In this document: one piece after another, positions 1-64,000 of the stretch
Layout of the letters: each line of letters begins with the position of its first letter
Position numbering within the stretch: position 1 is the stretch's first letter
Assembly (NCBI GenBank): GCA_036252695.1
Contig: GCA_036252695.1_4122.1
Length of the DNA stretch: 64,000 bases
Reading direction: 5' to 3' (one strand)
From: a phage
Made by a program: the position numbers and the translations under genes
Notes under the pieces: generated by a model
What the model was told of the DNA's origin: nothing
The model's database searches: none
What the model saw: only the letters and a program-made list of their open reading frames with translations

Positions 1-33
1 CAAACGTCTTAATACTGTTCCGAAGGATGCACA

Positions 34-204
34 ATGAAAGAAGTAATTGGCTACAAATGTAAAAATTGTGGCAAAGATAAGGGTAAGCATTCAATACAAG
101 GGATGGCTTGTCCAAATCCAGGACGTGGAAATTTCAGAGGGTTCAGTACTGAAAAGTCTTACGAACCGGATCATACCAAACCTGTAATGGGTTATAAATT
201 ATGA
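34..204 (+). CDS. small Cys-rich (zinc-ribbon-like) protein, 56 aa
   Basis: ATG at 34 preceded by GAAGGA; CxxC plus second Cys pair (CKNCG...ACPNPG); stop overlaps next start (ATGA). Below the 60-aa ORF track cutoff. Confidence 0.35.
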   Translation: MKEVIGYKCKNCGKDKGKHSIQGMACPNPGRGNFRGFSTEKSYEPDHTKPVMGYKL

Positions 205-560
205 GTGATTATGTAGCATTTCTTCATCGCTTTGGAGAAGCTAAAGAAAAACATATTATCCGTATGCCATTATATGGTGAAAAAGACTGGTACAAAAGTA
301 CTGTCAGTGTAGGTGCATTTCGTGACCGTGAAGCTGGATTCTTTCTGGGTAAGCAACATGAACGAGAGGTACTTTGCTCACTTTGGCGTTTAGATGAATG
401 GGATAGTGATAACGTAAGAACTGCTGAATCAATGATGGCTATTGTTGGTATTGCGAACTATCAGCACCCATATGATCTATTACCTACATTTGAACATGCT
501 TCTTTGTTTGACTTTTACAAAGCAGTAGGGTATGATTATAAAAAGAAACGTTACGTTTAA
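201..560 (+). CDS. hypothetical protein
   Basis: 119-aa ORF, ATGA coupling to upstream small ORF; no recognisable motif. Confidence 0.5.
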   Translation: MSDYVAFLHRFGEAKEKHIIRMPLYGEKDWYKSTVSVGAFRDREAGFFLGKQHEREVLCSLWRLDEWDSDNVRTAESMMAIVGIANYQHPYDLLPTFEHASLFDFYKAVGYDYKKKRYV

Positions 561-564
561 CATC

Positions 565-596
565 AGTACTGCCATCGTGTGCAGTACTTTTTAATT
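565..596 (+). terminator. rho-independent terminator
   Basis: Inverted repeat AGTACTGC/GCAGTACT followed by TTTTAATT. Confidence 0.5.
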
Positions 597-606
597 GGAG
601 ATTACT

Positions 607-1221
607 ATGACTACATCGGAAAAGTACTGGTGGATTTTGGGTCATCCTAAATTCATAAACAAAGATATGGTTCCAGCTAGGATTGATATTGAACCTCATG
701 ATGTGTGTCCAATGACAAATCGAATTGAAGATTTCAAAGCATTGAATACAAAGACTCAATTTTGGGTAGAATTTCTTTCACCAATGTATATTGAGCAAGA
801 CGACGAATGGGTACAAGCACATGATTATCAATTGGATTGTGGTGGTGATACGTATGAAGAGGCCATTGATGAATTATACAAAAATGTTCTGAACACATAT
901 GGGGATTATACCCAACAGGAAGCAGATGATAAATTTCATAAAATACATTCATTCAATGCATCACAATCAATATATAATCCCGCTAAAACAGTTTGGGAGG
1001 AACGACACAGTTGGAGTTCATGTGTAATCGATGAAGAAACCAAAGAAAAAATCATCGATGACATAAAAAATTTAAAAAATACAATCCAAGCCTTGCGTGC
1101 ATTCATAAAGTCTTGTACAATAGGAGAACAGCAAGAGGCAAAGATACATTTGGAGAGTGAAGAATGTAAACTTTGGGTTCTAGAAAAATCACTTGAAAAG
1201 GGTATAGACTTAGACTTATGA
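607..1221 (+). CDS. hypothetical protein
   Basis: ORF track 595..1221; ATG at 607 follows GGAG with good spacing; no recognisable domain. Confidence 0.5.
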   Translation: MTTSEKYWWILGHPKFINKDMVPARIDIEPHDVCPMTNRIEDFKALNTKTQFWVEFLSPMYIEQDDEWVQAHDYQLDCGGDTYEEAIDELYKNVLNTYGDYTQQEADDKFHKIHSFNASQSIYNPAKTVWEERHSWSSCVIDEETKEKIIDDIKNLKNTIQALRAFIKSCTIGEQQEAKIHLESEECKLWVLEKSLEKGIDLDL

Positions 1222-1586
1222 ATAGTAAATTGGAGAAACTTGTTGAAGAATTACGCCGGATGCCACCTATTGAGCAAGTAGGGAACTACAAGCGGTATCG
1301 TGTGATTGCTCGTGCACTGGATAAAAAAGGTCGAGTACTGGCAACTCGCACAAATTCTTATACACAGACTCACCCAGTACAGAAGGGTTTCGCCATTCGT
1401 GCTGGGCGACCGCAAGGTGAGTTTCTTCATGCTGAAATTTCATGTTTACTGGCTGCTCGTGCTGATGTTCATACTTTACTGATTGCACGGATAAGTAAAG
1501 ATGGAATTCCTGTACCTGCCAAACCATGTGAAATTTGCACATTAGCAATTATGGAATACGGGGTTAAGGAAATTATCCACACATGA
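1218..1586 (+). CDS. small CDA-fold nucleotide deaminase (cytidine/dCMP deaminase-like zinc-binding motifs)
   Basis: HAE (HAEISCLL) and PCxxC (PCEICTLAI) motifs about 32 residues apart; ATGA start-stop overlap with upstream gene. Confidence 0.55.
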   Translation: MNSKLEKLVEELRRMPPIEQVGNYKRYRVIARALDKKGRVLATRTNSYTQTHPVQKGFAIRAGRPQGEFLHAEISCLLAARADVHTLLIARISKDGIPVPAKPCEICTLAIMEYGVKEIIHT

Positions 1587-1807
1587 AGAAAATCGAGCGT
1601 TATACAAACCATACTGTTGTAGTTGAAAATGATATATTTTATTATTATATTTTCAGACCTATACATTGTTGCCAAATAACAACATTCAATAGTGGAAGGT
1701 TTTATGACAAGAACTTTCACATTACTGAGTTAGCAAAATATTCCAGTACTGAACACTTTAGTAATCTAGTATATGTGTACTGTATACCAAACCCAAATAA
1801 TAAGTAG
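1583..1807 (+). CDS. hypothetical protein (doubtful)
   Basis: 74-aa ORF with low-complexity composition in an AT-rich stretch; may be non-coding leader. Confidence 0.2.
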   Translation: MKKIERYTNHTVVVENDIFYYYIFRPIHCCQITTFNSGRFYDKNFHITELAKYSSTEHFSNLVYVYCIPNPNNK

Positions 1808-1816
1808 GAGATTAAA

Positions 1817-2176
1817 ATGGCTAAAACTATTTCTTTAAAAAATGAAAATGTAGGACAACGCAAAGATGGTTTCTTTGGATTCTCATGGACAACACTATTC
1901 TTTGGACCATTCCCTGCATTGTTTCGTGGTGACTTTATTACGTTCATCGGTGCATTTGTAATTTACTTCATCCTCAACGCAGTGTCATTTTGGATTGTGG
2001 GTACAATTGCAATGGTCGTGTGGGCATTTCTTTACAATAAGTACTACACAGTGAATCTCATTAAGAATGGGTATAAATTCAATGGCACACATGAAGAAAA
2101 TGCTGAAGCTGCAATGGCTTTACAAATTGATTTGAATAAAAACAACACAGTTGATAAAAACAAAGATCCAGAATAA
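1817..2176 (+). CDS. small integral membrane protein
   Basis: Strong RBS AGGAG; long hydrophobic stretches consistent with 2-3 TM helices. Confidence 0.5.
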   Translation: MAKTISLKNENVGQRKDGFFGFSWTTLFFGPFPALFRGDFITFIGAFVIYFILNAVSFWIVGTIAMVVWAFLYNKYYTVNLIKNGYKFNGTHEENAEAAMALQIDLNKNNTVDKNKDPE

Positions 2177-2395
2177 ATGGAAAAATATGACATAATTTAC
2201 GATTATTATGGTAAGGCTTATATGAAGTGTGGGCGTTATGTTGAACTCTCTAATAGAGAATCAATAGATCCCCACACTCTTATAACAATTCATAATTCGT
2301 ACTATAAAAAAGTTACAATAGCTAATTTCGCTACATACGTGAATAATCCATTATTTCCTTACATTATTCAGTACTACTGTCGAGTTATAAAATAA
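2177..2395 (+). CDS. hypothetical protein
   Basis: 72-aa ORF immediately after upstream stop. Confidence 0.4.
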   Translation: MEKYDIIYDYYGKAYMKCGRYVELSNRESIDPHTLITIHNSYYKKVTIANFATYVNNPLFPYIIQYYCRVIK

Positions 2396-2405
2396 GGTAA
2401 AAAAA

Positions 2406-2816
2406 ATGTTAGCCGATGATTTTATGTCTCTAAGTACCAAGATATTTGATATATTAGGAGATGAAATAGATTTCCACCTAAATGATACAACTATACCGTT
2501 CGAAGATGGTGGTTATTTTTTTGCATTTGGTTATAAGTACAATGTTGATTTCTCAATTCCGATTCCTGATGGAAGTGATTATACATCATCAACATATTTT
2601 GAATTTCAGTTCAACGGACACAAAGAGCGTTTACTAACATATAGACGTAAAGGTAATTTCAGTAGACCAGAGATTATATTAATGGATATTGAAAAACGAA
2701 TAGAAATTGCAAAGAATAATCCATTCTTCAGTTCTTATGCGTTAAACCAACTTATTGAACTATTTGATGGCTATCCAGACAGAATACGAGGGTCGTTACG
2801 TATCAATGCAGAATGA
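2406..2816 (+). CDS. hypothetical protein
   Basis: 136-aa ORF with AAGG RBS. Confidence 0.5.
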   Translation: MLADDFMSLSTKIFDILGDEIDFHLNDTTIPFEDGGYFFAFGYKYNVDFSIPIPDGSDYTSSTYFEFQFNGHKERLLTYRRKGNFSRPEIILMDIEKRIEIAKNNPFFSSYALNQLIELFDGYPDRIRGSLRINAE

Positions 2817-2991
2817 AATCTTTAAAAAAGAATACGATGGTGAAAGTCTCTATGATATTCAGAGAGATGTGCATGAAGCCTTCGATTCAAGATTTAACCC
2901 ATTAGCTGAACAAATCCCACAAGATGAGTTTGGTTTTCAAGAAGGGACGTTCACAGTAACTATTACATGGAGTCCAGATGAGACTAGCTAA
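2755..2991 (+). CDS. hypothetical protein (start uncertain, possibly ATG at 2806)
   Basis: ORF overlaps end of upstream gene in another frame; followed by a terminator. Confidence 0.3.
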   Translation: MNYLMAIQTEYEGRYVSMQNEIFKKEYDGESLYDIQRDVHEAFDSRFNPLAEQIPQDEFGFQEGTFTVTITWSPDETS

Positions 2992-3093
2992 ACTTGTCAT
3001 AGGTTGCAGTGCACTTGCTGCATATATGCTTTTTTCCGCACCAACCAATGTATTACTGCTAATTTGGGCAGTTGTTATATTAGCAGTACTTTA

Positions 3094-3117
3094 AAAGCAC
3101 CCTTGTGGTGCTTTTTC
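3094..3117 (+). terminator. rho-independent terminator
   Basis: AGCACC / GGTGCT hairpin followed by TTTTT. Confidence 0.5.
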
Positions 3118-3254
3118 TATTTGTGCAAATAAAAAGCAATGTGACTTTTCCTTGATATAGGTCAAGAGAAATAACCTGTTCTGACGCTATAATGTTGTCT
3201 GGTGATATTAAATATCTTCACCCCCAGATGATTTCAAAATACAAGGAATGTACA

Positions 3255-5060
3255 ATGCAATTAGATAAATTATATACCGATGTAACAAATTTCCTAAATC
3301 AGAGTAATACTGATCTTACTAATGAAAACGCTAATAAAGATGCAAAATGCGTCAATACACATAGAGATTTACTAGCAGGTATTCTATCTAAGCATTATTC
3401 ACAAGATGTTATTCCCACCGAGTTAATGCAATGGCATAATGATGGATATGGTCATATTCATGATTTAGATTACTATATTAGCCCATTGACCAATTGTTGC
3501 TTGGTTAACTATCCTGATATGCTTAAAAACGGCTTCACTATTGGTTGTGCTAAAATTGAAGAACCAAAAAGTTTCAGTGTAGCTTGCACAGTACTGACAC
3601 AAATTGTCCAAGCTGTTGCCAGTTCCCAGTACGGTGGACAATCGTTGGCTCATATTGACGTTGGTCTTGAACCTTACGTCCAAAAGTCATGGGATAAGCT
3701 GTTAGAAAAACAAAAGAAATATAATCTAAGTGATGAGTTCATTGAAGAAGAATTACGAAAAGAAGTATACGATGGATGTCAAACATTACTTTACCAGACT
3801 AATTCAATGATTAGCACTAATGGACAAGCTGCATTCATTTCTCTTAGTTTAGGGCTTAATACTTCTAAATTTGGTAAATTAATCACTGAACAGTACTTAA
3901 AAGTTCATGAGAATGGTTTAGGTAAAGATAAGATTACTCCAGTGTTTCCTAAAGTAATTTTCTTTTTACAAGATGGTATAAACATGAATACCAATGATAG
4001 TAATTATGACCTTAAACAGTTAGCTATGCGTTGTGCATCAAAACGAATCTACCCAGACTTTGTTTCAGTTCCATTAAATCACAAAGTGACTGGAAGTAGT
4101 AGTACTGCTGTAACACCGATGGGCTGTCGTTCATTCTTAGGAAAATGGGAAGATTCAAATGGAAATGAACAATACAACGGTCGTTTCAATTTAGGCGTAG
4201 TTTCTATCAATTTACCTCTAATTGCTCTTGAGAGTGCTTCTGATGGAGAGTTTTTTGATAAGATAGACGAGCACATGAATATTGCATATCGTGCTCAGAT
4301 GAACCGTGTGGAGCGTTTAAAAGGCACTAAAGCGAAGCAGAATCCAATTTTGTTCATGGAAGGTGCATTAGCACGTTTAGGTGCAGAAGAAACCATTGAC
4401 AAGCTATTTTACAATGGTTATGCTAGTATTAGTATTGGTTATGTTGGTCTTGTTGAATGTTCAGAAATCCTCACTGGTTCTATCAGTAAGGAGTTTTGTA
4501 TGTCAGTACTGAATTATATGAAAGTAAAATGTGATGAGTTCAAAAAAGAAAGTAATATTGCTTTTAGTCTATATGGAACTCCAGCAGAGTCGCTTTGTTA
4601 TAAATTTGCACGTTGCATTGAAGCAAAATATCCTTCAGTACTAAAACGTGATTACATCACAAATTCCTTCCATCAACCAGTATGGGTAGAAAGTTCTCCA
4701 TTTGATAAATGGAGTTATGAAGAAGGGTTTGCTTACCTAAGTAACGGTGGAAACATCAGTTATGTTGAATCTCCAAACTTAGCAAACAACATTCAAGCAC
4801 TTGAAACATTAGTTAACTATGCGTACACTAAGATACCATATTTTGGTATTAACCAACCAGTTGACCATTGTTATGAATGTGGCTTCCAGGGTGAGTTCAG
4901 TGTAGATAAACATGGTTTCCACTGTCCGGTATGTGATAATCGTAATGAGAAGACAATCTCAGTGATTCGTCGTGTTTCTGGTTACTTGGGTAATCCTTCT
5001 TCGCGTGGATTCAATAAAGGCAAACAACAAGAGTGTTGTGAGCGTATTCAGCACAAATAA
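3255..5060 (+). CDS. nrdD: anaerobic ribonucleoside-triphosphate reductase (class III RNR)
   Basis: Collinear similarity to T4 NrdD (NENANKD near N-terminus, PMGCRSF, C-terminal glycine-radical motif RRVSGYLG, CxxC zinc ribbon). ORF track starts at 3192; ATG at 3255 has an AAGGAA RBS and matches the T4 N-terminus. Confidence 0.9.
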   Translation: MQLDKLYTDVTNFLNQSNTDLTNENANKDAKCVNTHRDLLAGILSKHYSQDVIPTELMQWHNDGYGHIHDLDYYISPLTNCCLVNYPDMLKNGFTIGCAKIEEPKSFSVACTVLTQIVQAVASSQYGGQSLAHIDVGLEPYVQKSWDKLLEKQKKYNLSDEFIEEELRKEVYDGCQTLLYQTNSMISTNGQAAFISLSLGLNTSKFGKLITEQYLKVHENGLGKDKITPVFPKVIFFLQDGINMNTNDSNYDLKQLAMRCASKRIYPDFVSVPLNHKVTGSSSTAVTPMGCRSFLGKWEDSNGNEQYNGRFNLGVVSINLPLIALESASDGEFFDKIDEHMNIAYRAQMNRVERLKGTKAKQNPILFMEGALARLGAEETIDKLFYNGYASISIGYVGLVECSEILTGSISKEFCMSVLNYMKVKCDEFKKESNIAFSLYGTPAESLCYKFARCIEAKYPSVLKRDYITNSFHQPVWVESSPFDKWSYEEGFAYLSNGGNISYVESPNLANNIQALETLVNYAYTKIPYFGINQPVDHCYECGFQGEFSVDKHGFHCPVCDNRNEKTISVIRRVSGYLGNPSSRGFNKGKQQECCERIQHK

Positions 5061-5068
5061 GGTAAATT

Positions 5069-5401
5069 ATGGATTTAAAGCCAATTGTGGTTAACAAATA
5101 CAAAGAACCGTATGATGTGTATATTGGACGTGGGTCTAAATGGGGAAACCCATTTACCCATATTAAAGATAAACAAACTAAAGCCGAATTCATTGTTAGT
5201 ACAAGAGAAGAATCAATTGAAAAATTCAGAGAATACATTATTGAACGTATTTCTTGTGGAGAAGTTAAGATTGATGAATTACTTGAACTCGCAGGGAAAC
5301 GCCTTGGTTGTTTCTGTAAACCAAAATCATGTCACGGCGATGTTCTTGTCGAAATAGTGAGTGCAATATTAGATGAATTACCAGACGATAATGAAGGATG
5401 A
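5069..5401 (+). CDS. DUF4326-family protein
   Basis: Motifs YIGRGSKWGNPF and CFCKPKSCHGDVL characteristic of DUF4326; sits between nrdD and nrdG. Confidence 0.6.
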   Translation: MDLKPIVVNKYKEPYDVYIGRGSKWGNPFTHIKDKQTKAEFIVSTREESIEKFREYIIERISCGEVKIDELLELAGKRLGCFCKPKSCHGDVLVEIVSAILDELPDDNEG

Positions 5402-5843
5402 TTTAGTAAATGGAGAGGGCGTTCGCTGCTCTTTATTTGTTAGTGGGTGTTCGCACGGATGTGATGGTTGCTTCAATGAAGAAGCATGGGACTACCGAAG
5501 TGGACAAGAGTTCAGTACTGAAACAGTTGAGATTATACTACAGGAACTAAAAAAACCATATGTTAGTGGTTTGTCACTTCTAGGCGGCGATCCATTAATG
5601 AAAAAGAATATAGATGAAGTTTTAAATCTATGCAAAGTAGTTAAAGAAACTTATCCTAGTAAAACTATTTGGTGCTGGAGTGGGTATACTTTAGATGAGA
5701 TTATGAAAAATCATGCTAAAGATATACTTCAGTACTTAGATGTATTAGTTGATGGTAAGTTTATCGAGTCCGAAAAGAATTTAAAATTACCTTTCCGTGG
5801 TTCAAATAATCAAAGAATACTATATAAAAATAAAGATTTTTAA
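5373..5843 (+). CDS. nrdG: anaerobic RNR activating protein (radical SAM)
   Basis: CxxxCxxC cluster (GCSHGCDGC) and end-to-end similarity to T4 NrdG (FVNGxG, GGDPL, RGSNNQR). Confidence 0.85.
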   Translation: MNYQTIMKDDLVNGEGVRCSLFVSGCSHGCDGCFNEEAWDYRSGQEFSTETVEIILQELKKPYVSGLSLLGGDPLMKKNIDEVLNLCKVVKETYPSKTIWCWSGYTLDEIMKNHAKDILQYLDVLVDGKFIESEKNLKLPFRGSNNQRILYKNKDF

Positions 5844-5847
5844 CATA

Positions 5848-5869
5848 AGCACCCATTGGGTGCTTTTTT
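5848..5869 (+). terminator. rho-independent terminator
   Basis: AGCACCC / GGGTGCT hairpin plus T6. Confidence 0.55.
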
Positions 5870-5877
5870 GTTATGTA

Positions 5878-5885
5878 TATAAATA
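5878..5885 (+). promoter_or_regulatory. T4-type late promoter core TATAAATA
   Basis: Exact TATAAATA about 35 nt upstream of the tail-fibre start codon. Confidence 0.4.
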
Positions 5886-5919
5886 CATTAACTAATATCT
5901 AATTTATAAGGGATATATA

Positions 5920-8616
5920 ATGTCAAAGAAAATATATGGTGGCTTGGATGTCACACATAATGTGACAGTTAATGGTAAAAGAACAATACAAGGTATCAAT
6001 GATCAAGTATTTGATGCTAATGGCAATATGGAGCTAGATACTTATTCAAGAGATGAAGTACTAGATATCGTCAGTATGATGCCAATTTCCCATTATGGGT
6101 CACAAAACTATCTTCCTGCTGGTGTATCTGGTGATTTCAATGGTGCATCTGAAAACCAGTCCCAACGTAGAAATAAAATTTTATTAGAAAACGATGGTAC
6201 ACTCGTATTATTACGTAGTGGTACAAACGGTAGTGTTGAGGGATTATATTATTCATATTTGGCTAACGCATTATCAGTTGATGACATGAGCCGTACAATT
6301 AACACCAGTCGTCAATACAAGCCTGGTTTTTTCGGTTCAAATCGCGTCGCAATTGGCTTATACAATACTGATCCAAATATTTTACTCGGTAGATATGTAG
6401 ACACTTCTAACAGTACTAATGGATTGTTTATTTCTATTACTAATGGTACATTAGATGATAAATTACATACTGGTTTTTTTGTAAATCAAGCAGATATTTG
6501 CCCTGAAGGTGGTATAGAATTTGCAATGATGGCTGAAGATGGTTCAATCTATGTCTTTAGTGTTCTTAATGAAAATAACCAACTACAGTTAGTTGTTGTC
6601 CGAGTTGTATATAATATTAGCAATGGAACATATACGGCAACTCGTATTACAGGATGGACTACAAAAACATTCTATAATACAACTTATTCTGCACAGAATA
6701 ACATGGTTATTACTAATCAAGTAACTTCAACTAATATAGCAGATAAGCCTTATGTGTATGTACCACAAAACCTACGTGGTATTGGGATTTATATGACATC
6801 CATTGATTTGTATGTTGCACAGCAACCAGGAACACAGAACTTTCGTTTTAGAATGAATGGTGATGCATGGTTTACAATGGCGACATATAATGCCCGACCA
6901 CAACATAGCTACAGCTTTGCATTTAATATGAGTACTAAACAATGCACCCTAGACGCTGGGAATGACATAGGTTCATATCAAGCACCATTGGTTATAACCA
7001 ATACTGGTTCTGCATTAGTGCCTACAGGTAACGTTTTAAATAATGATCCATTATATAATCATGCTAATGCAAGAAACATTTATAGTTCTTATTTTTACTT
7101 AAGTTCAGGTGAAGCTTTTTGTACTGTGTGTCCAAACTTAGCAGAACCATTACTTATGCAAAAAGCAAAGTTTCCTATACAAATTGTTTATAGTATGATT
7201 AACGTTCGTGCAGTACAATCAACTGATTTTAAAGGTGGAGTTGTTAGACCATCCTTTGGTTCAGCAGTTGGTTCATTTATTAATGGTGTGGAGTTGTTAC
7301 CAGATAATAGTACTAAACAATATTCACGTGCGTCTGGTAGTGGTGGGTTTAGACCATCATATGCAGTTCATAAAAGTACTCCTAATTTTACATTTAAATC
7401 ATTATCTTTAGGAACCATACAAGGTTATGAACCTACAACTGAACGTGGTTATGTAGATGATAATGCCAATAATAGAATTTTCATTAGTAGTATTTCAGGT
7501 TCAACTGTAACAACTAATGGCGGTATTTTTATGGTTGGTCAACGTTATTCACAATCATTTTCATATGATAAAAACTTAAATGGTACTGGTGTTATTAGTG
7601 TTACACAATCAGTTCTAGATAACTTTAGAAATACAGAATATGCTAAAGTTCTAAGTGACTGGAACTTATCTTCACAAGCTTATCGTGATATGACATTATT
7701 TGTTCCACAACAAACTGACATTCCGGCTTTTGTTATGTTGAGTACTATAACAAATGACTATAAAAACTATATTAGAATTGCTGAAGTTAACGTTAATACT
7801 AGAGTTGGAAATATAACATCTATTACCTTTAAGCGTTTAGTACTAGAAAATACATATGGTGAAAACTTTACACCTAATGGTAATGGTTCGATTGCATCTT
7901 CTTCTGTTGGGTTAACAATTTATGATGGTGGTTCATTCTACTTCATTGGTGGTTCTGACCCATTAACACATCCAACAATAGGAAATACAGCAACTCATCA
8001 ATTTAGAGCATATGTAACTAAATCAACTGCACAATTTACAAGTTTTGTTATTACTGGTTCTCATGCCAGTTATGAACAAGGAAGACAACCCACTGCGTTG
8101 CCTGGTATTGGATTTGGTATTTTTGATCCACTGGATTATACAAATAAAATGTCATTTCAAAAATATGGAACAACGATAGCCGACTATAATAACTGGACTC
8201 CACAAGGTAGCCCAATTAACGTAGTATCACAAGACGTTGCTCAAGGGTTTATTGTTTATTTTACAGAGGAAACACCAGTTATACTATCAGGTAAGTCTTT
8301 TACACTACCAGTTTCAAATATTGATTTGAGAACTATAAAATCTAATCCAGCAAATACAACATTTTATGTATATGTTAAATTAGAACAAGGGTTGGCAAAC
8401 TACTACATAACTACTGATGTTATTTCCGAAACAGGAACAACTGCATATAATATTTTTTGGATAGGTACTATTCAAACTAACGCAATTCAAATCGAAACTA
8501 TTAATATACAAAAACGTTCACGTTTAGATATATTTGGTGCTTCACTTGAATCAGCAGGTTCATCGTTCCCAGTTAGCTACGGTCTACCATCACAAACAGG
8601 AACCATAAACTGGTAA
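5920..8616 (+). CDS. tail fibre protein (paralogue A, 898 aa)
   Basis: Large Ser/Thr/Gly/Asn-rich ORF behind a late promoter; N- and C-terminal modules shared with 9232..11961. Confidence 0.7.
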   Translation: MSKKIYGGLDVTHNVTVNGKRTIQGINDQVFDANGNMELDTYSRDEVLDIVSMMPISHYGSQNYLPAGVSGDFNGASENQSQRRNKILLENDGTLVLLRSGTNGSVEGLYYSYLANALSVDDMSRTINTSRQYKPGFFGSNRVAIGLYNTDPNILLGRYVDTSNSTNGLFISITNGTLDDKLHTGFFVNQADICPEGGIEFAMMAEDGSIYVFSVLNENNQLQLVVVRVVYNISNGTYTATRITGWTTKTFYNTTYSAQNNMVITNQVTSTNIADKPYVYVPQNLRGIGIYMTSIDLYVAQQPGTQNFRFRMNGDAWFTMATYNARPQHSYSFAFNMSTKQCTLDAGNDIGSYQAPLVITNTGSALVPTGNVLNNDPLYNHANARNIYSSYFYLSSGEAFCTVCPNLAEPLLMQKAKFPIQIVYSMINVRAVQSTDFKGGVVRPSFGSAVGSFINGVELLPDNSTKQYSRASGSGGFRPSYAVHKSTPNFTFKSLSLGTIQGYEPTTERGYVDDNANNRIFISSISGSTVTTNGGIFMVGQRYSQSFSYDKNLNGTGVISVTQSVLDNFRNTEYAKVLSDWNLSSQAYRDMTLFVPQQTDIPAFVMLSTITNDYKNYIRIAEVNVNTRVGNITSITFKRLVLENTYGENFTPNGNGSIASSSVGLTIYDGGSFYFIGGSDPLTHPTIGNTATHQFRAYVTKSTAQFTSFVITGSHASYEQGRQPTALPGIGFGIFDPLDYTNKMSFQKYGTTIADYNNWTPQGSPINVVSQDVAQGFIVYFTEETPVILSGKSFTLPVSNIDLRTIKSNPANTTFYVYVKLEQGLANYYITTDVISETGTTAYNIFWIGTIQTNAIQIETINIQKRSRLDIFGASLESAGSSFPVSYGLPSQTGTINW

Positions 8617-8627
8617 AGGATTACATA

Positions 8628-9215
8628 ATGGCATTTAAAATAAGAGCAGACCTTAAGGCAATGCAACAAGTTACAGTACAGGGTAAAAGTACTGGACTTG
8701 GTGTATTAGGTAATAATATGACTTATTACCCAACAAATTCAAATGGGGAATGTACATTCCCCTCTATTACCAAAGATGAAGTTAACTTTATTGTCAATGG
8801 ATTACCACTTACACAATACGGAGAATTGTATGATGACGCTAGTCTAAATATTACTTCATCAGGCTATAGTCTTACATTTAATAGACAGATACCATCATTT
8901 ATTGGTGGTTATCTTTATAAATTTCCAGCAGTTTCTATTTTTGCTTCAACTGTTTCATCTGGAACACAAACACAATATGTATATGCAACGTTAGTTCTCG
9001 GTGAACCAATTTATAAAATATCACCAACACAAATACAAGAATCTGAAATTATAATGTTTATTGGAACACTGACCGTTGGTACAAGTGGTATTACAAATAT
9101 AAACATTAATAAAGTATCCAGATTTAGTACATATAGACCTAGTGTTACACAAAAAGGTTCTTCATTCCCAGTCAGTACTGGAAAACCATCAGAAACTGGT
9201 ACAATTGGTTGGTAA
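8628..9215 (+). CDS. short tail-fibre-related protein sharing the fibre C-terminal module
   Basis: 195 aa; C-terminus ...GSSFPVSTGKPSETGTIGW matches the C-termini of both large fibres. Confidence 0.5.
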   Translation: MAFKIRADLKAMQQVTVQGKSTGLGVLGNNMTYYPTNSNGECTFPSITKDEVNFIVNGLPLTQYGELYDDASLNITSSGYSLTFNRQIPSFIGGYLYKFPAVSIFASTVSSGTQTQYVYATLVLGEPIYKISPTQIQESEIIMFIGTLTVGTSGITNININKVSRFSTYRPSVTQKGSSFPVSTGKPSETGTIGW

Positions 9216-9231
9216 ATTAAGGAAAAGAAAG

Positions 9232-11961
9232 ATGTCATCAAAACGAATTATAGGAAGTGCCGAGATCCTTGGGAACTTGGCAATTGGACAAAGGTACGCT
9301 ATGCGTACTTTTAATGGAACCTCACCGAATGCCAATACTGGAATTGTTCAATATCCAATATATAAGCGTTCAGAAGTTCAAAGTATTTTAGATATGTTGC
9401 CTATATCACGTGTAGGAGAAATGGATTACTTGCCATTAAACGTAAGTGGGTCGTATGAAGGTGCTACACCTATGTCAAGTGACCAAGTAGTTCAGCCAAC
9501 AATTATTGAAGATGATGGAACCGCCGTTGTTCTGCGTAGCGGAACCAATGGTAGTACTAAAGGTTTTTATTATTCATTTATACGAGAAATCAGAAATATA
9601 ACCATGATTTCACAAGAAAGTGTTATTTCAACCAATTCAATGTATAAACCTTCAATTATGAGTAGTACAGAGAATATTAAGTATTTTATTGGCTCTAATG
9701 GTTATGAAATGCTTGGATGTTTAAGTACAGAAGATAATTATATTTTTACTATAACTAATGGTACATTCAACGAAGTATCACATATTCATGCTAAAGTACC
9801 AAGTACTTCTTTTGGTAATGATATGCCTATATATACTCATATTGTTGGAACAAAAGTATATATTTGGTGTAAAGATAAAAGTGTTTCTAATTTAGGATTA
9901 GCACTTTCAATTTATACAGTAGAGCTAAGTGATGTGAAAGCAAGCTCAATGGCATCATTAACAAAAGTTACTGGATTATCAGGGCAAACTGTTCGAAATA
10001 CAAGTTATTCTGCATCTAATAACATAAGAGTGTTTGATAGATTATATAGTGTTGGTACTAGCTCGGATTCATTATTCGAAGTTACATCACCAGTCTCACG
10101 TGTAGAATTTTCGGATTATACAGACTTTAATATACAAGCAAACGTTAGTACTGATTTATCCAAAATACGTGTAACTTTATACCCAACCCATAGAATGGTT
10201 ACACCTTTATATATTTCAACAGTGTATGGTACTGGTATCAGTTTTGTTTATAATATAAACTCAAAATCTATGTCACTAGATGGTTCTGCTCGTGCTCCTG
10301 CTACAGTTTCATATGATAATGGATTTCAAGTTTCTAACCCATTTGAAATCAATATGGTCAACTTTACTGGGACAACTGCTGCTGGTGTATTAGGAAACGC
10401 AGGTGGTTTATGTCAAACCAAAGATGGTTTAGTATTTGCATCTAAATTTAGATGGAGTTCAACTGAATTTTATGGTCTACAACGATATAAGGTTAGTGGT
10501 ACACCGTTTGATTCATGGGTTGCTAGTACTAGATCCGCAAGTAACGTTATAAATGCAAACGTTTTACCAGTTTTTGGTAGTGCTGTTGGTGCAAACCTAT
10601 TAGGTGTACGTTTCATCGATAATAGAAAAATATTATTAGCATGTTCTGGTACGTATGATGATGTAACATATAATTATAATAATACTGTTTTTTCTGAAAT
10701 AGGCTCACAACCAACATATCAATATAACTCAGTTCAAAATAATACTACATTAAATGGTTTTGCACCACAATCTAATCGTAAACAAATAGGTGATGATTTT
10801 ACATACACTGCTATGATTTCTCTTGTTGATACCGATGGTAGTGTTAGATGTTATGGAACATCATTCATTGAAGGTGTATATAAAACAAGTGGTGGATTAT
10901 TAAACCCAGATACTTTAGAATTTGATGAAACATATACAATAGAACCAACGGTATTAGAATCATTAAAACAAGATATTTTTGCTAATCTAGGAAACTCTGG
11001 CATTGTTGGTACACTATCTGGACAAATTGTATTATATTATGTACCTGATAATACTTTTTCTAAATCCATTGCAGTAGTTTCAGCATATAATCTTAACAAT
11101 AACCAAGGTTATGCAATCTATGCCGAAGTTGATGTTGTATTATCTGGATCTAACATAACTTCAGCTACATTGGTAAGTACTAGATATGAGACACTTAGTT
11201 CTGTTACAGGAATTATTACTGAAGCATATATGAAACGTTGTACTGGTCTAACAGTTGCTAAATATTCAGGATTTGGTTATATTGGTGTTGATGCAGTTCA
11301 TCAATTTTCACAACCAGGTAATGCACAATTTAAGATGATGATAGCTAAAACAGTAAATGGTGTCATAACATCAAATCGTTTTTTATCATCTAGTTACATC
11401 CAACTCGGTGCAGCATATCAACATGGTGTTATTCCTGGTGTTGGTTTTGGATATTACAATTTTCAAGATTCTGACTATCAAACCAAATCTGTATTCAGCG
11501 TTTTTGGTACAACATCTGCTGAAATGGATGGTTTAATTAGCGGAAATGGTAGCGTTAAAGAAAAGATTGTGGTAGTATCACAAGACGTTGCACAAGGATT
11601 CTCAGTGTACTTTACACGTGAAGTTCCGGTATTTTTAGGTGGAATTTTCGACAGACTACCTATACAAAGTGTAGATTTAAGTACTGTAAAAAATAATCCA
11701 GCTAATACTACGTTCTATTTGTATATACAAATGAACAGGAATACTAAGAAAGCTTCATATGTTATTAGTACTGAAACTATTGATGAATCTTTAACTAGCA
11801 CTTACATTGGTAAGATAGTTACTGGAACTTCAGGAATTACTTCGATTGATACTGAAAAAGTGACTCGTTTTTTGACATATCGCCCAAGTACAACGAAACG
11901 TGGTTCAGCGATACCTGCCAGTACTGGTGTACCGTCTGGGTCAGGCACACGTTGGAAATAA
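9232..11961 (+). CDS. tail fibre protein (paralogue B)
   Basis: ORF track 9142..11961; ATG at 9232 with AAGGAAAAG RBS avoids overlap. N-terminus (LPISxxG..YLP, LRSGTNGS) and C-terminus paralogous to 5920..8616. Confidence 0.7.
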   Translation: MSSKRIIGSAEILGNLAIGQRYAMRTFNGTSPNANTGIVQYPIYKRSEVQSILDMLPISRVGEMDYLPLNVSGSYEGATPMSSDQVVQPTIIEDDGTAVVLRSGTNGSTKGFYYSFIREIRNITMISQESVISTNSMYKPSIMSSTENIKYFIGSNGYEMLGCLSTEDNYIFTITNGTFNEVSHIHAKVPSTSFGNDMPIYTHIVGTKVYIWCKDKSVSNLGLALSIYTVELSDVKASSMASLTKVTGLSGQTVRNTSYSASNNIRVFDRLYSVGTSSDSLFEVTSPVSRVEFSDYTDFNIQANVSTDLSKIRVTLYPTHRMVTPLYISTVYGTGISFVYNINSKSMSLDGSARAPATVSYDNGFQVSNPFEINMVNFTGTTAAGVLGNAGGLCQTKDGLVFASKFRWSSTEFYGLQRYKVSGTPFDSWVASTRSASNVINANVLPVFGSAVGANLLGVRFIDNRKILLACSGTYDDVTYNYNNTVFSEIGSQPTYQYNSVQNNTTLNGFAPQSNRKQIGDDFTYTAMISLVDTDGSVRCYGTSFIEGVYKTSGGLLNPDTLEFDETYTIEPTVLESLKQDIFANLGNSGIVGTLSGQIVLYYVPDNTFSKSIAVVSAYNLNNNQGYAIYAEVDVVLSGSNITSATLVSTRYETLSSVTGIITEAYMKRCTGLTVAKYSGFGYIGVDAVHQFSQPGNAQFKMMIAKTVNGVITSNRFLSSSYIQLGAAYQHGVIPGVGFGYYNFQDSDYQTKSVFSVFGTTSAEMDGLISGNGSVKEKIVVVSQDVAQGFSVYFTREVPVFLGGIFDRLPIQSVDLSTVKNNPANTTFYLYIQMNRNTKKASYVISTETIDESLTSTYIGKIVTGTSGITSIDTEKVTRFLTYRPSTTKRGSAIPASTGVPSGSGTRWK

Positions 11962-11967
11962 TTTTAA

Positions 11968-11996
11968 AGCTCGTCTATTGACGGGCTTTTCTTTTA
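11968..11996 (+). terminator. rho-independent terminator
   Basis: AAGCTCGTC / ACGGGCTT hairpin followed by a T-run. Confidence 0.45.
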
Positions 11997-12028
11997 TGTG
12001 TATAATTGAATAAAAATAGGAGGAAATT

Positions 12029-12595
12029 ATGGTTAAATCTTTGCTACCACCACCAAAACGTCATAAAATCAAAGAAATGAAAGAACAACGTACATTAAAG
12101 ATGTACAACAATTTAGTTCAGTTACTGTGTAAAAGTCCATCGCTCAAAGCAGAGTTTAAAACTGATGATGACCGCAAAGCACTAATTGAGATGAAGTATA
12201 TGCTCAGTAAAATGTCCTTTTACAAATTTGTAAAAGAATACACAACTGACCCATTTAGTCCTCGTTGGAGATCCAAACCAAGAGAGTATTTTTACGGTGG
12301 TTCATATACGGATCGCATTCAAGACACAGTGATGGGAGTTGAATTTGAAATCGATTATGAGCCGAATGGTGTGGAAAGCTGGCCGATTGAGAAACGTTTA
12401 CCAAGTGAAGAAGAAATTTATGTTTATGCAAGAAAACTTTCAAATTTCAGTTCAAGAATTACTCTAGGCAATTTAGATTCATTTATTATTTTCTATACAC
12501 GTGTTGGTGTAGATAAAATGGTAACTAAACTCAATGAACTTTCATTACAACAAAAACAGATTAATGCATACAAAGACATTACTGATTTATACTAA
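12029..12595 (+). CDS. hypothetical protein, tandem paralogue family member 1
   Basis: GGAGG RBS; shares motif (D/N)D(D/N)R(K/R).(L/I)(I/L)..KY.LSK with the next two genes. Confidence 0.5.
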   Translation: MVKSLLPPPKRHKIKEMKEQRTLKMYNNLVQLLCKSPSLKAEFKTDDDRKALIEMKYMLSKMSFYKFVKEYTTDPFSPRWRSKPREYFYGGSYTDRIQDTVMGVEFEIDYEPNGVESWPIEKRLPSEEEIYVYARKLSNFSSRITLGNLDSFIIFYTRVGVDKMVTKLNELSLQQKQINAYKDITDLY

Positions 12596-12601
12596 TGAGG
12601 A

Positions 12602-13123
12602 ATGGATATGTTTTTTGGATCAGTTGGAAAACAAAACAGTACTTTAATTTGGCATGAAATTATCTTTAAAATTATATCTAAAAGCTACTCACTAAAGGAT
12701 ATTATTACCACAGATAATGATAGACGTATCCTGTTAGATGCAAAATATAAATTGAGCAAACACCCTTTACTTTCTTTAATCATTGATTACGTTTGTGATT
12801 ATGAATCTAGTCGTTGGAAGTGGGAAGACGGCGGTTTATTTCGTGGAAAAACATTCTACGGTGCGGAACGATATGTTTTCAGTGATACATCAAATGGCGT
12901 TAAGTTTGTTATTAGAAACTTTAACTCCAAAGAAAATGATTATCTTGAAAGTGGAGTGAAAGTATATATCGATAATAATAGCAATGTACTAACATATGAC
13001 GAATCACTAATTATGTTACAAATAATGCGTGGTGTTGAAGGTGTAAGAAACAACCTTACTAAATTGAAAATCCAGCAAAATGATATACATAATAGACAGA
13101 AAATTAAGGGTTTATATAAATGA
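12602..13123 (+). CDS. hypothetical protein, tandem paralogue family member 2
   Basis: Paralogue of 12029..12595. Confidence 0.5.
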   Translation: MDMFFGSVGKQNSTLIWHEIIFKIISKSYSLKDIITTDNDRRILLDAKYKLSKHPLLSLIIDYVCDYESSRWKWEDGGLFRGKTFYGAERYVFSDTSNGVKFVIRNFNSKENDYLESGVKVYIDNNSNVLTYDESLIMLQIMRGVEGVRNNLTKLKIQQNDIHNRQKIKGLYK

Positions 13124-13629
13124 TTTCATTTTTCAAAAAGAAACAAAAAGTTGATGAAACCGGATTAGAATCGTTTCTATGGACTCTTATCATCAAAAAA
13201 AGTCCATTGATAAAAGAATATGCTATCAATGATGCTAATAGAAAAACTATCATTGAATACAAATATGAATTATCTAAATGTGATCCAATTGTTTATCACT
13301 TTGCGAAGTACTGTTCAAAAAATTTATCGGATATCACAATCTACCACGAGTCAGTCCCAATGAGTTTTCCTTATGGTGATTGGGTAGATACTTTTGATAT
13401 TTTTGATGGGTCAAATGGTTTCAGTTTCTTTTACTCGTCAAATAAAGCAAGTGTTCGTATTAAAACAGACATAGGTTGGACAAAGCATAGCTCAAATAAA
13501 GAAGATTATAATTTATTAGCTGACGTATACCGAAGTGTGAAGAATTCAAAGGATATTGATGAAAGAATTAAAAAGCAAAATCGTATATCTTTATCACTTG
13601 AAACATACAAGTCAAAGTATGGTGGTTAA
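13120..13629 (+). CDS. hypothetical protein, tandem paralogue family member 3
   Basis: Paralogue of the two preceding genes; ATGA start-stop overlap. Confidence 0.5.
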   Translation: MISFFKKKQKVDETGLESFLWTLIIKKSPLIKEYAINDANRKTIIEYKYELSKCDPIVYHFAKYCSKNLSDITIYHESVPMSFPYGDWVDTFDIFDGSNGFSFFYSSNKASVRIKTDIGWTKHSSNKEDYNLLADVYRSVKNSKDIDERIKKQNRISLSLETYKSKYGG

Positions 13630-13631
13630 CT

Positions 13632-14033
13632 ATGACTACAGTTGATGATATCTATAGCACTATACGCAATATGAGTACAGATAGAAAAGTATTTGGCGAT
13701 AAAGAAAAATCTAAGTGTTATGGTATTGATTCTTTTGATATAATTTCTTATGAGTACAATACAAGTGGAAATAGTTCACTGAATATCGTCTGTCCTCGTG
13801 ATCCAGAAAATAATTTTATGTATGTTGAAATTAATAATGATGGAATGTTTTTTACAAAAGTTTTCAAAGGTGGAATTAATTACGAACCTATTGAATGTAT
13901 GAATGAAGAAACTTTCTTTCAAGAAGATACAATTATCAATTTAGGTTTTAGTTTTGATGATTATAAAACATTAGAACATGACTTTAATCGTTATTATAAT
14001 GGTTTCTTAAAGGAGTTAACAATTTATCTATGA
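13632..14033 (+). CDS. hypothetical protein
   Basis: 133-aa ORF; stop overlaps start of next gene. Confidence 0.5.
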   Translation: MTTVDDIYSTIRNMSTDRKVFGDKEKSKCYGIDSFDIISYEYNTSGNSSLNIVCPRDPENNFMYVEINNDGMFFTKVFKGGINYEPIECMNEETFFQEDTIINLGFSFDDYKTLEHDFNRYYNGFLKELTIYL

Positions 14034-16306
14034 ATAACCAATATATTGAACAAACAATAGTGAAACACTTGGCTGGGTCACAAGCCTACGGAACCAGTAC
14101 ACCTGAAAGTGATACTGATTATCGTGGTATTTTTCTTGCTAATAAAGAATTTATTCTTACACCCTTCTATAAGGTCAAAGAGGTAGCTGATAAAAGCGAA
14201 GAAGATACTAAATTCTATGAGTTGAATCAGTATTTAAAATTATACACTGAAGCTAACCCTAATATTCTTGAATCACTTTGGGTTGAACCTGAACACATTG
14301 TTGAAAGTACTGAAATTTATGACTATCTTCGTTCATTTAACCAAAAACTTCTTAGTTCCAAGATTGCATTTTCATATACTGGTTATGCATATAATCAGAT
14401 TAAGCGTATGACAAATCATCACGGTTGGATGGATAAAGAGCATATTGCTGAACGTAAACTAAATGAAATTTTAGAAGAACATCCAGTCGATGAGGTTCTT
14501 GCGTGGATGTATGATTCATTTCCACAATATCTTGTTGAACGTTTAGATACATCGAACTTACATCCATTTAATGCTAAAAAGATTGATTTTGAAAAATATA
14601 TGCGTGATACGTCATTGCAGTTAGTTTCGAAAAATCCATTAAAGCAATATCATTTTGTAAGATTAGTGCATAACTACACTACTGATAAAATTCTAGATCG
14701 TGATTTCAATTTATTGAATTTTAATAATGGCTATGAACTAATTCATTACGGAGAAAACATTTTTGCGATTATTAAAAATCCGAATGAAAGTACTATCAAT
14801 GCTGATGGTTCACTACGTTACTTCAATAAAGAACGTACTTCGGAAGAATTAAAAGTTCGTCCTGAACTCATTGTAAAATTCAATGAAAAGGAATACAAAG
14901 AAAATAGTGAGAACCGTAAGAGTTATCACAAATGGAAGCAGAACCGTAATGCCAAACGTGCTATTCTTGAATCACACCACGGTTATGACTGTTATAGTTT
15001 TGATACTGAATTCTTAACTAAAGATGGTTGGAAGTTATTTGATGATATTACTGAAAACGATCTATTAGCTACTTTTGACAAAAATCACAAAGTTGAATAT
15101 CAGAAATACACTGAACGTTTTGATAATTTATATAATGGCAATCTATACCATTTCACTGGTCATCACCAAGATACTTTAGTGACTGCTAACCACCGAATGT
15201 ATGTTAAGGATTATGCACGAAATCAACAAAAAGATATGTCTGATTGGAAATTTGTAGAAGCAGCACAATTAAAAGAAACATATAAAATTTTGAATACAAT
15301 ATCCCCAATAACTAAAGAACACAAAGATAAAAAAAGTCCAATTGACTACATGGATATCAAAGTTTATCTTCAACTCATGGGATGGTTTATTTCAGATGGG
15401 TGCATAAATTTCAGGGATGGTAAAGTAAAATCTTTATATATTTCCCAGTCAAAAACTAGTCAAGGTATGCGTTGTGCTTTATCAAAATACAAAAAATCTG
15501 GTCAATTAATGTTTAATGAATACATTATAGAAAAGAAAGATTATCAAGCTAATGACGAATCAAGATATACATTCCCAAGTGAAGTAGCTGAAGCATTATA
15601 TAATGATTGTGGACATGGTTCATATAATAAACGAATTCCAAATTGGGTATTTGATTTAACAAAACGTAAAATGGATTTCCTTCTGAAAGGTTTGTTACAA
15701 GGGGATGGAACAAAACGAAATTTAGTTAATGACAATGATACATTTGTATATTATACTGCCAATTCATTATTAGCTGATGATGTTCAAAAACTAGCATTAC
15801 TATGTGGTTATGAAACATCAAAATGGGGACCATACACAAACGAAACCAATTTTGGTAGTGTTGATATATATCAAATTCATATCAATATGAAACCCAAAAC
15901 CGAAAAAATGAACATGAAACAAAATCTTGAAAAAATTCCAGTTACTAATTACAGAACTGTGTGTTTTTCTGTTCCCAACGGAACACTCATTACTCGTAGA
16001 AATGGAAAAACCGCATTACATGGAAATTGCAAACATGCTATGCATACAATCAGGCTGCTGAATACAGCCGAGGAAGCACTTGAAACTGGTATCATCCAAG
16101 TTCACCGACCGGATGCTGCTATGTTGATGGACATTCGTAACGGGAAGTGGTTGTATCAAGAAGTTATGGATTATTTCAACGAAAAGGTTGACTACATCCG
16201 AAATGTGGCGTATCATAAAACTCATCTACCGAAGCGACCGAACATAAAGTTGGCGACAAAGGTACTATTAGATATCCGTGAAATGCAATGGTACAGTAAA
16301 AAATAA
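14030..16306 (+). CDS. Pol-beta superfamily nucleotidyltransferase interrupted by an in-frame intein
   Basis: N-terminal GS...G....SDxD motif (GSQAYGTSTPESDTDYRGIF); residues 321-666 carry intein blocks and LAGLIDADG motifs; flanking extein reads GYD|CKHAMH. Confidence 0.7.
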   Translation: MNNQYIEQTIVKHLAGSQAYGTSTPESDTDYRGIFLANKEFILTPFYKVKEVADKSEEDTKFYELNQYLKLYTEANPNILESLWVEPEHIVESTEIYDYLRSFNQKLLSSKIAFSYTGYAYNQIKRMTNHHGWMDKEHIAERKLNEILEEHPVDEVLAWMYDSFPQYLVERLDTSNLHPFNAKKIDFEKYMRDTSLQLVSKNPLKQYHFVRLVHNYTTDKILDRDFNLLNFNNGYELIHYGENIFAIIKNPNESTINADGSLRYFNKERTSEELKVRPELIVKFNEKEYKENSENRKSYHKWKQNRNAKRAILESHHGYDCYSFDTEFLTKDGWKLFDDITENDLLATFDKNHKVEYQKYTERFDNLYNGNLYHFTGHHQDTLVTANHRMYVKDYARNQQKDMSDWKFVEAAQLKETYKILNTISPITKEHKDKKSPIDYMDIKVYLQLMGWFISDGCINFRDGKVKSLYISQSKTSQGMRCALSKYKKSGQLMFNEYIIEKKDYQANDESRYTFPSEVAEALYNDCGHGSYNKRIPNWVFDLTKRKMDFLLKGLLQGDGTKRNLVNDNDTFVYYTANSLLADDVQKLALLCGYETSKWGPYTNETNFGSVDIYQIHINMKPKTEKMNMKQNLEKIPVTNYRTVCFSVPNGTLITRRNGKTALHGNCKHAMHTIRLLNTAEEALETGIIQVHRPDAAMLMDIRNGKWLYQEVMDYFNEKVDYIRNVAYHKTHLPKRPNIKLATKVLLDIREMQWYSKK
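14990..16027 (+). mobile_element. intein with LAGLIDADG homing-endonuclease domain (346 aa, in-frame)
   Basis: Starts with Cys (CYSFDTEFLTKDGWK, block A), TxxH block B (DTLVTANH), two LAGLIDADG-like motifs (LMGWFISDG, LKGLLQGDG), ends ...ALHGN followed by extein Cys. Confidence 0.6.
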
Positions 16307-16316
16307 GAGGATTGTT

Positions 16317-16736
16317 ATGCTAAACGAACAAATCAAAGACGCACTACGTGTACTGAATCTCGAAGTTAACCGCATCCAGAAAAGTACTGACCGTTATAAA
16401 GTAATGCATGAAATCAAACAAGAATTGGAATCTATTAATAAGGGAGAGTGGTGGTATCTTCAGCCCGAATATCAAACTCGTGAATTAAACGATGTTGAAA
16501 AAGAAATTGTCAAATTCATCACTACTCGTTATTGTGATACATCAGAGAATGATGTATCAGCGAACTTCAATCTTACTAAATTGGAAGTCGAAGAAAAATT
16601 CCATTTTGATTGGCTTGATTGGATTGAAATGGTAATGGAACTAGAAGAAAAATTCAATGTTGAAGTTGATGAAAAGTTCGAGAATAATGAAACTAAGCTG
16701 TATGAACTAGTAGAACATATTCAAAAAATGTTGTAA
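16317..16736 (+). CDS. hypothetical protein
   Basis: ORF track 16278..16736; ATG at 16317 with AGAGG RBS lies downstream of the upstream stop. Confidence 0.5.
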   Translation: MLNEQIKDALRVLNLEVNRIQKSTDRYKVMHEIKQELESINKGEWWYLQPEYQTRELNDVEKEIVKFITTRYCDTSENDVSANFNLTKLEVEEKFHFDWLDWIEMVMELEEKFNVEVDEKFENNETKLYELVEHIQKML

Positions 16737-16789
16737 AACTATACAATTGTATACTCTAAATAATATCATCAACTATAGGAGATATTATT

Positions 16790-17164
16790 ATGAGTATGTT
16801 AGAAATAATTGTTTCAAAAATTCTTATTCCATTTTGGAAACCAATTTCTTTTGTATTATTAATTGGCGGTTCAGCTTATGCTGGTTGGGAAGCTAATACT
16901 TATTACAGTGGATATCAACAAAGCATAGAGCAACAAATAGCTAAAAAAGTTGATACCGCCTTGGATAAAATGCAACAAGAAAATGCAAAAAATTACCTTG
17001 AAACTAAAAAAATCATGGAAGATAATGCTAAAGTTATTGAAACAAAGGTTCCTTTTATTGTAGAACGTGAAGTTTATAAGAATGTATGTTTAGATGAAGA
17101 TGGTGTAAAAGTACTAAATGAACTAAAACAAAATTCTCAAGCAGCGAGGAATAAATTCAAATGA
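16790..17164 (+). CDS. i-spanin (Rz-like inner-membrane spanin component)
   Basis: N-terminal TM helix followed by charged coiled-coil-like periplasmic region; overlaps the lipoprotein gene by ATGA. Confidence 0.5.
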   Translation: MSMLEIIVSKILIPFWKPISFVLLIGGSAYAGWEANTYYSGYQQSIEQQIAKKVDTALDKMQQENAKNYLETKKIMEDNAKVIETKVPFIVEREVYKNVCLDEDGVKVLNELKQNSQAARNKFK

Positions 17165-17469
17165 AAAAATTATTAGTTCCAATGATTTCTTTTTTAATTA
17201 TAAGTGGGTGTGCCGAGCAAGTAAAACTACAATCCCCCGCACCAATTAAACAAGAAATTCTGTTAGAAAGATGTGATGATGATACACCTCTACCACAAAA
17301 AATTATGATTGACAAAAATGGTTTTAAAGGTTATGATGGTGCAGAAATTCTTAAAGTACTTACTCGTTGGGATGCAGTATACAATGAATGTGCTTTAAAA
17401 CATGACGCATTGATTAAAACTATTCGTGATTTACAAGGTAAAGATATTAAAATCAATATCAAGGAATAA
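17161..17469 (+). CDS. o-spanin (Rz1-like outer-membrane lipoprotein)
   Basis: Signal peptide with lipobox (LIISGC); small periplasmic protein directly after the i-spanin. Confidence 0.55.
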   Translation: MKKLLVPMISFLIISGCAEQVKLQSPAPIKQEILLERCDDDTPLPQKIMIDKNGFKGYDGAEILKVLTRWDAVYNECALKHDALIKTIRDLQGKDIKINIKE

Positions 17470-17470
17470 A

Positions 17471-18082
17471 ATGAACAAATATCATGTTTACTATACGACT
17501 AAATTATCACTTCTTGAAGAATTAAATCAACGAAGTACTAAGATGAAACGCTACACTTTAAATGGAATTACTTTTAGGTATTTCCCACAAAAAGTTCTTA
17601 CATTTATTAAGAATCCAAAATGCGTGGCATGTGGGATTGAAGCCACTGAAGTACGCATTGAACGTTCATTTTGTTCTGATCCAGTATATGGTAAACCACA
17701 TTTAAATATATATGCTGTATGTGGTCTTTATGAAGTGTTGATGACAGTTGATCATAATCATCTGGCATCTAAGGGTGGACCTGATTTAGAGTCAAACTTT
17801 AATACTATGTGCTCCAGATGTAATCAACTACGTTCGAATAAAACTGAAACAGTTGATGAGTTTCTTGAGAAAGTTAAAGGTCGTAATCTTCTCCAAGAAC
17901 ATATGAATAATTTCTTTAATGTACAAAAAAAGAAAAATAACATTGACAAGTCGAAACTACTAGAAGAACGTAGGTTACGTCAAGAATTATGGGAAACTGA
18001 TCATCTATGGCATGTTCGAGAGTTTGGTCGTCATATGAAAGCTTTGAAAAAAGAACAAAAGAAATTGAATAAACATGATTGA
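17471..18082 (+). CDS. free-standing HNH endonuclease
   Basis: Cys pairs plus DHNHLASKGGPD...NFNTMCSRCN (HNH motif); ORF track 17426..18082 but ATG at 17471 follows AAGGAA RBS. Confidence 0.6.
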   Translation: MNKYHVYYTTKLSLLEELNQRSTKMKRYTLNGITFRYFPQKVLTFIKNPKCVACGIEATEVRIERSFCSDPVYGKPHLNIYAVCGLYEVLMTVDHNHLASKGGPDLESNFNTMCSRCNQLRSNKTETVDEFLEKVKGRNLLQEHMNNFFNVQKKKNNIDKSKLLEERRLRQELWETDHLWHVREFGRHMKALKKEQKKLNKHD

Positions 18083-18095
18083 TATGATATTATAG

Positions 18096-18123
18096 GGACT
18101 TGAGTATTCAAGTCCTTTTTTTT
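18096..18123 (+). terminator. rho-independent terminator
   Basis: GGACTTGA / TCAAGTCC hairpin plus T8. Confidence 0.5.
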
Positions 18124-18134
18124 GGAGAAAATAT

Positions 18135-18407
18135 ATGAAAACTAAATTATTTCCACAACAAATAATGATTGAACTGTGCGAACATCAGTCTGGTGAAGTT
18201 GTTACAATCAGTGGTGATACGTATTCCATCATTTTAAATGAACAACAATTTGATCATACAAATCATACGAATGAACTGTATAATCTTATGTTTATGGACG
18301 ATAAGAGTGAAAAATACTATCATTGTACATATGAACGATGTATAGATACAACACCATTTTGTAATGAAATGGTTGGTGTTAAATGTTATGAATGTGAAGT
18401 GTTATGA
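18135..18407 (+). CDS. hypothetical Cys-rich protein, paralogue pair member 1
   Basis: Shares MKTK.F.PQ..M.ELCEH..G.VVTISG ... KYYHCTYER ... GVKCYE with 18428..18784. Confidence 0.5.
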   Translation: MKTKLFPQQIMIELCEHQSGEVVTISGDTYSIILNEQQFDHTNHTNELYNLMFMDDKSEKYYHCTYERCIDTTPFCNEMVGVKCYECEVL

Positions 18408-18427
18408 AGTTTTTTAGGTAAAAATAT

Positions 18428-18784
18428 ATGAAAACAAAAATCTTTCTACCACAAACCATGATGGAACTGTGTGAACATGATGCAGGAGATGTTGTCACTA
18501 TTAGTGGTTCCTGGAATGAGAGTACTGAAGACTTTATGCCAGATGAGGTATATTCTGTTGTTTTAAATGAACAGTACAATACAAGCCGTTGGAATGAACA
18601 GTACAATCTAGTTTTTCTTGACAATAACAATGAAAAGTACTATCATTGTACGTATGAACGAGGTCTGACAGAACGTAACTACACAACTCCTTTCTGTGAT
18701 GAAATGGATGGTGTAAAGTGCTATGAAGTTTCTGTTCGTCAGGTTCCAGTTGTTACTTACAAAACCGAGTGGGATTATCTGTAA
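18428..18784 (+). CDS. hypothetical Cys-rich protein, paralogue pair member 2
   Basis: Tandem paralogue of 18135..18407. Confidence 0.5.
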   Translation: MKTKIFLPQTMMELCEHDAGDVVTISGSWNESTEDFMPDEVYSVVLNEQYNTSRWNEQYNLVFLDNNNEKYYHCTYERGLTERNYTTPFCDEMDGVKCYEVSVRQVPVVTYKTEWDYL

Positions 18785-19182
18785 TGCTTAAAGATTTAGA
18801 TTTTTCAAATTTAGAGATCATCAGTGCAGTGAAGAATATTACTGATATGGATGATGAAAAAGGTGTAATGGTAACTATCACTTTCGTAAAGGAAGAGGAT
18901 AGCTATAAGCATCTTACTGGAATTGAAGAACTAATTCATAAAACCAATCTTGAGAATGATGGTAAACTCATCAAGCTTCAGGCTTCATATACGCAAAAAA
19001 CGTCAAATTTTATAGACCTAAATAATGTAGTCAAGGTGGTATACAATCATCCTGATCACACATATAGGAACACGACAAGAAATGAAAATGTTGCTAACGA
19101 TTCGAATATTATCGAAGATGTTGAATTCATAAACACAATTTTTGATCGTTGTTCTAAGGATTTAAAAAAAGTATACATGTAA
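18784..19182 (+). CDS. hypothetical protein
   Basis: ORF track 18769 (GTG); ATG at 18784 overlaps upstream stop (TAATG). Confidence 0.45.
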   Translation: MLKDLDFSNLEIISAVKNITDMDDEKGVMVTITFVKEEDSYKHLTGIEELIHKTNLENDGKLIKLQASYTQKTSNFIDLNNVVKVVYNHPDHTYRNTTRNENVANDSNIIEDVEFINTIFDRCSKDLKKVYM

Positions 19183-19183
19183 T

Positions 19184-19211
19184 GGGACATTATATGTTCC
19201 AATGATATAAT
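19184..19211 (+). promoter_or_regulatory. sigma70-like promoter (GGGACA-N16-TATAAT with TG extension)
   Basis: -35-like GGGACA at 19184-19189, 16-nt spacer, TGATATAAT at 19203-19211; same architecture recurs at 29933 and 48945. Confidence 0.4.
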
Positions 19212-19214
19212 GTA

Positions 19215-19735
19215 TATAGAAAATGACAACGGACATTGAAAAATGGACACTGAGAACCTACTTCTCTTGAAAATGTAAAGGATAGATGAGCTTTACCGTT
19301 GTAGCGAACAGCAGAAGAAACCTGTTAGAGTACTGGCATTTAAACAAACACGATGTAAGACCACGAATCACGGCGACACGGCTGTATAAAGAACTCCGAT
19401 AAGCATACAGAGAGTTCCTAGATAGATGTATAAGGTTCGCACCTTACCAGATTTGCTAAGGGAGTTTAAGAATAGCGGACGCAATTTTACAAGAAAGTTG
19501 CGTCCAAAATTTGAGAACAGGTACTTACTTTGATCGAATAGAGTTAGTACTGAGTGCTGTTGATGAAAAGACCAGCGACCGTTGCATATGACTGCGATAG
19601 AGAGAAACCGAGCAACCCGCTTTCGCTCTCTAAATTTTGGTACAAGAAAGATCCGTCCAAAATTTGAGAAATTCGCAATTCGATAATATCCGATGCCATC
19701 ATCGTCAAGAGAGACTTAATTGTCTCTTTTTTATT
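19215..19735 (+). ncRNA. candidate structured non-coding RNA (function unknown)
   Basis: About 0.5 kb between promoter and terminator with no ORF of 60 aa or more, higher G+C than neighbours, two near-identical 29-nt direct repeats (19488-19516 and 19641-19669) each forming a hairpin. Confidence 0.3.
19709..19733 (+). terminator. rho-independent terminator
   Basis: GAGAGAC / GTCTCT hairpin (loop TTAATT) plus T6. Confidence 0.5.
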
Positions 19736-19872
19736 ACCTTCATTCCCCTGCGGGGGGATGTAATAGTCCTCAACAAATCCCGTCAAGTTTTTAAAGTACA
19801 TTATCATTTTCAGAAGGAACTAGTTTACGAAGTAAACGCAGTGACTTCTTGAGTTACGAGAGAACGAAGTGA

Positions 19873-20301
19873 ATGAGTAACACAACGAAAATATCCGATA
19901 AATCTGAATTAACACAAATGTTATTCAAAGAATATTTTGAGTTCCAGATAAAAGACGAACATCAATTACCACAGCAATATTTGAAAAGAATTAAAGATCC
20001 GTCAGTAATTACTAAAGAAACTAATTTTTATAATAGTATTTTAGATTTCGTTAAATCAGTTCATACAACAAGACCTATTGTAGTTTTGTTTTTTGATAAA
20101 TCTATTCCTTTAGTAGTTCCTGAAAATGTATTTTTTATCTCAGAAACTGATTTAAATAATCAAAGTACTGTAAGTAGATTAAGAAATTGCTTACTTGTAG
20201 TATGTGATTCTTCTTTGTATAATAATAGAATACTATGGGATAGAAGTAAACGCAATGCAGTTTCGGAAATGAATCCTGAAATTACCTTTATTATTAACTA
20301 A
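19873..20301 (+). CDS. hypothetical protein
   Basis: 142-aa ORF; weak RBS. Confidence 0.45.
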   Translation: MSNTTKISDKSELTQMLFKEYFEFQIKDEHQLPQQYLKRIKDPSVITKETNFYNSILDFVKSVHTTRPIVVLFFDKSIPLVVPENVFFISETDLNNQSTVSRLRNCLLVVCDSSLYNNRILWDRSKRNAVSEMNPEITFIIN

Positions 20302-20333
20302 ATAATAATAGAATAACTCTAAGGAGAGATATT

Positions 20334-20774
20334 ATGGAAGATATTAATGATTTACGACACGTAATGGACTTTATCGGAAGTACTGAAGAAGATAATTCAT
20401 ATGATGAAGTACTATTAACTTTTATTGAAAATAGTTTGTTTTTAAGTTCTGCTGCACATAACTGGCACTTACAATGTCATTTTTATACAAAGCATTTACA
20501 ATTAGATGAACTATATAAAGAATTACCAGAATATGTAGACGCATTTGTTGAAGGTATCATGAATAATCGTGGTGCTTTGCAAGTTGGGACTGGTAATAGT
20601 TATCGTTTTACACCAATTGAAGATTGTGTACCAATTCTTGAAGAATATGTTGAGCAATGCAGAGCAATTCATGATATGCTTGAAGAATCGGGTGATTACG
20701 GCAGTGTAAACACATTAGAAGATATTATGAGTTTTGTTGAAGGAACACTTTACAAACTTAAAGTTTTACAATAA
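20334..20774 (+). CDS. hypothetical protein
   Basis: GGAGAG RBS; acidic 146-aa product. Confidence 0.5.
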   Translation: MEDINDLRHVMDFIGSTEEDNSYDEVLLTFIENSLFLSSAAHNWHLQCHFYTKHLQLDELYKELPEYVDAFVEGIMNNRGALQVGTGNSYRFTPIEDCVPILEEYVEQCRAIHDMLEESGDYGSVNTLEDIMSFVEGTLYKLKVLQ

Positions 20775-20781
20775 ACTATAT

Positions 20782-20810
20782 GGAGAGTCGCTATGACTCT
20801 CCTTTTATTT
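20782..20810 (+). terminator. rho-independent terminator
   Basis: GGAGAGTC / GACTCTCC hairpin followed by TTTTATTTT. Confidence 0.45.
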
Positions 20811-20822
20811 TGGAGAAATAAT

Positions 20823-21455
20823 ATGAAATCGCATGAATTAGCAAAATTACTACTGTCTCAACCGAATCTAGACATTTATCATTATGATGCAGAGAGTGAC
20901 TTGCATTATCAGAATTTTGATAATAGATTAATGGTTACACCATCTGGTATTTTCACCACAGTAAAAACCACATTAGATTATGAAAATGTACTTACTCCAT
21001 ACCATACACCACTCTTGGGTCACGTCCAAATTTTCTTTAAGGATGGTACTATTACTCCAAAATTGGAGGGTTCACATATCCAAACTGTTCTTAACTTAGA
21101 ATATGGGTTGGTATTTAACATTCCTTATGAAAAGCCAATTATTTTATTAGGTAAAAATCAATCAACACAATTCACTAATCAACATGCTGTTTGTTATACA
21201 TCCGATGATATTGATTTCATTTCAGTACTGACAGAATATGATCCTAATACTTGGCACGAAACATGGGAAACTATGTCATATGATGAAGCAATTGAATGTG
21301 GTAAAAATTTAGCCAAAATGTTATTTCCACCGAAAAAAGAACTTTCACAAGAACAAAATGAATCATTTTCTAAAGATTTTCCTGATTCTGAATTCAATGT
21401 TAAAGTATCAACTACCAAAATTGGTGAATTTCTAAATGAAAATCAAAAAGATTAA
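20823..21455 (+). CDS. hypothetical protein, paralogue of 21825..22409
   Basis: ORF track 20793; ATG at 20823 with GGAGAA RBS lies after the terminator; N-terminus paralogous to 21825..22409. Confidence 0.5.
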   Translation: MKSHELAKLLLSQPNLDIYHYDAESDLHYQNFDNRLMVTPSGIFTTVKTTLDYENVLTPYHTPLLGHVQIFFKDGTITPKLEGSHIQTVLNLEYGLVFNIPYEKPIILLGKNQSTQFTNQHAVCYTSDDIDFISVLTEYDPNTWHETWETMSYDEAIECGKNLAKMLFPPKKELSQEQNESFSKDFPDSEFNVKVSTTKIGEFLNENQKD

Positions 21456-21828
21456 ATTCCACCAGCATTGTTCTATACATGTCTGTGATGATTGTGGTAT
21501 ACAAATGAGTGATATTTATACAGTTTCCTGTAAAGGTTTCAAATTCACTCACGGTGAACCTGCATATTGTTATGGCACAGAAGAAGGTGATATCGAAGTA
21601 GTACTGAAAGAATTGTTCCAGTACTTGCAAAGTGTAGGTCATGATGTTACAATACCCACATATTATGAAGATGATTATGATGCACATGTAGAAGAAAATA
21701 CATATTATAATCAATTCGTTTATGGTAATGGTTTTATCACATACCTACATGAGAATGGTATTGGGGTAAAAACTAAGTACACCAGTGATGATTATGATGA
21801 TGATAATTCTATGGAGATTGTAGATTGA
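21436..21828 (+). CDS. hypothetical Cys-rich acidic protein
   Basis: 130-aa ORF overlapping the upstream gene end. Confidence 0.4.
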   Translation: MKIKKIKFHQHCSIHVCDDCGIQMSDIYTVSCKGFKFTHGEPAYCYGTEEGDIEVVLKELFQYLQSVGHDVTIPTYYEDDYDAHVEENTYYNQFVYGNGFITYLHENGIGVKTKYTSDDYDDDNSMEIVD

Positions 21829-22409
21829 AAGCAAAAGACTTAGCAGCACTGTTGTTGCAGAATCCTGAAATGGAAGTGTATCATGAGCACATGCACATTG
21901 ATGACATGTGTGACGCTTACTATTCACCAGAAAATGTGTCTGGTATTGAAATTACCCCTAGTGGAGTATTCATCAGTACTGAACGTATTGATTACAATTC
22001 CCAGCAAGAAATCAAAACTCCACATAATAAACCTCGCATTGGTGCAATTGACCTAGTATTTCATCAGGACCGTTTGGTGGAATATGATGAAGACGATGGT
22101 ACTACCCGAACAGATGTTGAGAATGTTGTTTTTCGTTTTTATAATGCATACGAAGACCCAACTACTGGAGAAGATTTCTTCCGTGAGCTATTAGAGGATG
22201 GAGAAGTTTATGGTCAGGATGGTACGGTTTTTGTACTGGACCCTAACTATGAGCCAGATCACAATACATGGCAATTCTATACACCAGAAGATGTAATGGA
22301 AGTTAAAGTACTTATCGATATTGACGATAAATGGAATCCTATGTATACTTCAATGACATATGAAGAAGCCAAAGAATACTTCGTTTCTAAACTAAACATT
22401 ACAAAATAA
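21825..22409 (+). CDS. hypothetical protein, paralogue of 20823..21455 (TTG start)
   Basis: Non-ATG start overlapping upstream stop; N-terminal motif LAALLLQNPEMEVYH matches its paralogue. Confidence 0.5.
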   Translation: MKAKDLAALLLQNPEMEVYHEHMHIDDMCDAYYSPENVSGIEITPSGVFISTERIDYNSQQEIKTPHNKPRIGAIDLVFHQDRLVEYDEDDGTTRTDVENVVFRFYNAYEDPTTGEDFFRELLEDGEVYGQDGTVFVLDPNYEPDHNTWQFYTPEDVMEVKVLIDIDDKWNPMYTSMTYEEAKEYFVSKLNITK

Positions 22410-22426
22410 TAAGGATTCACAAATTT

Positions 22427-22708
22427 ATGAAAATTGTTGCAAGTGCATGGATGAAACTACCAGATGGTACAACTGCTTTTGAAGAATATGGCTTTGTTGA
22501 AAGTGTCGATGAATTAAAGCGTTTCAAGTGTGAAAATGATGATGATGTTTTTGATATTGTATTTGTATATCATCATATTCCTAATGATACTGATTATGAA
22601 CATTATTATTATCATCCTGATTTGTTGGAAACACTTGTATGCGACAACTATCATGAAATTGATGAAAATACAGCTTTACTAATGTTGAGTACCGTATCTC
22701 CGGTATAA
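22427..22708 (+). CDS. hypothetical protein
   Basis: 93-aa acidic ORF. Confidence 0.45.
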   Translation: MKIVASAWMKLPDGTTAFEEYGFVESVDELKRFKCENDDDVFDIVFVYHHIPNDTDYEHYYYHPDLLETLVCDNYHEIDENTALLMLSTVSPV

Positions 22709-22716
22709 GGAGTAAT

Positions 22717-23196
22717 ATGTATAATCTTATAATTATCCGCGAACCATATGAATCTGACAACAGTTCAACTGATGGTGAGGTTTTAGTATATCAAAGTTAT
22801 GAACAAAGTGGCATTGAACATGAATTAAAAGATTATTTACGTCAACATATATATCTATATCGTACAGAACCACGTGAACAGTATGGAGATATAATGTTTA
22901 TCGTAACTCATAATGGTGCAGTAATTGAACATGTAAATATGACAAATAACATGTATTTTCATAATTACACTGACACGTCTAAAGAATTAGGAAACGATTT
23001 CAAGTCTGTTTTCGATGCATTGCGTATCAATTTTTTTAAAAATGACAAATTCTGTACTGATATTAGATTAGAAGAAGCAAATACAAAAAAGAAACTTTCT
23101 CGAAAATACGAGAGTGATAGAAAAAAAGAACAAGAGATTCAGCGTTTACACGAATTGATGAAAAAATACCCTAATGAGGTACAACATGGCTCTTAG
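22717..23196 (+). CDS. hypothetical protein
   Basis: 159-aa ORF with AGGAG RBS. Confidence 0.5.
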   Translation: MYNLIIIREPYESDNSSTDGEVLVYQSYEQSGIEHELKDYLRQHIYLYRTEPREQYGDIMFIVTHNGAVIEHVNMTNNMYFHNYTDTSKELGNDFKSVFDALRINFFKNDKFCTDIRLEEANTKKKLSRKYESDRKKEQEIQRLHELMKKYPNEVQHGS

Positions 23197-23524
23197 AGGT
23201 TCAAATCAATATAAATGTATTGCAGAGATCAAGAAGAAAGATGGAACACTTGTAGACCGAGCATTGAAGCAAGAATATAAAGAATTATGTGATGTGGTAC
23301 ATAATGATAGTTATGGTGGGATGCGTCGTCAAAAAATTTATGAATATCTAAAGAAAGGTTTAGAAATTCAGGTTAATGGTCTTCATTGTATTCAAACAAA
23401 AAACGATCCTGATATTCTACGTTTGTTGAAAGAAGATAAGATTGAAATGTTTAATGTTCCTATTTCATTCTATGGTAATAAACTAAAATGTAAGCATACT
23501 TTCTTGAGGATTAAAAATGGTTGA
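23186..23524 (+). CDS. hypothetical protein
   Basis: ORF track 23174; ATG at 23186 preceded by GAGGT. Confidence 0.45.
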   Translation: MALRGSNQYKCIAEIKKKDGTLVDRALKQEYKELCDVVHNDSYGGMRRQKIYEYLKKGLEIQVNGLHCIQTKNDPDILRLLKEDKIEMFNVPISFYGNKLKCKHTFLRIKNG

Positions 23525-23741
23525 TTCATTTATGAAAAAAATCTTTAAAAAATTACTATCTGGATTTGAAAAAGCAGCAAGTCTTATTTTCAGTTCAGTT
23601 GTAATGGTTATTACAGTACTGGCGTTTTCACTAGTACTGCATTTTGTACCATTCTGGTTAATCTTTATTGTACTTATTGCTCTGCTAGGTGCACATGTTT
23701 ATTATGTTTACCGTGACGCATTGGATGATGATAACGATTAA
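23517..23741 (+). CDS. small two-TM membrane protein (holin-like or immunity-like, unassigned)
   Basis: 74 aa with two predicted hydrophobic helices; followed by a terminator-like hairpin. Confidence 0.45.
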   Translation: MVDSFMKKIFKKLLSGFEKAASLIFSSVVMVITVLAFSLVLHFVPFWLIFIVLIALLGAHVYYVYRDALDDDND

Positions 23742-23786
23742 ATGTATTTGACCTCACTATGTGGGGTCTTTTTTAAGGAAAATTAT

Positions 23787-24239
23787 ATGCTTATAGAAAC
23801 AGCAACATTTAAGCGTTTTATTGACGTATGTCGTGATACGTGTTTTTGTTATCTTTCATCACAAGAACAGTTCGATGCAATGAGTGATGTGTTAGGTTAT
23901 CGCCGTTCGGTATTGATGTATTTTGATGGTCCTTTGATTGAAGTTCATGATGATGTGTATTCCCTACAATATGTATCAATTAACAATGCGTTCATTTTTA
24001 TTGCTGACTCGTACTCAATTGTAGTTGAGGAACGTGGTAAAGGTATACCAACAACACACTATATTGATTGTCAAAGAACTGATTGTGTTTATAGTTCTGG
24101 ACTAATACAAACACCAATTCCATATCCTAGCATTTATATAAACACACTCCATCAAGAAATAATTGAGTACTGTAATAGTATTTCTGATACAGATACACAG
24201 TATTTTCCTATTGTATTATTGAAAGGAATTAGAACATGA
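23787..24239 (+). CDS. hypothetical protein
   Basis: ORF track 23742; ATG at 23787 with AAGGAAA RBS lies after hairpin plus T-run. Confidence 0.45.
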   Translation: MLIETATFKRFIDVCRDTCFCYLSSQEQFDAMSDVLGYRRSVLMYFDGPLIEVHDDVYSLQYVSINNAFIFIADSYSIVVEERGKGIPTTHYIDCQRTDCVYSSGLIQTPIPYPSIYINTLHQEIIEYCNSISDTDTQYFPIVLLKGIRT

Positions 24240-24625
24240 GATGGAAGAAACGTCACATTAAGCGTTTTGACAAAATAATTAAAAAATATTACTCACATAA
24301 GTTAGATCCGATGAATCTTCAGCTAAGGACCAGTATTTTTGATAGACGTTATCCGCAGTGTTTAGCATCGTACAGTCGTAAGCGTTCCAAGAATGAATAC
24401 CAGGTGTATCGTTATGATTTATCTGAATTGTTTTTGAATACTCGTGTATCAGTACCAATCAAGCTGTACTCAAGGGTAAAACGAAGTAGGGTTCAAGATA
24501 TTACATATGGATATCTTATGATTGAAATCGACGACATCAATGAAAAAACTGGCAGAAATTACAGTACTTTATGTCTGGAAAACCATGATTCAATAAAAAG
24601 AATCATAGAAGAGTTGGGAAAGTGA
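24236..24625 (+). CDS. hypothetical basic protein
   Basis: 129-aa ORF; ATGA overlap with upstream gene. Confidence 0.45.
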   Translation: MRWKKRHIKRFDKIIKKYYSHKLDPMNLQLRTSIFDRRYPQCLASYSRKRSKNEYQVYRYDLSELFLNTRVSVPIKLYSRVKRSRVQDITYGYLMIEIDDINEKTGRNYSTLCLENHDSIKRIIEELGK

Positions 24626-24654
24626 GATTTTTAGTGCTATAATTGGAGATGAGT

Positions 24655-24999
24655 ATGAAATACATCGATAAAGGTACAGTGGAGACACAGTACTGGAATA
24701 TCCATATTGCTGGTGATATTCAAACAGCAAGAGAGTACACAAGAAAATTTGCGTTTAAGCATGGCTTTTGTGTACAATTAATTCCCTGTGAATATATCTA
24801 CACTGGCGGTCTTGAAAGTGGGATGTGTGCTCGTATTATTCAGTACCCACGCTTTCCAAAAGAAGAAGTATATCTCAACCGAGATGTATTAAACTATGCA
24901 AAGGGTTTAGCTGAAGAGTTGTGTCAAAAGAGCTTTACTATAGAGCGAAATAATGATACAATTTATTATGAAAGTGATGAACCTTTACACAAGAAATAA
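24655..24999 (+). CDS. hypothetical protein
   Basis: ORF track 24643; ATG at 24655 follows GGAG RBS. Confidence 0.45.
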   Translation: MKYIDKGTVETQYWNIHIAGDIQTAREYTRKFAFKHGFCVQLIPCEYIYTGGLESGMCARIIQYPRFPKEEVYLNRDVLNYAKGLAEELCQKSFTIERNNDTIYYESDEPLHKK

Positions 25000-25010
25000 A
25001 AGGAAAATAT

Positions 25011-25142
25011 ATGAATGGACTAAAGAAATTTGGTAAAGATTTTCTAAAATGTATACGCTATACATATGATGCAAACCCAGAAATGACTGCTATTGTGGGT
25101 GTGTTTATTACACTTGTTGTATTAAGTTTTATTGTGGTGTAA
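25011..25142 (+). CDS. small C-terminally anchored membrane peptide (43 aa)
   Basis: AAGGAAA RBS; hydrophobic C-terminal helix; below ORF track cutoff. Confidence 0.3.
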   Translation: MNGLKKFGKDFLKCIRYTYDANPEMTAIVGVFITLVVLSFIVV

Positions 25143-25146
25143 AAGT

Positions 25147-25350
25147 ATGATTGAAATTAATGCTGATATATATTGTAGTGCATCACCCAATTACTTCATT
25201 TATGCACTAAGTACATTTGGTGAAACTGAAGGTGAAACTTTTGTTTTAGTAGAGAATACTACATGGTTCAAAACAAGTAATAAAATTCCGAAAGATGTTT
25301 TGGAAACATATGTTCGTATTGAAAATAAAAACATATATGTAATTTTATAG
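25147..25350 (+). CDS. hypothetical protein
   Basis: ORF track 25132..25350; ATG at 25147. Confidence 0.35.
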   Translation: MIEINADIYCSASPNYFIYALSTFGETEGETFVLVENTTWFKTSNKIPKDVLETYVRIENKNIYVIL

Positions 25351-25357
25351 GTAACAT

Positions 25358-25768
25358 ATGATTGAAATGGAAGGAACTCTGGTGTATGATCCAGAACGTG
25401 GCACTATGAAAAAGAAGAAGGACTTCTGGTTAGTACTACAACTTCCATTACAGTTGGTTCGATACTACCAGTACTTCATCAGAACTGACTTACATATTGA
25501 TATTAAAGACCCACAATGGGGAGCACATGTCAGTATCGTTCGTGGTGAAGTGCCACCAAATCCAGAGTACTGGAAAAAGTACGATGGAATGAAAGTAAAG
25601 ATAAAGTTCAATCCTTGTATTGAGATAGTAAAAGATAAAAAGAATCCAGGTTCATTCTTTATCATTGAATTTGAAGATGATTTCATCACACATATTAGAA
25701 ATGAACTAGGACTACCAACCAAGTACTTTAAATATCACATCACTGTAGGTAGAACCTACTACGATTAA
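25358..25768 (+). CDS. 2H phosphoesterase superfamily protein (LigT/cyclic phosphodiesterase-like; possible Acb1-like anti-CBASS nuclease)
   Basis: Two H-x-(S/T)-x motifs (AHVSIV and YHITVG) about 70 residues apart in a ~136-aa protein, the hallmark of the 2H fold. Confidence 0.55.
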   Translation: MIEMEGTLVYDPERGTMKKKKDFWLVLQLPLQLVRYYQYFIRTDLHIDIKDPQWGAHVSIVRGEVPPNPEYWKKYDGMKVKIKFNPCIEIVKDKKNPGSFFIIEFEDDFITHIRNELGLPTKYFKYHITVGRTYYD

Positions 25769-25903
25769 TGTGGTTTTTACAGTAAATATGTCTTGTAATA
25801 AAATAAAAATATGCTATACTACTTAAACATTTGAAAAGAACGTTTTTGTACTGTAGAAAGTCCGATGAGGCTTTTACAAATGGCCTCTTTGCCATCTTTG
25901 TGA

Positions 25904-26863
25904 TTGCCCATCTTAACAATCAACAAAGGAGGCGTTTTGAAACAAGCGAAAAAAGCACTGAAAACTAAGACTACTTATGGTGTTCTAGTTTGCACAGTAC
26001 TTGTCGCTGCGATTGGATTTTATGGTTTTTCTCAAAATGATCGTGTATCATCATCGGACGAAAGTCAGGTACACAATTTAAAACCACAAGTTACGCAAAT
26101 TCAAAAGCAGGAATTACCAAAGGTAGAAATATCAAAGGATGTTCCACGCGGCGAGAAGCATTATACGGTTCAACCTGGTGATAGTTATTATTCTATTGCT
26201 AAAAAGTTTAAACCTAAAAATGTACAACTTGAAGAGTATGTTATTTTGTTGAAAAATATCAATTTAAATGCTACTCTTCATACTTCTCAGGGTATCTTTA
26301 TCCCAACAAAAGAGGATTTGAAGAACGTATTGTTACCAGATGTGACTGTACTGTTTGATTATAATGATCCAGAAATTGTCAATCACATCAAAGAAGCTGA
26401 AGGTTCAATTGAATTTCAGTCCAAGAACAAACGCCGTTTACTTGGTGGGAAAGTCGGAGTTCCTTTCCACAATTCTAAATTTCATCCCTACAAGGACATG
26501 AAAGGTAATTATACAATAGGTTATGGGCATTATTTGGGTAGAAAAGAATCTGATGCGATTAAGTACAGAAACGGTATTACCAAAGCTCAAGCCAATAAAC
26601 TTTTAATGCAAGATATGAAAAGAACATATAATGACTTTTTATTATTGATGCAGAAAAAAGAAGCAGTAAATCTGACCAAAGAACAACAACGTATTCTTTA
26701 TGAAATGTCCTATACAATGGGTGTTGATAAATTAGCAACGTTTAATAAACTTTGGAAAAGTGTGAAAAATGATAACCCTAAGAAATTTAAAAAAGAAATT
26801 ATGAATTCCTTATGGTATCGTCAAGTTACAAACCGAGCAGATTTGTTGTTAAGTTCACTCTAA
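25904..26863 (+). CDS. LysM-domain lysozyme (T4 e-like, GH24) with N-terminal transmembrane anchor; start codon uncertain (TTG)
   Basis: C-terminal half matches T4 lysozyme (YKDxxGxYTIGxGH, WYxQxxNRA); LysM motif YTVQPGDSYYSIAKKF; hydrophobic helix near N-terminus; no in-frame ATG before the domain, strong AAAGGAGG at 25925-25932. Confidence 0.75.
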   Translation: MPILTINKGGVLKQAKKALKTKTTYGVLVCTVLVAAIGFYGFSQNDRVSSSDESQVHNLKPQVTQIQKQELPKVEISKDVPRGEKHYTVQPGDSYYSIAKKFKPKNVQLEEYVILLKNINLNATLHTSQGIFIPTKEDLKNVLLPDVTVLFDYNDPEIVNHIKEAEGSIEFQSKNKRRLLGGKVGVPFHNSKFHPYKDMKGNYTIGYGHYLGRKESDAIKYRNGITKAQANKLLMQDMKRTYNDFLLLMQKKEAVNLTKEQQRILYEMSYTMGVDKLATFNKLWKSVKNDNPKKFKKEIMNSLWYRQVTNRADLLLSSL

Positions 26864-26880
26864 AAAAAGGAAGGTGAAGT

Positions 26881-27213
26881 ATGCTAAATCTAAATATCCA
26901 AGGCAACGTTGATATCACTCCAGCAATCCAAGATGCTATTTACAATGAAGCAAAAAGTCTGGATAAGTACCGTACTTCTTCAGTACTAGACATTGGTGTT
27001 CATGTTAAGAAAGAGCATAAAACTCAATATGCTGTAACTTTAACTGCTGGTAGTAAATCAGTAACTGCTGATGATGCTGATTTGTATAAAGCAATTGTTG
27101 AATCTTTTGATAAGATGGAAACTGTATTCAGTAAAGACAAAAGCATTAAATTACACCGCCGAAACCATCCAGAACACCCAGTTCTTGATGATTTGACAGA
27201 AAACGAAGAGTAA
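26881..27213 (+). CDS. hpf: ribosome hibernation-promoting factor (HPF/YfiA/RaiA family)
   Basis: Alignable along its length with E. coli HPF (MLNLNIQGNVDIT.. versus MQLNITGNNVEIT..; DLYKAI versus DMYAAI); AAGGAAGG RBS. Confidence 0.65.
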   Translation: MLNLNIQGNVDITPAIQDAIYNEAKSLDKYRTSSVLDIGVHVKKEHKTQYAVTLTAGSKSVTADDADLYKAIVESFDKMETVFSKDKSIKLHRRNHPEHPVLDDLTENEE

Positions 27214-27224
27214 TATATACTAAA

Positions 27225-27249
27225 GGGACAGATTAATTCTGTCCCTTTT
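27225..27249 (+). terminator. rho-independent terminator
   Basis: GGGACAGA / CTGTCCC hairpin plus T-run. Confidence 0.5.
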
Positions 27250-27266
27250 CTTATGGAGTTTTAATT

Positions 27267-34596: not shown

Positions 34597-37260
34597 ATGG
34601 CAGGAGATCTACTCTCACCTGGCGTTTCCATTTCAGTAACTGATGAAAGTATGAGTACCGCTGCTGCTCCTGGCACTGTACCACTATTTGTAATCGCTAC
34701 TGCTGAAGACAAACTTGTCCCAGGAAGCAGTGCAATTGCTGCGGGAACTACTAAAGCAAACGCTGGAAAACTACAGCTTCTAACATCACAAAAAAGCTCA
34801 CTTGATACCTATGGTACACCAATTTTTCAAATGAATAACGGTTCTGTTGTTCAAGGTGATGAACTAAACGAATATGGCCTACATGCAGTATATTCTTATC
34901 TAGGCATTACTAACCGTGCATATGTAATTCGTGCTGATATCGATCTAGCACAACTAGCACCAAGTGCTGAAGCACCAACTGGCCCAGTATCCAATGGTAC
35001 TTTGTGGTTTGATACCGCACAATCACAAGTAGAAGCGTATGTAGCGAAGAAAGATAGTCCAAGCAGTTTTTATGATTGGCAACTTAAGCCAGTAACTATT
35101 GTAAGTGCTGAAGAAGTTGAAGATGTAAGTCTAGTAGGTTTAAATGTTGATGATTTAGTTCTACGTTACAAACCAAGCAATGGTCAGATGCTAATGTATA
35201 AACGTTCTGCTTCTGGGCTAGTGCAAATGGAAACTTATCTATCACCAATTAACAAAGTTCCAGTTGGCTCAACTGTAGAAAAAGGTAACATTTGGATTCG
35301 TGATGGTTACACCCAAAATGGTTCAAACTATTTTGGTACTCGTTTTGTTATTAAACGTTATGCATCCCTAACTCAAGTTTGGAATATTGTACCAGCATAT
35401 ACTGGTAATTCATTCCAAGAAATTGAAGCGAAAAGTGGTGTACTAAACAATAGTTATATCGCATCTCGTTTTGATGAAGATAGTAAGAGTTTCTCTTTCT
35501 ATATTCAAAGTGCAAAACTAACAACAATTAGTGCTCCTGCTTTGCCACTTGGTGAAACTATTATTGAACAAGCAGGTGCTGATAGTTATATGACTTTTGT
35601 TTATTTGAATAAATCAGTTAAAGTACTAGCAGTTCCACAAGGCGGTGTTATTAATACCCAAACTATCATCAATAATCTAAATGCAAATGCTGAAATTATT
35701 AACGATGGTTTTAAATTTAAACGTGAAACTAATGGTGGTTTAGTTGTTTCCAATACAAAAGGTTACAGTTTCAAAATCACACAAAGTGGTGATGATATTT
35801 TTGCTGAATCTGAACTACAAAAACTAACAGTAGATAGTAACAACTACTCTCTAATTAACGTGAATAACTTCCGTGTTAGTTATTCAGTACCACGTAGTGT
35901 AGCAAAAGAAGGAACTCTCTGGTATGATTTCGGGAACTCCGATAATCTAACTGTAACTATGTATGTTGCTGATGTTGCTAATGATGAATGGGATCTAGTA
36001 CAAGAAGAAAACAAATATGTACAAGTTGATGAACCAGCGGCTGACCGTTTAATTTGGGTTTGTCCTTTGTCTCAAGGCATTGATGGTTATGATTTCTATC
36101 GTAACGTTGATGGTGAATGGGTTAAACTTGACAGTACTGATCAAAGTACACTAAATGGTATGATTTTCCAAGACTTTAATTTCCCAAGCCAAGTTCCTGC
36201 TGCGGCATTGTATCAAAATGGTATGCTTGCAGTTGACCTAGGTAACACTGAAGGTGTTGTTAAGAAAATGGTTAATGGTCAATGGGAAGTTGTTAGTGGT
36301 GTAAGTCTTGATGGTGCTGGCCTATTTGGTCGTGCTGCACAACGTCAACTAGTAGTTGAAGCACTAGCTGCTGTTATTATTGGTAATGATGACATTCGTT
36401 CTGAATTTATTGATTTTAACCTAATTTGTGTACCTGGTTACGTTGAAACACTTGATGAATGTGTAACTTTAAACACTGATCGTAAAGAAACTGCATTTAT
36501 TGTTACTGACGTTCCAGCACGTTTGAATCCAACCGGAAACGGTAGTGCTGTACAACAATGGGCTACTAATGCTAACAATGCACCAAGCAACGGTTCAGTT
36601 GGTCGTACAACTGCTTATGATTATGCTGCTCAGTATATGGGTTGGTGTCTAAGTACTAACGTTGATGGTGAAGAAGTTGCAGTTCCTGGTAGTACTATTG
36701 CAATGCGTACATATGCATACAGTGATAGTGTTAGTTATGTATGGTATCCACCTGCTGGTACAACTCGTGGTGTTGTAACAAACGCTGCAAGTACTGGTTT
36801 TATCAACAGCGAAGGTGAATATCAACCAGTAGTATACAACCAAGGTCAACGTGACGTTATGTATACTAACAACATTAACCCAATTGCAATGCGTCCTAAC
36901 CGTGGATTGCTTGTTTATGGAGATAAAACTCTATCTGCTAATCAAACTTCTGCACTAAGTCGTGTTAACGTTGCTCGTTTAGTTGTTTATATTCGTCGTC
37001 AACTAGAAATTATTTCCGAACCATTCCTATTCCGTTTGAATACTCCAAGTACTCGTCAGGAATTTAGTGGTGTAGTTAATAGCTTCTTGGCTGAAATTGT
37101 TCAACAACAGGGTCTTTATAACTTCGCAGTGGTTTGTGATGAAAGTAACAACACCGCAGAGCGTATTGACCGTAATGAACTTTGGATGGATATTGCAATT
37201 CAACCAACTAAGAGTATTAACTTCATTTACGTACCAATCCGTATCGAGAAAACTCAATAA
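34597..37260 (+). CDS. contractile tail sheath protein (T4 gp18 homologue)
   Basis: N-terminal LLSPGV matches gp18 LLSPGI; C-terminus VCDESNNTAERIDRNEL...IQPTKSINFIYVP matches gp18 VCDTTNNTPSVIDRNEF...IQPARSINYITLN; 887 aa, GGAGGA RBS. Confidence 0.9.
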   Translation: MAGDLLSPGVSISVTDESMSTAAAPGTVPLFVIATAEDKLVPGSSAIAAGTTKANAGKLQLLTSQKSSLDTYGTPIFQMNNGSVVQGDELNEYGLHAVYSYLGITNRAYVIRADIDLAQLAPSAEAPTGPVSNGTLWFDTAQSQVEAYVAKKDSPSSFYDWQLKPVTIVSAEEVEDVSLVGLNVDDLVLRYKPSNGQMLMYKRSASGLVQMETYLSPINKVPVGSTVEKGNIWIRDGYTQNGSNYFGTRFVIKRYASLTQVWNIVPAYTGNSFQEIEAKSGVLNNSYIASRFDEDSKSFSFYIQSAKLTTISAPALPLGETIIEQAGADSYMTFVYLNKSVKVLAVPQGGVINTQTIINNLNANAEIINDGFKFKRETNGGLVVSNTKGYSFKITQSGDDIFAESELQKLTVDSNNYSLINVNNFRVSYSVPRSVAKEGTLWYDFGNSDNLTVTMYVADVANDEWDLVQEENKYVQVDEPAADRLIWVCPLSQGIDGYDFYRNVDGEWVKLDSTDQSTLNGMIFQDFNFPSQVPAAALYQNGMLAVDLGNTEGVVKKMVNGQWEVVSGVSLDGAGLFGRAAQRQLVVEALAAVIIGNDDIRSEFIDFNLICVPGYVETLDECVTLNTDRKETAFIVTDVPARLNPTGNGSAVQQWATNANNAPSNGSVGRTTAYDYAAQYMGWCLSTNVDGEEVAVPGSTIAMRTYAYSDSVSYVWYPPAGTTRGVVTNAASTGFINSEGEYQPVVYNQGQRDVMYTNNINPIAMRPNRGLLVYGDKTLSANQTSALSRVNVARLVVYIRRQLEIISEPFLFRLNTPSTRQEFSGVVNSFLAEIVQQQGLYNFAVVCDESNNTAERIDRNELWMDIAIQPTKSINFIYVPIRIEKTQ

Positions 37261-37267
37261 AACACTA

Positions 37268-37292
37268 AGGGAACCAAAAGGTTCCCTTTTTT
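37268..37292 (+). terminator. rho-independent terminator
   Basis: AGGGAACC / GGTTCCCT hairpin plus T6. Confidence 0.55.
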
Positions 37293-37656
37293 ATTGATTA
37301 AAATTAAATACCTTTATATTGATGTTATAAAGGAACATTATGGATATGGAAGAAATACTAAAAAAAAACAATACAAGATGTCAGTAAAATAGTTTTAACT
37401 CAGTTGGAATCAGTACACATACTAAATATATTTTTAAAAAATTTGGAAGATTGTCGGTATAATTGAAAAATACGAAGTATACACAAATGGAAAATGGTCT
37501 ATATCAGTAAACTATATTGACCACACTAAACGAAAAAGATACTTATATTGTGTTAATATTAATTGGTTCCCTGTTGATGACACTTTAGTTAATTAAAAAT
37601 ATACTTCCAGATAGATAAATAATATAAAGATGTCATTCCATAATAGGAGAATATAA

Positions 37657-38343
37657 ATGGCTACAATGCTTGATCGATATGGCGTACCGCTCGCTGGCGG
37701 TGGTCGTATCTCTATGAAACAACCAAAAGCAAAATACAAATTTCGTGTTATTTTCTTTGGTTTTGGTACTAATGATGATGGTAATATGATTACACTAGAC
37801 ACCAATACAGTTGGGGCAGTATCTGTATCACATGAAAATGTCACTGTTCATAGTTACAACAGTTCTGCACACTATAAAGGTAAGTACACTTGGGATACAA
37901 TTGATGTTGCTTTCCGTGACTCAGTAGGTAATGCTTCTGCTAAAGCACTATACAACCAAATGCGTAAAGAATTCAACTACTACAGTCAAGAATCTCGCAT
38001 GACTGATTCACAATTTAAATTCGAAATGTGGATTCAAGAACTTGATGGTTCTAATAGTGAAAATACAACAAACTTGTTTGAAGGAACATTGAGTACTTGG
38101 GTATGTCAAGGTTGCTTTATTGAATCCAGTAACTTTGGTGATTGGGATTATTCCTCAAGTGAAGCACAAGTTATTTCAATGACTGTTCAACCAGATGGTT
38201 GTGCTAAATTGGGTCCAAATGGCGAAGCGTTCGGTGATGAAGTTAGTGGCTTCGGTAATCCATCAACTGCTACCTCTATTTCTGGTGCACAAACTAATAT
38301 TAGTAGTACTACTCTACCAGATAGTAACTTCTACGAAAATTAA
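37657..38343 (+). CDS. putative tail tube protein (paralogue 1)
   Basis: Immediately downstream of sheath gene; N-terminus YGVPL.GG.R.SM.QPKAKYKFRVI shared with 38439..39215; AGGAGA RBS. Confidence 0.5.
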   Translation: MATMLDRYGVPLAGGGRISMKQPKAKYKFRVIFFGFGTNDDGNMITLDTNTVGAVSVSHENVTVHSYNSSAHYKGKYTWDTIDVAFRDSVGNASAKALYNQMRKEFNYYSQESRMTDSQFKFEMWIQELDGSNSENTTNLFEGTLSTWVCQGCFIESSNFGDWDYSSSEAQVISMTVQPDGCAKLGPNGEAFGDEVSGFGNPSTATSISGAQTNISSTTLPDSNFYEN

Positions 38344-38364
38344 TTTTATTTAAACTTAATATAT

Positions 38365-38393
38365 AGCCTCGAATCTATTCGGGGCTTTTTTTA
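38365..38393 (+). terminator. rho-independent terminator
   Basis: AGCCTCG / CGGGGCT hairpin followed by T7. Confidence 0.4.
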
Positions 38394-38438
38394 TGCTAAA
38401 TAAAGTATAATGCCTTATAAAATAAAAAAGAGGTTGCT

Positions 38439-39215
38439 ATGGCAAATAACATGATTAATAAATATGGCGTTCCTTTACCATCGGGGCGTAATCGTTCAAT
38501 GCTACAACCGAAAGCAAAATACAAGTTTCGTGTTATTGTGTATAATTTCGGTACTGATATAGATGAACGTGATCACATCGCATTAGATGTTGATAAAATT
38601 GATAGACCTACTGTAACATTTAGTACTCATAAACTATATCAATTTACTACTAATACTTCCTATATAGGTAGTCATGATTGGGAACCAATTACAATATCTA
38701 TCCGTGATTCAGTTGGTAATGCATCAGCAAAAGCATTATCACGCCAATTACAAAAACAACTTGACTTTCAACGCAGAATAACTTCAAGAAGTGACCAAGA
38801 TTATGGTTCTTATAAATTTGGTTTGGTTATACAGATGTTGAGTGGACGTAACTCAGATGATACACTAGGAAATCTAGGAAGAGATACTCTAGTAGATGCT
38901 GCAACTGCTGCAACAAATAATTCTGGCTTAGTAAATGCAGTAGATCAATTTATTGGTGGTTCTTCATATAACAGTGCTGGTGTTATGGAATACTTTGTTT
39001 TAACCGGATGTGTTATTCAAAACATATCATACGATTCATTAGATTATAGCTCAAGTTCTCCAGTTGAAATGGTAGTGACTATCAAACCAGATAATTGTAT
39101 ACAATTTGATAATATTGAAGAAATGTATAGTACCAGAATTAATTCACTTTTACCTGAAAATGTCAATCAAGGTTTAGATATCATTGATCGTGTTTTTGGT
39201 AGTGTAGGATTTTAA
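38439..39215 (+). CDS. putative tail tube protein (paralogue 2)
   Basis: Paralogue of 37657..38343 (KYGVPLPSGRNRSMLQPKAKYKFRVIVYNFG). Confidence 0.5.
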   Translation: MANNMINKYGVPLPSGRNRSMLQPKAKYKFRVIVYNFGTDIDERDHIALDVDKIDRPTVTFSTHKLYQFTTNTSYIGSHDWEPITISIRDSVGNASAKALSRQLQKQLDFQRRITSRSDQDYGSYKFGLVIQMLSGRNSDDTLGNLGRDTLVDAATAATNNSGLVNAVDQFIGGSSYNSAGVMEYFVLTGCVIQNISYDSLDYSSSSPVEMVVTIKPDNCIQFDNIEEMYSTRINSLLPENVNQGLDIIDRVFGSVGF

Positions 39216-39226
39216 GGAGATAATGA

Positions 39227-41334
<2,108 letters not shown>

Positions 41335-41361
41335 CTTAAACGACCTTATGGAGTTATTAAA

Positions 41362-41898
41362 ATGAATAGATTACAACAAATCCTAACTGAAAAGAAACCA
41401 GTTTATGAATACCGAGTTAAGTTTGCAGTTGAACCAACACCTGAACAACTTAGTAAAGTAACACAGCGACTAATGGATCGCTATGATGCGTTTGAAATTG
41501 GAGCACTAAAGAAAACAATTTTTATGGAAAAACCATTAGATTTCTATGAATTAGATTGTGGTGAAATTTGGATGTTTGACTTTAAATGTCATCGTGGCGT
41601 TCAATCAAATGTACTAATGTATGAAATTGGCAATTTACTAAGCATGACAGAAGCATTGATTCGTGTTCGTAGTAAAGATGAACCTCGTCAAATTGAAATG
41701 ACTGATTTGGAAGATGATATCGATTTTGATGATGTTGATGAACCAGTTATTGGAGTGGATTTTGGCAAACCAGAAGACAGTTATGACTTAGCTGGACAAC
41801 AACGTGCAGACACTGCCGTTGATGATGCAATTGAAGCATCGAAAAAAGACAATAAATACTCTCAATATATGAGTGCTGGTTTTGGTAAAAAGGATTAA
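41362..41898 (+). CDS. hypothetical acidic protein
   Basis: 178-aa ORF with GGAG RBS. Confidence 0.5.
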   Translation: MNRLQQILTEKKPVYEYRVKFAVEPTPEQLSKVTQRLMDRYDAFEIGALKKTIFMEKPLDFYELDCGEIWMFDFKCHRGVQSNVLMYEIGNLLSMTEALIRVRSKDEPRQIEMTDLEDDIDFDDVDEPVIGVDFGKPEDSYDLAGQQRADTAVDDAIEASKKDNKYSQYMSAGFGKKD

Positions 41899-41901
41899 CA
41901 C

Positions 41902-42444
41902 ATGAGTATACTTAATGAAATGTTAGATTATGAAGACAATGAGTTAAATGAAGCTCGTCCTTATAGTCGTTCACAAAGTGCAGTTGATAGTGCAAAAGGA
42001 AAAGTAAAAGGCTTTTTTGGTAGTGGACAGATTGAACAAGGTGCACAAGAAGTTGGTGCTGAAGCCAACCGCTTATGGGCAGAGTTTAAACGTTATGTTG
42101 GACGTAAATATGGTAAAGCTCAACCATCAGTACCTTACGCTGATGTGGCACAGTTTTTTAAAGGTAACAATCTTGATATTAAACATTTAGGGAACAATCC
42201 TCGTCGTTCTTTTACACCAAAAGATGTAGGTACTGCTCTATTAAATGCTGCTCGTGATATAATGAATGACTACCGTGACCAACAAGGCGGCGAAGAAAGT
42301 TCAGAATCACAACCATCACAATCGACCTCAACTGAGCAACCAGCACAACAAGAACAACCAAAAGCACAAGGTTCCAGTATCCCTGATGCTCTACAAAAAT
42401 TAAGTCCAGAGCAACGCGACCAACTGTTACGTATGCTTTCTTAA
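41902..42444 (+). CDS. hypothetical protein with Gln/Ser-rich low-complexity tail
   Basis: 180-aa ORF. Confidence 0.5.
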   Translation: MSILNEMLDYEDNELNEARPYSRSQSAVDSAKGKVKGFFGSGQIEQGAQEVGAEANRLWAEFKRYVGRKYGKAQPSVPYADVAQFFKGNNLDIKHLGNNPRRSFTPKDVGTALLNAARDIMNDYRDQQGGEESSESQPSQSTSTEQPAQQEQPKAQGSSIPDALQKLSPEQRDQLLRMLS

Positions 42445-42457
42445 GGAGAATCAACAC

Positions 42458-43975
42458 ATGGATAATTTTTTCAGTACTGAAACTACCACAGTTCCTAATG
42501 GATATGTATATACGTCACATACTGGTGCAAAATATGTATTTCTTGAAGGATTCTGGTTCAATGACAATAATATGTTAATGGTAGACCCTAGAAAATACCC
42601 ATCCATGTACGCAAGTGCTCGACAACAGATTGTCGAGCACAATCTAGCTTCAAATGAATATAAGATTGGTAACAAATATATTGTTGAAGGTAAAGAGTGT
42701 ACATTTATTGGTGAAAACCGTTTCAATTCAAAAGATGGAATTCTATTAACTGAAAGTGAATTCATCACTGAATTAATGGCAGATGATCATCGAGTATATA
42801 ATGTTTCTAAAGAAACACTACAAAAAGAATGGAATGCATTAAAATTTTACATTCTTCCACCATATGCTGATGATATATCAATTCCAGCAGGTATGGAAGT
42901 AAGTGGTTTTAAATTTGTGCCAAAGAATCACCGTTTTGTTGATATGAAATCAGGACGAGCAGTTGATCCAGCAATGACCCGTAAACTATCAGATGAAGGT
43001 ATGCGTATTGCTCGTCAGTTAGCTTCTAAAAATAAACTAATTCCAATCAAATCAACCTTAGTTCAAGGCAATACACGTTGTGAGTGGAATGGTAAAGAAT
43101 TTTGTGATAATGATGGTAATGTAGTGATTCCAGAACAAAATGCACATGCAATTATTAATGCATATCAGCAATTTGTTAAGAATAACCCAAGTGATTTTCC
43201 TACATTAACGGGTGAACAAGAACATAGTGAGCAACGTTTTGGTTCAGGTGAAAAGCCACATAAAGCTTCACACCCTGCTAAACAGCCAGTATTTGCAACT
43301 AAAGAATCAATTAATGAAGCAGATGAAGAAATTGAAGAATTTGAAAGCATTACTGTTCCTGACGGTTATAGAATGACTTCTTCTAAAGGAAAAACATACG
43401 CTAAGAAAAATAACTTGTGGTATGATATCGAAAGTAAAAAGCAACTTAACACAAGTGCTTCTAAAAGTGTTGAACGAGCAGCACAGCGTGATATTTTCCG
43501 TCATAACAATTCCGGTGCTATGAAAATCGGTACAAAAGTTAAATCCAAACAAGGCAAAGAATATTCGTATGTTGGTGGTGACAGATTCATTAGTGCTGAT
43601 GGTAAGTTTATACCAAAAGCAACTGCTGCTAAATTACTTGCCAAATATGAACAAGATAAAGAAGTTAAAAGTGATGAAACACCTGAAGTAGACTCTGGTA
43701 CTGAGCAAATTCAATCAAAAGAAGAACCTAAGAAAGAACCAGAATCTGAACAAAAACCAGACGAAGTTTCTGAACCAGAAACTAAATCTGAAACAATTGC
43801 TGGTGATGATGTACAATCATTAGCTTCTAAAATTAAAGAGTCACCTTATGCTAAAAAAATCACAGTACTACTAACTCGTGGTGATGAGGTTTCTCTACTT
43901 GCTGCTGACATTTTACTTTCAGGTAAAAAGGATGAAACAGTGCAAATTTTAAAATCATTAAATAATAATGATTGA
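42458..43975 (+). CDS. hypothetical protein with internal sequence repeat
   Basis: 505 aa; N-terminal segment VPNGYVYTSHTGAKY..NN.W repeats near residue 300 (VPDGYRMTSSKGKTY..NNLW); Lys/Glu-rich C-terminus. Confidence 0.55.
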   Translation: MDNFFSTETTTVPNGYVYTSHTGAKYVFLEGFWFNDNNMLMVDPRKYPSMYASARQQIVEHNLASNEYKIGNKYIVEGKECTFIGENRFNSKDGILLTESEFITELMADDHRVYNVSKETLQKEWNALKFYILPPYADDISIPAGMEVSGFKFVPKNHRFVDMKSGRAVDPAMTRKLSDEGMRIARQLASKNKLIPIKSTLVQGNTRCEWNGKEFCDNDGNVVIPEQNAHAIINAYQQFVKNNPSDFPTLTGEQEHSEQRFGSGEKPHKASHPAKQPVFATKESINEADEEIEEFESITVPDGYRMTSSKGKTYAKKNNLWYDIESKKQLNTSASKSVERAAQRDIFRHNNSGAMKIGTKVKSKQGKEYSYVGGDRFISADGKFIPKATAAKLLAKYEQDKEVKSDETPEVDSGTEQIQSKEEPKKEPESEQKPDEVSEPETKSETIAGDDVQSLASKIKESPYAKKITVLLTRGDEVSLLAADILLSGKKDETVQILKSLNNND

Positions 43976-43997
43976 TAACTAAAAGGATTTATTTAAA

Positions 43998-44978
43998 ATG
44001 GCTAAAAAAATTAATGAAGCACAAGTTAAAATCGATATCGCAGGTTTAGAATCTGATGATTTGGAAACTCTATCACGTATGTTAGCTCTTGCTGGTCAAG
44101 CTGAACGTCAAGACCCAGTAGTTGCCGCTCCAGTACCATCTATGGGGTCTATGACTCCATCTCTTCCACCTATTGCTCCACTAGATCTCGATTCTATTGG
44201 TGCTGAAGAAGAAATTGGTGGAATTGAAACTTCAGTTGAAGACCCACTAGCAGCGGCAGTTGATGATCTTTCCGCTGATGTTGGTGATTTTGGTGCTGAC
44301 ACAGATGAAGTTAGTATGGATGCTGAATTTTCAGAACCAGGTGTAGAAGGTGAAGAAGATTTTTCTCTTGACCTTAGTGGTCAACCTCAACTAGAATCAG
44401 TTGAAGAAGACGATGAGGAAGAAGAAGAAATTATTGAAGAAGAATTCGATTTTAGTCGTATGCTATCTCTTGCTGGTATTAACGAAGAAGAAGACGAAGA
44501 TTTTTCAGTAGAGGGTAATCCTGCTACCGATAAAGAAATGAAAGATACCCAATTTCTACCAGATCTAAGTATCTCTGAAGATGAAGAACCATCTAACAGT
44601 ACTGATTATGGTCCATATGATACAGAAGCTGATGCCGTTCGTGATGGTCAACTAAAGACTAATGGTGTTGAAGGTGACCATTTTGTTGTAATTGCAAAAG
44701 GCAATCAATTTTATTGGAGACGTGTTGTAGATGAAGATCTTGACAATCGTCCAGAACCTGAGTATTATGATAATGAAGGGAACGAAAATCGTGTTCATAA
44801 ATTTGAACCAAAATTCCCAGGCACTGCATTAGGAGATAACCCACTAAATGTTAATGAAAGTGAAGAAGATGATTCACCTGAAGGTAACATTGACTTGGAA
44901 GATGATTCTGATGAAGAAGTAGAAGATATTTTTGAAAGTCTCCAAGAAAAATACAAGAAATTTTTAGGAGACAAATAA
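43998..44978 (+). CDS. hypothetical highly acidic protein
   Basis: 326 aa with long Asp/Glu runs (EEDDEEEEEIIEEEFDF). Confidence 0.55.
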   Translation: MAKKINEAQVKIDIAGLESDDLETLSRMLALAGQAERQDPVVAAPVPSMGSMTPSLPPIAPLDLDSIGAEEEIGGIETSVEDPLAAAVDDLSADVGDFGADTDEVSMDAEFSEPGVEGEEDFSLDLSGQPQLESVEEDDEEEEEIIEEEFDFSRMLSLAGINEEEDEDFSVEGNPATDKEMKDTQFLPDLSISEDEEPSNSTDYGPYDTEADAVRDGQLKTNGVEGDHFVVIAKGNQFYWRRVVDEDLDNRPEPEYYDNEGNENRVHKFEPKFPGTALGDNPLNVNESEEDDSPEGNIDLEDDSDEEVEDIFESLQEKYKKFLGDK

Positions 44979-44979
44979 T

Positions 44980-45375
44980 ATGCAATATAATTATCGTGAA
45001 CTAGTTGAAGCGTTAGACGAAATTACCGGAAGAGATGAAGACGAAAGTTTTTCAGTTGAAGTTGAATCCGATGTTGTAGCAGTTGATGTTCTTAAGGATA
45101 TTACCAAATGTCTTATTGATATTGTTGATAAGATTAAATCTGGTGAAGACCAAAAAGAAATTGTAGATAAACTACAAAAAGCCTGTGACATTTTGTCTGA
45201 CATTCGATATAATGATGAAAGTACTGAAGTTGCTGATGAAGAAGTGTTGGAAGCCATTGCAGGTTGTTTTGGAACTGAAGGTATGGGACCAACAATTGAC
45301 AAAGAAGGCGTACAACACTATAATGAGCCTGGTGCACCATCATATGCTGCACGTCAAGGTTTTGTTGGAGACTAA
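44980..45375 (+). CDS. hypothetical acidic protein
   Basis: 131-aa ORF starting right after upstream stop. Confidence 0.5.
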   Translation: MQYNYRELVEALDEITGRDEDESFSVEVESDVVAVDVLKDITKCLIDIVDKIKSGEDQKEIVDKLQKACDILSDIRYNDESTEVADEEVLEAIAGCFGTEGMGPTIDKEGVQHYNEPGAPSYAARQGFVGD

Positions 45376-45378
45376 TAT

Positions 45379-45759
45379 ATGTTTCCAGAACCATCACATA
45401 ACAGTACTGAATATCAAAATAATGTACTTTCCAAAGTTAGGGAAGTACATGAATCAGATTCAGAAATAACAGACCGTATGCTTCTGATGTCAATTTTTGA
45501 AAATTTCAGAACTGGCGGTGGTTTACGTCTTAGCAAGTTTGGGTATGGAATTTGTAAAGAAAATAATCTTTATGAATTTACAAAAATCCCCTTGCAAAGA
45601 GAATTTAAAAGTTCTATAATGTTTACATCACTTGACAGAATATGTACTTCACCTTATTATGTTGAAGGTCAGTACATATATCTGACAGATGCAATGATAA
45701 TAACTGAATTAACATTGTGTTGTGATGATTTTAAACAGTTATTTTCTATTCATATGTAA
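45379..45759 (+). CDS. hypothetical protein
   Basis: 126-aa ORF. Confidence 0.45.
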   Translation: MFPEPSHNSTEYQNNVLSKVREVHESDSEITDRMLLMSIFENFRTGGGLRLSKFGYGICKENNLYEFTKIPLQREFKSSIMFTSLDRICTSPYYVEGQYIYLTDAMIITELTLCCDDFKQLFSIHM

Positions 45760-45782
45760 GAAAAATGAATTAAAAATAAATG

Positions 45783-45810
45783 TTGACAAGATAGAATGAT
45801 GTGATACAAT
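45783..45810 (+). promoter_or_regulatory. sigma70-type promoter P1 (TTGACA-N16-TGATACAAT)
   Basis: Consensus -35, 16-nt spacer, extended -10; first of two near-identical tandem promoter copies. Confidence 0.5.
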
Positions 45811-45875
45811 AAGCATCAGACATAAAGTTTTCAAGCGACACAAGATGTGAGTTTGAAAAAAAAGAAAAAAAGTGA

Positions 45876-45903
45876 TTGACAAGTTGAAACGATGTGATAT
45901 AAT
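45876..45903 (+). promoter_or_regulatory. sigma70-type promoter P2 (TTGACA-N16-TGATATAAT)
   Basis: Second tandem copy about 93 bp downstream of P1; consensus -35 and extended -10. Confidence 0.5.
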
Positions 45904-46072
45904 GTTCACATCAAGACAGCAAAGAGATTTACCTTTTAAACACACGGATGATTCATGAAGTAACAAAGGAACTGATAAGTTAAATTATTTTAACACAGTT
46001 CCTTTACTTTTGCCCACGGATTGGCTATAATAGAAACTTAAACGATTTTATCCAACAAAAGGAAATATATAC

Positions 46073-47398
46073 ATGACTACTCAAAACGATATCCTGAACG
46101 TTAAACTGACTCCAAAGAAAGCTAAAGAAGCAATGGCACTAGCTGACATGATTCAAGATAGCCTGATGATTTGGGGTAGCCCAGGTATCGGTAAGTCTGC
46201 AATCGCTCGTCAATACGCTGATGAAAATTACCCACTGCGTAAAGATAACGTAGCTAAAATCGAGTTCATGAAACAACAAATCGAAGCTGACCCTGAAAAT
46301 GCTGATCAGCTACGCCGTGAACTGGCTGCATTTGAAGCAAAACTAATCGACCAAGATACTAACTTTATCGATTTCCGTTTGTCTCAAATCGAACCAAGTG
46401 ACCTTCGCGGTATTCCAGTACCAGAGAAGCTTTTCCGTAAAACTGACGGTTCTCTTCTGAAAGAATCTGAGCTTGCCGAAGCAAAAGATTATGTAGCTGA
46501 AACTGCGGTAGTATGGGCTGCACCTAAAGTTCTGAAATTGTCCGAAGATTGGAAAGGTGTTATTCTGTTTGACGAAATTAACTCTGCAATGCCTATTGTT
46601 CAGGCAGCGTCTTATCAGCTAATCCTCGACCGTTGTGTTGGTGAGATGAAGCTACCTAAGACTGCACTGATTCTTGCAGCAGGTAACCGTGAAACTGATG
46701 GCGGTGTAACTTTCTCTCTTGCTACACCACTGCGTGACCGTATGACTCACATTGAGATGATTCCTTATCATCAAGATTGGATTAACGATTATGCGATTGC
46801 AAAACGTTTGAACCCAGCAACTGTTGCGTTCATCAACAACACTGGTTCTAAGTACTTTAACACACTTAGTCCACAAGATCCTTCTCACAGTGGTGGTACT
46901 TCTCCACGTTCATGGGAAGCAGTAGCACGCTACGAAGATCTCAAGAAAACTAAGACAATTGATAAAGAAGTGTTCCGTGCAATGATTGCTGGTCGTGTTG
47001 GTGAAGGTGTTGCAACTGAATACATTGAGTACGTTGAGAACGTTGCTAAATTACCAGATACTATGTCTATTCTGTCTGGTGAAATCAAAGAAATCGACGC
47101 AACGCTGGATATTTCTGCGAACTACTTTATCACTCTGAACTTGGTTTATAAAATTATCGACCTGTTCAATGAGAAGCAAGAACAACGTCTACCAGTGGAA
47201 GAATGGGGTAAACTGTGTAACAACTTCATCACCTTCCTAGACCATAACTTCTCTGCAACTCAAGCAGAACTGGCAGTACTGGCAATTCGTACCATCACGC
47301 TTCATAAGGTTGCGATTTCCATTAAAGATGTACCAGCGTTTAAAGATTTCATCGCTAAGTACTCTGATCTTGTACGTAAAGCACGCTCTCTTGGCTAA
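46073..47398 (+). CDS. AAA+ ATPase, MoxR-like
   Basis: Walker A GSPGIGKS, Walker B ILFDEIN, sensor AAGN; strong RBS; elevated G+C and CGT/CTG codon preference relative to neighbours. Confidence 0.8.
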   Translation: MTTQNDILNVKLTPKKAKEAMALADMIQDSLMIWGSPGIGKSAIARQYADENYPLRKDNVAKIEFMKQQIEADPENADQLRRELAAFEAKLIDQDTNFIDFRLSQIEPSDLRGIPVPEKLFRKTDGSLLKESELAEAKDYVAETAVVWAAPKVLKLSEDWKGVILFDEINSAMPIVQAASYQLILDRCVGEMKLPKTALILAAGNRETDGGVTFSLATPLRDRMTHIEMIPYHQDWINDYAIAKRLNPATVAFINNTGSKYFNTLSPQDPSHSGGTSPRSWEAVARYEDLKKTKTIDKEVFRAMIAGRVGEGVATEYIEYVENVAKLPDTMSILSGEIKEIDATLDISANYFITLNLVYKIIDLFNEKQEQRLPVEEWGKLCNNFITFLDHNFSATQAELAVLAIRTITLHKVAISIKDVPAFKDFIAKYSDLVRKARSLG

Positions 47399-47419
47399 TT
47401 AACAAAGAGTTGTTGACAA

Positions 47420-47449
47420 GAAGGATGCCTAATGGTATCCTTCTTTTAT
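47420..47449 (+). terminator. rho-independent terminator
   Basis: GAAGGAT / ATCCTTC hairpin followed by TTTTAT. Confidence 0.5.
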
Positions 47450-47472
47450 CTTAACTAAACGAGGAAATATAC

Positions 47473-48897
47473 ATGTCAGATAACAAATCTACTTCAAGAT
47501 TCAATGAAGTATCTCCGGCACTCCAGAAAGAATGTCAAGATCGTCTGGTTCTGGCTCGTACATCTTTGATGTTAACTGCACCATTCTTTGGTGTACTCGC
47601 TTCACGTTTACGTCCAGTTCCTAATAATACATGGTGTCGTACTCTAGCAGTTGATGGTAAACATCTATTCTACAACGTAGAATTTGTAATGGGTATTCAA
47701 GACCCATCTAAAAAGAAAGAATATGAAGAAGCTATTCGTGAAAAGCATCCTGAAGTTACAGACGAACAATTAAAAGAAATGACTGAAGGTTTGACTGATG
47801 AAAACCTTATTGCTGTAATTTGTCATGAAATTCTACACTGTGCTTACGATCACTTCCTTCGTCGTGGTATGCGTGATCCACAACGTTATAACCGTGCAGC
47901 GGATTATGCCATTAACCAAATCATCGTTCGTGAGAAAATTGGAAAAATCCAAAGTTCATGGTTGTATGATAAAAAATATGAAGGTATGACCGCAGAAGAG
48001 ATTTACATTCTTCTTGAAGAAGAAGAACAAAAAGAAGATGGTGAAGGTGAAGGTCAACCACAAAGTGGTGGCGGTGAAGGTGAAGGTAAAAATCGCGGTA
48101 CTTTTGGCGATATTAAAGATGGTAAGGGTAAACCAAAAGGTACTACCATTGACCAGCATGACGTTCCACAAGAAGGTCAAGAAGGTGGTTCAAGTGAACA
48201 GCAAAAACGTGATTATATGGATGATTTCAAAACAGCAATGATGAATGCTGCACGTGCAGGTGGTACACCAGCAGAAATCGCTCGTATGATTAACAACTTT
48301 AAAGAACCAAAGATTGACTGGCGTTCAAAACTTCAACGTACACTTCGTAGTTGGTTGAAGTCTGATGCAACGTATCAAAGTCCTTCTCGTCGTTCATGGG
48401 GTGCTGGTTTTGGTTCTAATGGTTCATTCTATGGTAATCCAATTTACCCAGGGATGAAACCAGATGATGATATTGATATTGCGATTGCACTAGATGCTTC
48501 TGGGTCTATTTCTGAAGATATGCTTCGTGATTTCATTAGTGAAGTTCTTGGCATCACTAAACAATTCAAACAGTTTAAGATTCGTATCATGACTTTTGAT
48601 ACTGAAGTTTATACTGTAAAGGATTACAAAACTGGCGAAGAACGTAAGATTCTGGAATATCCAGTAAAAGGTGGTGGTGGTACTGACTTTGAAGCAGTAT
48701 GGGTTCATATGAAGAACGACAACTACAAGCCTAAACAGCTTGTAATGTTTACTGATGGTGAACCGTGGCAGTCATGGGGTGATCCAAACTACTGTAAAAC
48801 ACTGTTCGTGATTCACAGTAACCCAAATAAAGTTGCACCATTTGGTGAGACTGTACACTACGAATATGAAGCTGATAAAAAGCGTCAACGTAGTTAA
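47473..48897 (+). CDS. VWA-domain protein with N-terminal HExxH metallopeptidase-like motif (partner of the AAA+ ATPase)
   Basis: HEILHCAYDH motif in N-terminal half; MIDAS-like DASGS (IALDASGSIS) in C-terminal half; Gly/Glu-rich linker. Confidence 0.75.
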   Translation: MSDNKSTSRFNEVSPALQKECQDRLVLARTSLMLTAPFFGVLASRLRPVPNNTWCRTLAVDGKHLFYNVEFVMGIQDPSKKKEYEEAIREKHPEVTDEQLKEMTEGLTDENLIAVICHEILHCAYDHFLRRGMRDPQRYNRAADYAINQIIVREKIGKIQSSWLYDKKYEGMTAEEIYILLEEEEQKEDGEGEGQPQSGGGEGEGKNRGTFGDIKDGKGKPKGTTIDQHDVPQEGQEGGSSEQQKRDYMDDFKTAMMNAARAGGTPAEIARMINNFKEPKIDWRSKLQRTLRSWLKSDATYQSPSRRSWGAGFGSNGSFYGNPIYPGMKPDDDIDIAIALDASGSISEDMLRDFISEVLGITKQFKQFKIRIMTFDTEVYTVKDYKTGEERKILEYPVKGGGGTDFEAVWVHMKNDNYKPKQLVMFTDGEPWQSWGDPNYCKTLFVIHSNPNKVAPFGETVHYEYEADKKRQRS

Positions 48898-48907
48898 GTA
48901 CTAAATA

Positions 48908-48940
48908 AAGAGAACGGAATTTTCCGTTCTCTTCTTTTAT
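48908..48940 (+). terminator. rho-independent terminator
   Basis: AAGAGAACGG / CCGTTCTCTT hairpin plus T-run. Confidence 0.55.
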
Positions 48941-48944
48941 AAGT

Positions 48945-48972
48945 GGGACAACTTATAAAAATATGATATAAT
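48945..48972 (+). promoter_or_regulatory. sigma70-like promoter (GTGGGACA-N16-TGATATAAT)
   Basis: Third copy of the GGGACA-N16-TATAAT architecture. Confidence 0.4.
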
Positions 48973-49006
48973 AGTTAATGTACCAATATACATGGAGAGT
49001 ATTAAA

Positions 49007-49252
49007 ATGGAACAAGAAAATAATCAAATTCAACTAACCCTTCTAGACCTAATCAATGCTGCAAAAATCATGGAAGCTGCTGTTGCACGAAACACCTTTA
49101 AAGTTGAAGAACTTGTTGAGGTTGCTCCAGTTGTATCTAAATTTGTTTCTTTTGCAAATGTAGCTCTTGAAGATATTAAAGCACAAGAAGATGCAGCTAA
49201 AGAAGAAGCTGAATCACAAGATAGTGAAACTCAAGAAGATAAAGGAGAATAA
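49007..49252 (+). CDS. hypothetical acidic protein
   Basis: ORF track 48992; ATG at 49007 follows GGAGAG. Confidence 0.45.
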   Translation: MEQENNQIQLTLLDLINAAKIMEAAVARNTFKVEELVEVAPVVSKFVSFANVALEDIKAQEDAAKEEAESQDSETQEDKGE

Positions 49253-49254
49253 TT

Positions 49255-49911
49255 ATGGCAGCTATTCGTCATGTTGGTGTAATGCGTAATACAGGTTCTC
49301 GTGTTTTTGTTGTTTGGCGTTCACTACCAGATGATCCTGAACACTGCCTTATCGTTTATCGTGATTCACTACCAGAAGCATATGTTCACGCAGTAACTGA
49401 TATTGTTATGGGTCATGGTCAATCTAATATTGATTTGTGGGAAGTAATGCATAAAATTGGTTATCTCGATGGACGCAAAATGCTAGATGTTCTACACAAC
49501 ATGCAGCATCTACGTCGCGTTCGTACTTGTGACATTGATATGCACACTGGTGGTAATAATAAAATTTCTCTTGATGTTCTAAACAAAGCATTAGATGAAA
49601 ATCAAGCGAAAGTACAAGAAGATGGTAAAGTAAAAGACTTTAACCCATTCAATCCACAAGAAGCGGACACTAAAGTAGAAGAAGCTACTATTGTAGAACA
49701 ACTTCTCACTGATGCACAAAAATATGAAAAACTGGCTAAAGAACATTATGAACGTGCATATAATTTAGAGCCAAGCTTGCGTCCGCAAACACAAGTTGTT
49801 GAACAACCGAAAGATAGTAAAACAATTTATCTAGAAATTCCAGAAGGTATTTCACAGACTAAAGCTATTGAGAAAGTAAAACAACTATTTGCAGAACGTA
49901 AAGCAAAATAA
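49255..49911 (+). CDS. hypothetical protein
   Basis: 218-aa ORF with AAGGAGA RBS. Confidence 0.5.
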   Translation: MAAIRHVGVMRNTGSRVFVVWRSLPDDPEHCLIVYRDSLPEAYVHAVTDIVMGHGQSNIDLWEVMHKIGYLDGRKMLDVLHNMQHLRRVRTCDIDMHTGGNNKISLDVLNKALDENQAKVQEDGKVKDFNPFNPQEADTKVEEATIVEQLLTDAQKYEKLAKEHYERAYNLEPSLRPQTQVVEQPKDSKTIYLEIPEGISQTKAIEKVKQLFAERKAK

Positions 49912-49914
49912 AAT

Positions 49915-50508
49915 ATGAAAAAGAATGAATTAGATGAAGCAATTAAAGGTTTATCTAATGTATGTTTTAGTGGCGGGGCAGCAGGTGCTGACCGCCTTTT
50001 TTCTATCTATGCAAAAAATAATGGATTTGAAGTTATTAATTTTTCATTCAAAGGTCATGAGCATAGTGTAGATGAAAGTACTATATTAGAAATACCATCC
50101 AATATTCTATCTGATATTTCTATATTAAATCAACTAAACATTGCATGTTACTCGTTGCAGCGAAAAGTACCAAAACCTGGTTCTTATGTTTACAACTTAC
50201 TTGCAAGGAATAGTTATCAGATACTTAATACAGAAAGAATATATTGTATTGCAAATATCACATCACCAACTAAGGTAAGTGGTGGTACTGCATGGGCAGT
50301 ACAGATGTATATGGATTCAGTTGAAAATCCTGAAATTTATTGTTATGATATGAATTCACGTTCAGTATTTTATTTCGATACAGTACTGAAAGAGTTCACA
50401 CAAACATTCGTCGTTCCAGCACCACATGGTAACTGGACTGGTATTGGTTCACGCAATGCCACCGAAAAACATATGGAACATTTTATTACATTTTTCAAGG
50501 AAGAATAA
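49915..50508 (+). CDS. DprA/Smf-like (SLOG-type Rossmann) protein, tentative
   Basis: GGAAGAD near N-terminus, LLARNSYQI and SGGTAWAVQMY resemble the DprA G.ARGID, FP.RNR and SGS..TA motifs; directly upstream of td with ATGA overlap. Confidence 0.4.
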   Translation: MKKNELDEAIKGLSNVCFSGGAAGADRLFSIYAKNNGFEVINFSFKGHEHSVDESTILEIPSNILSDISILNQLNIACYSLQRKVPKPGSYVYNLLARNSYQILNTERIYCIANITSPTKVSGGTAWAVQMYMDSVENPEIYCYDMNSRSVFYFDTVLKEFTQTFVVPAPHGNWTGIGSRNATEKHMEHFITFFKEE

Positions 50509-51437
50509 TGAAACAACTACAAGAACTATATCAAAAAATTCTAGATGAAGGCGTAGAAAGCGTTGACCGTACTGGTGTTGGAACAATCAAACTTATCGGT
50601 CAACAAATGCGTTTTGACCTTAAAGATGGTTTCCCAGCAGTGACGACAAAACGTCTAGCTTGGAAAGCAATGACTTCAGAATTACTATGGTTTATTGAAG
50701 GTTCCCATGATGAGCGTCGCCTTTGTGAAATTTTGCATGGAACTCGTGATACAGAAAAGAAAACTATTTGGACAGATAATTACCTAAATCAAGGCGTTGC
50801 TCTTGGTTATACTGATGGTGAGTTAGGTCCAGTGTATGGTAAGCAATGGCGTGAATGGGAAGATTATAAATTTAGTTCCAGTACTGAAGAAATTCAAGAA
50901 TTAAAAGATAAAGGATACAAAGTTATCGATTATACTGGTTCACATGGTGTTGTTATGAAACGTACAACTGACCAATTACAAGAACTAATCAAAGGTATAA
51001 AGTCCGACCCATATGGTCGTCGCCACATTCTAAGTGCATGGAACGTTGGTGAGCTTGATGATATGACGTTGCCACCTTGTCATAGCTTTGTGCAATTTTG
51101 TGTAGTACAAGGGAAACTAAGCTGCATTCTACATCAACGCTCCGCTGATCTATTTTTAGGAGTTCCATTTAATATCAGTAGTTACTCACTACTAACTCAT
51201 ATGATTGCACAAATTACTGGTTTAGATGTTGGTGAATTTATTTGGAATGGTGGTGATTGTCACATTTATAAAAACCACGTTGAACAAGTAAAAGAACAAC
51301 TACAGCGAAAACCTCGTGAATTACCTGAATTGTGGCTTGATCCTACAATTACTAATATTGAAGATTTCACAATGGATTCTTTCAAATTAGTGAATTACAA
51401 CCCAATGCCAACAATTAAAGCACCGATGGCTGTATAA
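50508..51437 (+). CDS. td: thymidylate synthase (ThyA-type)
   Basis: Canonical motifs DRTGVGT, GPVYGKQWR, LPPCH, QRSADLFLGVPFNISSYSLL; uninterrupted ORF. Confidence 0.9.
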   Translation: MKQLQELYQKILDEGVESVDRTGVGTIKLIGQQMRFDLKDGFPAVTTKRLAWKAMTSELLWFIEGSHDERRLCEILHGTRDTEKKTIWTDNYLNQGVALGYTDGELGPVYGKQWREWEDYKFSSSTEEIQELKDKGYKVIDYTGSHGVVMKRTTDQLQELIKGIKSDPYGRRHILSAWNVGELDDMTLPPCHSFVQFCVVQGKLSCILHQRSADLFLGVPFNISSYSLLTHMIAQITGLDVGEFIWNGGDCHIYKNHVEQVKEQLQRKPRELPELWLDPTITNIEDFTMDSFKLVNYNPMPTIKAPMAV

Positions 51438-51444
51438 ACGAAAA

Positions 51445-51471
51445 GGGAGAACATTAGTTCTCCCTTTTTTT
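51445..51471. terminator. bidirectional rho-independent terminator between convergent gene blocks
   Basis: GGGAGAAC / GTTCTCCC hairpin with flanking A-run and T7; lies between td (+) and the first minus-strand fibre gene. Confidence 0.55.
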
Positions 51472-51472
51472 A

Positions 51473-53437
51473 TTATCTAATTGTTACCAATGTTCTTCCG
51501 TCGAAACGTACATCAGGAGTTGAAGGTATACTAAACACTACGTTAGTGCCGTTAAACGTAACGCTATCGACCTCAACACGAGTATAGACACCAGGACTAA
51601 CCTGTTCCTGTATCTCTGCTGTGACGATGTTTGAGGCTGTTACAGTAAGGGTGTAGTAGTTACCACTTAATACCCAAGATGAAATTGTAAAAGCATCGGT
51701 TCTCACTGAACCTGAACCAATTGGAACCCATTGACCTTGAACTTTTTGCATTGAAGTACGCTCGGTATTGGAGTATGCAATCATACCATCAACGCCAACA
51801 GAGTTATCAATAGTAGCTAGTACTGGTAATTGGATACCATATCTATTAAAACGTGTTCTTATAGTTCCATTATCATAGATACTTACATCAGCATAATTAC
51901 CCATTGATAGTTTTAAATCAGAACTAACTAATTGGATTGTACTTTGATTAGTAGTACTTTCTAATGTAATTATACCATTAGCTAATAGATTTATATTTTT
52001 AAATTTATTAGTTGTTCCATTGAAATTAGTGTTTGCTGTAAACGTACTAACTCCATTAACTGTAATTGTATCAGATGCAGCATCGCCTAATGTAGTATTA
52101 CCTTGAATGTTCAAATTACCACTAGCAGTGATATTACTAGCTGATGTATCACCAGTCAATGTACTTGTACCATCAACCACAATATTACCATGAAACGCAC
52201 TTTCACCATTTTTAAATTCAACTTGTACTTTATTCATTGAACTAAATGAAATAATATTACTACTAGCACTTAGTCCAACATTAGTATTGGTTGCATTATC
52301 AAATCTTAGTACTGGGGTTGATGCTGGGGTTGAAGTTGTTTGGTATAATGTTAATGTTGAATTATTAATTCTAATACGTTCAGTTCCAGCAGTACTGAAA
52401 CCAATTGCATCATCTGCTGGATGAAACATACCAGTATTAGCGTCTGACCATTTTGCAGGATCATTACCTGGGTTATTGGTTGGATCAAATGGATTGTTAT
52501 TAAATGTCAATGCTGGTGCTGCTGCACTACCATAGACCACACCAAAACGCCCTGAGCCGCTTGTTCCATCATTATACATGGAATCACCAGTTCTACGTAA
52601 ACACTCAATCACAACGTTATCTATGGATGTTTGAACGGTCCCTGCGTTTGTCCTAAATTGACGATGATTTGCAATCATTACAGTATTGTCATATAATACT
52701 GAAGCAGCGGAAATGCTTGTTCTTGACTGGCGTAGACGTATGTTTTTATCTTCAGTTATAATAATCCAATCACCATCTGATAGTGCGGTTTGGTTCATTG
52801 GAACACCTGAAGCAAATGGTTTGGTTAAGTCAGCATCTGTTGCTAAATTTTTAAGACCATCATGACCAGTACTAGGAATAGATGCAGGAATAATTCTAGC
52901 GAAAGCGTATGTTACTAGTTTAGCACCAGATATATTTGGATTAGAGTCAACATAATATAAAATTTCAATCCAATTACCTTGTCCAGTTGGATTTGTAGGT
53001 GTAAATGTAACAGGACTTGTTTGTGGATTATTTGCTTCATAATGGGCTTGTGCGGCATCCATAATACCACGAACAACATAATAATCACCATTTAGTGATG
53101 CTGCTGGTGCTGGTAGTGGTGTTTGTGCTAAAGGTGGATCAATATCATCTGGGATAGGATTGTATGTACCAACAAACTGTAAACCACTAGTTACTGAATC
53201 TGGTAATTGGGAAGTAAGAAGTTTACCATTTGCATCTAAGTTTGCAAAGCGGCGATATGCCATAGTACCATCTTCAAAATCCAGAACACCTTCAAATGAT
53301 TTCCATTCCTTATTGTATCTAATCATCCCTGATCTTATTACATCAGCGGTTTCTTTTGATGGTGCTTTCGGTAACTCTAAAAAAGATTTACTATCAATAA
53401 TTACACCACCATCACCTCTAATTCGATTTATACTCAT
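51473..53437 (-). CDS. tail fibre protein (654 aa)
   Basis: GAGGAA RBS; Thr/Ser/Asn/Gly-rich with beta-rich repeats; part of the minus-strand fibre cluster. Confidence 0.65.
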   Translation of the reverse strand: MSINRIRGDGGVIIDSKSFLELPKAPSKETADVIRSGMIRYNKEWKSFEGVLDFEDGTMAYRRFANLDANGKLLTSQLPDSVTSGLQFVGTYNPIPDDIDPPLAQTPLPAPAASLNGDYYVVRGIMDAAQAHYEANNPQTSPVTFTPTNPTGQGNWIEILYYVDSNPNISGAKLVTYAFARIIPASIPSTGHDGLKNLATDADLTKPFASGVPMNQTALSDGDWIIITEDKNIRLRQSRTSISAASVLYDNTVMIANHRQFRTNAGTVQTSIDNVVIECLRRTGDSMYNDGTSGSGRFGVVYGSAAAPALTFNNNPFDPTNNPGNDPAKWSDANTGMFHPADDAIGFSTAGTERIRINNSTLTLYQTTSTPASTPVLRFDNATNTNVGLSASSNIISFSSMNKVQVEFKNGESAFHGNIVVDGTSTLTGDTSASNITASGNLNIQGNTTLGDAASDTITVNGVSTFTANTNFNGTTNKFKNINLLANGIITLESTTNQSTIQLVSSDLKLSMGNYADVSIYDNGTIRTRFNRYGIQLPVLATIDNSVGVDGMIAYSNTERTSMQKVQGQWVPIGSGSVRTDAFTISSWVLSGNYYTLTVTASNIVTAEIQEQVSPGVYTRVEVDSVTFNGTNVVFSIPSTPDVRFDGRTLVTIR

Positions 53438-53489
53438 TTAAATATTTCCTCAGAATAGATTTATATGATGTATTTATTTTAGTTAAAAG

Positions 53490-53516
53490 AAAAGGCCAAG
53501 CATAGGCTTGACCTTA
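53490..53516 (-). terminator. rho-independent terminator (minus strand)
   Basis: Imperfect hairpin (GGTCAAGCC / GCTTGGCC on minus strand) followed by T-run on minus strand. Confidence 0.4.
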
Positions 53517-53521
53517 AAAAA

Positions 53522-54301
53522 TTAACGTATACGTTCAGGAATATCAACACCTTCATATACCCAAGTTGCAGCTTGTTGTGCCTTATAAATTGCATCAGGA
53601 TCTAAATCATCAACTGCATCAATTGCTGCACACTGATTGTCACATTCTGTAAACAATTGCTCAATCATAGCAAAGGCTCCAGTGTATAGTTGTGTCATTT
53701 CAGTAGCAGATAATTTTACAATTGCGTCATCAAGAAAAATAGAAACACTTTCAGAACCTGAAGTGACTTGTGTATAGTAATTAAGAAGCATTTGACGACC
53801 AGACATATCAGTACTGTAACGATGACCATTGAACATATAACCAGAATTCATACGATTTGTACGTTCTGATATAGTTCTTGCTTTTAAATCAACTTTAACA
53901 TCTGCTATTGGCATATCAATATAATGATATGTTTTAAGAACAGTTAGTGCTTTATATTCTTCGGTAGCGTCTTCTAAAAATTCAACAATAGGTTGATTTT
54001 CATCTTTTAATTTAATAAACTCCAACGGTTGTTCAATAGCATTAACATTTCCAACATTTTTATACACTAACCACCAAAAACCTTCTTCTTTTCTAACAGC
54101 ATCATTAGGTTCTACTGGGGAACCATCTTTACTTGAAATACCATAAAGAGTTCTAATATCACTATAAAGATAACGATAGGTTTGTGGATCTTCTGGTGTT
54201 GCACCAGGACGTTCTTTAAGTCCTTTTACACCAATTGGATTGGAAATAATGTTTCCCAATTCATAATTTTCTTTTGAATTTCCTTTCACATATGTGAACA
54301 T
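53522..54301 (-). CDS. hypothetical protein within fibre cluster (possible fibre assembly/accessory protein)
   Basis: 259-aa ORF with GAGGT RBS between two fibre genes. Confidence 0.5.
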   Translation of the reverse strand: MFTYVKGNSKENYELGNIISNPIGVKGLKERPGATPEDPQTYRYLYSDIRTLYGISSKDGSPVEPNDAVRKEEGFWWLVYKNVGNVNAIEQPLEFIKLKDENQPIVEFLEDATEEYKALTVLKTYHYIDMPIADVKVDLKARTISERTNRMNSGYMFNGHRYSTDMSGRQMLLNYYTQVTSGSESVSIFLDDAIVKLSATEMTQLYTGAFAMIEQLFTECDNQCAAIDAVDDLDPDAIYKAQQAATWVYEGVDIPERIR

Positions 54302-54365
54302 ATAACTACCTCACTTGTTATGATGGTGTCACCCAAAATGAGTGACACCTTTATTATTATAATTA

Positions 54366-57300
54366 TTAAGCAGTACGTTGTGCAATAAACATATCTGTTA
54401 CTGGACTCACACCGTCATAAATGACTTGGTAGATAGTTACAGAGTTTGCAGTTTTGTTCAGTGTGCCATCAACAACCGCATAAGTACCATCAGTAGTAAA
54501 GTTTCTATTACCTGTTGCATCTTGTTTCACATAAATGTATACTGAAGATGCTTTACCACCACCGATTAGACCAGTGATTGGTGCTAGAGTGGTATCTTGA
54601 TCTAGAGTGATAAAGTATACGTTGCTAGTACCGTCTGGGGTCCAAGTACCAGTTGGTGCGATAACAGAAGAAGTTACTTGATTAGGAATAACATCATATT
54701 TTTTAGTAGTTACTGTTGTAGTAGTTAGGTCAGCATTAGTAGTTGTTAATTGACCAGTTACAGTTACATCTTTATCAAATACTGCATTTTCTTTGAAAGA
54801 AGATGTTGCATTGACAGTTAATGTATCAGCAGCAGCGTCACCTAAAACAACACTACCATTTGCAGTCATTAAACCAGTAACAGTTAAAGTACCACCGATT
54901 GTTGCTGCTCCAGTAACAGATGCACTAGCAAGTGTTGCTGCACCAGAAGTAGTAATGGTAGTTACTGAAGTTGCTGCTAGGGTTGCAGTACCTGTTGCAG
55001 AAATATCACCACCAACAGTTAGGTTACCAGAAGTAATTCCAACGGTTCCAGTAATGTTAGCACCACTTGACATTGTTACTGCACCACCAAATGAACCAGT
55101 AGTAGTTACTTCAAGGGTGTTCCCTTTTAGTAGACCAGTTGCAGTAATACTTGTACCTGCGGTAATACTAGTACCAGCAGCAACACTGTTGGTTGCAGTT
55201 AATGATTTAACAGCCACGTCAGAGTTTGCTTGGTTTAGTGTTGCGTTAAGTAGACCAGTTACTGTAAAGTTACCGTTGTTAACTACGTTACCATTGATTG
55301 TTAAGTTGTTGTTTTGTGAACCAACATCACCAATAGTTGCTGATTTGGAAATCAACTCTGCACCAGAAGTAATATTACCCGCTGCACTAATAGTGTCCGC
55401 CGCAACAACTGCATAAGGTTCAATTGTTTGACCACTAACGTCAATATCAGCGTTGATACCACCATCTACACGCAAGGAGCCAGCAATGTAAGTATTAGGG
55501 AAAATCTGAACTGTCTCTGGTTGATCGCCAATTTTAGTACCGATAATAACATCAGCACCAGTTTTAACTGCACCAGAGGTTGTTAGAGAACCTAAAGTTG
55601 TAGCACCAGTTACACCTAATGTACCACCAATTGTTGCGTTATTAGTAACTGCTAACGCAGCACCTTCACCATTAAGAGCGATTGATGGAGCAGATACTGC
55701 ACCAGTTACGCCTAATGTGCCACCAATTGTTGCGTTGCCATCTGAATGTAGAGTTGTAGCTACAGAAAGACTGTTAGCAACTACATCAGTACTAGCTAAA
55801 TCCAATGCACCTGGGGTTAATGTACCAGTAATGTTAACATTATTACCAAAGGTCGCTGCACCAGTCACATCTAGTGTAGTACTAAATGTACCAGATGTTG
55901 CAGAGATTGCACCTGAATCTAGTGATCCAACAGTTGCTTTACCAGTTACACCTAAAGTTCCACCAACAGTTCCATTTGTGGTTACATCCAATGTACCAGT
56001 ACTTAGTTCTTGTGCGGTTACCTTACCGGATGCAGTAACAGTTGAAGTGGAAACACCACCAGTTAGAGTACTAGCACCAGTAACACTTAATGTGGTTGCC
56101 GCAGTTACGCTATTCACACTAAGATCAGCACCGGATAAGTCCAAACCACCTTCAGGAACAAATACACCCTTAACAGTTAGTTTTTGTACTGTACTATCAC
56201 CTGTTACATCCAATGTAGAAGCAGTTAAACCACCATTCATACTTGCTGCACCAGTAACACCTAGTGTAGTGGTTACAGTAGCACTATTAAGTGTTGAGCT
56301 ACCAGAAATATTAGCACTAGAAGCAGTAATAGTTCCAGAATCAACTTGTATACCACCAGCAACAACCTGAATTCCACCAGCATTAACTGTTAGTTTACCA
56401 GCAGTATTCAATGTATTTGAAACTGTTGTTGCACCAGTTAAAGTTGTAGTGCCAGTTACACCTAAGTTACCAGAAATAGATGGACTACCTGTAATGTTAC
56501 CAGTAGTTAGTATCAAATCAGTACCTACGGTAGTGGAGCCAGTACTTTCTAGTGTTACACCGACGATGTTTGCAGAACTTAGGTTAATAGTACCATCAAC
56601 AGTTAAGTTACCTTGAACGGTTGCATCACCTAGAGAAGTTAATGTCTTCACAGACACATCAGTTGTGCTAAGATCAATAACACCCGCAGTTAGTGTTCCA
56701 GATACTGCTAAATTACCAGTAATCGCGGTATTTTTAGTAATGGATACATTTTCTGCCGCTGAAGTAATAGAACCAACAGTAAGTACACCACCAACAGTTG
56801 CGTTATTAGTTACATTTAGAGCAGTTCCAACACCAGATAGTGTTGCTGACCCACCAGTAATTGCACCTGAGATTGAAGCTGTTGCTGCTGAAACATCACC
56901 AGAAACTACTGCATTTGTTGCATTTAGAGCAGACACAGTAACTTCAGTACTTTGAACTTTAGGTAGAACGTTGATACCTTCTGCACTACTAACTGTAATA
57001 ATACCAGTACTTGTTAGAGATTTAACAGATACATCAGCACCACTTAAATCAACTGTACCAGAAACAACAAGATCTCCACCAATATTTGCTCCAGCGGTAG
57101 TAGTAATGGATTTTGCACTTACATCAGTTGTGCTCAAATCAATTGCACCTGGTGTTACTGTACCAGAAACTGTTAGGTCACCAGTAATAGATGTATTATT
57201 GGAAATAGATACACCATCAACGTTACTAATTGTTGGGGTTTCTACAGAAACTGCTTTAACTTTACCTGAAGAAGTTACGTCAGCTACGGTAGATGCACCA

Positions 57301-59891
57301 GTAACATTCAAATTAGTAATATTTGCAGTTGTTGAACCAAGGGTTGCAATAGTTGCATCAGTACTTTGAAGTTTAGGTAGAACACTACTAATTGTGGATT
57401 CATTACTAACAATTGCACCAGTACTAGTTAAAGATTTGACAGTAACATCAGCCGTAGTAAGATCTACTGTACCATTAACAGTTAGGTTACCACCAATAGT
57501 TGCACCAGCAGTAGTAGTAATGGATTTAGCATTAACATCAGTTGTTGCTAGATCGATAGAGCCTGGAATAACTGCACCAGTAACAGTTAGGTCACCAGTT
57601 ACATTTGTATTATTGGAAATAGTGACACCACTTGCATTTGAAATGGTTGGGGTAACCAACGATGCAGTTGTAGTTTCACCAGTTACAGTTAAAGTTGACC
57701 CAACTAGAACAGATGAGCTTGAGTAAATTGTACCCAAATTAGCAGATCCGGTAACAGTTATATCATCAGCATTAACAGTAGTTGCCGTTATGGTAGTACT
57801 ATTAAGTACTGGAAGTACGTTAGCATTAACAAGATCATTACTTTTAACAATACCAGAAGTAGTTAATGATTTAACATTAAGGTCGGCTGCTGATAAATCA
57901 AAAGAGCCTTGAACTACTAAATCACCACCAATAGTTGCACCAGCAGTAGTAGTGATTGATTTAGCATTAATATCGGTAGTGCTCAAGTCTAGAGAACCAA
58001 CAGTTAAGCTACCAGTAATATCAACATTTTCTGTAAAGTTAGTATTACCACTAATAGTTGGTGCAGTCAGAGTTGTTGCACTAATATTAGTACCGTTAAT
58101 TGTTTGCCCACTTACAGTTCCACTCGCAGTGATAGTAGGGGCCGTTACTTCAGTAGATGCACTAATTGTTGGTGCAGATACAGAAGTTGTACCAGTAATA
58201 GAACCAGAACTTACTGAACCAGCGGATAATGCACCAGAAAGAGTTGCAGTTGTACCAGCAATATCACCAGTAACAGTTAGTTTAGCACCCACGGTAGTGT
58301 TACCAGTACTTTCAAGTGTTGCACCTTTAATATTTGCTGCCGCGACAACAGAATTAGGTGTTAGATCCTGCCCACTAACATCAACAGTTAGTCCAGTTAC
58401 TGTTCCAGTAAATTCAACATCATTAAGAATTGCTTTACCACCAACTTGTAGGAATGGTGTACCTGGAGCTTGTGTTTCGTTACCAGTAATAGTTAGGTAA
58501 TCTAGTTTGTTTAGACCGTTACCAGTAATACCATAAGTGGAAAGAGAAGCGTTACCGAAAGTTGCTGTTTTAAGAACGTTCAATGTAGAAGGAGAAACGA
58601 CTTCTGATTGAACTTCGTTAGGTAGAATAACTGTTGGGCGTTGACCTGGTGCAGTATATCCAAAACCTAGTTTCACTGCCGCATCTTGACTATTTTGACC
58701 TAAGCTGATAGCTTTAAAGGATGCAGTACTGTTATAACCAGTAATATTAGAACCAAGAGTAACACCACCAACTAATGAAGTTACACCAGTAACGTTCAAA
58801 GATACTGCATTAATATCGTCTAGTTGGAACGTTCCACCAAGAAGACCAGAAACATTAATGTTATTAAAATTAGCAGTACCAGTACTTTCGATATTTGGAA
58901 TAGTTGCAGTTCCGGTTACTTCAAAGTCAGCAACTTTAGTTTTTCCTTTTTGAACTTCTAATAGTGGTGTGTCTGGTGATTGTGTATTGTTACCAGAAAC
59001 TGTTAGATAATCTAATTTGTTTAGACCATTACCAGTAATACCATAAGAAGATAATGACGCATTACCAAAAGAAGCAGAGGTCAATACTGTCAAGTTTGCA
59101 GGTGACATTAGCTCGGACTGAATTTCGTTTTGTAGAATAACAGTTGGGCGTTTACCAGGAGCAGTGTAAGGGAAGCTTAATCTGAAGGTTTGTGATTCAG
59201 AGTTAGAACCAATACGAATGTCTTTAAAAGTAGCAGTACTGTTAATACCAGTTACGTTAGCACCGAAAGTTACTGCACCTTGTTGGTTAGATGCACCAGT
59301 AACGTTCAATGTTACTGCATTTAAGTCAGATAGATTAAACTCACCACCAAGTGTACCACTAATTGTCACATCGTTAAATGTAGCAGTACCAGTACTACTA
59401 ATATCTGTTGTACTTACATTAGTAATTTCTGCGGTATTAGCAGTAATTTTATCAAATGCAGCAGTAGTCCCAACATCAGCAGTAATATTACCTTTAAATG
59501 CTGTTGTTTCAGCAACTTCTAAGTTTTTAACTTTAGTTGCTTGTAGAGTGGTTGTACCAGCAGTTTGTGTAAAATCAGAACCAACTGATACAGTACCGTT
59601 AAAGGTAGCGTTTGAATTAATTGTTGCTGTATCAGACCCGACAACTGCACTACCGATTGTAGTATTACCCTCAACACCAAGACCACCAGAAAGTGTTGCT
59701 TTGCCACCTACATCTAAAGTAGATGTAATGTTGGCAGTTGATGATTCAATGGCAGTAAAAGTTGCATTTGCAAAAGTTACAGTACCATTTACAGTTAGGT
59801 TATTGTTGAAAACAGCATTTCCTTTGACTAAAAGATCCTTACCAACCGTACCAGCACCAGTAATATCTAAGTCAGTTTTTATTGAGTACAT
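54366..59891 (-). CDS. giant tail fibre / adhesin-like protein (1841 aa) with internal tandem repeats
   Basis: GGAGGG RBS; extremely Thr/Gly/Ser/Ala/Val-rich; contains a ~170-aa duplicated segment and three or more ~135-aa repeat units. Confidence 0.7.
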   Translation of the reverse strand: MYSIKTDLDITGAGTVGKDLLVKGNAVFNNNLTVNGTVTFANATFTAIESSTANITSTLDVGGKATLSGGLGVEGNTTIGSAVVGSDTATINSNATFNGTVSVGSDFTQTAGTTTLQATKVKNLEVAETTAFKGNITADVGTTAAFDKITANTAEITNVSTTDISSTGTATFNDVTISGTLGGEFNLSDLNAVTLNVTGASNQQGAVTFGANVTGINSTATFKDIRIGSNSESQTFRLSFPYTAPGKRPTVILQNEIQSELMSPANLTVLTSASFGNASLSSYGITGNGLNKLDYLTVSGNNTQSPDTPLLEVQKGKTKVADFEVTGTATIPNIESTGTANFNNINVSGLLGGTFQLDDINAVSLNVTGVTSLVGGVTLGSNITGYNSTASFKAISLGQNSQDAAVKLGFGYTAPGQRPTVILPNEVQSEVVSPSTLNVLKTATFGNASLSTYGITGNGLNKLDYLTITGNETQAPGTPFLQVGGKAILNDVEFTGTVTGLTVDVSGQDLTPNSVVAAANIKGATLESTGNTTVGAKLTVTGDIAGTTATLSGALSAGSVSSGSITGTTSVSAPTISASTEVTAPTITASGTVSGQTINGTNISATTLTAPTISGNTNFTENVDITGSLTVGSLDLSTTDINAKSITTTAGATIGGDLVVQGSFDLSAADLNVKSLTTSGIVKSNDLVNANVLPVLNSTTITATTVNADDITVTGSANLGTIYSSSSVLVGSTLTVTGETTTASLVTPTISNASGVTISNNTNVTGDLTVTGAVIPGSIDLATTDVNAKSITTTAGATIGGNLTVNGTVDLTTADVTVKSLTSTGAIVSNESTISSVLPKLQSTDATIATLGSTTANITNLNVTGASTVADVTSSGKVKAVSVETPTISNVDGVSISNNTSITGDLTVSGTVTPGAIDLSTTDVSAKSITTTAGANIGGDLVVSGTVDLSGADVSVKSLTSTGIITVSSAEGINVLPKVQSTEVTVSALNATNAVVSGDVSAATASISGAITGGSATLSGVGTALNVTNNATVGGVLTVGSITSAAENVSITKNTAITGNLAVSGTLTAGVIDLSTTDVSVKTLTSLGDATVQGNLTVDGTINLSSANIVGVTLESTGSTTVGTDLILTTGNITGSPSISGNLGVTGTTTLTGATTVSNTLNTAGKLTVNAGGIQVVAGGIQVDSGTITASSANISGSSTLNSATVTTTLGVTGAASMNGGLTASTLDVTGDSTVQKLTVKGVFVPEGGLDLSGADLSVNSVTAATTLSVTGASTLTGGVSTSTVTASGKVTAQELSTGTLDVTTNGTVGGTLGVTGKATVGSLDSGAISATSGTFSTTLDVTGAATFGNNVNITGTLTPGALDLASTDVVANSLSVATTLHSDGNATIGGTLGVTGAVSAPSIALNGEGAALAVTNNATIGGTLGVTGATTLGSLTTSGAVKTGADVIIGTKIGDQPETVQIFPNTYIAGSLRVDGGINADIDVSGQTIEPYAVVAADTISAAGNITSGAELISKSATIGDVGSQNNNLTINGNVVNNGNFTVTGLLNATLNQANSDVAVKSLTATNSVAAGTSITAGTSITATGLLKGNTLEVTTTGSFGGAVTMSSGANITGTVGITSGNLTVGGDISATGTATLAATSVTTITTSGAATLASASVTGAATIGGTLTVTGLMTANGSVVLGDAAADTLTVNATSSFKENAVFDKDVTVTGQLTTTNADLTTTTVTTKKYDVIPNQVTSSVIAPTGTWTPDGTSNVYFITLDQDTTLAPITGLIGGGKASSVYIYVKQDATGNRNFTTDGTYAVVDGTLNKTANSVTIYQVIYDGVSPVTDMFIAQRTA
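56640..58030 (-). repeat. in-frame tandem coding repeats (~415-430 bp unit, about 3.3 copies) inside giant fibre gene
   Basis: Repeated DNA blocks seen near 56650, 57001, 57418 and 57851, encoding (I/L)DLSTTDV.AKSITTTAGA.IGG.L.V.GT.DL. Confidence 0.5.
58440..59460 (-). repeat. in-frame tandem duplication (~510 bp x 2) inside giant fibre gene
   Basis: 58451-58570 aligns with 58961-59080 at the DNA level; encodes duplicated TGTA(T/N)FN...GITGNGLNKLDYLT segment. Confidence 0.5.
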
Positions 59892-59994
59892 TTATACCCT
59901 CCATTATAACCTTGTTAATATGTATATATTTAGTTTTATTATGCTGTTATCCAACAATTAATATGTTATTTGACAAAAGCAAATATAATAAAAA

Positions 59995-60020
59995 CCAGAC
60001 TTATTTAGAACAAGTCTGGT
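59995..60020 (-). terminator. rho-independent terminator (minus strand)
   Basis: CCAGACTT / AAGTCTGG hairpin flanked by A-run and T-run. Confidence 0.45.
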
Positions 60021-60028
60021 TAATTTTT

Positions 60029-60925
60029 TTACTTACCAGAGATGACAATCTTACCACTGAAAGAAATATCAGAAGTGAAGATTACATCACCAGTACTACT
60101 AATTTGTGTATCAGTCACTACCAATTCAAATGGAGATGACGAAACACTCCCAGGTGTTTTATTTGCATAAATTGAAATATACAAATTATCTGGTGTTTGA
60201 TTGTGTTCAGATGCAGGAATAGTGATTGTAAAATCACCATCACTAGAAACCCAATCTGCTTGGTTTACCAATTTACTATAAGGTACTGTCATTGTTGTTG
60301 CTCCTATAATGTTTACTTTAACACTTGCATAATCTGTGATTTGACCAATCACATCAATTGTTATATCCCCAATACCACTAACTGTTACTGTGGTTTGGAA
60401 TACTGATTCCAATGCAACATTACCTGGGTCACCTTGTAGTTGGATCATAATATCAGAACCTCTACCATGAACTGATTCTGGTAGTGTGTAAGTATAATGA
60501 TCAGTAGTATCTGGCACTAATGTAAATGCAGAAACAGGAACTATTTCAGTAGTTACATATGAGCTATCAGTCCCAGGTGAGCTACCTTTAAATGGTTTCC
60601 AAATACCAAGATCTTTAATATAAATTTGAAGAACATTAGTACTATCAACCAAAAAGTAAACGTCACCATCTAGACCGATCGAATCGGATGGTGCTGTTGT
60701 TCCACGTAAGATACCAGAACTACCACCACCACTGTGTGCGTTTAAATATCCCAATGTAACCAAGTGTGTGTTTGCAGTTGGTTCACCTGCTGAAATTGGA
60801 AGAAGTTGTGTTCCTGAGTAGTTTTGAATTTGCACAACACTACCATTTGTGGTAATCTGTGCACCATTCTTCCCAAGAATGAAGGACTTCTTCATGGTTC
60901 CTTCTAAATTAGAAAAAACTGCCAT
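60029..60925 (-). CDS. tail fibre/spike protein with conserved N-terminal anchor module (298 aa)
   Basis: AAAGGAG RBS; N-terminus MAVFSNLEGTMKKSFILGKNGAQI paralogous to N-terminus of 60942..63083. Confidence 0.55.
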   Translation of the reverse strand: MAVFSNLEGTMKKSFILGKNGAQITTNGSVVQIQNYSGTQLLPISAGEPTANTHLVTLGYLNAHSGGGSSGILRGTTAPSDSIGLDGDVYFLVDSTNVLQIYIKDLGIWKPFKGSSPGTDSSYVTTEIVPVSAFTLVPDTTDHYTYTLPESVHGRGSDIMIQLQGDPGNVALESVFQTTVTVSGIGDITIDVIGQITDYASVKVNIIGATTMTVPYSKLVNQADWVSSDGDFTITIPASEHNQTPDNLYISIYANKTPGSVSSSPFELVVTDTQISSTGDVIFTSDISFSGKIVISGK

Positions 60926-60941
60926 TTTAATATAATCTCCT

Positions 60942-63083
60942 TTATGGTAGGGTTATGTAAGTTACGGGTTGGGCAGCTTTTAATGCTGCACCAGCGGCAG
61001 TTGCTGTTATGATAGGATCTGCAATATCAATTCTATATACGTTGTTTACAACATACACTGCACGAGTTATATACGTTCTCAAATCACCACCATTTTCACC
61101 AGCACCGGATATAATGATCTCAGTACCAGCAGCTTTTGCATATTGGTTTTCACCCCATGACACACCCAATGCTTCTATGTATGTTTGTCCTGCTACCGTT
61201 TGTCTAATTGTGTCATATTTTCCGAAAAAAGAACCACCAACAGTTACAATATATTTTCCACCCGATTGTTTATGAATAATCGTGCCTTCAGAGAAATAGC
61301 GTCCCCCAGGAAAAGTATCGTATGGAATATAATATTGCTCAACTACAGGTATCAGTACTGGGCCACGGTGTCCTGTACCATCGATTGCAGTTGTAACTTT
61401 AAAGTTATTAGATGATTGGTCTATTCTGTCTACATACATTTTAGAAAAACTATATTTTGAAACATTACAATCATCTTGAACAACACAGTTAGTCCAATTA
61501 GTATAAGTATATTTAGAGCGAGTATAGATACCACCACCTTCGCCTTCGGTAGAGAGGTGTTGACCAATTACATCTAATTCTTTAGTTCTAATATCACTAA
61601 ATTTAGATGATGATGGCAAACCACGCCAAAGGATTTTAGAACAGGTGATATTGCTCAATTCTGTATTATTTAACCAATTATCAGAACCGGAAGTATAAAC
61701 AAGTATAGAAGACTCTGGAATATAGAGATTAGAAATTTTAAAGTTTCTAGGTGGTCCAGCAAAACGACCAGAAGTTACACCCCAGTTTATTGAAACCATT
61801 CTATTTGTGATAGAAGGATCATTAAGCAAATGACCAGTCAACCCATCAATAATGAATTCTTTCGAACCATAAGTTATAACACCAGCAGTGGTTAATCCAG
61901 TACCAACAGAAACTAAAGATGATGGATAAACTTCATTATTAAGTATTTTAAAGTCCATTCCTAATTCAACGTGGATACATTGTCTAACATTATATAGTCT
62001 GTTATTTTTAATAACAAAGTTTCTGACATATTGTGTATCTGGTGCATCTAAACCATAAGGACCAGAACCAGCAACGCCAATACCAATGCCCCAGTTTGAA
62101 AGTGGGATTGGAGCGTTAGAACCATCAACGTTTTCAATTACGTTTCCTTCAATCACAAAACCATCAGGATAATGTGAGTTAATTACGTTTAGTTCAATTG
62201 CATCACCATATATATCATGTATGTGGTTATATGAATATCTACCAACCTTCATTTTCTCACCAGTACCTTGTTGAAGAACACCATACTTACATTGGGTCAT
62301 TTCATTAAAGCAAAAATCTATTGTTCCTGGTTGTGTCATACCTTGCATTAAAAATGCAGCAGTACTTGTGATGTTTATAAATTTATTAAAATAAAACTTA
62401 CCATCGCCACCGAAGAATTTTAAATAACATCCAGTAAGTGTTGCAAATTGTATTTGGGAATTAATAACGGATACCATAGTACCACCATTACCAGTAATAG
62501 TTCCCCCAAACCAAGTTACATCTTCCAGGTATATTGCAGTTTTGATACGGTAATTACCACCAGCCTGAATTTGGATTTTATTTTCTTTAGCATAAGCAGC
62601 ACATAAATTTACAGCAGCAGTGTCATCAGTTTCGCCATCACCTTTAGCACCAAATTCTTCTGGTGTTATATAAAACTGGGCCTGTTGAACTGTACCTCCA
62701 GTAATAAGTCCGATGAAATCGCCACCATTTTTACTGGATATAACTTTTTTATTAATGTATAATGATTTTACCCATGTGCCATTACTTTTTGCAAAAATAT
62801 CAACAATACCATCTTCATCAATTTGAAAATACGTATTATTGTTCTTTCCTACATCATCGGTAGGGGGTACAACACCAAATAATGCATTAGGGTTATCTTC
62901 AAGATATTTTACGTTAACTGCTGAATTAGGGTCAGATGAAGTTCCTACCTTCAGTGGTAGGAACTGTTCTCCTAGATAATCTTTTATAGAAACTGAATCA
63001 TTGATAAAATTTATTGAAGCACCTTTTTTCCCCAATATGAATTTGGGCTGCATAGTTCCTTCAAAATTAGAAAATACTGCCAT
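60942..63083 (-). CDS. tailspike protein with predicted right-handed beta-helix (possible polysaccharide depolymerase)
   Basis: AGGGAGGA RBS; shared N-terminal anchor MAVFSNFEGTMQPKFILGKKGASI; central region with repetitive Asn/Gly/Val beta-helix-like rungs. Confidence 0.6.
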   Translation of the reverse strand: MAVFSNFEGTMQPKFILGKKGASINFINDSVSIKDYLGEQFLPLKVGTSSDPNSAVNVKYLEDNPNALFGVVPPTDDVGKNNNTYFQIDEDGIVDIFAKSNGTWVKSLYINKKVISSKNGGDFIGLITGGTVQQAQFYITPEEFGAKGDGETDDTAAVNLCAAYAKENKIQIQAGGNYRIKTAIYLEDVTWFGGTITGNGGTMVSVINSQIQFATLTGCYLKFFGGDGKFYFNKFINITSTAAFLMQGMTQPGTIDFCFNEMTQCKYGVLQQGTGEKMKVGRYSYNHIHDIYGDAIELNVINSHYPDGFVIEGNVIENVDGSNAPIPLSNWGIGIGVAGSGPYGLDAPDTQYVRNFVIKNNRLYNVRQCIHVELGMDFKILNNEVYPSSLVSVGTGLTTAGVITYGSKEFIIDGLTGHLLNDPSITNRMVSINWGVTSGRFAGPPRNFKISNLYIPESSILVYTSGSDNWLNNTELSNITCSKILWRGLPSSSKFSDIRTKELDVIGQHLSTEGEGGGIYTRSKYTYTNWTNCVVQDDCNVSKYSFSKMYVDRIDQSSNNFKVTTAIDGTGHRGPVLIPVVEQYYIPYDTFPGGRYFSEGTIIHKQSGGKYIVTVGGSFFGKYDTIRQTVAGQTYIEALGVSWGENQYAKAAGTEIIISGAGENGGDLRTYITRAVYVVNNVYRIDIADPIITATAAGAALKAAQPVTYITLP

Positions 63084-63097
63084 TATGACATCCTCCC

Positions 63098-64000
63098 TTA
63101 AATATTATCTTGAATCGGTTGGATAGGAGCTTGCCATGAAAGAGTACAAATAATTTCCATTTTTCCATAAGGACTGTTGTTAACAGAATCGTTGAATACA
63201 CATGAAATAATTTCATCAACATCGGATGCTGCATGATTAGTTTCATTAACAATAAAACGCATCTGACGATTGATATCAAAGTAGGAAGTTGGTGCAATTA
63301 CAGTCCCACCAATATCTTCTTGTGCTTCACCACCAAAACGTACAAACATATCAGTTACAGGAAGAGAATAAGGTTGTATAACGTTTACATCAATATTAGA
63401 AACTACATATCCAGCAGGACACGTACCAATAACTAATAGTGCGTTAGTCCATGAGCTATCTATTGTATTTCTAATAGAAATTGTATCTTTACCTGGTGCA
63501 CCTGGTTCGCCTTGTATACCTTGAATACCTTGCTGACCTTCTTTACCACGGAATAGAATACCCTCACTCCACTCTTTTGCAGGAGGGGTAGTTGTAGTTA
63601 CTTCATCAACATAATATAGTTTTCCATCAGTGTTGTTATAAAAACAATAATCAACTGGAAGATTTTCAATACTTGGAAATTGATCACCACTGCTATCAAT
63701 ATGGAAACGACCACGCGGACCTTGTTCACCACGGAAAGGTATACCATCACTCCAAGTAGCAGTTACACTTTGATAGAAATAAAGTTTACCATCTTGAGTA
63801 TTATAAAATGTATAGTTATCAAAAAGACCAGTTGTTGGGAAAGTAGTTCCAGCACTATCAATGTGGAACGGCTTACCCGCTTCACCCGTATCACCTTTAC
63901 CAAACTCAACACTAATCCATGTACTTGTCGGATCTTGTGCATCATTTGATTTAAAGTATAGAGTACTGGTATTGTTAGCCAAGCTTAAGTAGCACCACCC
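63098..64000 (-). CDS. collagen-like repeat-containing tail fibre protein (5' end beyond window)
   Basis: Gly-X-Y runs (GKGDTGEAGKP, GEQGPRGR, GKEGQQGIQGIQGEPGAPGKD); reading frame stays open to the window edge, so the true start is probably outside. Confidence 0.6.
   Translation of the reverse strand, partial: GWCYLSLANNTSTLYFKSNDAQDPTSTWISVEFGKGDTGEAGKPFHIDSAGTTFPTTGLFDNYTFYNTQDGKLYFYQSVTATWSDGIPFRGEQGPRGRFHIDSSGDQFPSIENLPVDYCFYNNTDGKLYYVDEVTTTTPPAKEWSEGILFRGKEGQQGIQGIQGEPGAPGKDTISIRNTIDSSWTNALLVIGTCPAGYVVSNIDVNVIQPYSLPVTDMFVRFGGEAQEDIGGTVIAPTSYFDINRQMRFIVNETNHAASDVDEIISCVFNDSVNNSPYGKMEIICTLSWQAPIQPIQDNI

Follow-up and report, generated by a model that had tools for sequence, protein, structure and literature searches.

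What does a phage genome encode in a stretch that holds no recognisable protein gene, and does such a stretch act as RNA or as DNA? The window analysed here, a 64,000-nucleotide stretch of phage DNA (assembly GCA_036252695.1), contains an island at 19184-19870 for which an original prediction, which drew a comparison with phage T4, had proposed a structured RNA with its own promoter, paired hairpin repeats and a terminator. The ORF-free island was confirmed; sequence comparison identified the genome as that of a Rak2-like jumbo phage (Asteriusvirus) with 99.7% identity to phage slurp01, and not of T4. We consider it probable that a gene of its own occupies positions 19184-19787 and encodes a large non-coding RNA with a compact, pseudoknotted fold, belonging to a family that is specific to Rak2-like jumbo phages and for which we found no description. 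So far, bacteria and phages have yielded only a handful of large, intricately folded non-coding RNA classes, and each of them (RNase P, self-splicing introns, OLE, GOLLD, ROOL) has been informative.

Coding capacity and promoter of the locus

On the plus strand, to which all coordinates below refer, 19184-19787 opens with an extended -10 promoter that is conserved, behind which lies the RNA, about 520-570 nt long; the block 19218-19787 is conserved in four paralogs and in orthologs and holds no conserved ORF. A short form of the RNA would stop in the U-tract of the terminator, near 19735, while the long form would add a 3' extension through the second CGUCAAG (about 19787). As predicted, the G+C content is raised, at 0.39-0.415 over 19200-19800 versus 0.24-0.33 in the flanks. 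Plus-strand ORFs within 19184-19870 encode only 26-38 aa, apart from one TTG-start ORF of 71 aa (19637-19852) which crosses the terminator, and the claim that no ORF of 60 aa or more lies between promoter and terminator on this strand therefore holds. No reading frame is conserved among 60 copies of the element, where the longest ORFs (22-68 aa on the plus strand, 31-113 aa on the minus strand) shift in alignment position, nor was an intact protein-coding gene encountered at the corresponding place in relatives. Small hypothetical proteins are annotated across the region in some GenBank records.

A motif scan located the proposed promoter at 19184-19211, where a -35-like box GGGACA (19184-19189) is followed after 16 nt by TATAAT with an upstream TG, the extended -10 element being TGATATAAT (19203-19211). 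Transcription is predicted to start at about 19218, and the promoter lies about 7 nt 5' of the first structured nucleotides. In a set of 60 non-redundant copies TAYAAT is present in 55, 48 of which also possess TG at -15/-14, and the promoters of this set carry a box (TGGGACA/TGGAACR/TGAAACN) 13 nt further upstream. A 'divergent RpoD-like' promoter consisting of TGAAACG plus a classic -10 has been reported in phages CBB and GAP32, and is found in CBB mostly upstream of DNA-synthesis genes (PMC5259590). The promoter of the RNA gene belongs to this same, phage-typical class.

Covariation supports a pseudoknotted RNA fold

The search for compensatory changes among related phages that had been suggested alongside the original prediction was performed on an alignment of 32 non-redundant copies, and supported 95 base pairs. 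These form at least 19 helices, four of which are pseudoknots, around unpaired junction sequences that are invariant. Paired cells amount to 95.8% compared to 38-43% in slid controls, compensatory double changes occur in 73 of the 95 pairs, and the covariation score of 0.547 contrasts with values of at most 0.095 in controls, with none of 500 shuffles reaching it. These data strongly support the leading interpretation of the locus as a structured RNA with its own promoter, and the covariation support is as strong as that for RNase P, self-splicing introns, OLE, GOLLD and ROOL. One helix, no. 15 of a first alignment, was only 35.9% paired there owing to alignment offsets, and was left out of the final count and handled separately. 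A long-range closing helix of GAUGAG with CUCGUC proposed by RNAalifold was dropped because it exhibits zero covariation and uncompensated breaks.

The plus strand folds better than its shuffles (MFE z-score of -3.52), while the minus strand does not clearly do so (-1.84). G-U pairs are abundant, and the changes in helix 19, which run only from G-C to G-U, fit an RNA on the plus strand. Strand-specific, G-U-tolerant covariation of this kind cannot come from selection on duplex DNA, and the suggested protein-binding site or origin, which cannot explain it, may be an additional role.

Architecture of the RNA

In the 5' leader (19226-19302), to which helices 1-3 belong, a pseudoknot is formed by ACAACGGA (19226-19233) with ACCGUUGU (19295-19302), the latter sitting in the apparent loop of a GCU/AGC hairpin (19290-19292 with 19303-19305). 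A leader hairpin (19258-19268 with 19278-19285) bears the conserved loop GAAAAUGUA, and seven of the eight pairs of the leader helix covary, its variants including CUGCUUG/CAAGCAG, CUGAUUGA/UCAAUCAG and CAGUGUGG/CCACACG.

The central domain (19308-19446) comprises helices 4-9 of the 32-copy alignment. Inside helix 19308-19312 with 19381-19385 lie a variable insert and a second helix, 19322-19325 with 19370-19373; the domain also has two hairpins (19391-19396 with 19412-19417, and 19431-19434 with 19443-19446), all five pairs of the 19392-19396 hairpin covarying. A small 3-bp pseudoknot joins ACA (19376-19378) to UGU (19427-19429); alignment pair 234/302 of this pseudoknot is G-C in 23 copies, A-U in nine and broken in none. 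The AUR/YAU pairing is one of the four covarying pseudoknots.

Helices 11 and 12 belong to a long hairpin (19520-19551; 19520-19531 with 19540-19551) and its pseudoknot: the apical loop AUCGAAU (19533-19539) pairs with AUUCGAU (19678-19684) in a 7-bp loop-strand pseudoknot which is 99.6% paired, with all seven pairs covarying through at least ten distinct complementary variants. The most conserved core, with invariant columns, spans 19577-19628 (GACCGUUGC...AUAGAGAGAAACCGAGCAACCCGCUUUCG), and this pattern, when employed as a search query, retrieved every family member found. It includes a pseudoknot of GUUGC (19581-19585) with GCAAC (19612-19616) and a GAGAG/CUUUC helix (19600-19604 with 19620-19624), while a further core helix pairs 19593-19597 with 19673-19677; core helices 14-16 are 100% paired, with compensatory changes.

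The near-identical direct repeats that had drawn attention to the locus are present at 19488-19517 and 19641-19670 (30 nt, 93% identical); their 17-nt core occurs exactly twice, and 6 of 100 shuffles give at least two matches at three or fewer mismatches. Each repeat had been expected to form its own hairpin, and only the first does so, closing on itself through arms 19477-19488/19494-19505, while the second mainly provides the loop and 3' arm of another hairpin. The first 29-nt repeat is held by a hairpin module at site A (19475-19511, an inverted repeat) above a base helix (19464-19467 with 19515-19518), and the second by a hairpin module at site B (19635-19670, a direct repeat). The site A module is carried by some copies and missing from others, and the site B module is confined to the P2-type lineage plus a few others; the module can thus occupy either position, and it is found at one of the two sites in most copies and at both in the window copy, while paralog P3 and phage RaK2 lack it altogether.

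The proposed intrinsic terminator was likewise located, and consists of AGAGAC-TTAATT-GTCTCT followed by TTTTTTATT, a sequence that a simple scan did not flag. Its hairpin (19709-19735; 19711-19715 with 19722-19726, then UUUUUUAUU) corresponds to helix 18, and four of its five stem pairs covary in relatives. Hairpin and U-run are absent in 13 of the 32 copies, including Asteriusvirus paralogs P1 and P4; in the 19 copies with the hairpin the U-run is kept, and conserved RNA continues 3' of it. The terminator is therefore not the 3' boundary of the element, which reaches about 19787. Neither the repeats nor the terminator define the element: both 29-nt repeat modules and the terminator hairpin belong to its variable periphery.

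Two short repeats, m1 (AUCAUCGUCAAG, 19698-19709) and m2 (AUCCCGUCAAG, 19777-19787), flank the terminator and are potential alternative partners for a strand designated 'a'. In hairpin X1 (19692-19709), strand 'a' (GAUG, 19692-19695) pairs with CGUC (19703-19706) within m1, and the two co-vary in three lineages (GAYG/CGUC; GA.AG/CUUC in RaK2; UUCG/CGAA in a divergent metagenomic class), while m2 is a second version of m1 and has changed along with it. The conserved 3' extension (19739-19787), kept in all 32 copies, further contains a C/G-rich hairpin UUCAUUCCCC-UGCG-GGGGGGAUG (stem 19744-19748 with 19753-19757) followed by CCUCAACAA. No consistent full complementary partner of the 10-nt repeats was found elsewhere in the RNA. 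Downstream, a small hairpin GUUUAC-GAA-GUAAAC (19823-19837) is of uncertain membership in the RNA; several cGAAg-capped hairpins lie 3' of the RNA in every lineage, and analogous covarying hairpins follow other copies (CAUUC-GAA-GAAUG, CAAUC-GAA-GAUUG, UUCAC-GAA-GUGAA).

Comparison with known RNA families

The Rfam scan that had been advised matched no family: cmscan of the whole window against Rfam 15 at the gathering score gave zero matches, and a search of the locus and ten divergent copies at E-values up to 10 gave scattered sub-threshold sRNA and snoRNA matches, none of them recurrent. The Rfam models of RNase P, OLE, GOLLD, ROOL, HEARO, raiA, 6S, riboswitches and leaders produced no match. 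ARAGORN detected no tRNA or tmRNA gene in the whole window, in line with the earlier remark on the lack of a tRNA. A full-text literature search, in part poorly targeted, revealed no description of the RNA family, which is new as far as curated RNA families and the searched literature show. Two resemblances were considered: a hammerhead (GAUGAG, GAAA and GUC-A as core) was rejected by eye, as its elements come in the wrong cyclic order and the GAA behind the second stem shows no conservation, and a likeness of the core ACAGAGCAACCCGCUUUCG to conserved regions of RNase P had no model match and is an unsupported lead.

With GOLLD, ROOL, OLE, HEARO and raiA, whose functions are unknown or partly known, the RNA shares a length of 500-600 nt, many helices and pseudoknots, invariant junctions and an organisation in stand-alone genes. 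It differs from them in matching no Rfam model, in its hosts, which are jumbo phages of Enterobacteriaceae, Xanthomonas and relatives, and in its four to five paralogs per genome, conserved dedicated promoter and internal terminator-like hairpin. Phages or prophages often encode GOLLD and ROOL, and by cryo-EM ROOL, GOLLD and OLE have been seen to form RNA-only multimers via intermolecular pairing; by analogy, separate molecules could be joined through m2 and 'a' or through the 7-bp loop-strand helix. RNase P RNA and group I and II introns are comparable in size, in long-range pseudoknots and in peripheral elements that move around an invariant core, but no covariance model of theirs matches, their signature sequences are not conserved here and the element is not inserted in genes.

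The CI RNA of satellite phage P4 (seqA/seqB/seqC) is about 70 nt long and acts by causing termination. The P4 immunity region also possesses two direct repeats, whose identity is maintained by the need of both to pair with one complementary strand, and also sits in a small integrative element, whereas here the repeats flank a terminator within a 550-nt RNA, with their partner strand directly 5' of the first repeat. In the related Pseudomonas jumbo phage PA5oct, ncRNA001-004 are ORF-free loci of 236-619 nt with RNA-seq-supported transcription (PMC7318152), and ncRNA004 resembles the RNA described here in its order of 3' hairpin, U-rich stretch and C/G-rich hairpin. Using nhmmer and motif searches, no homology to the PA5oct ncRNAs was found beyond a weak similarity of the 3' hairpin (E = 0.02), and the core motifs are absent from them.

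Copies, paralogs and distribution

Asteriusvirus genomes carry four copies each, all on the plus strand and in ORF-free gaps; the window itself holds no further copy, its paralogs lying outside. BF, GAP32 and uncultured genomes have four to five copies each. Copies cluster by paralog type across genera, indicating that the paralogs, each with its own promoter, diverged anciently. One copy is conserved beside a phage sigma-factor gene, and several stand alone between opposite-strand genes, with minus-strand genes following P3, GAP32b, Munch and several UViG copies. Cultured phages with the family infect E. coli, Salmonella, Klebsiella, Cronobacter, Yersinia, Serratia, Erwinia, Pectobacterium and Xanthomonas, which puts deletion, probing and imaging of the RNA within reach of standard tools. 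One match in the genome collection (L067) was dismissed as a chance pattern match.

Full-length copies are also found in bacteria (E. coli, Silvania and metagenomic ones), within small integrative islands where the phage-type promoter is kept and integrases and defence genes adjoin; the island of E. coli LR-29-1 lies between ffs and ybaA, and neighbours include DarT, ADP-ribosylglycohydrolase, mSLOG-DUF4326, DUF488, DuOB and CI-like repressors. No jumbo-phage homologues of the island proteins were found. Such carriage is rare (2 of 5426 complete E. coli genomes; 3 of about 100,000 species representatives). The presence of full-length copies with the same promoter in unrelated islands indicates that the RNA is a self-contained unit that needs no fixed neighbour gene, while the phage copies are universal, ancient and syntenic within the clade, which argues for a core phage function and for the islands as secondary acquirers. 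Ancient paralogs, a dedicated promoter class, the sigma-gene neighbour and island capture together point to a core function that is possibly contested between phage and host.

Proposed function and alternative explanations

Transcription would start near 19218 and would in part stop at the intrinsic terminator near 19735, so that the product is about 520 nt long, while the remainder would read through into the conserved 3' extension to give about 570 nt. In this extension m2 may replace m1 as the partner of strand 'a', an exchange that would amount to a conformational switch within one molecule, or to multimer building between molecules. Our best guess is a compactly folded RNA which acts in trans as a ribozyme, a ribonucleoprotein scaffold or a self-assembling RNA that the phage would need in quantity. 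Two observations count against this: a terminator-like hairpin in mid-unit is unusual for a stable RNA gene, and island carriage fits a cis-acting element recognised by a helper phage, such as an origin, at least equally. As a tentative extension, it is possible that the RNA represents a new large catalytic or self-assembling class needed for Rak2-like development, in which the m1/m2-'a' pairing and the 7-bp helix build multimers or mark self-processing sites, and that small integrative islands of Enterobacteriaceae captured the gene to parasitise or block these phages. A helper phage would then interact with satellites or defence islands at the RNA level.

The main rival, which we regard as rather unlikely, is that each copy marks one of several replication origins, at which a persistent RNA-DNA hybrid near the G-run/U-tract would prime the leading strand, as in ColE1 RNA II or the T4 origins consisting of promoter plus unwinding element. 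The scattering of four to five copies over a 350-kb genome is consistent with this, as are a promoter class reported in CBB mostly before DNA-synthesis genes (PMC5259590), the terminator-like hairpin and U-tract followed by CCCC...GGGGGG, and the AT-rich non-coding DNA after stand-alone copies. Complete copies in small islands beside integrases and without recognisable replication genes also fit; on this reading an infecting jumbo phage would replicate the islands and might package them. Plasmids bearing T4 origins are replicated and packaged on infection. Like ColE1 RNA II and the T4 ori(uvsY)/ori(34) transcripts, the RNA is promoter-driven, non-coding, about 500 nt long and has a G-rich segment, and like the T4 origins it exists in several copies per genome and is potentially exploitable by other replicons. 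Its structure is nevertheless far more elaborate and more conserved than these transcripts, and no primer RNA is known to require invariant junctions, a peripheral module that can change place and as many as four covarying pseudoknots. Moreover, whole-genome cumulative GC skew has no inflection at the four copies; the curve instead turns with the gene-strand blocks, near 29 kb, 177 kb and 216 kb.

A role in phage-host conflict appears unlikely; here the RNA would serve the phage as a decoy or inhibitor against defence, and the island copies would be mimics that titrate its phage partner, sensors transcribed only upon infection, or hijacking devices of satellites. The defence-related and integrase neighbours of the island copies and their retained phage-type promoter speak for such a role, while the rarity of island carriage and the universal, ancient and syntenic nature of the phage copies speak against it. 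As this reading describes the use of the RNA and not its mechanism, it is compatible with the trans-acting RNA favoured above.

It is more improbable still that the RNA is a cis-acting leader which, by modifying the transcribing polymerase or sensing a ligand, lets transcription run past the terminator and on into the genes beyond it, be it by processive antitermination (HK022 put, EAR RNA) or as a very large riboswitch. The order of promoter, structured RNA, intrinsic terminator and genes in the window and several other copies would suit a leader, as would the alternative partners m1 and m2 on either side of the terminator, and the two Asteriusvirus paralogs that lack a terminator must be co-transcribed with downstream sequence. 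Against this, the opposite-strand genes that follow P3, GAP32b, Munch and UViG copies leave nothing downstream to regulate, the terminator arms have no covarying partner in upstream sequence (assessed by eye across the aligned copies), and no riboswitch or leader family of Rfam was matched. Known antitermination RNAs are about 70-120 nt long, compared to a conserved part of about 500 nt here.

A decayed protein gene, the remnant of a group I intron or a protein-binding site that acts purely as DNA, in whose favour the small hypothetical proteins of some GenBank records and the ATAGTCC of the window copy, which resembles a group I S element, could be cited, is extremely improbable and already contradicted by the covariation data, given that ORFs are conserved neither in length nor in place, substitutions in helices are compensatory and follow no codon pattern, and G-U-tolerant, strand-specific covariation is not producible on duplex DNA. 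The intron suggestion in particular is rejected: ATAGTCC is restricted to the window copy and conserved neither in orthologs nor even among the four paralogs, Intron_gpI was not matched at the gathering score or at E-values up to 10, and the element is intergenic in all copies, sometimes stand-alone, with no interrupted host gene. On the practical side, the 'hypothetical proteins' annotated at these loci in many GenBank records are spurious.

Results

A structured RNA gene in an ORF-free island

A 137-aa ORF ends at 19182 and the next, of 142 aa, starts at 19873; in between, the plus strand of the window holds only ORFs of 26–38 aa and one 71-aa TTG-initiated ORF, which spans the putative terminator, in keeping with the ORF-free island of the original prediction. 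The raised G+C content of this island (0.39–0.415 versus 0.24–0.33 in the flanks), the promoter-like site found by scanning at 19184–19211 (GGGACA-16-TATAAT with an upstream TG) and the two direct repeats (30 nt, 93% identical) likewise held, and no tRNA or tmRNA was predicted anywhere in the window. The proposed terminator is present on the plus strand as a hairpin and T-run (19709–19735) but was not listed by a simple terminator scan; both features are plain on inspection and backed by covariation, and the scan probably missed them because its G-T-tolerant stem extension consumes the T-run. Two elements had to be revised: the setting is not that of T4, the genome being that of a Rak2-like jumbo phage of ~350 kb, and the conserved element is not bounded by this terminator, as the block shared in the paralog alignment runs from ~19226 to ~19787.

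Upstream of the RNA gene lies a 218-aa ORF (17426–18082) with an HNH motif, as judged from its sequence, and after it a tandem pair of small paralogs of 90 aa (18135–18407) and 118 aa (18428–18784) whose N-termini are nearly identical (MKTK.F..Q.M.ELCEH...).

Fold and covariation

RNAalifold predicted 92 pairs from 19 copies, 53 of them with compensatory double changes, and 71 pairs (47 compensatory) from 32 copies, while an all-against-all covariation scan revealed pseudoknots, of which the fold contains four. The first, of 7 bp, joins the apical loop of a long hairpin to a downstream strand (AUCGAAU, 19533–19539, with AUUCGAU, 19678–19684), and at least ten complementary versions of it were seen; the second, of 7–8 bp, joins the 5′ leader ACAACGGA (19226–19233) to what looks like the loop of the following hairpin (19295–19302); the others are GUUGC (19581–19585) with GCAAC (19612–19616) and a 3-bp AUR/YAU helix. 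The final model, comprising 95 pairs in 19 helices, was scored on the 32-copy alignment against controls in which the 3′ partners were slid by 1–3 columns and against 500 shuffles. Paired cells amounted to 95.8% (38–43% in the slid controls), and the covariation score was 0.547 (at most 0.095 when slid; shuffle mean 0.180). The original prediction had named a comparative alignment for compensatory changes as a check, and such double changes were found at 73 of the 95 pairs (21–39 when slid; shuffle mean 50.6). None of the 500 shuffles attained any observed measure. With covariation so far above both sets of controls, we regard it as close to certain that the locus is a structured RNA gene.

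G-U pairs are frequent in the helices and helix 19 alternates solely between G-C and G-U, which assigns the structure to the plus strand; folding of the window sequence against shuffles gave z = −3.52 on this strand and a less clear z = −1.84 on the minus strand. The helices are separated by invariant unpaired segments, namely GAAAAYGUA, AGAUGAG, GCAGAAGAAACCCG, GGCAAUGCGGC, UAUAAAG, GAUAGAYAUAU, CUAAGGGAG, CGACCGUUGC and AUAGAGAGAAACAGAGCAACCCGCUUUCG. No ORF is conserved across the copies, the longest (22–113 aa) shifting in position, and the alternative of a decayed pseudogene fails a defining test, as does that of a group I intron.

The 29-nt repeats form part of a hairpin module with the loop UACAAUAUAG or UACAAGAAAG and the 3′ tail GUCCAAAAUU, which may occupy either of two sites. 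Most copies have one site filled and the Asteriusvirus paralog P3 and RaK2 have neither, while both are filled in the window copy, hence its direct-repeat appearance. RNAs that adopt a defined tertiary fold, such as RNase P and group I and II introns, typically have peripheral elements that move around a fixed core.

Distribution and paralogs

The RNA region was matched by blastn in 72 phage records, with 4–5 matching places per record. Identity was 95–99.7% in Escherichia and Salmonella phages of the PBECO4/121Q/slurp01 group (Asteriusvirus) and 65–80% in GAP32, Yersinia fHe-Yen9-04, Pectobacterium CBB, Serratia BF, the Erwinia SNUABM phages, Xanthomonas XbC2 and XaC1 and Salmonella Munch; in Klebsiella RaK2 and K64-1 the match was limited to a short core. 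In the near-identical phage EC22.5-2, analysed as a complete genome, four copies of ~68–74% mutual identity occur at about 90, 143, 223 and 333 kb, all on the plus strand and in ORF-free gaps. The one at 143 kb is the window copy, and the window contains no other. Among the four Asteriusvirus paralogs, the terminator hairpin is present in two, the first 29-nt repeat in three and the second in the window paralog only.

Pattern scans with the most conserved core of the family returned 47 loci in viral contigs, all on contigs of ~350 kb or fragments, 75 in metagenomes and four in species-representative bacterial genomes, one of which was rejected as a chance match. A profile search across all collected sequences gave 136 matches (103 full length; 60 non-redundant). 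Across genera the copies sort by paralog type, with one member each in several clusters for GAP32, Serratia BF, Yen9-04 and CBB, so these multiple ancient paralogs predate the genera and were kept. One lies directly downstream of the phage sigma-factor (RpoD-like) gene in both RaK2 (L032:1-517) and Asteriusvirus, a synteny conserved across genera; in slurp01 (L002 28430-30047) it corresponds to a 650-nt gap after ‘rpoD’, its position being deduced from the EC22.5-2 copies.

In many GenBank entries, among them those of 121Q (gene 516), SHEFM2K, SD-2_S15 and WPEC3, one to six ‘hypothetical proteins’ are annotated over the orthologous locus; these are probably mis-annotations, since the ORFs are not conserved. 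A divergent metagenomic class (L085:7140-7650; also L079, L084, L087, L093, L126 and L128), with flanks of ~42% G+C, has no cultured counterpart among the collected phages. It retains the core and the 3′ half, and its 5′ half has diverged; both of its 3′ repeats read CGAAG, not CGUCA, and the genes beside it include those for a Thg1-like enzyme and DUF6267.

Copies in bacterial integrative islands

A full-length chromosomal copy was found in two of 5426 complete E. coli genomes (75.6% identity over 86% of the query), with phage-type promoter, both modules, terminator and 3′ extension all present. In strain LR-29-1 (L063:11860-12491; NZ_AP027515.1, 3478976-3479465 region), as also for NZ_CM130020.1 (245292-245781), it lies in a ~10-kb island between ffs and ybaA that encodes a tyrosine integrase split by IS3, a resolvase, mSLOG-DUF4326, DUF488 and DuOB genes and several hypothetical proteins; no jumbo-phage homologues were found for two of the latter (303 and 257 aa). 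On its 3′ side this copy is followed by ~700 nt of DNA that is non-coding and contains ATCGATCG-type repeats.

The minus-strand copy of Silvania hatchlandensis (L064:7772-8283) is flanked by a large serine recombinase and a CI/S24-type repressor, with DarT, ADP-ribosylglycohydrolase and resolvase genes nearby. A metagenomic bacterial contig (L091:2547-3058, minus strand) carries a tyrosine integrase, the RNA and a CI-type repressor in that order, adjoined by a CorC transporter gene. These unrelated bacteria share the layout of integrase (serine or tyrosine type), RNA, CI/S24 repressor and 286-aa protein, and both copies lack the 5′ leader helix and are preceded by a strong hairpin. The full-length island copies indicate that small integrative elements, equipped with defence genes as well, have taken up the RNA gene in its entirety.

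The 3′ end

After the core, hairpin X1 pairs strand ‘a’ (GAUG, 19692–19695) with a strand held in the motif m1 (AUCAUCGUCAAG, 19698–19709). Next come the terminator-like hairpin and U-run (in 19 of 32 copies), a C/G-rich hairpin that is conserved, and m2 (AUCCCGUCAAG, 19777–19787), in which the motif recurs. The two motifs vary in concert: both begin with the same triplet (AUC, ACC or ACG) in essentially all copies, with one exception, and their core is CGUC in both in most copies, CUUC in both in RaK2-type copies and CGAA in both in the divergent metagenomic class, strand ‘a’ covarying as GAYG, GA.AG and UUCG, respectively. UGUC occurs in both motifs of one paralog type, sister paralogs of the same genomes keeping CGUC; as the change can be paralog-specific within one genome, the constraint is internal to the molecule or locus, and a shared protein would not account for it. 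The simplest reading of this sequence pattern is that m1 and m2 may be alternative partners of one strand ‘a’, which would imply either an intramolecular switch (e.g. between terminated and read-through forms) or contact between molecules.

Downstream of the RNA, all lineages have small cGAAg-triloop hairpins (window GUUUAC-GAA-GUAAAC, RaK2 UUCAC-GAA-GUGAA) and repeated ACGAAGUGA-like motifs (window 19823–19837 and 19858–19866; RaK2, L032:1080-1180), some of which covary; the hairpins may be part of the RNA or of the next mRNA, or may form a signal at the DNA level.

Discussion

Rfam 15 at gathering scores yielded no family matching the RNA, permissive scans of the locus and ten divergent copies no recurrent family, and a full-text literature search of limited reach no description of it. 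The family of large structured RNAs to which the locus, on strong evidence, genuinely belongs appears to be new; nearest to it in kind are the large ornate bacterial and phage RNAs GOLLD, ROOL and OLE. We lean towards a trans-acting, compactly folded RNA (a ribozyme, RNP scaffold or self-assembling RNA) that would be produced in quantity during infection.

The promoter is conserved, with TAYAAT in 55 of the 60 non-redundant copies, TG at −15/−14 in 48 of those and a TGGGACA/TGGAACR/TGAAACN box 13 nt upstream of the TG. Transcription would start at ~19218, some 8 nt before the first paired nucleotide (19226). This promoter matches the ‘divergent RpoD-like’ class of CBB and GAP32 (TGAAACG plus a classic −10), 11 of whose 18 instances in CBB precede DNA-synthesis genes (PMC5259590). 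The main rival, a primer RNA of dispersed replication origins, would account neatly for this promoter class and for island capture, but leaves the structural complexity unexplained and receives no support from GC skew; we consider it unlikely.

Same-strand genes follow the window copy and several others, as a cis-acting antitermination or riboswitch leader would have it, yet in P3, the GAP32 copy GAP32b, Munch and several uncultured genomes the RNA lies between minus-strand genes (a 163-aa gene upstream and a 291-aa gene downstream; in Munch, one is annotated ‘base plate’). These copies are stand-alone transcription units, independent of neighbouring genes, which rules out a general mRNA-leader role and renders a cis-acting leader very improbable. 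The tRNA/tmRNA, RNase P and riboswitch/leader readings each fail a defining test.

The RNA should be of great interest in both RNA and phage biology, and it is directly testable in E. coli phages. In the related phage PA5oct, ncRNAs are supported by RNA-seq (PMC7318152); they are not homologous to the present RNA, save for a similar 3′ arrangement in ncRNA004 (L030:1040-1135), where a small hairpin, a U-rich stretch and a 10-bp C/G-rich hairpin follow in the same order. The annotated, RNA-seq-defined transcript of ncRNA004 ends after its C/G hairpin, an analogy which hints that the equivalent hairpin of the present RNA may also lie inside the transcript.

Follow-up and report, generated by a model that had tools for sequence, protein, structure and literature searches.

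A putative minimal 2H phosphodiesterase of the 2H-SAK lineage in Asteriusvirus and other huge phages

The phage gene at positions 25358..25768 (+ strand, ATG start, stop codon included) of the window, that is, of the whole 64,000-nucleotide stretch of DNA analysed here, encodes a stand-alone 136-aa protein (2H-SAK-like, PHROG 12204) that is predicted, from its sequence and its modelled fold, to be a genuine miniature 2H phosphodiesterase. We propose that it is an active enzyme, a stand-alone cyclic phosphodiesterase of minimal 2H type from the 2H-SAK lineage, which is characteristic of jumbo and huge phages. The function to which we assign the highest probability, amounting to about an even chance, is the healing of 2',3'-cyclic-phosphate ends of RNA, in particular of tRNA, with the substrate, the regiochemistry of the product and the partners all deduced rather than observed; such a role appears more likely than the destruction of immune signals. 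Phage 2H phosphodiesterases are now labelled as anti-CBASS proteins of the Acb1 type almost by reflex. The protein described here is part of a large lineage that is separate from Acb1 and is set in neighbourhoods of tRNA, translation and RNA-repair genes, and the 'Acb1' annotation should not be spread to this 2H-SAK-like family. As a tRNA end-healing enzyme, the protein would extend the means by which jumbo phages counter defences that cleave tRNA; as an immune-signal nuclease, it would found a new Acb family whose substrates differ in range.

The gene, its catalytic motifs and its family

The source phage is an Asteriusvirus, a RaK2-like jumbo coliphage that is 99.8% identical to Escherichia phage SP27 along a 3-kb stretch; 121Q, PBECO4 and phAPEC6, which are likewise Asteriusvirus, RaK2-like jumbo myoviruses of ~350 kb, are 96-99% identical to the window. 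Among Asteriusvirus, the 2H gene is 88-100% identical, and in the records of SP27, 121Q, PBECO4 and phAPEC6 its product is named 'hypothetical protein'. The open reading frame is placed inside a long series of genes on the same (+) strand, and a promoter and terminator scan around it yielded only chance-level signal. GenBank's SP27 entry has the gene begin at GTG 25382 (128 aa), whereas the 121Q record begins it at ATG 25358; the latter start is supported by the conservation of residues 2-10 across the family (G6 is found in 158 of 178 homologues). The N-terminal 24 residues (25358..25429, + strand) carry the family-specific G6, Y10-D11-P12, R14 and W24 and include a loop, residues 11-20, that is modelled at lower confidence (pLDDT ~71). 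By analogy with PDE-9, which has an N-terminal lid (bioRxiv 10.1101/2025.08.21.671373), this segment is a possible lid.

A reading of the sequence alone had pointed to two H-x-(S/T)-x motifs, AHVS and YHIT, in a protein of ~136 aa. Both are indeed present, as A56-H57-V58-S59 (25523..25534, + strand), on strand beta 57-62, and as Y126-H127-I128-T129 followed by G131-R132 (25733..25744, + strand), on strand beta 126-132, and both are nearly invariant. The spacing between H57 and H127 is 70 residues; in T4 Acb1, H44 and H113 are 69 residues apart (PMC9117128). In weak HMM alignments, the H-x-T-x-G-R stretch of the second motif is similar to the second motif of LigT. Across 178 aligned homologues, H57 is retained in 178, S/T59 in 177, H127 in 175 and T/S129 in 176, the three homologues without H127 being truncated sequences. 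Other conserved residues, specific to the family, are G6, Y10-D11-P12, W24, Y36-Y37, W54, R62-G63-E64, W72, R114 and G118. Strict retention of the full H-x-S/T tetrad in more than 170 divergent sequences argues for catalysis, and we consider it very improbable that the protein has some other activity of the fold, such as 2'-5' RNA ligation or the U6-type 3'-end trimming performed by Usb1, or that its histidines serve in binding only. As for LigT, its 2'-5' ligase activity is considered to be the phosphodiesterase reaction running backwards.

By itself, the motif pair is weak, non-diagnostic evidence, because it occurs by chance in an antisense frame and in other six-frame ORFs. When the 2H protein was shuffled, a strict pair (H-hydrophobic-S/T-hydrophobic, twice, 45-120 residues apart) arose in 0.035% of the shuffles and a loose HxS/T pair in 1.0%. 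Of the six-frame ORFs with a length of 40 aa or more, 3 of 2999 in 121Q and 2 of 529 in the window contain the strict pair, one of these being antisense. The antisense ORF, of 122 aa (window 27981-28349, - strand), has two H-x-T motifs 47 residues apart (PHYTL and QHYTF) and overlaps annotated + strand genes; we take it to be a chance match. In 121Q, gene 282 (NC_025447.1, 143365-143688) codes for a hypothetical protein of 107 aa with a similar pair of H-x-S/T motifs (CHVSV and LHCTV, separated by 59 residues) and no Pfam match; the pair may have arisen by chance, or the protein may be another 2H-like one of very small size. The decisive evidence for the predicted 2H identity is thus carried by conservation and fold rather than by the motif pair.

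The AlphaFold2 model, computed on a 21-sequence alignment, has a pLDDT of 90.6 and a pTM of 0.83. It is a bilobed alpha+beta fold in which each HxS/T motif lies on a beta-strand preceded by a helix, the two strands lining a central cleft; the 2H fold, on the presence of which the sequence-only reading had made its case depend, is therefore predicted with confidence. The best structural match of the model is Acb1, by a small margin, with weak agreement from Foldseek (Acb1 at E 0.019). When solved structures were searched by sequence, neither the single protein nor a profile of 119 family sequences returned anything significant.

The sole sequence family detectable for the protein is Pfam 2H-SAK (PF22547), matched over residues 89-136 with 25.8 bits (E 1.4e-5), which is slightly below the gathering threshold of 27 bits and spans only the C-terminal third of the Pfam model. 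Together with the invariant motifs and the predicted fold, this near-threshold match bears out the initial designation as a small 2H phosphoesterase. Among 119 diverse family members, 96 match PF22547 at E <= 0.01, three match LigT_PEase, weakly, and none matches Acb1; a precomputed PF22547 match exists for 24 of 29 close homologues, one of which UniRef names 2H-SAK. In PHROGs, the protein falls into phrog_12204 (E 4e-67), a group of unknown function, whereas searches of NCBIfam and PADLOC with the protein gave no matches. An exhaustive profile search collected ~1100 cluster representatives at 50% identity (E <= 1e-3), nearly all of them stand-alone proteins of 130-170 aa and nearly all from huge phages. 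The GenBank members come from RaK2-like enterobacterial phages and from jumbo phages of Vibrio, Bacillus (phage G), Agrobacterium (Atu_ph07) and Ralstonia (RsoM2USA), and the IMG/VR matches lie mostly on contigs measuring tens to hundreds of kb, the largest reaching ~600 kb. The family is hence already recorded in Pfam and PHROGs, and phage 2H domains have been treated in general terms by comparative-genomics papers. In the literature searched, no paper mentions PF22547 or 2H-SAK, and phrog_12204 is mentioned only by a paper on phage G (PMC12484599).

Gene neighbourhoods in Asteriusvirus and across huge phages

The 2H gene is surrounded by genes for translation and RNA repair. RlaP, an RNA-repair Pol-beta nucleotidyltransferase (PF10127; 14030..16306, + strand), lies 9-11 kb upstream, and genes for HPF, a CCA-adding enzyme, a Nudix hydrolase, a Macro-domain protein and PTH2 all lie within 7 kb downstream. 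Downstream of the 2H gene, the gene for a LysM-lysozyme (25904-26863) is directly followed by that for the hibernation-factor homologue HPF/RaiA, a ribosome-associated factor (26881..27213, + strand; Ribosomal_S30AE, 41 bits), an arrangement kept in RaK2-like phages. Further downstream come a NudE-like Nudix hydrolase (30033..30434, + strand), a glutaredoxin (30436-30684) and a Macro domain (Appr-1''-p processing) protein (31264..31740, + strand), so annotated in the 121Q RefSeq record and weakly matched by Pfam Macro (16 bits). The product of 32081..32458 (+ strand), a hypothetical protein in 121Q with no direct Pfam match, is a divergent homologue of PTH2-type peptidyl-tRNA hydrolases (phmmer against the PTH2 of the metagenomic relative L008, E 2e-16).

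RlaP in the window is interrupted by an intein-like LAGLIDADG insertion. The protein has 758 aa compared to 410 aa in 121Q, with residues 1-321 and ~667-755 matching the 121Q protein; the in-frame insertion of ~345 aa, which matches LAGLIDADG_3, starts at a Cys and ends with ...HGN just before a Cys, and has the appearance of an intein that carries a homing endonuclease.

That a CCA enzyme is encoded near the 2H gene, as had been noted from the sequence, is confirmed: a 370-aa CCA-adding tRNA nucleotidyltransferase is encoded at 28813..29925 (+ strand), 3 kb downstream. It matches only PolyA_pol and PolyA_pol_RNAbd in Pfam and contains neither an HD dipeptide nor any His after residue 171, indicating that it is devoid of the HD phosphohydrolase domain of E. 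coli Cca. The HD domain is the source of the 2',3'-cyclic phosphodiesterase and phosphatase activities of E. coli Cca. We regard the phage CCA enzyme as a candidate downstream partner of the 2H protein.

Elsewhere, the 121Q genome encodes a T4-type Rnl1 ligase and Pnkp, both ~50 kb from the 2H gene, as well as a Sir2-Nudix-cREC module and a tRNA cluster. The trio of Sir2, Nudt16-like Nudix and cREC (cyclic-phosphate processing receiver) genes (NC_025447.1, 220175-221805) has no adjoining 2H gene and corresponds to a putative module for RNA repair, centred on a sirtuin, that has been described in jumbo phages.

To place these neighbours in a broader frame, we called ORFs in the 10-kb flanks of the 2H gene at 74 huge-phage loci from IMG/VR, clustered them by BLASTP with HMM extension and annotated the recurrent clusters with Pfam; the 2H proteins of these loci form 12 clades at 50% identity. 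Within 10 kb of the 2H gene, an RNA ligase (PF09414) is encoded at 31 loci from four clades, a CCA-adding enzyme at 17 loci (four clades), PTH2 at 17 (three clades), YqeY at 14 (four clades) and RlaP at seven (four clades). Each of the 31 ligase genes shares the strand of the 2H gene, and 28 lie no more than 3.3 kb from it. For single-copy genes scattered randomly over a 350-kb genome, we put the chance of such proximity at ~2%, which is an estimate rather than a measured background. The ligases fall into three mutually unalignable subtypes, one of ~420 aa with an OB domain, one of ~205 aa and one of 214-341 aa. Clades with different ligase subtypes share almost no other neighbour, the rest of the neighbourhood having been turned over; the clades in which 2H and ligase genes are linked may nevertheless share an ancient synteny. 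In clade 2, the ligase gene is flanked by genes for a His phosphatase and a methyltransferase. At L008, the order is Band_7 ... RNA ligase, HAD, PRTase_3, DUF2828/DUF7788, 2H, a 170-aa protein, lysozyme, HPF, CCA, Nudix, Grx, YqeY ... PTH2, and the gene order in Serratia phage BF is the same. HAD and ligase are encoded by separate neighbouring genes in the relatives and are not fused to 2H. YqeY, a domain with tRNA affinity (PMC1865053), is encoded two genes from the 2H gene in L082 and in Atu_ph07. At a further locus (L011 952-1959), a 335-aa protein, P0035, has a 2H-SAK-like domain fused to a YqeY (GatB-like tRNA-binding) domain.

Neither 121Q nor the window contains, at any position, a homologue of the ligase-HAD-PRTase-DUF2828 block, of the 170-aa gene or of YqeY, and no PF09414 ligase was found in either. 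The possibility that this phage uses the neighbouring RNA ligase of its relatives was accordingly rejected, given that the block is missing from the whole 121Q genome. As the 2H gene is kept in Asteriusvirus in spite of this absence, its function does not depend on that ligase; plausible partners in Asteriusvirus are the HD-less CCA enzyme, Rnl1 and Pnkp encoded elsewhere in the genome, or none.

A second group of neighbours relates to NAD and ADP-ribose: Nudix genes occur within 10 kb of the 2H gene at 20 loci (four clades), NADAR at ten (five clades), ADP-ribosylglycohydrolase at six (three clades) and Macro at 13 (one clade), and in L082/L083 the ADP-ribosylglycohydrolase gene directly adjoins the 2H gene. 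The 2H protein could, then, be a cyclic phosphodiesterase of small NAD- or ADP-ribose-derived molecules, hydrolysing ADP-ribose 1'',2''-cyclic phosphate (Appr>p) or a related compound for Macro and Nudix enzymes to finish, either as clean-up or as a counter to NAD-based defence. We find this rather improbable as the main role, considering that the Macro linkage is limited to one clade among the 74 loci, that Nudix genes are common in jumbo phages and that no KptA/Tpt1 is annotated in 121Q. Such a role overlaps with RNA repair and does not exclude it.

RNA end healing as the preferred function

The case for RNA repair draws together the invariant catalytic residues, the confident predicted fold, the 2H-SAK family, the linkage to ligase, CCA, YqeY, PTH2 and RlaP genes, the absence of the HD domain from the CCA enzyme, and the Rnl1, Pnkp and Sir2-Nudix-cREC genes carried in the genus, which jointly suggest rather than establish this function. 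Comparative genomics has likewise proposed that phage 2H domains clean up 2',3'-cyclic phosphates and has linked them to NAD/ADPr enzymes (PMC9503650 section 3.7.3; PMC7824862 sections 3.4.8-3.4.9). According to this scenario, metal-independent RNases of the host would leave 2',3'-cyclic phosphate ends on RNA, chiefly on tRNA, and the two His-x-Ser/Thr motifs would open the cyclic phosphate to a 2'-phosphate and a free 3'-OH. The healed end could then be used by an RNA ligase or, in the case of a damaged tRNA 3' terminus, by the HD-less CCA-adding enzyme of the phage, and the neighbouring Nudix, Macro and NADAR-type enzymes might handle the ADP-ribose by-products that form when the 2'-phosphate is taken off in an NAD-dependent reaction. 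The partnership of the 2H protein with the ligase, the CCA enzyme and YqeY is one that we infer. The sequence-only reading had offered RNA repair by a LigT-type enzyme, fitting the nearby CCA enzyme, as one of two options; gene context makes repair the better supported of them, whereas membership in the LigT family does not hold.

Several observations weigh against RNA repair: the T4-type Pnkp of 121Q already resolves cyclic ends, the best structural match of the predicted model is Acb1, if by a small margin, and Asteriusvirus keeps the 2H gene without the ligase block and YqeY of its relatives. A more specific and doubtful proposal is that the protein is either a trans-acting tRNA 3'-end healing subunit specific to jumbo phages or a degrader of an immune messenger beyond the range of Acb1. 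In the first form, a minimal 2H enzyme, which in many phages would be guided by YqeY as a tRNA-binding partner or fused domain, would remove the 2',3'-cyclic phosphates of tRNAs clipped by host defence nucleases, and the HD-less phage CCA-adding enzyme or a ligase would then rebuild them by a route distinct from the T4 Pnkp/Rnl1 pathway. In the second form, a messenger not covered by Acb1 as the 2H substrate would explain why both genes are found together in some phages.

Comparison with Acb1 and other 2H enzymes

The most substantial competitor to RNA end healing is the degradation of immune signals, to which we assign roughly half the weight of the healing function. The protein would in this case be an Acb1-like phosphodiesterase or a 2',5'-PDE resembling viral ns2, from a separate 2H lineage, acting on the messengers of CBASS, of type III CRISPR or of other systems based on (cyclic) oligonucleotides. 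In favour of this possibility, Acb1 is the closest structural match, as stated above, and 2H enzymes are promiscuous, many stand-alone phage 2H proteins cleaving immune messengers (bioRxiv 10.1101/2025.08.21.671373). In addition, no Acb1 is detectable in 121Q, so that in this phage an enzyme directed against signals would not be superfluous. However, the neighbours of the 2H gene are translation and RNA-repair genes rather than known anti-defence genes, and there is no sequence relation to Acb1.

The 'Acb1-like' label of the sequence-only reading, taken as family membership, fails on several counts, and we reject it. The 2H protein has no match to Pfam Acb1 (PF23474) even at E <= 10, and none of the 119 family members matches this model, on which T4 Acb1 (gp57B), as a control, scores 202.7 bits. 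A direct BLASTP comparison of the two proteins gives E 0.1, and their identity is 13%. Aligning the 119-sequence family profile with a 17-sequence Acb1 profile by hhalign yields a probability of 15% over 31 columns, and this match pairs the second half of the 2H protein with the first, non-equivalent half of Acb1, and thus mirrors no more than the duplication within the fold itself; the hhalign comparison with T4 Acb1 alone is non-significant. Structurally, Acb1 is defined by a C-terminal lid (residues 145-152, including W147) that closes over the ligand, and by E141 (PMC9117128). T4 Acb1 continues for 39 residues past H113, whereas the 2H protein ends nine residues after H127 and so has no C-terminal lid of the Acb1 type.

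The two families also co-occur. In L059/L060, a metagenomic pair of huge-phage contigs from IMG/VR, a genuine Acb1 homologue, matching the Acb1 profile at E 2e-21, is encoded at 14802-15212 (- strand), 4.4 kb from the 2H gene at 10001-10405 (+ strand), which suggests that the two genes are not redundant. Going by database names only, phage fHe-Yen9-04, which has a 2H orthologue, encodes a separate protein that BFVD calls 'Anti-CBASS protein Acb1'. Another member of the same PHROG, gp116 of phage G, was labelled Acb1 in a 2025 paper from an HHpred match, without experiment (PMC12484599).

Nor does the fold alone predict anti-CBASS activity. Doherty et al. assayed 16 phage 2H PDEs, some of which are broad messenger nucleases, and yet two of the seven structural groups tested cleaved none of 18 messengers (bioRxiv 10.1101/2025.08.21.671373). 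In their list of 75 phage 2H PDEs, the Atu_ph07 and EJP2 entries are 2H genes other than those of the present family.

Residue by residue, the differences from Acb1 (T4 gp57B and Erwinia phage FBB1; PDB 7T26/7T27; PF23474) extend to the absence of a counterpart of E141 and W147 in the 2H protein. The aromatic residues Y12, W74 and F107 of Acb1 stack on both bases of the ligand, and the 2H family keeps Y10, W24, W54 and W72, the equivalence of individual residues being a matter for superposition. PDE-9 of Burkholderia phage BCSR5 (PDB 9Q2Y/9Q2G) has 9% identity with the 2H protein; it is described as having 'moderate sequence similarity (44.8%)' to Acb1 and as belonging to the Acb1 structural group (bioRxiv 10.1101/2025.08.21.671373). 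The 2',5'-phosphodiesterases, including MHV ns2, the C-terminal domain of rotavirus VP3 and AKAP7, are viral or cellular enzymes from the sphere of eukaryotic viruses that act on 2'-5' oligoadenylate and have no sequence relation to the 2H protein. Compared to the LigT/ThpR enzymes (E. coli ThpR, Pyrococcus PH0099 and the Deinococcus CPDase), the 2H protein is ~40 residues shorter; membership in this family (PF02834, PF13563) was rejected, there being no Pfam match for the protein, only the three weak matches among the 119 members, an hhalign probability of 1.9% against E. coli ThpR and PDB sequence matches with E values of 0.17-0.35.

The closest known relatives are the 2H domains of the Swiss Army Knife RNA-repair proteins, from which PF22547 is defined by comparative genomics; we take the sense of the name 2H-SAK from the Pfam description line and from later papers of the same group, the SAK proteins themselves having reportedly been defined by Burroughs and Aravind in 2016. 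SAK proteins are multidomain, combining HAD and other domains, in contrast to the stand-alone relatives described here. No SAK-type multidomain architecture was found among the relatives scanned, the only informative fusion being that with YqeY. What the two groups have in common is the pair of HxS/T motifs and a predicted setting in RNA repair.

Follow-up and report, generated by a model that had tools for sequence, protein, structure and literature searches.

The lysozyme gene studied here has no ATG start, and the questions it raises are where its translation begins, whether the short open reading frame (ORF) in front of it has a function, and what the phage would use the enzyme for. In this region the window (the whole stretch of phage DNA analysed, 64,000 nucleotides) is 100% identical to Escherichia phage vB_EcoM_G17 (Asteriusvirus), whose record has an annotated CDS, G17_00390, at the same coordinates as the lysozyme ORF. 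Orthologues are found in 121Q (gp532; 96% nucleotide identity over the lysozyme region), phAPEC6 (gp293), CBB (CBB_187), GAP32 (gp180) and RaK2 (gp506). The ORF is a real gene, clearly above chance, and the comparison identifies it as the annotated gene of a 308-aa peptidoglycan hydrolase, predicted to be exported, in an Asteriusvirus jumbo phage. The gene and its Shine-Dalgarno (SD) sequence are located as follows.

25937..26863, + strand: CDS of the TM-LysM-GH24 lysozyme, 308 aa, TTG start, TAA stop, product identical to G17_00390
25925..25932, + strand: Shine-Dalgarno sequence AAAGGAGG, 4 nt before the TTG at 25937

The frame runs without a stop from 25904 up to its TAA (26861-26863), and its first in-frame ATG is Met189, so that the claim of the preliminary description that the gene has no in-frame ATG start was borne out. 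The two starts proposed there, in-frame TTG codons at 25904 and 25937, fared differently. The codon at 25937 keeps the hydrophobic helix in the product and is the start in every annotated record (121Q, Turkey3, UE-S1, phAPEC6 and others), and the GGAGG or GGAG of its SD is retained in every clade; in the supplement of the CBB paper, CBB_187 is also listed with a TTG start (PMC5259590). In Turkey3, WPEC3 and UE-S1 a 1-nt indel shifts the codon at 25904 out of frame; the codon is absent in A4 and in other genera, and neither UE-S1 nor A4 has an in-frame start upstream of the 25937 position. From this comparison we regard the predicted start as settled at TTG 25937, not 25904. A start elsewhere that removed the transmembrane segment would have changed the picture of the protein, but there are zero in-frame start codons between the helix and LysM from which a helix-less isoform could be made.

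The domain order given by the preliminary description, a single N-terminal hydrophobic helix, LysM and a T4-type lysozyme, agrees with Pfam, the AlphaFold model, the catalytic residues and the paper on CBB_187 (PMC5259590). The product begins with a basic N-terminus followed by one hydrophobic helix, an unstructured linker of about 40 residues, LysM and the T4-type (GH24) muramidase domain.

25970..26032, + strand: hydrophobic segment TTYGVLVCTVLVAAIGFYGFS, residues 12-32, 21 uncharged residues after a +5 N-terminus
26153..26302, + strand: LysM domain, residues 73-122 (Pfam PF01476, AlphaFold)
26363..26860, + strand: GH24 T4-type lysozyme domain, about residues 143-308 (Pfam PF00959, PDB profile search, Foldseek)
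26399-26401, 26495-26497 and 26513-26515, + strand: predicted catalytic residues Glu155, Asp187 and Thr193, invariant columns
26405-26488, + strand: conserved insertion between the catalytic Glu and Asp, residues 157-184

The lysozyme domain is recognised by PF00959 (Phage_lysozyme; 45.1 bits against a cutoff of 22.3), it matched T4 lysozyme at 8e-14 in the PDB profile search, and T4 lysozyme makes up nearly all of the top 50 Foldseek hits of the model (target-normalised TM-score about 0.66), which has a pLDDT of 86-96 over this domain. Glu155, Asp187 and Thr193 are unchanged throughout the 47 homologues. Due to the conserved insertion the triad is spaced E-X31-D-X5-T, the canonical spacing being E-X8-D-X5-T (PMC9239132), and sequence alignments to T4 lysozyme start after the Glu, which is spanned only by the fold alignment. 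With the Glu-Asp-Thr triad apparently intact, the domain is predicted to be a muramidase. For LysM, the PF01476 match is just above the cutoff (22.4 against 20.9 bits) and covers profile positions 1-17 only. The AlphaFold model has the beta-alpha-alpha-beta arrangement over residues 75-121 at a pLDDT of 86-91 (strand 75-77, helices 84-91 and 98-108, strand 119-121), and precomputed PF01476 matches exist in two homologues.

The +5 N-terminus followed by an uncharged helix predicts an N-in/C-out topology. In the window protein the hydrophobic segment has a KD19 of 1.86 and 48% Gly, Ala, Ser, Thr or Cys. The family median for such weakly hydrophobic residues is 37% with a core of LLLAAA, and the helix is Leu-rich in most clades (30-37% weakly hydrophobic residues), which would resemble a stable anchor more than a SAR domain. 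Ala24 and Ala25 of the helix are invariant in orthologues from 13 reference phages and nearly so in the 47 homologues. Cleavage after this conserved Ala-Ala is only a possibility, the uncharged stretch of 19-21 residues being anchor-like. The single Cys of the protein, Cys19, is inside the helix, and the enzyme domain is without Cys.

Taking the gene, its leader and its relatives together, we consider it probable that the locus encodes an exported, holin-independent lysis enzyme, started at TTG 25937 and throttled in its synthesis at initiation, with the upstream ORF as a by-product. The helix would direct Sec-dependent export, by which LysM and the lysozyme would end up in the periplasm, with the enzyme staying anchored in the inner membrane or being set free. 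As the helix would place both domains in the periplasm, the cell wall could be reached without a holin. The enzyme would then most likely be the lysis enzyme of the phage and the positional counterpart of T4 gene e. CBB_187 and its homologues have been predicted to be endolysins with a transmembrane segment, LysM and lysozyme, for which a SAR-like mechanism was suggested (Buttimer et al. 2017, PMC5259590), and induction of CBB_187 was reported, as data not shown, to cause growth inhibition or toxicity (PMC5259590). Cells infected by the related phage Sharanji filament and bulge well before bursting, and the bulging would fit an attack on the wall from the periplasm. Speaking against the lysis role, neither a holin nor a pinholin or spanin turned up near the lysozyme gene; a releasin (DUF2730) was not found there.

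In other genera a 46-aa membrane protein is encoded upstream of the lysozyme gene, and it is a candidate holin or releasin. A 43-aa transmembrane ORF in the window (25011-25142) was considered as its homologue, which the comparison did not support (E = 0.49, rank 5 of 883).

Export of a lysozyme puts the cell at risk, and synthesis of the enzyme may for that reason be throttled at translation initiation. Signs of such a throttle would be the weak TTG or GTG start across genera and a dedicated, structured leader, in which a hairpin, P1, is followed by CU-rich segments predicted to be able to pair with the SD region.

25793..25820, + strand: sigma-70-type promoter-like site predicted by consensus scan (TTGTAA, 16 nt, TATACT, TG before the -10)
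25852..25878, + strand: P1 hairpin of the 5' leader (UGUA-G-AAAGUC, loop CGAUGA, GGCUUU-UACA)
25882-25891, + strand: CU-rich anti-SD-like repeat GGCCTCTTTG
25892-25902, + strand: CU-rich anti-SD-like repeat CCATCTTTGTG

Of 21 distinct leaders, 20 precede a TTG or GTG start; the sole clade with ATG, that of RaK2, has an SD spacing of 11 nt. The predicted cost of opening the ribosome-binding site has a family median of 9.5 kcal/mol, compared with 3.9 kcal/mol for 48 genes with a strong SD, and all 21 leaders lie above the latter value. Eleven of them, from the Eneladus/Mimas-type, EJP2-type and RaK2 groups, have occlusion z values of -3 to -8, and the Mimas/Eneladus clade has two compensatory pairs in its SD helix. 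For the lysozyme gene of the window, opening -13..+3 is predicted to cost 5.4-6.1 kcal/mol, and the best anti-SD:SD duplex has -13.8 kcal/mol. The rank of the gene, 11 among 48, and the duplex z of -1.26 against shuffles led us to reject the idea that SD occlusion is striking in this window. Predicted occlusion of the ribosome-binding site is a family trend only and unexceptional in the clade of this window. A cross-clade matrix of duplexes was discarded as a covariation test, being uninformative because GGAGG is common to all clades.

Across 22 leaders, drawn from five or more genera, the P1 hairpin hardly varies, with 98% of cells paired. Its changes are solely wobble-compatible (U-A/U-G, A-U/G-U) and one-sided, making the covariation proof weak, and the loop varies from 5 to 8 nt. 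P1 is unique within the window, and in 14 IMG/VR contigs that also carry the lysozyme gene it occurs once per genome, always before that gene. A repeated promoter or operator motif was rejected on account of this single copy, the variable loop length and changes that are G-U-compatible on the + strand only, and the leader was rejected as a coding sequence, whichever strand is read, as the loop indels are not multiples of 3. In bacterial genomes the P1 pattern had 7 scattered matches, about or below the chance expectation of about 17. With the Rfam 15 covariance models, the lowest E obtained in 25600-26100 was 0.5, every score there falling well short of the gathering score, and no family reaches its gathering score anywhere in the window. 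Upstream of P1 there is a variable hairpin or palindrome, P0, which shows compensatory changes, is weak or absent in this window, and overlaps a good promoter -10 in the EJP2 clade. At the position of the promoter-like site, UE-S1 has TTGACT/TATAAT and Turkey3 has TTGATA/TATACT, and neither the T4-type late promoter TATAAATA (at most 1 mismatch) nor ATAAATA was present in any of the 21 leaders.

Tentatively, the leader may be a dedicated and previously undescribed cis-regulatory RNA of Rak2-like jumbo phages, in which P1 would dock a phage or host factor, and mutually exclusive pairings (the anti-SD binding either the SD itself or, alternatively, an SD mimic or the 3' strand of P1) would, together with the weak start, gate translation of the Sec-exported endolysin. 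If this is true, lysis in these phages would be timed mainly by how translation of the enzyme is controlled and not by a holin.

The genes around the lysozyme bear on its role. The following features lie downstream.

26881..27213, + strand: HPF/RaiA gene (PF02482 at 3.3e-10), 17-nt gap after the lysozyme stop
27222..27248, no strand given: terminator-like hairpin ending the lysozyme-HPF unit; the G17 record annotates a terminator here

The order of lysozyme and HPF genes is retained across genera, and the two genes apparently belong to the same transcription unit. This non-structural neighbourhood of RNA and translation genes would also suit an accessory periplasmic enzyme, made at a low level early or in the middle of infection from a host-type promoter, that loosens or remodels peptidoglycan during infection, for example for cell enlargement or bulging, and leaves the final lysis to the 162-aa paralogue. 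We find this reading rather unlikely, even if several observations fit it. The sigma-70-type promoter directly upstream in Asteriusvirus is in line with early or middle rather than late expression, the weak start and occluded ribosome-binding site would suit a low-dose enzyme, and cells infected by Sharanji filament and bulge long before they burst. Furthermore, LysUE1, a soluble GH24 paralogue, is muralytic in vitro, and a paralogue of this type could be the real endolysin. However, its orthologue, the 162-aa lysozyme (121Q gene 586), lies between a gp5-like hub and a gp25-like gene, that is, inside the baseplate module (CBB_238-240 in PMC5259590), suggesting a tail role. The window holds no other lysozyme paralogues; two other GH24 paralogues sit in the baseplate module, and apart from the present gene no lysozyme is found outside it. 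The published prediction, too, prefers the endolysin role (PMC5259590).

The ORF upstream of the lysozyme gene, pointed out in the preliminary description together with a GAGG of its own, exists as described, and its significance is a different matter.

25880..25903, + strand: upstream ORF MASLPSL* (ATG 25880, TGA 25901-25903), coinciding with the CU-rich anti-SD-like repeats

As a functional leader peptide it would act either by its translation melting the anti-SD:SD pairing, or by termination at TGA 25901-25903 followed by reinitiation at TTG 25904, thereby coupling the main gene. Its overlap with both repeats and the stop abutting TTG 25904 would suit these roles, and it is retained in six of seven Asteriusvirus representatives. 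However, it is cut to MAS* in A4, and outside Asteriusvirus it is missing from every genus, with P1, the weak start and the occluding helix retained there. The frame of TTG 25904 is broken in the three relatives named above. The GAGG (25867-25870, 9 nt upstream of the ATG) turned out to be the 3' strand of the P1 hairpin and is predicted to be paired. When the 168-nt intergenic region was shuffled with its dinucleotides preserved, a closed ATG ORF arose in 91% of the shuffles, and one with an upstream SD-like 4-mer in 7% of them; this last figure speaks for the ORF, which as a whole is not clearly above chance. Leader-peptide attenuation involves a leader ORF conserved along with the pairings that it controls, and here the ORF is not conserved in that manner. 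As the conservation within Asteriusvirus is explained equally well by the overlapped RNA pairing, we consider a functional peptide improbable, and the ORF is most likely a by-product of the CU-rich segments.

That the enzyme is a virion-associated lysozyme, as the labels in G17, Munch and SE_PL and the similarity, in the catalytic domain only, to PHROG profiles of baseplate-hub and internal-virion lysozyme families would have it, is highly improbable, as the labels stem from generic GH24 domain matches, the protein has an N-terminal export or anchor signal, the gene is far from structural genes, and in phAPEC6 virions, which bear on the virion association named as a refutation in the preliminary description, mass spectrometry detected the 96-kDa hub lysozyme gp241 and not gp293, with CBB_187 absent from the CBB structural proteome table (PMC5259590) and the Kae01 orthologue not flagged among 220 proteins detected by deep LC-MS/MS.

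The preferred reading is thus that of an exported lysis enzyme. In the form in which the locus was first noted it matters little, as the protein, its architecture, the TTG start and the probable role are already known from GenBank and one paper. The comparative additions, if confirmed, would interest phage-lysis specialists, since they would suggest that translation initiation is the step at which some jumbo phages regulate an endolysin that needs no holin. The group concerned is a large one of jumbo phages without a defined lysis cassette, and some of its members are candidates for therapy against E. coli, Klebsiella and Salmonella.

Among known systems, the closest are CBB_187, GAP32 gp180, 121Q gp532 and RaK2 gp506, which belong to the same protein family and show no difference at the protein level: they have the same N-terminal transmembrane segment, LysM-like domain and C-terminal lysozyme, and are also located beside an HPF gene. 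The weak start across genera, the P1 leader hairpin, the occlusion of the ribosome-binding site and the Glu-Asp insertion are not part of the published description (PMC5259590) and are the comparative additions of the present work.

The SAR endolysins (phage P1 Lyz, phage 21 R, phiKMV gp45, Mu gp22; PMC9239132) have a basic N-terminus, an uncharged hydrophobic segment, a periplasmic muramidase and holin-free export, as is predicted for the window protein. The window protein recalls Mu gp22 in its strongly basic N-terminus, and 10 of 20 helix residues are weakly hydrophobic in Mu gp22 compared with 48% here. In Mu gp22, Lys6 and Lys7 make release depend on the releasin, and the 'definitive test' of a SAR endolysin is whether depolarisation or a pinholin frees it from the inner membrane (PMC9239132). 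In contrast to these enzymes, a linker of about 40 residues and LysM stand between the helix (12-32) and the catalytic domain (from about 143) in our protein, the triad is E-X31-D-X5-T instead of E-X8-D-X5-T, and the helix is Leu-rich in most clades. A direct role of the SAR helix in activating an adjoining catalytic domain was not found here, as the linker, modelled at low confidence, and LysM intervene and the Cys is in the helix only. In phage 21 R the SAR helix refolds into the enzyme on activation, which the intervening linker and LysM preclude in the present protein, and phage P1 Lyz is activated by disulfide isomerisation, a switch that is not available when the sole Cys is within the helix.

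Lys44 of Oenococcus phage fOg44, a Sec-exported endolysin of a Gram-positive host, has a cleavable signal peptide with proven signal-peptidase cleavage. It is a modular endolysin with a cell-wall-binding domain exported independently of a holin, as is predicted for the window protein, whereas the uncharged stretch of the window protein, 19-21 residues, is anchor-like. T4 gene e has the same catalytic fold as the window lysozyme and apparently the same catalytic residues, and its neighbourhood is presumably of a similar flavour, with Nudix and tRNA-related genes. Transcripts of e from upstream promoters can have the SD or start codon sequestered in an RNA helix, preventing premature synthesis (Uzan & Miller 2010, PMC3014915), and a comparable helix is predicted as a family trend for the present lysozymes. 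The T4 enzyme is soluble, holin-dependent and started at ATG, and late promoters inside the hairpin allow its escape, whereas none of the 21 leaders has such a late promoter within the 5' strand of the helix, and the family of the window lysozyme, itself started at TTG, has instead a TTG or GTG start and an extra invariant P1 hairpin.

Over 25300-27300 the window matches Escherichia phage vB_EcoM_G17 (MK327931, Asteriusvirus, 371 kb) without a difference (100% identity), and 121Q, PBECO4, phAPEC6, Sharanji and other Asteriusvirus members at 96-99.8% identity. In G17, the lysozyme gene (G17_00390) is annotated from TTG 25937 to a stop at 26863 (927 nt, 308 aa), and the corresponding start is also called in the records of 121Q, Turkey3, WPEC3, UE-S1 and phAPEC6. 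The preliminary description had named the TTGs at 25904 and 25937 as candidate starts, the second behind a strong AAAGGAGG, and had seen no in-frame ATG; we found the sequence to be so, with the frame open from 25904, both TTGs in frame, the Shine-Dalgarno at 25925-25932 (4 nt 5' of TTG 25937) and the first in-frame ATG at Met189. Of its two start candidates, TTG 25937 agrees with the annotations, but TTG 25904 had to be given up: a 1-nt indel between the TTGs puts it out of frame in Turkey3, WPEC3 and UE-S1, and neither UE-S1 nor A4 offers any in-frame start further 5'. In other genera the frame is open merely 3-5 codons 5' of the annotated start. Comparison with relatives thus settles the question, with TTG 25937 as the predicted start. 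From the hydrophobic helix to LysM the window gene contains no in-frame ATG, GTG or TTG, and therefore a helix-less isoform by internal initiation is not expected.

The gene stands in an apparent transcription unit that runs from a promoter-like site through the leader and the lysozyme to a homologue of the ribosome hibernation factor HPF/RaiA, 17 nt on, and a terminator:

25793-25820, sigma-70-type promoter-like site (TTGTAA, 16 nt, TG-n-TATACT)
25852-25878 (+), leader hairpin P1, near-invariant leader element
25937-26863 (+), lysozyme gene
26881-27213 (+), HPF/RaiA homologue (PF02482, 3.3e-10)
27222-27248, terminator

At least five genera share the lysozyme-HPF order, the sole interruptions being HNH genes (GAP32) and two small ORFs (Kae01). 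At 27193-27248, in the interval between HPF and the next gene, a promoter close to consensus (TTGACA, 17 nt, TATACT) and a bidirectional terminator-like hairpin overlap. Further on, 27852-28268 and 28255-28677 (+) are overlapping tandem paralogues of 138 and 140 aa, both TTG-started and with a common C-terminal motif (GTLP...QY.FI.DTFGID..YQ.). A CCA-adding tRNA nucleotidyltransferase (28813-29925, +) and then a Nudix hydrolase follow in the G17 annotation; there are no tRNA genes in the 64-kb window.

The proposed architecture of a transmembrane segment, LysM and T4-type lysozyme was borne out by Pfam, an AlphaFold model and invariant catalytic residues. Phage_lysozyme matches at 45.1 bits (cutoff 22.3) and LysM, over the start of the domain only, at 22.4 bits (cutoff 20.9). 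The model, built with 47 homologues as input, is confident from residue 73 on; in it LysM (75-121) takes a beta-alpha-alpha-beta form and the lysozyme domain is helical. The model's closest structural matches are nearly all T4 lysozyme (TM-score about 0.66), which a PDB profile search also found at 8e-14. Glu155, Asp187 and Thr193 do not vary across the 47 homologues and the 13 reference-phage orthologues. The catalytic Glu and Asp are set apart by a conserved insert some 28 residues long (157-184; 26405-26488, +), with Gln161, Arg166, Leu168, Gly171, Phe182 and Pro184 among its conserved positions, which the model shows at high confidence as additional beta-strands; the triad spacing is therefore E-X31-D-X5-T and not the canonical E-X8-D-X5-T. 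The N-terminus has five lysines followed by 21 uncharged residues (KD 1.86; 48% Gly/Ala/Ser/Thr/Cys), which predicts an N-in/C-out topology. In most other clades this segment has a higher hydrophobicity (LLLAAA core, 30-37% weak residues). The central Ala-Ala of the helix, invariant in the 13 orthologues and nearly so in the 47 homologues, could be a signal-peptidase site. The helix may be a stable anchor, a SAR domain or a cleaved signal, and Sec export is implied by all three.

In phage CBB the orthologue is CBB_187, which Buttimer et al. (PMC5259590) predicted to be the endolysin; they named GAP32 gp180, 121Q gp532 and RaK2 gp506 as its homologues. They reported an N-terminal transmembrane domain, a LysM-like middle ('very apparent' in 121Q) and a C-terminal lysozyme, likened the protein to SAR endolysins and gave a TTG start in the supplement. 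Since both the protein and its likely role have been published before, the novelty here is low. The family was found in Rak2-like jumbo phages only (69 clusters at 90% identity, with lengths of about 300-330 aa throughout); below 43% identity there is a gap, and the next matches are unrelated LysM proteins. One homologue comes from a 352-kb contig filed under E. coli O157, and so from a jumbo phage within a bacterial assembly; in the CMSTMSU record (MH494197) the gene is frameshifted and split.

The proteomic data also favour the expected lysis enzyme over a virion-associated product. CBB_187 is not among the entries of the CBB structural table (PMC5259590). In the Kae01 concentrated lysate 220 phage proteins were detected; the record of the lysozyme orthologue carries no LC-MS/MS note, and that of the neighbouring HPF is flagged as detected in the phage preparation. 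Asteriusviruses have three GH24 paralogues. The soluble 162-aa paralogue, known as the antibacterial LysUE1 and muralytic in vitro (PMC12805682), is a serious rival for the role of endolysin, but its gene sits within the baseplate module, between that of the 96-kDa gp5-like hub, itself one of the three paralogues, and a gp25-like gene (121Q genes 587, 586 and 585; 586-587 at 43346-46001 of the 121Q record). The gene studied is the sole GH24 outside this module and on balance the best endolysin candidate, in agreement with the published prediction. No holin or spanin is defined for the Rak2-like group. A 43-aa ORF at 25011-25142 (+) has a C-terminal hydrophobic helix and resembles in size and relative position a 46-aa 'membrane protein' that other genera encode a few genes 5' of the lysozyme; the search gave no support for homology (E = 0.49), and the 43-aa ORF is a possible holin or releasin candidate by position only.

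Across 21 different leaders, drawn from at least five genera, the start codon is TTG in 15 (Asteriusvirus and Eneladusvirus/Mimasvirus-type, including XbC2, Kaldavass and four metagenomic relatives) and GTG in six (Kae01/Munch-like and EJP2/Hallingskeid clades). ATG occurs only in RaK2, with the Shine-Dalgarno 11 nt off and a spacer able to pair with an upstream segment. Among strong-SD ORFs of the window, four of 48 have a non-ATG start. An ATG, one change away, has hardly ever become fixed, although the remaining leader sequence has diverged past alignment; this argues for selection for weak initiation.

P1 (UGUA-G-AAAGUC, a loop of 5-8 nt, GRCUUU-(G)-URCA) precedes the gene in every family member. 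In a 22-sequence alignment 98% of its cells are paired; six pairs do not vary and four vary only U-A/U-G or A-U/G-U, changes that preserve pairing in plus-strand RNA only. Coding is excluded because loop length shifts by 1-2 nt. The motif occurs once in the window and, in IMG/VR, once per genome and only on contigs with the lysozyme gene; it showed no enrichment in bacterial genomes and matched no Rfam family. The link persists where the upstream gene differs: Asteriusvirus and RaK2 have a 2H-phosphoesterase-like gene there, the others an unrelated ORF. The window copy (25358-25768, +) has two H-x-T/S motifs and a PF22547 score of 25.8 bits, just under the cutoff of 27; in Mimasvirus and Eneladusvirus this gene does not precede the lysozyme. 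In other genera a variable hairpin or palindrome with compensatory changes, P0, precedes P1; it is weak or absent in the window.

The seven-codon upstream ORF of the preliminary description exists (ATG 25880, MASLPSL, TGA 25901-25903), with a GAGG 9 nt 5' of its ATG, but that GAGG is the 3' strand of P1, and the ORF is genus-restricted and deserves less weight. It is retained in six of seven Asteriusvirus representatives, shortened to MAS* in A4 and missing elsewhere, and overlies two CU-rich anti-SD-like repeats (GCC UCU UUG and CCA UCU UUG). Shuffling the intergenic region gave a closed ATG uORF in 91% of cases, and one with an SD-like 4-mer in 7%. We take the ORF to be a by-product of the RNA sequence; that it acts in its own right is improbable.

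3' of P1, the clades carry different pyrimidine-rich segments, each complementary to the Shine-Dalgarno context of the same clade:

clade pairing, CCUUAUU with AAUAAGGAGG
clade pairing, CUCCUGUUGCU with AGCAAAUAGGAGG
clade pairing, CACUG with CAGUG, GUG start included
window pairing, GCCAUCUUUGU with ACAAAGGAGGC

To open -13..+3 is predicted to cost 9.5 kcal/mol in the family (median), versus a median of 3.9 for the 48 strong-SD window genes; all 21 leaders lie above the latter and 67% above the 90th percentile. Within the clade to which the window belongs, occlusion is unremarkable (opening cost 5.4-6.1 kcal/mol, rank 11 of 48; duplex z = -1.26). For the Mimas/Eneladus SD helix, pairing reaches 83% and two pairs are compensatory; if the same segment pairs instead with an SD mimic further 5', the figures are 88% and one. 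Shuffle controls within this clade were not significant.

New here, and of modest interest, are the weak start shared across genera and the leader hairpin specific to this gene; they make a translational-gating hypothesis testable. No T4-type late promoter was found in the 21 leaders, and in this the family differs from T4 gene e, the closest precedent for the predicted leader occlusion of a lysozyme gene, in which the ribosome site is hidden in a hairpin of early transcripts and late promoters fire inside that hairpin (PMC3014915).

What the first reader, a model, noticed from the sequence alone, without database searches (positions are those of the whole stretch)
26881..27213. Phage-encoded ribosome hibernation factor (HPF/RaiA family)
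The 110-aa product aligns along its length with bacterial HPF/YfiA, which binds the 30S subunit and silences ribosomes. Carried by a lytic phage, it may modulate host translation or protect ribosomes during takeover. It sits within ~6 kb of a CCA-adding enzyme and a possible Pth2-like hydrolase, hinting at a translation-maintenance theme.
Basis: partly seen in the sequence, partly recalled or inferred. Interest (0 to 1): 0.6.

Follow-up and report, generated by a model that had tools for sequence, protein, structure and literature searches.

The report
Jumbo-phage ribosome hibernation factor homologue
A 110-residue gene of a giant E. coli phage really does encode a relative of the bacterial proteins that park idle ribosomes, but it is already annotated and published as such, and what it does during infection has never been tested.

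Summary
ORF 26881..27213 (+) encodes a 110-aa protein that matches Pfam PF02482 (Ribosomal_S30AE, HPF/RaiA) above the curated threshold. Its predicted fold is beta-alpha-beta-beta-beta-alpha, and its 38 best PDB matches are all HPF/YfiA/pY.

The window is 100% identical to Escherichia phages vB_EcoM_G17 and Sharanji (Asteriusvirus, 350-370 kb, lytic). RefSeq already calls the orthologues "HPF/RaiA family ribosome-associated protein". The Sharanji genome paper lists this exact protein. Mizuno et al. 2019 reported phage HPFs, including the positional orthologue in Cronobacter phage GAP32.

What I add:
- The gene is an old, syntenic, purifying-selected core gene of this jumbo-phage clade, not a recent host capture.
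- It belongs to neither E. coli subtype by sequence, but its architecture is RaiA-like: a single domain plus a 23-residue tail.
- The tail motif (K/R-R ... D-L-T-E-D-E-E) is conserved even where the core has diverged almost beyond recognition.
- The folded core, but not the tail, is exchanged by recombination between near-identical genomes.
- The neighbourhood is enriched in RNA and translation maintenance genes: 2H phosphoesterase, CCA-adding enzyme, Nudix, macro, and a Pth2-like fold that I confirmed.

Ribosome binding and biological role remain untested. Novelty: already known. Interest: about 0.3.

The parts
26868..26877 (+). Shine-Dalgarno-like sequence AGGAAGGTGA, 3-6 nt upstream of the ATG. 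Only 17 nt separate the upstream lysozyme stop (26863) from the start, so co-transcription with the lysozyme gene is likely.
   Evidence: Read directly from the sequence and the ORF list.
26881..27213 (+). CDS of the 110-aa HPF/RaiA-family protein. It equals G17_00389 and Sharanji gp425 (WNN14706.1).
26881..27141 (+). Codons 1-87: the folded S30AE/HPF domain (beta-alpha-beta-beta-beta-alpha). It carries the family hallmark D67-L-Y69-x-A71-I72 and the helix-2 lysines K78, K85 and K87.
   Evidence: Pfam span 5-87; AF2 secondary structure; Foldseek; alignment with E. coli HPF and RaiA.
27142..27210 (+). Codons 88-110: a predicted-disordered C-terminal tail. It has a conserved basic patch (K90, R93, R94, N95) and a conserved acidic end, D-L-T-E-(N/D)-E-E.
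   Evidence: pLDDT below 50. Conservation across the clade down to about 30% identity, and in GAP32. The tail is under as much constraint as the core.
26860..27119 (+). Recombination patch. The HPF core is 73-83% identical to phAPEC6 at the DNA level, while the flanks and the tail-coding part are 98-100% identical.
   Evidence: Allele distribution is incongruent with flank similarity.
27222..27248 (+). Hairpin AAAGGGACAG-ATTAATT-CTGTCCCTTT just after the stop codon, probably an intrinsic terminator that closes the lysozyme-HPF unit.
   Evidence: Annotated as a terminator in G17. A terminator is annotated at the same place in Salmonella phage Munch.
25358..25768 (+). Context: 2H phosphoesterase-like protein with two H-x-T/S motifs (HVSIV, HITVG).
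   Evidence: PF22547 2H-SAK, E=1.4e-5, 25.8 bits against a cut-off of 27. The same family is marked at the syntenic position in L006.
25904..26863 (+). Context: LysM plus phage lysozyme, immediately upstream. Databases annotate the start at 25937.
   Evidence: PF00959 E=1.6e-11 and LysM. The phAPEC6 orthologue gp293 was not detected in virions.
28813..29925 (+). Context: CCA-adding enzyme (tRNA nucleotidyltransferase).
   Evidence: PF01743 E=7e-19 and PF12627 E=6e-8.
30033..30434 (+). Context: Nudix hydrolase.
   Evidence: PF00293 E=1e-12.
31264..31740 (+). Context: macro-domain protein. The G17 record annotates it as Poa1p-like.
   Evidence: PF01661 is only E=0.009, below threshold.
32081..32458 (+). 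Context: protein with a Pth2-like (peptidyl-tRNA hydrolase 2) fold.
   Evidence: 16 of 30 family members hit PF01981, best E=5.6e-7. AF2 pLDDT is 82. The top 14 Foldseek PDB hits are all Pth2/Bit1.

Best explanation
The gene encodes a single-domain member of the HPF/RaiA (S30AE) family.

Most likely mechanism (inferred). The protein binds vacant host 30S/70S ribosomes in the mRNA/tRNA channel, across the A and P sites, as its bacterial relatives do. Its architecture is that of RaiA (YfiA): a core domain plus a short C-terminal extension, with no dimerisation domain. It would therefore hold idle ribosomes as intact 70S monomers rather than build 100S dimers. The conserved basic-then-acidic tail would reach toward the RMF/anti-Shine-Dalgarno region and exclude RMF.

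Likely role in the infected cell (inferred). This would keep the pool of idle ribosomes intact and quickly reusable during the infection. That fits a neighbourhood devoted to RNA and translation maintenance.

Shown here:
- family membership and fold;
- the tail and its conservation;
- purifying selection;
- conserved synteny;
- absence of the phAPEC6 orthologue from the published virion proteome.

Inferred, not shown:
- ribosome binding;
- the binding site;
- RMF exclusion;
- the benefit to the phage.
For: Family and fold:
- Pfam PF02482 at 41 bits against a cut-off of 23.7.
- Top 38 PDB structural neighbours are all HPF/YfiA/pY.
- The predicted topology is b-a-b-b-b-a.

Contact residues named in cryo-EM work (bioRxiv 10.1101/2025.10.07.680626) are mostly kept, going by my reading of the alignments:
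- E. coli K80, K87 and K89 correspond to K78, K85 and K87. All three are invariant in the close family.
- Y30 corresponds to Y/F30.
- Q29 corresponds to the invariant K29.
- D75 corresponds to E/D74.
- R83 is replaced by T81. T. thermophilus HPF, which is solved on the ribosome, has the same 'LET' (alignment).

RaiA-like architecture:
- The protein is 110 aa against 113 for RaiA and 95 for HPF.
- Its tail has an RR patch and an acidic end (...RRNHPEHPVLDDLTENEE). RaiA ends ...[20 protein letters not shown].
- The RaiA tail is reported to head toward the RMF site and to block RMF binding.

Tail conservation: it persists through Munch, Hallingskeid, metagenomic jumbo contigs and GAP32, although it is predicted to be disordered.

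Selection and age:
- dN/dS is 0.11-0.27 for pairs that are not saturated.
- GC content is 35.1% for the gene against 34.6% for the window.
- The same gene order is found in relatives with only 30-46% identical HPF.

The phAPEC6 orthologue gp292c is not among the 62 virion proteins found by MS, so the protein probably acts as an intracellular product.

Neighbours: 2H phosphoesterase, CCA-adding enzyme, Nudix, macro, Pth2-like fold and an RlaP-like enzyme.
Against: - There is no biochemical evidence for this family.
- The only phage HPF tested, from rV5, was expressed but absent from salt-washed 70S/100S ribosomes and had no effect on 100S (PMC6375957). It belongs to a different, host-like lineage.
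- The protein scores below the curated cut-off of every NCBIfam HPF/RaiA model: TIGR00741 36.3 against 40.9, HPF 23 against 125, RaiA 19 against 158.
- Several beta-sheet contact positions differ from E. coli HPF: T53 to A/S/T, H55 to T, E60 to S/G, H62 to S. The arginine that contacts m4C1402 is absent.
- The gene is internally deleted or truncated in the Salmonella SD-* phages, so it is dispensable at least there.
- Expression timing is unknown.
Confidence: 0.5

Rival explanations
1. Anti-hibernation decoy. The protein competes with host HPF, RaiA and RMF on ribosomes of slow-growing or stationary cells but dissociates easily. Hibernating ribosomes are thereby freed for phage mRNAs. This is the proposal of Mizuno et al. 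2019.
For: It was proposed in PMC6375957. A weakly bound factor would explain why rV5 HPF was lost from salt-washed ribosomes. The RaiA-like tail predicts exclusion of RMF. The phage protein lacks some host-type contact residues, including R83, which could lower its affinity.
Against: It shares its physical first step with the best explanation and cannot be told apart from it by sequence. No data exist on affinity or on infection of stationary-phase cells. T. thermophilus HPF also lacks the R83 equivalent and still binds stably.
Confidence: 0.2
2. Host shut-off factor. The protein is made to silence host ribosomes or host translation initiation, and phage messages escape by some other phage-encoded means, for example the phage IF3 homologue.
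For: [quoted passage not shown] The Sharanji paper speculates that phage translation factors may mediate ribosome takeover.
Against: HPF-family proteins occupy the channel that every mRNA and tRNA needs, so nothing in the protein suggests selectivity for host messages. The gene sits among maintenance and repair functions next to the late structural block, not in an obvious early takeover cluster. The protein is not injected with the virion.
Confidence: 0.1
3. The fold has been kept but ribosome binding has been lost. The protein uses its dsRBD-like alpha/beta surface and its acidic tail for another RNA or protein partner, for instance within the neighbouring RNA-repair set.
For: The rV5 HPF binding result was negative. 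The core is very divergent within the clade: GAP32 against this protein gives BLASTP E=0.035. The core is freely swapped by recombination while the tail is fixed. Beyond the HPF hits, the weaker Foldseek neighbours are dsRNA-binding modules of DCL4 and Drosha/DGCR8, at E about 0.01.
Against: The helix-2 lysines that contact 16S rRNA in every solved complex are invariant in the close family. The D-x-Y-x-A-I hallmark is kept. Purifying selection acts on the core as well as the tail.
Confidence: 0.15
4. A dodecin-like flavin-binding protein or a sigma-54 regulator. Several GenBank records label the gene 'putative sigma 54' or 'sigma factor'.
For: Pfam Dodecin gives E=0.0012 at 19.5 bits. The record labels are listed.
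Against: The dodecin hit is below its cut-off of 22.5 bits and covers only residues 12-55. No dodecin appears among the structural neighbours. 'Sigma 54 modulation protein' is the historical name of PF02482, which I attribute (from my own knowledge) to the position of hpf next to rpoN (gene order seen). The labels 'sigma factor' and 'sigma 54' are truncations of that name, not evidence.
Confidence: 0.02

Closest known systems
E. coli RaiA (YfiA, protein Y), 113 aa
   Same: Both are a single S30AE domain followed by a roughly 23-residue extension. In both, the extension has an Arg-Arg patch and a strongly acidic C-terminus. The two proteins are almost the same length, and neither has a dimerisation domain. 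The expected consequence is the same: 70S monomers and exclusion of RMF.
   Different: Identity is only 25%. The RaiA equivalog model NF007654 scores 19 bits against a cut-off of 158. The tail sequences cannot be aligned residue by residue. R83 is replaced by Thr.
E. coli short HPF (YhbH), 95 aa, which works with RMF to form 100S
   Same: The fold is the same: rmsd 1.7 A over 90 columns against 6h4n_x. Identity is 28%. K80, K87, K89 and Y30 are conserved.
   Different: Short HPF ends right after helix 2, whereas the phage protein has a conserved 23-residue tail. NF007780 scores 23 bits against a cut-off of 125.
N-terminal domain of long HPFs (T. thermophilus, B. subtilis, Listeria, S. aureus)
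   Same: These are the best sequence matches in the PDB (Tth 33.5 bits, Bsu 27.9 bits) and the best Foldseek hits (Listeria 8uu7_w). They share the 'D-[KR]-[LM]-E-T' form of helix 2.
   Different: Long HPFs carry a C-terminal dimerisation domain that makes 100S. The phage protein has none, being 110 aa in total.
Cronobacter phage GAP32 gp183 (AFC21633), the HPF reported by Mizuno et al. 2019
   Same: It is the positional orthologue: lysozyme, then HPF, then CCA enzyme, Nudix and glutaredoxin, then macro, neck and sheath. It is the same size (111 aa) and has the same basic-plus-acidic tail ending ...STEDNEE.
   Different: The core sequence is almost unalignable by BLASTP (E=0.035).
rV5-like (Vequintavirinae) phage HPF, 105 aa, tested experimentally
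   Same: It is a phage-encoded PF02482 protein in a large lytic E. coli phage.
   Different: It is a separate, host-like lineage, 42-44% identical to E. coli HPF, and falls in another PHROG (phrog_8990 rather than phrog_34864). The jumbo-phage family is not retrieved with E. coli HPF or RaiA as query.

Membership tests
HPF/RaiA superfamily (Pfam PF02482 Ribosomal_S30AE) | Profile match above the curated gathering threshold | tested here: met
   41 bits against 23.7, E=3.3e-10, nearly full profile coverage at positions 2-84 of 88.
HPF/RaiA superfamily (Pfam PF02482 Ribosomal_S30AE) | beta-alpha-beta-beta-beta-alpha fold | tested here: met
   AF2 elements are E2-8, H14-30, E36-44, E50-56, E59-65 and H68-86. 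Foldseek ranks 1-38 are all HPF/YfiA/pY.
HPF/RaiA superfamily (Pfam PF02482 Ribosomal_S30AE) | Conserved rRNA-contacting basic residues of helix 2 (E. coli K80, R83, K87, K89, K91) and the D-M-Y-x-A-I motif | tested here: inconclusive
   K78, K85 and K87 are invariant, K90 is shifted by one position, and the DLYKAI motif is kept. R83 is replaced by T81, as in ribosome-bound T. thermophilus HPF.
HPF/RaiA superfamily (Pfam PF02482 Ribosomal_S30AE) | Binds the 30S decoding channel and inhibits translation | not testable with these tools
   This needs biochemistry or cryo-EM. The only phage HPF tested (rV5, another lineage) did not co-purify with ribosomes.
NCBIfam TIGR00741 (HPF/YfiA family, typed 'equivalog' in NCBIfam) | Score at or above the curated cut-off | tested here: not met
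   36.3 bits against a cut-off of 40.9.
RaiA/YfiA subtype | Single domain plus a C-terminal extension beyond helix 2, with no dimerisation domain | tested here: met
   A 23-residue tail with a conserved basic patch and an acidic end; total length 110 against 113 aa.
RaiA/YfiA subtype | Sequence-level equivalog (NF007654) | tested here: not met
   19.3 bits against a cut-off of 158.
RaiA/YfiA subtype | Blocks RMF binding and 100S formation | not testable with these tools
   Inferred only from the tail architecture.
Short HPF (YhbH) subtype | About 95 aa, ending just after helix 2; equivalog NF007780 | tested here: not met
   A conserved tail is present. The model scores 23.2 bits against a cut-off of 125.
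Long HPF subtype | C-terminal dimerisation domain after a linker (about 180-190 aa in total) | tested here: not met
   The protein is 110 aa, no second domain is predicted, and Pfam finds no other domain.
Pth2 (PF01981), for the neighbouring ORF 32081..32458 | Profile match and Pth2 fold | tested here: inconclusive
   The window protein alone gives E=0.18. However, 16 of 30 homologues match, best E=5.6e-7, and the top 14 structural neighbours are all Pth2/Bit1. Catalytic residues were not verified.

The most novel reading that the evidence does not exclude
The protein may not be a translation silencer. It may instead be a ribosome shield within a conserved jumbo-phage island for RNA damage control. 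That island comprises RNA ligase in relatives, 2H phosphoesterase, CCA-adding enzyme, a Pth2-like protein, macro, Nudix and an RlaP-like enzyme. Under this reading, the protein covers the decoding centre and 16S 3' region of idle ribosomes against host ribotoxins and RNases triggered by infection. Its clade-wide conserved acidic C-terminal motif (D-L-T-E-D-E-E) would be a short linear motif for a specific partner or site, for example the RMF/anti-SD pocket. The recombinational swapping of core alleles would reflect an arms race with host factors.
Probability: 0.15. Interest if true: 0.7.

Novelty: already known. Interest (0 to 1): 0.3.

Why it matters
Phage-encoded hibernation-factor homologues have been catalogued since 2019, but none has a demonstrated function. 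The single experiment, on rV5 HPF, was negative. This jumbo-phage family is a reasonable candidate for settling the question. It is old, under purifying selection, and fixed in a syntenic block with tRNA/RNA maintenance genes. It also carries a conserved tail motif that gives a clean handle for mutagenesis. If the protein does bind ribosomes, that would show that large lytic phages actively manage the state of idle host ribosomes. As a genome-scan finding, however, it is an ordinary and already annotated gene.

Tried and rejected
- **Recent capture from the host: rejected.** Identity to E. coli HPF and RaiA is 24-28%. The nearest non-phage relative among 1.84 billion cluster representatives is a Photobacterium RaiA at 29%, E=5e-4. 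GC content equals that of the phage. Synteny is conserved across genera.
- **Virion-packaged, injected factor: rejected as unlikely.** The phAPEC6 orthologue gp292c is absent from the virion proteome.
- **Dodecin or sigma-54 readings: rejected**.
- **Net charge as a discriminator: uninformative.** The phage protein has pI 5.5, but E. coli RaiA (6.2) and HPF (6.5) are also acidic.
- **T4-type late promoter TATAAATA: not useful.** It is depleted in the window, with 2 matches against 10.5 expected, so it gives no information on timing. Sigma-70-like matches are at chance level: 48 found against 52 expected.
- **IMG/VR scan with the family alignment:** returned a single contig of 348,532 bp, the same length as the 121Q genome record. 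The broader alignment A5 had no stretch conserved enough to scan with.
- **Structure prediction of the Pth2-like ORF with locus-derived homologues:** A profile search of PDB sequences found nothing. A homologue search was used to build the alignment instead.
- **Polikanov 2012 by PMC id:** not held.
- **One literature search was too broad to be useful**.

Full report
**1. The observation**

It starts with ATG and encodes 110 codons plus a stop. An AGGAAGGTGA Shine-Dalgarno-like sequence ends 3 nt before the ATG. The upstream lysozyme ORF stops only 17 nt earlier. A strong hairpin (27222-27248) follows the stop codon. The G17 GenBank record annotates that hairpin as a terminator of -14.7 kcal/mol.

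The product matches Pfam PF02482 (Ribosomal_S30AE, "sigma 54 modulation protein"). The match has E=3.3e-10 and 41 bits, above the gathering score of 23.7. It spans residues 5-87 and profile positions 2-84 of 88.

phmmer against PDB sequences finds only hibernation factors at the top: T. thermophilus HPF at 4.9e-7, B. subtilis HPF at 2.8e-5 and E. coli HPF at 5e-3.

An AlphaFold2 model built on 13 family sequences has mean pLDDT 75. Residues 88-110 have low confidence.

Foldseek against the PDB returns HPF/YfiA/pY-type factors at ranks 1-38. E. coli HPF 6h4n_x gives rmsd 1.7 A and TM 0.79.

**2. Where the window comes from, and what is already known**

The 4 kb around the gene is 100% identical to Escherichia phages vB_EcoM_G17 (370.8 kb) and Sharanji (350 kb). 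Both belong to the genus Asteriusvirus, the 121Q/PBECO4 group.

The protein is 100% identical in 11 phage records. RefSeq annotates the 121Q and PBECO4 orthologues as "HPF/RaiA family ribosome-associated protein". Other records say "ribosome-associated inhibitor A" or "ribosome hibernation promoting factor". Some use the truncated, misleading labels "putative sigma 54" or "sigma factor".

The Sharanji genome paper lists this exact protein (WNN14706.1) among the phage's translation-related genes. It describes the phage as lytic (PMC11895373).

Mizuno et al. 2019 (PMC6375957) reported PF02482 proteins in seven cultivated phages. These include the jumbo Cronobacter phage GAP32 and six rV5-like coliphages. 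They expressed rV5 HPF in E. coli and did not find it in salt-washed 70S/100S fractions. They saw no change in 100S. They proposed that viral HPFs might compete with host factors.

As an annotation, then, the finding is not new. The function remains untested.

**3. What kind of HPF it is**

The protein is 24-28% identical to both E. coli paralogues. It scores far below the curated cut-offs of both subtype models. HPF NF007780 gives 23 bits against 125, and RaiA NF007654 gives 19 against 158. It is also slightly below the general TIGR00741 cut-off, at 36.3 against 40.9.

Its best sequence matches are N-terminal domains of long HPFs from Thermus and Bacillus. It shares with them the D-[KR]-[LM]-E-T version of helix 2.

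I mapped the ribosome contacts described for Gram-negative HPF and YfiA (bioRxiv 10.1101/2025.10.07.680626) onto the alignments:
- K80, K87 and K89 correspond to K78, K85 and K87, all invariant in the close family.
- Y30 is Y/F30.
- Q29 is the invariant K29.
- D75 is E/D74.
- The D-x-Y-x-A-I hallmark is intact.
- R83, the m4C1402 contact, is Thr. It is also Thr in T. thermophilus HPF, which is solved on the ribosome.
- Several beta3/beta4 contact positions differ.

The rRNA-binding face is therefore largely, though not wholly, preserved.

**4. The tail**

In architecture the protein is RaiA-like. It has a single domain, no dimerisation domain, and a 23-residue extension, for a total of 110 aa against 113 for RaiA and 95 for short HPF.

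The extension carries a basic patch (K90, R93, R94) and an acidic end...DDLTENEE. RaiA ends ...[20 protein letters not shown].

AlphaFold predicts the tail to be disordered. Even so, it is conserved in several distant relatives:
- Salmonella phage Munch: ...AKRHQKIDLTESDE.
- Erwinia phage Hallingskeid: ...SKRNQPVHFDLTEDNE.
- A metagenomic jumbo contig with only about 33% identity: ...SKRHEKIQLTDTEE.

It is also conserved in GAP32 gp183 (...GKRTNINRDVDVSTEDNEE). That protein's core is barely alignable with this one, with BLASTP E=0.035.

Non-synonymous divergence in the tail is no higher than in the core.

The RaiA tail is reported to run toward the RMF site and to prevent RMF binding. The phage tail is the feature most likely to define what this protein does beyond occupying the channel.

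**5. Evolution**

The close family is small. There are 14-16 clusters at 90% identity among 5.8 billion sequences, nearly all on contigs of jumbo-phage size.

A search of 1.84 billion cluster representatives finds four further small proteins of 103-107 aa. At least two of them lie on contigs of 258-351 kb. It also finds a Photobacterium RaiA at 29% identity, E=5e-4.

Gene order is conserved in Hallingskeid, Munch, GAP32 and two metagenomic contigs:
- (RNA ligase ... 2H phosphoesterase ...) lysozyme;
- HPF, then small ORFs;
- CCA-adding enzyme, Nudix, glutaredoxin;
- macro, then a protein of about 107 aa, then the Pth2-like protein;
- neck, dNMP kinase, sheath.

Pairwise dN/dS is 0.11-0.27 where dS is not saturated. 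The gene's GC content (35.1%) matches the window (34.6%).

The gene is therefore an ancient, vertically kept, selected component of this clade. It is not a recent capture from the host.

It is not indispensable everywhere. The Salmonella SD-* phages carry internally deleted or truncated copies.

**6. A recombination patch**

Against phAPEC6, the DNA on both sides is 98-100% identical. The part encoding the HPF core (about 26860-27119) is only 73-83% identical. The tail-coding part is 100% identical.

Within the patch, pS is 0.52 and pN is 0.10. This is an old allele moved by recombination, not rapid positive selection.

Allele distribution disagrees with flank similarity. Phage ph0011 is 86.6% identical over the 4 kb but has a 99% identical HPF. 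Phage 121Q is 97.8% identical over the 4 kb but has an 83.6% identical HPF.

Whether this is ordinary phage mosaicism or reflects selection on the core is open.

**7. Context**

- 28813..29925 is a CCA-adding enzyme (PF01743 and PF12627).
- 32081..32458 by itself matches PTH2 only at E=0.18. However, 16 of 30 homologues match, best 5.6e-7. Its model has pLDDT 82, and its top 14 PDB neighbours are all Pth2/Bit1. I did not verify catalytic residues.

Further related genes lie nearby:
- A 2H phosphoesterase-like protein at 25358..25768, at 25.8 bits against a cut-off of 27, with two H-x-T/S motifs.
- A Nudix hydrolase and a glutaredoxin.
- A macro-domain protein at 31264..31740, weak in Pfam and annotated as Poa1p-like in G17.
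- An RlaP-family "RNA repair pathway" nucleotidyltransferase with a LAGLIDADG insertion at 14030..16306.

There is no tRNA gene in the window. The phAPEC6 orthologue is absent from the 62-protein virion proteome.

**8. Mechanism**

The best-supported account is a RaiA-type factor. It would bind vacant 30S/70S in the decoding channel and hold them as 70S monomers. Its tail would exclude RMF. Idle ribosomes would then stay intact and reusable during infection, alongside neighbouring functions that maintain tRNAs and RNA ends.

Family, fold, tail, selection and synteny are shown. Binding, binding site, RMF exclusion and benefit to the phage are inferred. I put about 0.5 on this.

The rivals are:
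- an easily displaced anti-hibernation decoy (0.2), which shares the same first step;
- a protein that keeps the fold but has lost ribosome binding (0.15);
- a host shut-off factor (0.1);
- the dodecin or sigma-54 labels (about 0.02).

**9. Verdict**

The function is unproven. Novelty is "already known". Interest is modest at 0.3. It rests mainly on the open question of what phage hibernation-factor homologues do, and on the conserved tail motif as an experimental handle.

Noticed in passing
window 26860-27119 (and 27780-27899): These are sharply bounded divergent patches (72-83% DNA identity) in a region that is otherwise 98-100% identical to phage phAPEC6. The first patch covers exactly the HPF folded core but not its tail. 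HPF allele distribution among Asteriusviruses is incongruent with flank similarity, which indicates allele exchange by recombination.
   Followed up: partly
window 27142-27210; L013 5995-6315; L004 6001-6315; L006 8001-8321; L017 6383-6718: A C-terminal motif is conserved across the whole jumbo-phage clade, including GAP32, whose core is nearly unalignable. The motif is a basic K/R-R patch, a short linker, then D-L-T-E-D-E-E. It is predicted to be disordered and resembles the basic-then-acidic tail of E. coli RaiA.
   Followed up: partly
window 32081-32458: A 125-aa protein annotated everywhere as hypothetical has a Pth2 (archaeal/eukaryotic-type peptidyl-tRNA hydrolase) fold. 16 of 30 homologues hit PF01981, and the top 14 Foldseek PDB hits are Pth2/Bit1. 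Catalytic residues were not checked.
   Followed up: yes
window 25358-25768, 30033-30434, 31264-31740: A 2H phosphoesterase-like protein, a Nudix hydrolase and a Poa1p-like macro domain lie in one conserved block with a CCA-adding enzyme. In relatives the block also holds an RNA ligase. Together they resemble the enzymes that process ADP-ribose-1''-phosphate by-products of 2'-phosphotransferase-type RNA ligation (from my own knowledge of that pathway, not tested here). No Tpt1/KptA gene was looked for.
   Followed up: no
window 14030-16306: A 758-aa ORF has an N-terminal RlaP domain (RNA repair pathway, DNA polymerase beta family nucleotidyltransferase; E=9e-15) and an internal LAGLIDADG-like segment. 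This may be an intein or a homing-endonuclease insertion.
   Followed up: no
Salmonella phages SD-15_S21, SD-2_S15, SD-1_S14, SD-6_S16 (hits H59, H60, H62, H63): The HPF gene is internally deleted (74 aa, lacking residues of about 22-57) or truncated in these 310-326 kb phages. The gene is therefore dispensable or decaying in that lineage.
   Followed up: no
window 27267-27662, 27852-28268, 28255-28677: Three tandem ORFs just downstream of HPF are paralogues (E=9e-12 and E=0.003). They share a C-terminal G-T-L-P...F-I-[ED]-D-T-F-G-I-D motif and have no Pfam match.
   Followed up: partly
phage records listed (A4, UB, 121Q GenBank, Ecwhy_1, fEgEco12): The gene is labelled 'putative sigma 54', 'putative sigma' or 'putative sigma factor'. 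These are truncations of the historical Pfam name, so they are propagated mis-annotations.
   Followed up: yes
window 3192-5060 and 20334-20774: There is an anaerobic ribonucleotide reductase NrdD (E=2e-166) and a DUF5856/ferritin-like protein (E=2e-28). These are ordinary jumbo-phage metabolic genes, noted only for orientation.
   Followed up: no
phage collection: About 18 records named 'Campylobacter phage' (135-141 kb) carry an HPF matching E. coli HPF at the same identity (43-44%) as that of rV5-like coliphages. Their size and this match suggest that they are rV5-like phages rather than typical Campylobacter phages.
   Followed up: no
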